Made by a program: the position numbers and the translations under genes. The notes beneath the pieces are model-generated. The model worked only from the letters and a program-made list of their open reading frames with translations. It had not been told where the DNA came from and did no database searches. DNA of 18,386 bases, taken from the NCBI GenBank assembly GCA_051382335.1, contig JBBCAX010000417.1:1-18386 (forward strand). Direction: 5' to 3'. Source of the DNA: Deltaproteobacteria bacterium TL4 (lineage in GTDB: Bacteria > SAR324 > NAC60-12). Below, in pieces: positions 1-18,386 of this stretch (the first letter of the stretch is position 1; every line of letters begins with the position of its first letter).

Positions 1-351
1 GGCTTGGATTGGATGACATCGGAATTCCTCATAGAGAAAAGTGGAAAAATTCCTTCCTTTTCTCAAATTCCTTCCTGTTTGTCTATCCTTGGATTGCCTC
101 CATTTTGGCGAAACGATGACTATGGCCTGCCTGGGGGATTACCAAAAATCGAATTGGCAAGCGGTTTAACCTTGAGCAAATGGGGGCGCTGTGCCTCTAT
201 CAAACCAGGAGCCAGTGTCCCAGATGCCCTTTATCCCTGGTATTGGAACCCGGATCATACATTCGTGTTAGCGAATGGGGTGAGTTGCGACAAAAAAGGT
301 GAGGATTACTGGAGAAGTATACTTATTTTTTACGTGTTCCTTAGACCATAA
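1..351 (+). CDS. 3' part of a hypothetical protein (probably truncated by the window edge)
   Basis: Frame 1 is open from base 1 to TAA at 349-351. The product is Trp/Cys/Gly-rich and matches no family I recognise. Confidence 0.5.
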   Translation, partial: GLDWMTSEFLIEKSGKIPSFSQIPSCLSILGLPPFWRNDDYGLPGGLPKIELASGLTLSKWGRCASIKPGASVPDALYPWYWNPDHTFVLANGVSCDKKGEDYWRSILIFYVFLRP

Positions 352-360
352 CACTTCCTC

Positions 361-401
361 AAAAAAGAAATATTGACACCGTTCATCGTATTGGATACCT
401 T
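361..401 (+). promoter_or_regulatory. putative sigma70-type promoter for fliM
   Basis: TTGACA (373-378), 17-nt spacer, TACCTT (396-401), preceded by an A-rich tract (361-372). It lies about 100 nt upstream of fliM. Confidence 0.4.
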
Positions 402-504
402 GATGAACTCTGATAGGATGAAAATGTTGTGTTTCAAAAATGTTCCCCATTTAGCGGCGGAACATCATTGAGATAACCGTGGATAAAGTACATAAGGAGT
501 TCTC

Positions 505-1530
505 TTGAGTCAAATTCTCTCTAAAAAAGAAGTGGAACTACTGCTAAAAGGTATTCCTGAAATCGAGTCTGAACCGAAACAAGAATCACCATCCCATGAG
601 CTTGCCGACGAAATTGTGCCCTTTGATCTCGCTCACCAAAACAGGGTTATTCGAGGAAGAATGCCTGGTCTGGAGATGGTTCACAGCCGATTGGCACGAC
701 TCTTCCGTCAGACGATCTCCATGAGTCTTCGTCGTCCCGTTCATATCCAATGCCGTGCCACAGAATTGATGAATTACAAGGACTATATTGAGGGGATCGC
801 CTATCCTGCTTCAGTCAACCTTTTCCATCTCTCCCCTTTACGCGGCAATGCACTGTTGGTTCTTGAGCAACGACTGGTCTATACCTTTATTGACATGCTT
901 TTTGGAGGAACTGGAGAGTTGGAAGTTCATGGGGTCAGTCGAGATTTTTCAAACATTGAAATGCGAATGATCTCAAAAGTGGTTCATAGCGCGCTGGATG
1001 ATCTCCAGGCAGCATGGGAGCCTTTAGTTCCGCTCAGAATCCGGTACGTCCGTTCAGAAACCAATCCCAGACTCCTGACGATAGTCCCCGATTCCGAGGT
1101 AGTCGTGGTCACTACTTTCGATGCCGAAATCCACCATTCAACCATGACCTTCAGCATCTGCATCCCTTATTCACTACTTGATCCCATACGATCAAAACTG
1201 AACGCGGGTCTCCAGAGTGAGCACTCCGGACGCAGCGCAACTATTTCAAACTACCTGTCTGAGAATGTCAAAAAAACGACCGTCAATGTCAAAGTCTACT
1301 TGGGACACCATCAAATATCGTTAAGGCGTTTCCTGCAACTCGACGTAGGGGACCACATCCCTCTTGATCAGGAATGTAGTGAGCCGCTCAAGGTTCTGAT
1401 ACAAAACGTAGCAAAGCTTGAGGGGTTCCAAGGGGCCTATAAGGGACAGCGAGCCATAAAAATCAGCAAACTCCTCTATGAACCCCGCGCCTACAGCAAT
1501 CTGTTTGATTCTCCCACAGAAGAAGACTAA
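505..1530 (+). CDS. fliM: flagellar motor switch protein FliM
   Basis: N-terminal ILSKKEVELLL (variant of LSQxEIDALL), PFDL..R.IRGRMPGLE, FGGTG (GGxG FliG-contact motif), DFSNIE, ETNP, ICIPYSLLDPI and a C-terminal SpoA domain. TTG start with TAAGGAG RBS at 493-499. Confidence 0.95.
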   Translation: MSQILSKKEVELLLKGIPEIESEPKQESPSHELADEIVPFDLAHQNRVIRGRMPGLEMVHSRLARLFRQTISMSLRRPVHIQCRATELMNYKDYIEGIAYPASVNLFHLSPLRGNALLVLEQRLVYTFIDMLFGGTGELEVHGVSRDFSNIEMRMISKVVHSALDDLQAAWEPLVPLRIRYVRSETNPRLLTIVPDSEVVVVTTFDAEIHHSTMTFSICIPYSLLDPIRSKLNAGLQSEHSGRSATISNYLSENVKKTTVNVKVYLGHHQISLRRFLQLDVGDHIPLDQECSEPLKVLIQNVAKLEGFQGAYKGQRAIKISKLLYEPRAYSNLFDSPTEED

Positions 1531-1546
1531 GAAAAGAATCTCGCCT

Positions 1547-1843
1547 TCAGTTCCTTGCGCTCTCACCCGCACGATCCACACGTTCCTTGAGATCCTTACC
1601 CGTTCTGAAAACGGGTAATTTTTTCGGAGGTACTTTAACTTTTGCCCCTGTTTTAGGGTTTCGTCCGGTATAACCTTCATACTCTTTCAACACAAAAGAC
1701 CCAAACCCTCGGATTTCCACACGGTCCCCTGTATTTAAAGCGGTTTTAATACTATCAAAAAAAATGCGAACTACTTTATCCGCGACTCTAACATTACAAT
1801 TACTCTGTGTTGCCAATTTTTCAATAAGTTGTGATTTATTCAT
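1547..1843 (-). CDS. ihfB: integration host factor beta subunit (HU/IHF family)
   Basis: MNKSQLI..., GDRVEIRGFGSF, GRNPKTG, and P.FRTGKDLKERVD are IHF-beta-type motifs. Confidence 0.85.
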   Translation of the reverse strand: MNKSQLIEKLATQSNCNVRVADKVVRIFFDSIKTALNTGDRVEIRGFGSFVLKEYEGYTGRNPKTGAKVKVPPKKLPVFRTGKDLKERVDRAGESARN

Positions 1844-2203
1844 ATTTGCTTTTATGTTTTCAAAGTTTCATTGTTTATGCGTTCACCAATCAATAACAAG
1901 TCCTTGCCAAGAAATAAGTGTAAAATCAACCCCATTTTTAAACAATTTTCATTTTTATTCCGCGATGAGTTCTTCAATTCAGCAATAAGCGGCTAATGCT
2001 TAGCTCTCTGAGCATAGAAAAAGTATTGATAAAATTCAAGTGTTGATCGTTTTTTTTTTTACTATCCTTTATTTTAGCGGTTATAAACGTCACAAGATGT
2101 TAAAAAGCCTTGTGTTCCACAAACGATTTAGTTATTTCTTACCGGGGTGCCCTAAGTTGGATGTATTATTAAGAAGTGAAAAGTGGAGAGATAGAGACAA
2201 ATC

Positions 2204-3088
2204 ATGCGAATATTGATTTCAGACGATAATCAAGATGTTTTGAACACGCTTCGTGTGTTTCTTGAGGATCAAAAGCATATCGTTGTTGAAGCACATGACG
2301 GAGAAGAAGCCTTACATGTGTTTCAAAATTCATCCATAGATGCGGTTTTCAGCGCATTGACCATGCCCAAAATGGGTGGGATGGAATTATTAAAGGAGCT
2401 CAAGCATCTCAATGCACAGCTCCCGTTTGTCATCATATCGCGTCATGGCGATCCTGATAACATCTTAGCGTCCTTAAATTTAGGAGCCTGTGACTTTCTT
2501 ACCAAGCCCTTGGAAAAATCGGATTTGCTAAGAAGCATCAATAAAATTAAGAGTCTCAGGGAAGACTCCCAGTTCAGTATGTACTGTTTGGAGAATTCGG
2601 TTTCTGAGTCTCGTTCCCTGGAAATAGGAAATGATTTTGAATACATTAACCGTATTGTTAATTTTATCACACGAAACTTAACTTCCTATAAAATTCTTGA
2701 AGAAGAAGATCTGTTTACGATGACGATTATTCTTGGGGAAGCTCTGGAAAATTCCATTTTTCACGGAAATCTTGAGATTTCCTCAGAATTGAAAAAGGAA
2801 AAATTTGAAAGATTTCGTCAAGAGGGCGAACGCCGCAGAGAAATAGAACCTTATAAAAGTCGCCGAGTGTATATTTACTACGAAATGACGAGAAATTCCG
2901 TTAAATATATCATTCGGGATGAGGGGCAGGGATTTGACCACAATATGATTCCGGATCCTAAAGATCCTGAAAATCTTTTCAAAGTCAGTGGACGAGGCAT
3001 TTTATTAATCATGAACTTTATGGATGAAGTTTTTTGGAATGAACGTGGAAATGAAATCACTATGGTACGTTATAAGAAGCGAAGTTAA
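2204..3088 (+). CDS. receiver domain (phospho-Asp replaced by Ala) fused to an RsbW/SpoIIAB-like HATPase_c (anti-sigma factor Ser/Thr kinase-like) domain
   Basis: N-terminal ILISDD...DG.EAL...AVFSALTMP.MGG...DFLTKP. C-terminal EALENSIFHGN (N box), IRDEGQGFD (G1), SGRGILLI..FMDEV.WNERGNEITM. Confidence 0.85.
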   Translation: MRILISDDNQDVLNTLRVFLEDQKHIVVEAHDGEEALHVFQNSSIDAVFSALTMPKMGGMELLKELKHLNAQLPFVIISRHGDPDNILASLNLGACDFLTKPLEKSDLLRSINKIKSLREDSQFSMYCLENSVSESRSLEIGNDFEYINRIVNFITRNLTSYKILEEEDLFTMTIILGEALENSIFHGNLEISSELKKEKFERFRQEGERRREIEPYKSRRVYIYYEMTRNSVKYIIRDEGQGFDHNMIPDPKDPENLFKVSGRGILLIMNFMDEVFWNERGNEITMVRYKKRS

Positions 3089-3824
3089 TTTATCGTTACT
3101 CGTCAGCATGTTCTCTTTGTTGGTTTTTCAAGGGTGTGCGGAGACGGACGCCGAGATCAGAACACCGGCAAAAGAGCTTTATCAAAAAGCTTTTATTGCC
3201 TATGAGGAGGATTTACTCCAGGAATCGGAAGATAAATTCAAGAAACTCACAGAAGAACACCCAGGTACCCGTTTAGCGACCTTGGCTTACTTAAAAATGG
3301 GAGACATCAATTACCAAAGAGCAAAATGGGAAGATGCGGAGACCAATTATCGCCTGTTTTTAACCATCAACCCGAATAGTCATTTGACGCCGTATGTGCT
3401 CAATCGCTTGATTGCCCTGAACTATAAGCGGAATGTGACAGGTCTTTTTTTCAAAGAACGGAGCTTTGATCGGGATATGGACCCGAATAATAAAATCATA
3501 GAGGAATATCAGCGATTCTATCTGATGTATTCTCAGAATGCTTATATTGAGGAGGTTCGTGAGTATTTGCTCAAGGCGAGATCAGACTTGGCGGAGCATG
3601 AGTATTTAGTAGGAAATTTCTATCTCAAACAGAGAGCCTACGACTCCGCAATTCACCGGTATCTTTATTTGCTGAGGCAATACCCGGAGTATCCCAAACG
3701 TTTGGAAGTTGGTAAAAGTTTAATTGAGGCGTATTACAGTAACCAACAATCCCACTTAGCTAAAGAAATGGAAAAAGTGTTAGAGTTCCAAGAAGTATTA
3801 GGGAAAATAAACGAAAAAGGTTGA
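3051..3824 (+). CDS. bamD: outer membrane protein assembly factor BamD-like TPR lipoprotein
   Basis: Lipobox VFQG-C, TPR repeats, the BamD-like motifs DRD and LAEHEYLVGNFY...AY.SAI.RY..LL.QYP. The start is uncertain (3024, 3039 or 3051); 3051 gives a normal-length signal peptide. Confidence 0.8.
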   Translation: MKSLWYVIRSEVNLSLLVSMFSLLVFQGCAETDAEIRTPAKELYQKAFIAYEEDLLQESEDKFKKLTEEHPGTRLATLAYLKMGDINYQRAKWEDAETNYRLFLTINPNSHLTPYVLNRLIALNYKRNVTGLFFKERSFDRDMDPNNKIIEEYQRFYLMYSQNAYIEEVREYLLKARSDLAEHEYLVGNFYLKQRAYDSAIHRYLYLLRQYPEYPKRLEVGKSLIEAYYSNQQSHLAKEMEKVLEFQEVLGKINEKG

Positions 3825-3828
3825 GACC

Positions 3829-5049
3829 ATGCGGAGCTTTTTTCTGATAATACTGCTCCTGACCCTTCTACAAATTATTAGTGGGTGCAGTGCACTGGAA
3901 CGTTTGAATAAGAAAATGCCCCCTGAAGCGGAAGTCCCGAAAGTGGTGAGTGAGCAGGATCAACAAAAAATGTTGACACAGCTCCAGGCCGAACAGATAA
4001 AGCTTCGGGAACAGGTTCAGACTTTAGATCAGCAGATCAGTACGCTGAAAAAGACACAAGAGGAACAGCTTCAGCAATTAAATACCATGCAGGCGCAATG
4101 GGAAACCAACTTTATGCTCTTTGAAGAGTCGGTGTCTGAATCCTTGGAGAAAACAGAACGACAACTCCAGCAGCAAAAGGTGCAATCCCTCGTGCCTACC
4201 CCCGTTACGACGCAAACGCAAACAGCTCAGCCTTCCAAAACGCAAGCGCCTCCCCCAAAAGTGCAACCCCGATTGCTTCAGGCAGAACAAAAACCTTTAA
4301 TAGAAACCTATTCTTTATTCCCTCCAGCGCCAATACAAGGGGAAGACGCTAAAAAAACAACGGTGCCCGTACCACTCCCCCCAGTTCCAACACAAGGGGA
4401 AGACGCTAAAAAAATAACGGTGCCCGTACCACCTCCACCAAGAATTCAATCGTTAACGCCCAAAACCCTAATCCCCGCTCCCGCCCTTTTACCGTTACCC
4501 CCTCCTGATGAAGACGAGGTGGTGAATGAGCAAAAACCATCAGCTCCAGCGGAAACGCCGCAACCCGGACCTGCCCAAGACCCCCCAGGCAATGTTGCCG
4601 CAGTTCCTTTTCAGGACGCGGATCTGGAGGAACCACAAGCACCGTTAACGCTTAAAATGCATCCAGGTGTGAAGCGGTTGTATAATCAGGGGATGTCGGC
4701 ATTGATTGAGAAGCGGTACGAAAGCGCAATTCAGCTGTTCAATAATTTTACAGAACAATTTCCAGATGATTTTGACAGTGATAACGCAACCTATTGGATT
4801 GGTCATTCTTATTTTAAATTAAAGCGACTTTTGGAAGCTGAAAACGCCTTTAGAAAGATCCTGAGGCTTTACGAACATCGTTCCACGTCTCAGGGATATA
4901 AAACACCTGAGGCCATTTATATGTTAGGTAAAATTGCGGCTCAGCAACAAGAATTTGAGAAAGCACGGTATTATTTTCAAGAGGTAAACAAGCGCTTTCC
5001 TGATTCTTCATCAGCGGAAAGTGCAAAAAAAGAATTACAAAAACAATAA
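3829..5049 (+). CDS. CpoB/YbgF-like (Tol-Pal-associated) TPR protein with lipoprotein signal and long Pro-rich linker
   Basis: Lipobox ISG-C, Gln-rich coiled coil, Pro-rich linker, and C-terminal TPRs LYNQG...F..F..QFP....DNATYWIG..YF...KTPEAIYMLG...V.KRFPDSSSA..A. Confidence 0.7.
   Translation: MRSFFLIILLLTLLQIISGCSALERLNKKMPPEAEVPKVVSEQDQQKMLTQLQAEQIKLREQVQTLDQQISTLKKTQEEQLQQLNTMQAQWETNFMLFEESVSESLEKTERQLQQQKVQSLVPTPVTTQTQTAQPSKTQAPPPKVQPRLLQAEQKPLIETYSLFPPAPIQGEDAKKTTVPVPLPPVPTQGEDAKKITVPVPPPPRIQSLTPKTLIPAPALLPLPPPDEDEVVNEQKPSAPAETPQPGPAQDPPGNVAAVPFQDADLEEPQAPLTLKMHPGVKRLYNQGMSALIEKRYESAIQLFNNFTEQFPDDFDSDNATYWIGHSYFKLKRLLEAENAFRKILRLYEHRSTSQGYKTPEAIYMLGKIAAQQQEFEKARYYFQEVNKRFPDSSSAESAKKELQKQ
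4330..4443 (+). repeat. 57-bp in-frame tandem duplication (2 x 19 aa)
   Basis: CCAA(T/C)ACAAGGGGAAGACGCTAAAAAAA(C/T)AACGGTGCCCGTACCAC at 4330 and 4387, encoding P(I/T)QGEDAKK(T/I)TVPVP. Confidence 0.95.
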
Positions 5050-5060
5050 AAGATATTATT

Positions 5061-5597
5061 ATGGTTACCAATACTAATGTTAAATACAGTGTCCGGTTAT
5101 TGAGCGAAGCTGACGTGAATCAACCTTGGTTCCTCGAATCAACCCTTGAGTACAAGCTCAAGATTGCACTTTTGCAAAACAGGATGGGGGAGCATTATCC
5201 AAAGATGACAGAGATGATTGTCCGTTTGTTGAATCATCAAGGAGCAGAAAGGCAAATCCGGAGACTTCGCCCCAAAAATGAGGCCGTTTTAGCCTATTTG
5301 GTAAAGGTTGGAGTTAACAACAAGGTTTTTCATTATTTATTGATTATTGGGGGAGAAGTCTCAACAAAAACGAAAAGCATGGGCTACACACAAAATACGG
5401 ATAGTTACGCTTATCATAATTGCTATTGTGTTATTGGCGCAAAAGAGTTACTTCAAGACTCAAAATTTGGAACACCTAAAAGCACACGAGAGGTTCAAGG
5501 GCAAGTTTTTCATGAGTATGAAGTCAAAGAAAGGGCAACTTGTGAACTGATCATGAATTTGTTAAAAAAGATTTGTACTCAGGAAAAAGTTCTTTAA
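5061..5597 (+). CDS. hypothetical cytoplasmic protein
   Basis: 178-aa ORF tightly packed between the CpoB-like gene (11-nt gap) and cheY (39-nt gap). No recognised motif. Confidence 0.7.
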   Translation: MVTNTNVKYSVRLLSEADVNQPWFLESTLEYKLKIALLQNRMGEHYPKMTEMIVRLLNHQGAERQIRRLRPKNEAVLAYLVKVGVNNKVFHYLLIIGGEVSTKTKSMGYTQNTDSYAYHNCYCVIGAKELLQDSKFGTPKSTREVQGQVFHEYEVKERATCELIMNLLKKICTQEKVL

Positions 5598-5636
5598 CCC
5601 CCTATTTTTCTATAACTTTATTTCATTAGAGGCGTT

Positions 5637-6026
5637 GTGTCGAGCAAGGACATTAACATTTTAGTTGTCGATGATATTGAAAACATGCGTAAACTCATTG
5701 CGAGCATGCTCTTTAAGTTGAAGTATTCGCAGATTACCATGGCGATTGACGGACGGGATGCGTGGAATAAATTACAAAATGGCCAGTTCGATCTGGTTGT
5801 TGCGGATTGGAATATGCCTCAAATGAGTGGCCTGGATTTATTAAAGGCGATTCGGGGTCATGCCAGTTTTGCGGATCTCCCTGTGCTCATGATTACGGCA
5901 GAGGCTGTCAAGGAAAATATCGTTGCAGCGGCAAAACACGGGGTCAATGGCTACATTGTCAAACCCTTTAGTCCCGCGACCCTGGAGCAAAAAATTTCAG
6001 ATATTTTAGCTAAAGCAGGCAAGTAA
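5637..6026 (+). CDS. cheY: chemotaxis response regulator CheY
   Basis: Single receiver domain closely resembling E. coli CheY: ILVVDD..MR, DWNMP.MSGLDLL, PVLMITAEA.KENI, GYIVKPF...TLEQKI. GTG start with AGAGG RBS. Confidence 0.9.
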   Translation: MSSKDINILVVDDIENMRKLIASMLFKLKYSQITMAIDGRDAWNKLQNGQFDLVVADWNMPQMSGLDLLKAIRGHASFADLPVLMITAEAVKENIVAAAKHGVNGYIVKPFSPATLEQKISDILAKAGK

Positions 6027-6039
6027 GCAAAGGCCCCCT

Positions 6040-6414
6040 ATGCTGGAATTTGTTAAAACAGAACAAAGAAACCAAAGTCAAGAACAGTTCAAACACCAAA
6101 AGCGTAAGTTTTTATGTAAAATTTGCCAAACCGTCATCAGTGAAGAAAAGTACCTACTGGTCACTCATGGAGAGACGCCTTATCATACTTTTAGAAATCC
6201 CCTGGGACTTGTTTTTAATATTGTCACCTTATCTTATTGTGAAGCCCTGTGTCCAGTTTCCACCCCCACCTCTGAAGAAACCTGGTTCTCAGGCTTCACC
6301 TGGACCATCGAATGCTGCGTCGTCTGCCGAGAGCACTTGGGATGGTGTTTTGAAGGGACGTCAGAACCCTACCGCTTCTATGGATTGGTTTACAACCGAC
6401 TTGAATCAAAATAG
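6040..6414 (+). CDS. cereblon-like CULT (thalidomide-binding, Yippee/Mis18 fold) single-domain zinc protein
   Basis: CKIC...FRNPLG..F...TWFSGFTW...CVVC.EHLGWCF...FYGL, matching cereblon CxxC...NPHG...SWFPGYAW...CxxC..HIGWKF...FWGL. Confidence 0.9.
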   Translation: MLEFVKTEQRNQSQEQFKHQKRKFLCKICQTVISEEKYLLVTHGETPYHTFRNPLGLVFNIVTLSYCEALCPVSTPTSEETWFSGFTWTIECCVVCREHLGWCFEGTSEPYRFYGLVYNRLESK

Positions 6415-6463
6415 TGTCCAGGCGGCTGTCCCAGAATAGGTTGAGAGGAGCGATTAGCGAAGC

Positions 6464-6498
6464 GGCACCCATCAAAATGCACGTCTCTGAGGGGTGCC
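6464..6498. terminator. hairpin between convergent genes (possible bidirectional terminator or degraded REP)
   Basis: GGCACCCATCA (6464-6474) pairs with TGAGGGGTGCC (6488-6498), 10/11 bp. No clear U-tract. Confidence 0.3.
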
Positions 6499-6526
6499 AG
6501 TGAAGTGAGGGGTCTTGGACAAGGAC

Positions 6527-8608
6527 CTAAGATCGTTTCACTTTAAAAAAGGAAACAAGCTTTTTAAGTGCTTCTGCCATTTTCGAAAGTTCCCCGGCAC
6601 TTTCGGTAGTGTGTGCCACAATATACTTCATGGATTTAACGGTTTCTTCAATCACCGTAATATTTTGATGAACCCCCTGAACACTCATTGAAACGTGAGC
6701 ACTGGAACGAGCTGCTTCTTTGACGCCTACTGAAATTTCGGTCAGGTTCCGGGTTGCTTCTTTTGCGGCATAAGAAGCCTCTGAGGTTGAAGAGGTTATT
6801 TCCTGGAGTCCTTCGGTGGCCTCCTTGACGTTGAGTGCCGAGGTTTGGCTGGCTTTGGCGATTTTTTCAATCGAAAGATTCACATTCGAAAAAGCCTTGC
6901 TTTCTGTCTCAACCGTTTGATCAATCGTGGTATTGATACTTGCGATCTCCGTATTGATTTCATTCACATGGGTCATGTGCACCAGACTCGTTTTCATATA
7001 GGTTTGAATCTGTTCTATATGCTGTCCGATACTGCTGTTCGCGTCTGTGGTTTGATGAGCCAGTTCTTTTACTTCCGCGGCAACGACGGCAAACCCTTTT
7101 CCGGCTTCTCCCGCACGAGCAGCCTCAATGGTCGCGTTGAGAGCCAGCATATTGGTTTGTCCGGCAATTTCGTCAATCAGCTCCACAACTTGTCCGATTT
7201 CTGTCGCCGCTTTTCCGAGTTGATTCATGGTATTTAAGGTTTCTTGAGCACGTTCGCTGGCATTTTGCGAAATAGTCATCGCTTTTTGAGTACTTTGAGA
7301 AATCTGCCCCATGGAAACAGACATCTTCTCGATCGTCAGGGCAACCTTTTGAATATCCTCGGAAATCAAGTTAACATTTTGACTTGTACTGGACATTTTA
7401 CTGGACGCCTGATTTGCCGCCGAAGCGATGGCATTGATATTGGTACTCAACTGTTCCACTGCGGAAGTTACCGCAAGGATATTACTTGAAGACTGTTCTG
7501 TCGCGGCCGCAACCGTGTTGACATTGTGGCTCATATCCTGGGAGGCTTTCGAAATGGCATTGGTTTGCTCGTGAATTTCTGTCGAACTGGCGGCCATATG
7601 ATTAGCGACGTCAGTCAACTCGGTCGCCGCAATATAAAGTTGATCCGTATGGGTCGCAATCTCACTGACTGTATCATGAATCTTAAGCGTAAACTGGTTA
7701 AACCCCCGGCTTAACGCGCCAATCTCATCTTGTTTCCGTATTTCAAGACGGACGGTTAAATCGCCTTCACCTTGAGTTAAATCCTCAAAAGTTCTAATAA
7801 AATGATGCAGAGGGACATAGAGCGTGTAGCGGAAAATAAGGAACATCAGCAATGTCACAGGAATGATAATGGCAATAATAATCACTCCCATACTTACCAA
7901 GCTTTCGTCCCTTTGCTGATTGAAGAGATCCTTGTTCATCTTGAGGCTCAAGTAACCCGCGATATTATTTTCTTTCCAATGGGTATGGCACTGTATGCAG
8001 TTTTTGGTAACAGGAATACTATAATAAAACAGGAATCCGACTTCGGTAATCTTATGCGCCATCCGTTTTTCATCAAATTGTAATTTTTCTTCTTTAATAT
8101 CAAAGTGACAGGTTCCACATCTTTCATGTCCTTCTTCTTTTCTATGTTCCATCGCTGTTTCTGTATCTAAACGGTCTATAATATTCCAATCTTCTCGTTT
8201 ATATTGCCCTTTCGTCTCTTTATAAAGTTCAATATTAGGGTTATCAAATTCACCTGTATCAGGATCTTTCGTAAAGGGGATACCCACCGTGACTTCCCCT
8301 GATTTATAGGTCATCAATCCAAACGATGAATAAAGTGCGGTTTCTTCAATTTCATTTAGATTGGCAATATTATTGACAACATTTTGAAATGGTTTTCGTT
8401 GTCCTTTTTCAAGAGATTCCTTGGATTGTCGAACAAAACTACTGAGCAAACTATACCCCGAGTTAATCATTCGCTCCTCATGCATGCGGTTTTGAACGAT
8501 GTAGACAACGATTGCGATAACAATGGCAATGGCAACCGTCGCGCTACTTACAAAAAAGATGGAACGATTAATCAATGATTGTTGAACTTGAACGCTGGAA
8601 TTACTCAT
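6527..8608 (-). CDS. methyl-accepting chemotaxis protein with a periplasmic di-haem-c (2 x CxxCH) sensor domain
   Basis: TM1 (IFFV...VVYIV), periplasmic CGTCH (8105-8119) and CIQCH (7985-7999), TM2, HAMP (GDLT.RL....DEIG.L...FN.F), and the signalling tip [37 protein letters not shown]. Confidence 0.95.
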
Positions 8609-8654
8609 GAATGGATCCTGATTGCTGTCTTTTTAAGTTCCTGTTGACTCACCT

Positions 8655-9578
8655 TTATGTTGGCTCGCACACTCTGGTATCTTTATATTGGTGAAACATA
8701 ATTTTTCTTGGAAATTGATAACTGGCACATCCCACACAGGGGTGTCCTGCCCGGATACAGGTATTGGTATTGTCATTATGCCCCAGAGTAGAACAATCAT
8801 TATAGGTCACGGGGCCCTGACACCCCAGATGAAGCAAACAACCATCTTCGCCGATGACTGCAGCAAAATGGTTTTCCTGAAAATCCGCATAATAGAGACA
8901 CCGCTCATGGATGGTATGCTTGAATAAGTGTAAGGGGCGCAAGTGCTGATCCAGCTCAGGGAGTTTATTTAATTGCAGAAAGTGCAGCAGGGTGTAGGCC
9001 AAATGTTCAGGTTTCATAGGACAGTTGGGTAGATTCACCAAGGGATTAGTTATTTTTTCCTTTTGCAGAAATTCCTGAAGAGAAAGACTTCCGGTAACCA
9101 TACCTTCCATCTTGGTAACACCGCCAAAAACAGCACAAGTTCCAGCGCCAACATTGGCAATCGAATGAGAAGCCAGAAGTTCAACCCAATAAGCAATCGG
9201 TTTGCCTGCCATCATGCAGGCATGAGGCATTTGACCAGGAATAGCGCCTTCAAACACAAAGAGATATCCCCGCTTTGATTCGATCAGCGATTCGATCAGA
9301 AGCGGAACTTGATGCCCCGTGGCCAAGGACAAATCCGGATGAAAGACCAAATCAATAAAGCGTGTGATTAAATCGACGATGGAGATGGTTTCCAAATCCA
9401 GCAAAGACCCGGAACATCCGGAACAAGAAGTTCCATGAAGCCAAATCACTGCCGGTCTTTCTGACTTGTTCTGAGGTGCCGCCAACAGGTCCTCAAAGGA
9501 AAGAAAGGAGCTTGCGCCAATTCCCACCACCACTTCAAACATGCGTAATAGTACTTCTCTACGAGTGAGTTTCTCCAT
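8655..9578 (-). CDS. [NiFe]-hydrogenase small subunit with twin-arginine signal
   Basis: Start reassigned to ATG 9578 because of the AAAGGAG RBS. LTRREVLL Tat-like motif; proximal CSGC/GTC/NCP, distal HERC...GCL..LGCQGP, medial DC...TCIRAGHPCVGC. No C-terminal TM helix. Confidence 0.93.
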   Translation of the reverse strand: MEKLTRREVLLRMFEVVVGIGASSFLSFEDLLAAPQNKSERPAVIWLHGTSCSGCSGSLLDLETISIVDLITRFIDLVFHPDLSLATGHQVPLLIESLIESKRGYLFVFEGAIPGQMPHACMMAGKPIAYWVELLASHSIANVGAGTCAVFGGVTKMEGMVTGSLSLQEFLQKEKITNPLVNLPNCPMKPEHLAYTLLHFLQLNKLPELDQHLRPLHLFKHTIHERCLYYADFQENHFAAVIGEDGCLLHLGCQGPVTYNDCSTLGHNDNTNTCIRAGHPCVGCASYQFPRKIMFHQYKDTRVCEPT

Positions 9579-9598
9579 GAGGTCTCCTTTGGATAGTT

Positions 9599-11152
9599 TT
9601 AATGAACCGAGCAGGCCATACAAGGATCAACTGACCGGATAATTCTTAAAAGCTCAAGGGGATGTTGGGAGTTCGCCACTTTGGTTCCAATCAACATTTG
9701 TTCGACAAAGCCACGTTTTCCCTGGGAATCTTTAGGGGACAGATTCCATGTGGTCGGTACAATTAAATCATAGTTCCGAATGTAGCCCTTTTCATCAGTT
9801 TCAAGCCAGTGTCCCAACGCCCCACGGGAAGCTTCTGTCAGGCCAACGCCTCTACGGGACTTAGGAACATCCATTTCGACAAAGGCTTTTTGATCAGGGC
9901 GGACGGCGGCAAGATCTTCCTTCAGTTTTTCAATCATTAACAGCGACGTCAGCATTCTGGATAAATGTCGGCCCATCACAGAGTCATAATCGTCAAGGCT
10001 AATCCCCAATTGACGATTCGTCTGATCCAGCAGTTGAGTCAAACGTGGATTTTTTCCACTGCGATAGGTGTTTATCAATCTTGCGGCAGGGCCGACCTGC
10101 ATCACATGACCGTTGTATCTTGGCGCTTTGGTCCAACTGTATTTTCCCCCCTCCCGTTGCTGCTCCTTTTCAAAGGCAGCTTCATCTAAAGGCGTTAATT
10201 TATTTTGTGCTAACGGGCGAACGTCAGAGGAGGGCTTGTCATTGTAGTAGGAATAGGTGTGGTCTTCCGAAATTTTATCAGGATCCAAGGGTTCATACAC
10301 CCCCTGAATGGAAACGCCCCCTTGAATCATAGGTGTCTCCCCGTTGGCATCAGGCATAAAAGGATAGGACAATAAGTTCCCGTTGCCCCGACCTATTTGA
10401 AAATACCTTCGAAATTGAGAAGCAACCGCTACAACATCATTGTAATACGCTTGAGTAATAAAAGCTTCCGCCTGTTCAAGGAAACTTTGAAACCGAGCAA
10501 GCTTAAGGGGCGTTGGTATTGTCGTAACACCACCGGCTTCCATCGTAACGGGATGAGGGGCTTTCCCACCAAAAAGAGCCACCATTTTATGAATGTCCGC
10601 CATCACCGGAAGGGCCTCCGCATAGTGTTTGATGGCACTGAAATTGGAAGCGCTGTCTTTATTATAATCACCTTCATAGCGTGGAAGAAAGGGACTTGCG
10701 GGAAAAACGCTGTTGCTTTCAAGTTCAGCTTTGACCCAGTTTCTCAAGTAAACCAGCGTTGCGTCCTTCCCCTGATATTGAAGTACGGCGGCAATATCGA
10801 TGAAATCCAAAGCGCATAAATAGTAAAAATGAAGCAAATTATCAGACAGTTGATAGGCGCCGACAATCAGATTTCGCAGTAACTGTCCATTCGAATTAGG
10901 CTTAATCCCCATTGCGTTTTCCAACGCCAAAGACGCGGCCTCCGCATGAGCATAGGGGCAAATACCACAAACACGCTGCGTGACTTGCTGTGCCACTCGA
11001 GCGTCATATCCTATCAATGCCTTTTCAATACCTCGAAACATTTCTGAGCTTGCCTTAACACCCACCACGACATTGTCCTGGATCTCAGCTTCAATCTTCA
11101 AATGTCCCTCAATCCGGGTGACCGGATCAATGATTATCTTGTTGTATCCCAT
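9599..11152 (-). CDS. [NiFe]-hydrogenase large subunit (group 1-like), lacking the C-terminal extension
   Basis: IDPVTRIEGHL, MFRGIE, L1 QRVCGICPYAH, HFY.L.ALD, YSWTKAPRY, EASRGALGHW, VPTTWN, L2 DPCMACSVH followed immediately by TAA. AGGAG RBS. Confidence 0.96.
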   Translation of the reverse strand: MGYNKIIIDPVTRIEGHLKIEAEIQDNVVVGVKASSEMFRGIEKALIGYDARVAQQVTQRVCGICPYAHAEAASLALENAMGIKPNSNGQLLRNLIVGAYQLSDNLLHFYYLCALDFIDIAAVLQYQGKDATLVYLRNWVKAELESNSVFPASPFLPRYEGDYNKDSASNFSAIKHYAEALPVMADIHKMVALFGGKAPHPVTMEAGGVTTIPTPLKLARFQSFLEQAEAFITQAYYNDVVAVASQFRRYFQIGRGNGNLLSYPFMPDANGETPMIQGGVSIQGVYEPLDPDKISEDHTYSYYNDKPSSDVRPLAQNKLTPLDEAAFEKEQQREGGKYSWTKAPRYNGHVMQVGPAARLINTYRSGKNPRLTQLLDQTNRQLGISLDDYDSVMGRHLSRMLTSLLMIEKLKEDLAAVRPDQKAFVEMDVPKSRRGVGLTEASRGALGHWLETDEKGYIRNYDLIVPTTWNLSPKDSQGKRGFVEQMLIGTKVANSQHPLELLRIIRSVDPCMACSVH

Positions 11153-11320
11153 GCTCTCCTGCTCCTATAAGTTATGTGTCCTCCCTCTTCGCTGTATGCC
11201 AAATTAATCCAACACAGTCTAGTTAAAAATACAATTATTCGCTTCAAGCTATAGAGGTTCATTTAAATAAATTCAGAAAACTCATCCTGTTGCGAGATCC
11301 GTTGAAACAACGCTGTTTCA

Positions 11321-11396
11321 GGAGTACCAAAGCTTGCTTTGGCCAGAAAGTCGAAAATCTTTCTTTGCCTTTGGCCAAAGCAAGCTTTGGCACTCC
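11321..11396. repeat. REP-like inverted doublet (GGAG-type)
   Basis: GGAGTACCAAAGCTTGCTTTGGCCA (11321-11345) and its inverse (11372-11396) match 24/25. Each arm contains the hairpin CCAAAGC-NN-GCTTTGG. Confidence 0.85.
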
Positions 11397-11412
11397 ACAG
11401 TCGGGGGTAGAC

Positions 11413-12732
11413 TCAAATGAATTTATTAATTTCTTCCATACGCTCCACCTCGCTTTTTAAAAAGTGGAAGCATGTTTGAGAGGCGCCTTTTTGGGATTCA
11501 ACAAAATGTTGCACTTGTTGCCCTAATTGAAGACATCGCTCTCGATTGCCCAGGTGTGTCCATAAAACTTGATGAAACTCGTTGGGCGTACTTACGGTTG
11601 AGGCCAATTGATGCGCTACCATGTGCTTGGCTTCAGGTGAATTATGGAAGCGTGGTCCAAAAATTACAGGAACCCCCATGGCACAGGGTTCCAGGGTGTT
11701 ATGGACCCCTGTCGTGAACGCGCCTCCGATGTAAGCCAAATGTCCAGCCTCATAAAGGGAGGAGAGGATACCGACGGTATCCATGAGAATGATCCGAACT
11801 TCCGCTGTTTTTTCGTTGAGCTGTGACCAGCGGACCAAAGGAAATTCATGGAAAAACGTTTCACTCGGCTTTAGATGCGATTCCATGGGCTCATGCGGAA
11901 CAATCAGCAGCAACAAGTCGGGAAATTGTGTCAGCGCGGCTTTAAGTGCGGGGAAAATACAGTCTTCGTCCGGAGGCCAGGTACTCCCCGCAATGAAGAC
12001 AAAACGTTGCGCGACGTAATCGGGTAACTTTAGCGAAGGGAGTTGAGCTCTGCGCTGAAGCACACTATCAACCCGTGTGTCTCCGGTCACTTCGATTTTA
12101 GGATGCTCAGGATTGGTCAACAGCAAGCGCTGCTTGTCTTCAAGGGTAACGGTAAAGATTGCGTTCAGGCAAGGGTAGAGTGTCCGAAAAAGGGAGCGCC
12201 CCCAGGGTGTTTTGATTTTTGCGGATTGGGGTGACAGGGAACAGGAAATCAAGAGTTGAGGAAGGCGTTGGGCATAAGCTTCCCAAACCAGGTTTGGCCA
12301 AAGGTCAAATTTAACATAAACAATGGCGGAAGGATGTAAAATTGCCAAACATTGCCGCACATTATAAAGAGAATCAAAAGGCAGATAATCCGCTAGCAGC
12401 GGAGGATTGTTTTCAGGAAATTTTGTTTTTTGAATCCATTTGTAGCCGTTGACCGAGGTGAAGGTTAACGCATATTCCCATCCATATTGGTAACATTCAT
12501 TCAGCAGAGGTTGTGCCTGTAAAAATTCACCGGCACTCGCGACATGGAACCAAACCAGGGGTTTATGTAAATCTCTCCGATTGCCTTGTTTTTCCAAGCG
12601 GTCCCCAAATCCCTTGCGTCCTTTTAAAGCCGCCCGAAGATTGGCGTTACGGAAACTGACGAGTTTCGCAAGGAGCCAGAGGCAGGGCAAGAAAAACCAG
12701 TTATAAAGTAAAGCCCATGTTTGTTGTTTCAT
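11413..12732 (-). CDS. waaA: 3-deoxy-D-manno-octulosonic acid (Kdo) transferase
   Basis: VWFHVASAGEF, YLPFD, LWPN, VTGDT..D, IAGST, IVPH, DTVGIL..LY, HNTLEP...GVPVIFGP are GT30/KdtA motifs. Confidence 0.9.
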   Translation of the reverse strand: MKQQTWALLYNWFFLPCLWLLAKLVSFRNANLRAALKGRKGFGDRLEKQGNRRDLHKPLVWFHVASAGEFLQAQPLLNECYQYGWEYALTFTSVNGYKWIQKTKFPENNPPLLADYLPFDSLYNVRQCLAILHPSAIVYVKFDLWPNLVWEAYAQRLPQLLISCSLSPQSAKIKTPWGRSLFRTLYPCLNAIFTVTLEDKQRLLLTNPEHPKIEVTGDTRVDSVLQRRAQLPSLKLPDYVAQRFVFIAGSTWPPDEDCIFPALKAALTQFPDLLLLIVPHEPMESHLKPSETFFHEFPLVRWSQLNEKTAEVRIILMDTVGILSSLYEAGHLAYIGGAFTTGVHNTLEPCAMGVPVIFGPRFHNSPEAKHMVAHQLASTVSTPNEFHQVLWTHLGNRERCLQLGQQVQHFVESQKGASQTCFHFLKSEVERMEEINKFI

Positions 12733-12752
12733 TGTTTCATCCGGAGAAGGGT

Positions 12753-14195
12753 TCAGTTGGGTTCATCTTGGAAAGAGCTAGGTAAAATATTAAACGGGAG
12801 AACCTTGATTAAAATGGCCAAAACAATGATTCCCGCAGGCAGGCAAAAGATCGCAAGCGCGGGAATAGTTTTGAGGATGTCCATTAACTGTTCCCTGACT
12901 TTGGCTTTTTCTTCAGAGGTAAGAGACTCCGTCGTGGATTTGACCAACAACATGTAGAGTTCCTTGGTTTCCTGAATTTCTGTAACAATTCGATCCATGT
13001 TTAACTTAAGCTGCTCTTTGACACGGTTCCGAAAATGCTGTTCCATTTTGGTGACCGCGGGATTGTCTTTGAGAAAATTAAAACGCGACCCCTCTTTGGC
13101 AAAAAAGGCGCCAACGGAACAATATAAAAGATCAACGTTTTCCTCACTCAATTTTAAGGTTTGGGCGACTTTGATAATGGTTTCCAACTCTTGCGGCACT
13201 TGTTGATTATCAATCAGCGAGAGCAAGATCAAGCGTTCCAGCAGATATTTTTTCAATAGAAGGTGTGGGATTTTCAAGGGGATTTCTTCAAGCCGCATGT
13301 ATTGACTCATCCGCTCTTCCAGGAGCATTTGTAATTCAAGAGGAAAATTCCCCTGAGTGATGTATTGTTTCAGCATCTGAATTTCAACATCAGCCAAGTG
13401 TCCATCAGACCAGATCAACACGCCAAAAACCAAAATAAGTTGCAACCTAAGATTGAATTCTTGCTCCAGAGCATCAGAGAGTTTTATAGGAGAGGTCGCG
13501 GTCTTTCTTAAATTTTCAGAATGCCACCTGAAAAAATAATAAAGTTTAGGAAACACAAAACTGTTTTGTAAACTGCTGATATGGGAATGTTGTAGATTTT
13601 TTATATTAACTTTTTCGGTGATTTGTTCTTCAACGCGGTTGACAGCTTTTAAAAAATCCCCGTTATTTTTTAACAAAAAAGATAAGGGAACATTAGACGG
13701 AAAGTTAAAAGGAGTTTGAGGCAAATAGAAAGCGATGATTTTTCTCATGACATAGGTCATCCGCAATTCATACGACCGCTGAAAAGGCACGAGGAGTTGA
13801 TGTTCTTCAATGGCGACAGAAAACAACATTTCTACATAAGCCAGCAAGGCTTCTCCATTCGATTTGGGAAAGTTCAAATAGCTCACATTGTCTTTTTGCG
13901 AGTCACTCAGGATGGGGCAGCCAAAAAACAAACCATTCTGCTGAGCGACGCCGTAAAGTCGTTCATCCAGGGTTTCCCGATCATAAGCGGGTAACGGAGG
14001 ATAATGGTAGGCCTCGATTTTTTCAAAAGGGATTCGAAGGCGGTACTCAAGGTAGCGTTGAAGCCACCCTTGGAACCGTCTCATTTTCAAACGATTATTC
14101 CATTTTTTTATGGAGGCGAAGAGGGAATACAAGGAGATCAATCGCCACTTAATAAAGGTATTCACCTTTCTCCTCATCATGATTATCTTGTTCAT
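12753..14195 (-). CDS. LETM1-related protein with TerB-like central domain
   Basis: IWSDGHLADVE and LIDNQQVPQE...I..VA..L.L are TerB-like. The C-terminal EL..LL.KS....LT.EEK.KVREQL.DI.KTIPALAIF.LP.G...L..L.K......LPSSF is typical of bacterial LETM1-like proteins. The start is uncertain. Confidence 0.65.
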   Translation of the reverse strand: MNKIIMMRRKVNTFIKWRLISLYSLFASIKKWNNRLKMRRFQGWLQRYLEYRLRIPFEKIEAYHYPPLPAYDRETLDERLYGVAQQNGLFFGCPILSDSQKDNVSYLNFPKSNGEALLAYVEMLFSVAIEEHQLLVPFQRSYELRMTYVMRKIIAFYLPQTPFNFPSNVPLSFLLKNNGDFLKAVNRVEEQITEKVNIKNLQHSHISSLQNSFVFPKLYYFFRWHSENLRKTATSPIKLSDALEQEFNLRLQLILVFGVLIWSDGHLADVEIQMLKQYITQGNFPLELQMLLEERMSQYMRLEEIPLKIPHLLLKKYLLERLILLSLIDNQQVPQELETIIKVAQTLKLSEENVDLLYCSVGAFFAKEGSRFNFLKDNPAVTKMEQHFRNRVKEQLKLNMDRIVTEIQETKELYMLLVKSTTESLTSEEKAKVREQLMDILKTIPALAIFCLPAGIIVLAILIKVLPFNILPSSFQDEPN

Positions 14196-14357
14196 TTGAT
14201 GGTACGCTTTGTGAAGGTTTCTATTGCTTTCACTTCCTTTATATCATTCTTCATGGAGTCTGTGGAGAGAAAATTGACAAAGATTTATTAATCTCTTAGG
14301 ATTTGTCTTAACATGCAATACATACTCAGGTTTTCTAAAAACAGTTTAGAAGACGCT

Positions 14358-14462
14358 TATAGTGCTCAAGATAAGTTTTGTCCTGGGAGCGCGGGCGTCC
14401 CGCCCGCTTTTGCGGGCAAGATGCCCGCGCTCCCAGGGAAAAAACTTTCCTGGACAGCTATA
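14358..14462. mobile_element. putative TA-flanked MITE-like element enclosing a GC-rich REP doublet
   Basis: Imperfect terminal inverted repeats TATAG-TGCTCAAGATAAGTTT / AAACTTTCCTGGACAG-CTATA enclose CCTGGGAGCGCGGGCGTCCCGCCCGC (14382-14407) and its inverse (14412-14437; 23/26). Confidence 0.55.
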
Positions 14463-14479
14463 CACAGGTAGTTTGAATT

Positions 14480-14603
14480 GGCTACTCACTTAAAGCGAGA
14501 CTTTGGTAGGCGGGGATTACATGCCCCGCTTTTCTGAGCGTTGAGGTTGCCGGACACGTAGTTCCGGCCTACCATCGAGGTGTCCCGGGTTAAGTGAGTA
14601 GCC
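14480..14603. mobile_element. 124-bp MITE (IS1595-like ends) with 8-bp target duplication and internal GTAG-type REP doublet
   Basis: Perfect 14-bp TIR GGCTACTCACTTAA (14480-14493) / TTAAGTGAGTAGCC (14590-14603), flanked by TTTGAATT at 14472-14479 and 14604-14611. Internal GGTAGGCGGG...CCCGC / GCCGGA...TCCGGCCTACC. Confidence 0.85.
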
Positions 14604-14708
14604 TTTGAATTTTATGTTAGGGACCGCCCGTTCCCAAAGGCCTCAAGATAAGTTTGGTTCAAGGACAGGCTTATTGTTAATAGCAAAAAACACACAAAAA
14701 ACACTAAA

Positions 14709-16094
14709 ATGAAAAAAAGAATTTTACTCTCAGGCTTGGGCTTAGGGTGCAGTCTGACCTTGCTTTGGGCCGCAAGCTTGGTGACGCAGGAACTATTCAC
14801 CCGGTATTCCCGGGAAGTGGTTAGCCACTTTGTTCAATTGACCTTTCAGGGAGAACGTTATCCGCTGATGCATGCTATTTCGGATTTACGTTTTAAAGTA
14901 TTTTCACACGAATTGAAGATTCAAAACCGTATGGAGACCCAGGCTTGTTCCGAACGGCGTAATTACGGTCGTGAAGTTCCGGAGGCGCAACATACTTTTT
15001 GCGCAAAATACGATGAACTGATTGACTTGGCTAAAAACGCGGTCGCCAACGCGGATACTTTTGAGAGGATGTACGTACTTATGGAACCATGGCTGTTGCA
15101 AGAGATTGAAAGACTACGGGCACGGAAATCCATTAAACTGTGGGTGACACGTAAATTAAATTGTTTGGATAACCAAACGTCGTGTGGCCGGGATGAGCGT
15201 CAAATGTTCCAGCGGGTTACCGGATGGAATGCTGAGATCATCCAGGTGTACCGTAAAAATATGGTGAACCTTGTCAAAAAACTTTTTCCAGAAGAGCAAA
15301 AATCACTTTTAGTGGGGACGACCCTCATGGACTCCCCCTGTAATGCCACAGAAAACATCCGGGAAATTACCATCAAAAAAGGCATGGTCCGTATTCCGGG
15401 AGGCTTGTTTGAAATGGGTAGCGACCAAGGACGTCCGGATGAGAAACCTGTGCATGAGGTTCAGCTTGATACTTTTTGGATCGACCGGTGTGAAGTTACC
15501 AATTTGCAATTTCTGCAATTTGTGGCGGACAATCCCTCCCTGAGAAAAAGCACCTTCCCTCGTCAATTTCACGATGGTAATTACTTGAATTTATGGTTGG
15601 ATGATTTGCAACCTCCTGCCGGTAAAAATAACCATCCTGTGACTTATGTTTCCTGGTTTGCTGCCCGTTACTACTGTGATGCCCTGGATAAAAGGTTAGT
15701 CTCTGAAGCTGAATGGGAAAAAGCAGTCCGGGCAAACGCCTCCAGTCTTTATTTTTTTGGTGAGGATCCCAAGCGTTTGGGGGAATTTGCCTGGTATAAC
15801 CAAAATTCTGAAAAACTCTTACATAAAGTGGCTTCCCGAAGTCCGAATCCGTTTGAACTTTATGATATGCTCGGCAACGTTTGGGAGTGGGTTTACGATT
15901 GGTACTCCCCTTACCCTGAGCTTGAAACGCTCAACCCACAAGGTCCCACTGTCGGGAAATATCGAGTTTTGCGAGGGGGAGCCTGGGAAAGTCCAGATCA
16001 CTATTTGAGAGTTTCTGTAAGAGGTGATGAGTCCCCTGTAATCACGAGGCCGGAGGTAGGCTTTCGTTGCGCGTCAGATACCTCACCTGAATAA
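14709..16094 (+). CDS. formylglycine-generating enzyme (SUMF1/FGE-sulfatase) domain protein with N-terminal membrane anchor or signal
   Basis: MVRIPGG.FEMGS...DEKPVHEV.L..FWID..EVTN, HPV..VSW..A..YC....KRL.SEAEWEKA, PNPF.LYDMLGNVWEW..DWY, RV.RGG.W, GFRCA. Confidence 0.9.
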   Translation: MKKRILLSGLGLGCSLTLLWAASLVTQELFTRYSREVVSHFVQLTFQGERYPLMHAISDLRFKVFSHELKIQNRMETQACSERRNYGREVPEAQHTFCAKYDELIDLAKNAVANADTFERMYVLMEPWLLQEIERLRARKSIKLWVTRKLNCLDNQTSCGRDERQMFQRVTGWNAEIIQVYRKNMVNLVKKLFPEEQKSLLVGTTLMDSPCNATENIREITIKKGMVRIPGGLFEMGSDQGRPDEKPVHEVQLDTFWIDRCEVTNLQFLQFVADNPSLRKSTFPRQFHDGNYLNLWLDDLQPPAGKNNHPVTYVSWFAARYYCDALDKRLVSEAEWEKAVRANASSLYFFGEDPKRLGEFAWYNQNSEKLLHKVASRSPNPFELYDMLGNVWEWVYDWYSPYPELETLNPQGPTVGKYRVLRGGAWESPDHYLRVSVRGDESPVITRPEVGFRCASDTSPE

Positions 16095-16099
16095 GGAGA

Positions 16100-18079
16100 T
16101 CACTTCGTTTCAGTAAGCAACTCTTTGACCGCTTGAATGAGTTCTCCAAGATAGATGGGTTTCATCAGCAGTTTTCTAATCCCAAATTCTTGAAACAGAT
16201 TGGTGACAATGGTCTGACTGTATCCTGTAATGAGAAGGATCGGCAGATCCCGACGAAGCTTGATCAATTCCTGACTTAACGCCAAACCTCTCATTTTGGG
16301 CATGACTTGATCGGTGATGACCAGATCATATCGTTGCGGGTTCTTTTTAAACCGCTGTAAGGCCGTTTTTCCATCAGAGCAGTAGGTTACCTCATACCCC
16401 TCCCGTTGTAAGGCCAGCAAAAAGTACCTTCCCACTTCACTGTCATCCTCAGCCAGCAGAATACGATAGTGGCTTTTTGATGGGGTGCTTTCCAAAGAAG
16501 ATTCCTGGGAAATTTTCAACATTTCGGTATTGACTACAGGGAAATAGAGGGAAAAGGTAGACCCTTTGCCTAAGTCACTATCAACGGTAATGATGCCTTT
16601 ATGTCGTTCAACAATATTGTAGACGATTGAAAGCCCCAGTCCTATGCCATCCTGAGAAATGCCAACATCCTGCTCTCTGAATTTCTTGGTGGTAAAAAAA
16701 GGTTCAAAAAGCCGTTCTTTGACTTCATAGCTCATGCCTTTTCCAGAATCTTTTAAGGTGATGACCAAAAAACGCGTGTCGGGACTCCCTGGCGACAACA
16801 GTTCTGAAATGTTCGAAAAAGGCGCGTCAGTTATCATGATTTCAAAGACACCCCCCTCGGGCATCGCATCTTTCGCGTTGATTCCAATATTCAATATGGC
16901 TTGATAAATCTGTGACTCTTCGGCCAGGATCAAGGGACAATCAGGGTGTGGCGTTACACGAATTTCAATAGTGTCCGGAAAAATACTCTTTAACTTGGTC
17001 ACGGCCTGCCCTACCGCATTGCAAACAGTCATAGGCGCCAGCTCTTTACCATGAAGCGCGGCAAAGTCACGTAATTGAGTCACCACGTTTTTGGCACGCG
17101 CACCACTTTGGACAATATTTTCAATGTAGCGTCTTTCATCCGTTTTTTCCGGCAGAAACTCACGCAATAACTGGGCATATCCAAGGATGATGGAAAGGAT
17201 GTTATTGATATCATGGGCCACCCCCTCGGCAAAGGTACGCATAATTTTCATTTTATGAGCGTACTGCATTTGTTTTTCCAGATACGACTGCTTCTGTTCA
17301 GCGACTTTCATCTCTGTAATGTCCCGGTTAACACTAACAAAGCCCACAGGCGTGCCGTTGTCCTCTCTGATCACGTTGATGGAGATCATCATCACCAGCG
17401 TGTTGCCCTTTCTGTGTTGATGCTTCATTTCGCCTGTCCATTGTCCCACACTCAGCACATGGTCAAAAATCGATTCACGAAACCGGGTTTGGTCTTCGAG
17501 TAACAGAAAGGCTCCTAAGGGCTTTGAAAGAACTTCTTCGGCTTCCCACCCATAGACTTTTTCCGCCGCTTTATTCCAAGAGCTGATATTGAAACGCAGA
17601 TCTACAGAAATAATCGCATCCGACACGGATTGTAACAGCACCGACTGATGCTCAATGTGTTTTACCGCGTATTGTTGGAGTTCTATTTCTGTTTTCAGTT
17701 GAAGTTCCCTCTCACGAGCCGCCAAGGCCGCGTGAATTTTGGCTTTGAGGAGGTTTGCGTTACAACCGGTGCTGATAAAATCAACAAAGTCTAACGTCAT
17801 ACTCCATTCTAATAATTGAAAATCCTCTTCAAAGTTCAGTAATAGCGTAGGAATAGGTTGGTGTTTTGAGCGTTGCTGGAGTTGTATCAACAGACTGGTG
17901 ATCTCTAAATCGGGCGTTTTGAGATCCAGCAGCAGGAGTTCCACAGAGAATTCTTCTAATAGCTGAAATAAGTGCTGAACCTCAGAGAGGGTCTCGGCAT
18001 TATGTCCTAAAGACTCAATTGAAGGCAGGATTTGAGCTAACAAGACAGAATCGTCACTGACAATCAGAATCATCGACAT
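16100..18079 (-). CDS. hybrid sensor histidine kinase (degenerate REC-PAS-HisKA-HATPase-REC)
   Basis: PAS (DAIISVD...SWNKAAE.VYGW...RDITE), H-box GVAHDINNIL, NAKDAM, DSGKGM, FEPFFTTK, GIGLGL, and C-terminal receiver LLAEDD...DLVITDQVMP...ITG...MKP. No TM helices. Confidence 0.92.
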   Translation of the reverse strand: MSMILIVSDDSVLLAQILPSIESLGHNAETLSEVQHLFQLLEEFSVELLLLDLKTPDLEITSLLIQLQQRSKHQPIPTLLLNFEEDFQLLEWSMTLDFVDFISTGCNANLLKAKIHAALAARERELQLKTEIELQQYAVKHIEHQSVLLQSVSDAIISVDLRFNISSWNKAAEKVYGWEAEEVLSKPLGAFLLLEDQTRFRESIFDHVLSVGQWTGEMKHQHRKGNTLVMMISINVIREDNGTPVGFVSVNRDITEMKVAEQKQSYLEKQMQYAHKMKIMRTFAEGVAHDINNILSIILGYAQLLREFLPEKTDERRYIENIVQSGARAKNVVTQLRDFAALHGKELAPMTVCNAVGQAVTKLKSIFPDTIEIRVTPHPDCPLILAEESQIYQAILNIGINAKDAMPEGGVFEIMITDAPFSNISELLSPGSPDTRFLVITLKDSGKGMSYEVKERLFEPFFTTKKFREQDVGISQDGIGLGLSIVYNIVERHKGIITVDSDLGKGSTFSLYFPVVNTEMLKISQESSLESTPSKSHYRILLAEDDSEVGRYFLLALQREGYEVTYCSDGKTALQRFKKNPQRYDLVITDQVMPKMRGLALSQELIKLRRDLPILLITGYSQTIVTNLFQEFGIRKLLMKPIYLGELIQAVKELLTETK

Positions 18080-18111
18080 AGCAAGACAACTTTCATAACC
18101 AAGAGAAATCA

Positions 18112-18251
18112 GGCTACCAACTTAAGGCGGGACACTTCATGTAGGGTGCGCTTAAGCGAAGCGAGCGCACCAGCCACAGATTGTTCGGTGCGCTCGCTTC
18201 GCTTAAGCGCACCCTACGCTCTAACAAATGTCCCTGATTAAGTGGGTAGCC
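18112..18251. mobile_element. 140-bp MITE of the same family as 14480-14603 with a different internal REP doublet
   Basis: TIR GGCTACCAACTTAA...GGGACA / TGTCCC...TTAAGTGGGTAGCC. Flanks AGAAATCA (18104-18111) and CGAAATCA (18252-18259). Internal perfect 31-bp inverted repeat GTAGGGTGCGCTTAAGCGAAGCGAGCGCACC (18141-18171 / 18187-18217). Confidence 0.85.
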
Positions 18252-18386
18252 CGAAATCACATCATAAAAAAGAGGAGGCCTCTACCTCCACGGCTTTCTC
18301 ATAAAAAACCAACTTGACAAAGTATATTCATAAAAAAGGGTTCGGAGTCCCTGCAATTATCAAGATTCTCTTTCATATTTTTCCCA

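Follow-up and report, generated by a model that had tools for sequence, protein, structure and literature searches.

A [NiFe]-hydrogenase genetically linked to a di-haem chemoreceptor as a candidate periplasmic H2 sensor

Introduction

H2 taxis has been shown in a methanogen, with no receptor named in the available part of the report (PMC3817446), and the chemotaxis-linked hydrogenases in the HydDB table are, in the portion of the paper at hand, putative [FeFe] enzymes only (PMC5037454). On the receptor side, the mono-haem sensors GSU0582 and GSU0935 undergo a redox-linked Met ligation switch (−156 and −251 mV) and bind NO and CO (PMC8396549, accessible in part), and sCache_heme domains fused to signalling modules have been characterised as NO sensors (PMC12889525) in a text that contains 0 mentions of hydrogenase, di-heme or diheme. 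We found no published description of a unit that joins a hydrogenase to a haem receptor, and the accessible portions of PMC2825233, PMC6702916 and PMC4704652 hold no description of the three-gene unit reported here.

The unit lies within an 18,386-nucleotide window of a Deltaproteobacteria bacterium TL4 contig. It probably constitutes a periplasmic H2 sensor whose electrons pass to receptor haems and, in this host, drive chemotaxis. As such it is a concrete three-gene candidate for an H2 taxis receptor, and because the module also occurs in cultured strains, the receptor question becomes testable.

Organization of the three-gene unit

The features of the locus are as follows.

11153..11320 (−), upstream intergenic region, presumed promoter of the unit from its position
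9599..11152 (−), [NiFe]-hydrogenase large subunit, 517 aa (Pfam PF00374, E 6e-133)
8655..9578 (−), small subunit, 307 aa, ATG at 9578 (PF01058 and PF14720)
9477..9578 (−), predicted Tat signal peptide from the sequence, about residues 1–34, RR at 6–7
6527..8608 (−), methyl-accepting chemotaxis protein (MCP), 693 aa (PF00015, E 5e-37; HAMP, PF00672)
7901..8491 (−), periplasmic di-haem sCache-type sensor domain, residues 40–236 (AlphaFold2 pLDDT 94.5)
8105..8119 (−), first CxxCH, residues 164–168, invariant in 64/64 and in an insertion missing from mono-haem relatives
7985..7999 (−), second CxxCH, residues 204–208, at the site common to mono-haem sCache_heme sensors

All three genes are read from the minus strand, in the order large subunit, small subunit and MCP with gaps of 20 and 46 nt, as the first-pass annotation had described, and its further observation that cytochrome, protease and hyp genes are missing from the unit is borne out by reading frames and Pfam. 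Of the ribosome-binding sites that it gave to each gene, those of the two hydrogenase genes are strong GGAG-type signals, and the MCP has a weak AGGA only. No sigma-70 consensus was matched in 11153..11320, and upstream of 55 relatives neither the sigma-28 motif (7 against a shuffle mean of 3.7, maximum 7) nor the sigma-54 motif (3 against 1.9) is enriched.

The hydrogenase subunits

The large subunit keeps all its catalytic residues, namely the Ni/Fe ligands Cys62, Cys65, Cys511 and Cys514 together with Glu15 and Arg443. It ends in DPCMACSVH directly before the stop, so that His517 is the last residue and there is no C-terminal extension; the same terminal His closes 118 of 120 large-subunit homologues, the others being one partial sequence and one that ends in Gln. 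Because the protein already ends at this His, no maturation protease is needed, and no PF01750 match was found anywhere in the genome. The tail-less end had been overlooked in the first-pass annotation. The top PDB matches are group 1 [NiFe] and [NiFeSe] enzymes, and the subunit falls below the cut-off of all eight NCBIfam models that it matched (403 against 780 bits for HysA). The narrow gas channel of group 2b has an Ile and a Phe at two positions, I62 and F110 in HoxC. The aligned residues here are I64 and L112, and across the clade they are mostly Val followed by an invariant Leu, so that the Ile/Phe pattern is not matched.

Alignment of the small subunit to PDB small subunits places the ligands of the proximal cluster at C51/C54/C147/C185, of the distal cluster at H223/C226/C246/C252 and of the medial cluster at C261/C273/C280/C283. 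The four Cys of the medial site make it a [4Fe-4S] type, giving three [4Fe-4S]-type sites in total, and all 12 ligands are invariant in the 64 small subunits compared. A twin-arginine signal without a C-terminal membrane anchor had been proposed and was recovered, C-terminal hydropathy being low in 64/64. The N-terminus (MEKLTRREVLL) has the RR pair with V where F is usual; the pair is present in 64/64 relatives, and two positions further on 32 of them have F and 29 have A. Export of the subunit and the cleavage site of its signal are predicted.

The chemoreceptor and its di-haem sensor domain

The third gene product, annotated earlier as an MCP with two periplasmic CxxCH motifs, is seen as such by sequence, hydropathy and Pfam. 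Its order is TM1, di-haem sensor, TM2, HAMP and signalling domain, with hydropathy placing the transmembrane segments at about residues 16–37 and 237–261. The structural matches of the sensor model are sCache sensors (WalK, Z 10.7, rmsd 3.3, 129 aligned; CitA, Z 9.5; Tll0287, Z 7.5). On this model the domain belongs to the sCache_heme family as a di-haem variant, with a single predicted Cache fold and a CxxCH before the last strands. Profile searches with the di-haem sensor reach mono-haem MCP sensors, which align to it as two stretches flanking the first-CxxCH insertion; PF11845 gives weak matches in only 3 of 64 di-haem sensors. PDB and Pfam also match the sensor to MtrC and c7 cytochromes, but these matches depend on the CxxCH motifs and were discounted as evidence of fold. 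Atlas matches (0.89–0.92) comprise unnamed MCP-like clusters and haem-sensor families and serve as leads only.

Both motifs are present in all 54 full-length 50%-clusters of the sensor, and the second is invariant in 64/64 di-haem and 90/90 mono-haem domains. A Met that is invariant in the mono-haem relatives (90/90), and that by its spacing probably corresponds to Met60 of GSU0935, is Arg in 59 of the 64 di-haem sensors and Met in none; the known mono-haem switch is therefore not simply conserved. Met99 (55/64) and His155 (41/64) are conserved in the di-haem sensors and could act as distal ligands at both haems.

Conservation of the linkage across genomes

The first-pass annotation had regarded close homologues that usually lack an MCP or carry a cytochrome b as the pattern that would speak against its reading. 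What the large-subunit motif recovered is largely the full trio, in 48 of 57 genome loci (one further remnant with a sensor, six cut by contig ends, two without a nearby sensor) and in 35 of 48 metagenome loci (13 cut), counts in which kin are not independent and motif scans recover only sequences like those used to build them. The reverse survey, by sensor, gave 58 loci, one of them a chance match; of the 57 real ones, 51 lie beside hydrogenase genes (42 full units, eight with small subunit and sensor, one with a large-subunit remnant), three are cut and three stand alone. The sensor was found beside other hydrogenases at 0 of 72 loci, and among 41 related genomes the clade large subunit and the sensor occur in the same three. 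A single-protein locus search gave no matches, and the alignment search returned mainly outgroups among the matches listed.

The association also persists where the operon does not. Two genomes carry the large subunit apart from the rest and keep the small subunit and the sensor elsewhere. In Thiospirillum jenense the three genes are spread over three contigs, and none is damaged. Enzyme and sensor are both truncated in one Campylobacterales genome; in Thiorhodococcus an in-frame deletion runs through both hydrogenase subunits and leaves the MCP intact, and sensors also survive without an intact hydrogenase in G123, where a hydrogenase remnant is left, and in L231. In a mirror test of 41 MCP rows, small-subunit identity correlated with the sensor at rho 0.73 and with the cytoplasmic part at 0.43, which we do not use as proof because kin are not independent.

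Pairing of the hydrogenase with a haem receptor is conserved as proposed, but outputs other than an MCP also occur. At the 48 full loci it is an MCP in 32, an Hpt/HATPase kinase in 12 and receiver-like in one, with three cut; among 51 sensor cluster representatives there are 36 MCPs, two HATPase-only kinases, three hybrid kinases and three GGDEF proteins (the last counted from the protein sequences), and seven with no output domain called. The output modules joined to the sensor are hence MCPs, CheA-like kinases, hybrid kinases and GGDEF domains, and the kinase partners in other hosts are membrane proteins bearing the same haem domain. Since the same sensor sits on swapped outputs, the hydrogenase together with the haem domain acts like an input module that can be moved from one output to another. 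A sister tier of ten loci holds nine tail-less large–small–mono-haem MCP units, in one case followed by cheA, and one that is cut. The trio is found in several bacterial phyla, and with its swapped outputs it therefore most likely represents an undescribed extracytoplasmic H2-sensing route.

Phylogenetic placement and host context

In the tree, a clade of ten rows (SH-aLRT 100) leaves out HoxC, which is the only group 2b row in a set without references for the diguanylate cyclase-linked group 2c. In this quick tree the clade lies apart from 22 group 1 rows, most of which bear a tail (SH-aLRT 96), and it does not group with Hys-type rows, but HydDB group 1a is broad and includes similar-looking relatives. 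Joining the di-haem and sister tiers in one clade was not rejected (p-AU 0.39), nor does the tree demonstrate it. The clade motif has no match in the HydDB 2016 table. HydDB files similar-looking large subunits of Deferrisoma camini and Desulfurivibrio alkaliphilus as group 1a anaerobic uptake enzymes.

The host genome is 100% complete by markers in 445 contigs, and no second [NiFe] or [FeFe] hydrogenase and no PF02906 match were found in it, so that taxis toward a respirable fuel is not evident here. A group-4-like gene on C420 was rejected as a hydrogenase, as it is without the Ni-binding Cys pairs. The genome encodes TatC, cytochrome c maturation, HypA/D/F, 12 CheA-type matches and flagellins, and 22 reading frames with at least three CxxCH, which could be electron sinks. 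Among the 57 loci, only 6 have hypA/D/F close to the module. Of 49 carriers, 38 possess a further canonical group 1 large subunit of full length and 11 do not. Flagellin co-occurrence is uninformative, being found in 49/50 carriers but also in 37/41 host relatives. Cultured, non-pathogenic carriers include Sedimenticola selenatireducens, Thiocystis violacea and Desulfurivibrio dismutans.

Proposed mechanism and alternative explanations

The reading as an H2 sensor is, at the level of sequence, well supported by comparison. The Hyp machinery would load the tail-less large subunit, which would bind the small subunit and be exported with it via Tat. H2 would then be oxidised in the periplasm, and its electrons would travel by way of the three [4Fe-4S] clusters to the receptor's c-type haems, probably to the insertion haem first and the core sCache haem second; this presumes contact between enzyme and receptor, of which operon linkage alone is no proof. 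By analogy with GSU0582/GSU0935, the haem redox state may change ligation or conformation and act through TM2 and HAMP on the signalling domain and CheA/CheY, the output here being chemotaxis and elsewhere kinases or diguanylate cyclases fed by the same input. Since the unit encodes no electron sink, the haems could track the H2/H+ couple like a hydrogen electrode if the enzyme is reversible; alternatively, the readout may be how H2 balances against O2 or another oxidant.

The receptor might instead sense NO, CO, O2 or ambient redox, with the hydrogenase as a dedicated reductase that poises the haems and H2 as the baseline. NO binding is described for sCache_heme domains of signalling proteins (PMC12889525), GSU0582/GSU0935 bind both NO and CO (PMC8396549, in part), the core haem could be left with a vacant site once the distal Met is lost, and record titles point to redox-gradient organisms among the hosts. 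Most mono-haem members, however, work without a hydrogenase, while the di-haem form rarely occurs away from hydrogenase loci, and Met99 (55/64) and His155 (41/64) could occupy both distal sites; we consider this explanation unlikely. An ordinary group 1a-like periplasmic uptake enzyme feeding soluble cytochromes, beside a co-regulated receptor that senses redox indirectly, seems to us quite unlikely, given a unit without cytochrome or protease, a sensor retained even where outputs are swapped, gene order differs or the operon is broken up, a canonical uptake enzyme already present in 38/49 carriers and a clade outside tail-bearing group 1 in the tree. In its favour are the enzyme's status as the sole hydrogenase found in a host with 22 multihaem frames, the HydDB group 1a filing of the D. 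camini and D. alkaliphilus look-alikes, and the 11/49 carriers that have no other full-length group 1 large subunit of the canonical kind.

H2 could also be sensed through contact, with no electron transfer: the enzyme, once reduced, would bind the receptor differently, and the haems would be structural or modulatory. Such a mode has been proposed for HoxBC–HoxJ (PMC6978683, available in part), and invariant residues outside the ligand sets offer candidate surfaces (Q233 and F288-P289-R290 of the small subunit; G69, Q70, F74, R138 and W211 of the sensor). An electron relay nevertheless calls for just what is present, a full three-cluster wire and a pair of invariant haem motifs of which one is a new acquisition, and we consider the contact mode very unlikely.

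Returning to electron transfer to the receptor haems, we see even chances that the unit represents a separate H2-sensing class, in which an exported [NiFe] detector transfers electrons directly to haem c as a logarithmic hydrogen electrode, and which would have arisen when an ordinary mono-haem sCache_heme MCP acquired a relay haem, later passing from phylum to phylum as a plug-in input to chemotaxis, kinases and c-di-GMP. That class would supply the first identified receptor for H2 taxis. The sensor reading, if true, would add a new [NiFe]-hydrogenase subgroup, perhaps now counted in surveys as respiratory uptake, and a new principle, an enzyme serving as the periplasmic detector of a receptor.

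Comparison with known systems

[FeFe] group C2, listed as 'chemotactic (putative)' in Table 1 of PMC5037454, likewise involves a predicted hydrogenase–MCP link; it is another enzyme class, its role listed as undetermined, whereas Pfam assigns the enzyme here to [NiFe], and the available part of that paper describes no periplasmic haem-c sensor or Tat export for it. Group 1a (HysAB) provides the best sequence matches and shares the Tat signal, the missing anchor and the four-Cys medial cluster, and judged by sequence only a Tat-exported dimer with three [4Fe-4S] sites is a further feature in common with group 1a; in contrast to HysAB, the unit has no tail or protease, places the large subunit before the small one and has a receptor as its third gene. 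With the sCache_heme sensors (DUF3365/Tll0287; GSU0582, GSU0935; DcrA) the receptor shares a c-haem sCache fold between two TM segments and MCP or kinase outputs, and it departs from them in the additional CxxCH carried by an insertion, the Met-to-Arg change and the almost constant hydrogenase neighbour: the GSU0582/GSU0935 type has one haem and a switchable distal Met, the type here two CxxCH (64/64) and Arg in the Met column (59/64).

HoxBC–HoxJ of group 2b resembles the unit in its tail-less H2-activating dimer (HoxC ends at its His), in having no membrane electron acceptor and in hydrogenase genes placed directly before a signal transducer gene. Identity to HoxBC is only 29% (large subunit against HoxC) and 27%, on a separate branch. 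HoxBC is cytoplasmic, HoxB being without a twin-arginine signal, whereas RR is found here in 64/64 small subunits; HoxBC–HoxJ controls transcription, with small–large gene order and no haem-c partner, whereas here the order is large–small and the partner a membrane haem MCP. Hydrogenase-based H2 sensing is already known; what differs here is the clade, the compartment, the partner and the output.

Locus anatomy and surroundings

The first-pass annotation had described three co-oriented, tightly spaced genes, and this is borne out by their coordinates, by gaps of 20 and 46 nt, and by Pfam, which confirms each identity:

11152-9599, minus strand, [NiFe]-hydrogenase large subunit
9578-8655, minus strand, [NiFe]-hydrogenase small subunit
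8608-6527, minus strand, MCP with a periplasmic di-haem sensor domain

The flanks, a Kdo transferase-like gene upstream and convergent genes downstream, have no relation to hydrogen metabolism by Pfam. An inverted repeat with 25-nt arms (11321-11396), in the gap from the Kdo transferase-like gene to the presumed promoter region of the hydrogenase, is a genome-wide REP-like element with 268 blastn matches in the host genome. A hairpin with 11-nt arms (6464-6498), possibly a terminator, separates the MCP stop from the convergent gene for a Cys-rich small protein (6040-6414), whose Yippee-Mis18 match is weak and which directly follows a CheY-like receiver gene (5637-6026). The fliM gene (505-1530) lies on the same contig, about 5 kb from the MCP and separate from other flagellar genes; the host genome has 12 CheA-type and 11 flagellin-family matches.

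Conservation of the module

The module is real and conserved. Scanning species-representative genomes with a large-subunit motif yielded 57 loci, 48 with all three genes, one with a large-subunit remnant and the sensor, six ending too early, and two with enough room and no sensor, both from genomes in which other contigs hold the small subunit and the sensor. Metagenome contigs, partly overlapping that set, gave 35 full and 13 cut loci out of 48. The reciprocal sensor-motif scan returned 58 loci (42 full, eight with the small subunit only, one remnant, three cut, three alone and one chance match), and the genomes of all three stand-alone sensors also yielded a large-subunit match, judged by record titles. 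The di-haem sensor occurred in none of 72 other hydrogenase loci. Hosts include, by record title, Campylobacterota, Gamma- and Betaproteobacteria, Desulfobacterota and SAR324; the present host probably belongs to SAR324 too, to judge from genomes of the same family. Within its phylum the sensor is present in 5/88 genomes, four of them with the hydrogenase and one a remnant lacking it. A few loci differ in gene order, with the sensor first or in a divergent or convergent arrangement, and in Thiospirillum jenense the three intact genes lie one per contig on three contigs (L127, L190, L263). Another genome, G009, has hypD, hypA and hypF downstream of the module in the same orientation (L261:2880-11849).

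Some copies are broken. In Thiorhodococcus, the large-subunit start is joined in frame to the small-subunit end by an internal deletion (L222:7347-7733), upstream of an intact di-haem MCP. Loci L104, L113, L183 and L231 include a large subunit with an internal stop, a sensor kinase split over two frames, and genes that are truncated or carry frameshifts, through decay or assembly error.

The hydrogenase

The large subunit retains all four metal-binding Cys, Glu15 and Arg443, and its terminal His is the last residue, as in 118 of the 120 closest database proteins (56-66% identity, query excepted; one partial, one with a final Gln). No maturation protease match was found in the host genome, which encodes HypA, HypD, HypF, TatC and cytochrome c maturation genes. 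Naturally tail-less enzymes are listed as groups 2b, 2d, 4c, 4e and 4g in one publication, which also shows that a group 1 enzyme lacking the tail can still mature and arrive at the membrane (PMC7294309). All 12 cluster ligands are present in the small subunit, the medial site having four Cys, and none varies across 64 non-redundant relatives (drawn from loci where both small subunit and sensor are complete, minus one with a frameshift); an RR signal is present in 64/64 and a C-terminal anchor was found in 0/64.

The clade forms one branch with support of 100 in both trees (21/90 and 10/39 rows), and in the second lies outside the group 1 rows, most of which bear a tail (support 96); its exact position is unsure because both trees were quick and composition is uneven. 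The outgroup loci L021, L058 and L010 hold further tail-less large subunits and gave no match to a di-haem sensor or an MCP. The host also has a group-4-like complex (L249, contig C420 of G000), which we take by resemblance to be Ehr-type and whose large subunit lacks the Ni-binding Cys pairs.

Tail-less large subunit, Tat small subunit and MCP also follow one another in two loci of the outgroup (33% and 40% identity), there with a single CxxCH; close matches occur in 2/301 and 9/21 genomes of the classes of these two loci. Among ten further loci of this sister tier, nine repeat this gene order, their MCP being mono-haem, and one is cut. One sister-tier locus is directly followed by cheA, and a tail-less pair with no receptor occurs in one planctomycete locus.

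The di-haem sensor and its outputs

The periplasmic domain has a predicted fold (pLDDT 94.5) matching single-Cache sensors: WalK (Z 10.7, rmsd 3.3, 129 aligned), CitA (Z 9.5) and Tll0287 (Z 7.5). Searched with a profile, 1.84 billion representatives yielded 54 full-length members down to E 1e-49, each with two CxxCH, followed by fragments and then by mono-haem relatives matching in two stretches. The sensor is therefore a small di-haem branch within the sCache_heme family of PMC12889525, and its extra haem sits in an insertion. Where all 90 mono-haem relatives have Met, 59/64 di-haem sensors have Arg; Met99 (55/64) and His155 (41/64) are candidate replacements.

Sensors of the 48 full loci comprise 32 MCPs, 12 HATPase-bearing membrane kinases (one with a detected Hpt), one receiver-like protein and three cut. 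A scan of 51 of the 54 cluster representatives, as proteins without gene context, gave 36 MCPs, two HATPase-only proteins, three hybrid kinases, three GGDEF proteins and seven without a called output domain. This retention of the haem domain while the cytoplasmic part is exchanged is the strongest sign that hydrogenase and haem domain form a sensory input, and a sensory role is very probable. One di-haem sensor (L087:7430-9640), encoded divergently from the hydrogenase genes, continues into a weak receiver-like domain and a C-terminal domain of unassigned type.

Proposed mechanism

Direct sensing of H2 through the haems is likely, though clearly less secure than the sensory role itself. Most likely, H2 would be oxidized in the periplasm and its electrons would reduce the receptor haems. 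For related sensors with one haem, PMC8396549 gives potentials of -156 and -251 mV and a ligation switch that follows the redox state. By our arithmetic, the H2/H+ couple at pH 7 lies at about -240 mV with dissolved H2 at 1 nM and about -330 mV with 1 micromolar; haems of this kind could therefore titrate across environmental H2 levels. A reversible enzyme without a sink would give a logarithmic H2 readout; with O2 as oxidant, the readout would be of the H2/O2 balance.

Several observations count against this reading. A few sensors persist after enzyme loss, and sCache_heme domains in signalling proteins are reported NO sensors (PMC12889525). No other hydrogenase matched in the host genome, and therefore H2 may serve the host as a cue, or the enzyme may also feed some of the host's 22 multihaem frames. 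Of 49 carriers, 38 encode a canonical, full-length group 1 large subunit in addition to that of the module, and 11 do not.

Comparison with known systems

The module is apparently undescribed: no account of it was found in the literature searched, most subscription papers lying outside its coverage. A neighbourhood study tabulates an 87-gene MCP cluster near [NiFe] hydrogenases, without discussion in the available parts of the article (PMC12727194). The clade motifs have no match in the HydDB 2016 sequence table, whose three Sedimenticola entries are other enzymes and in which two similar-looking proteins are classed as 1a uptake (PMC5037454). In HydDB Table 1, the sensory [NiFe] enzymes are groups 2b and 2c, and the only entry linked to chemotaxis is the putative [FeFe] C2 (PMC5037454). 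The large subunit is only 29% identical to HoxC, the group 2b regulatory hydrogenase large subunit, and its clade stands apart from HoxC in the second tree.
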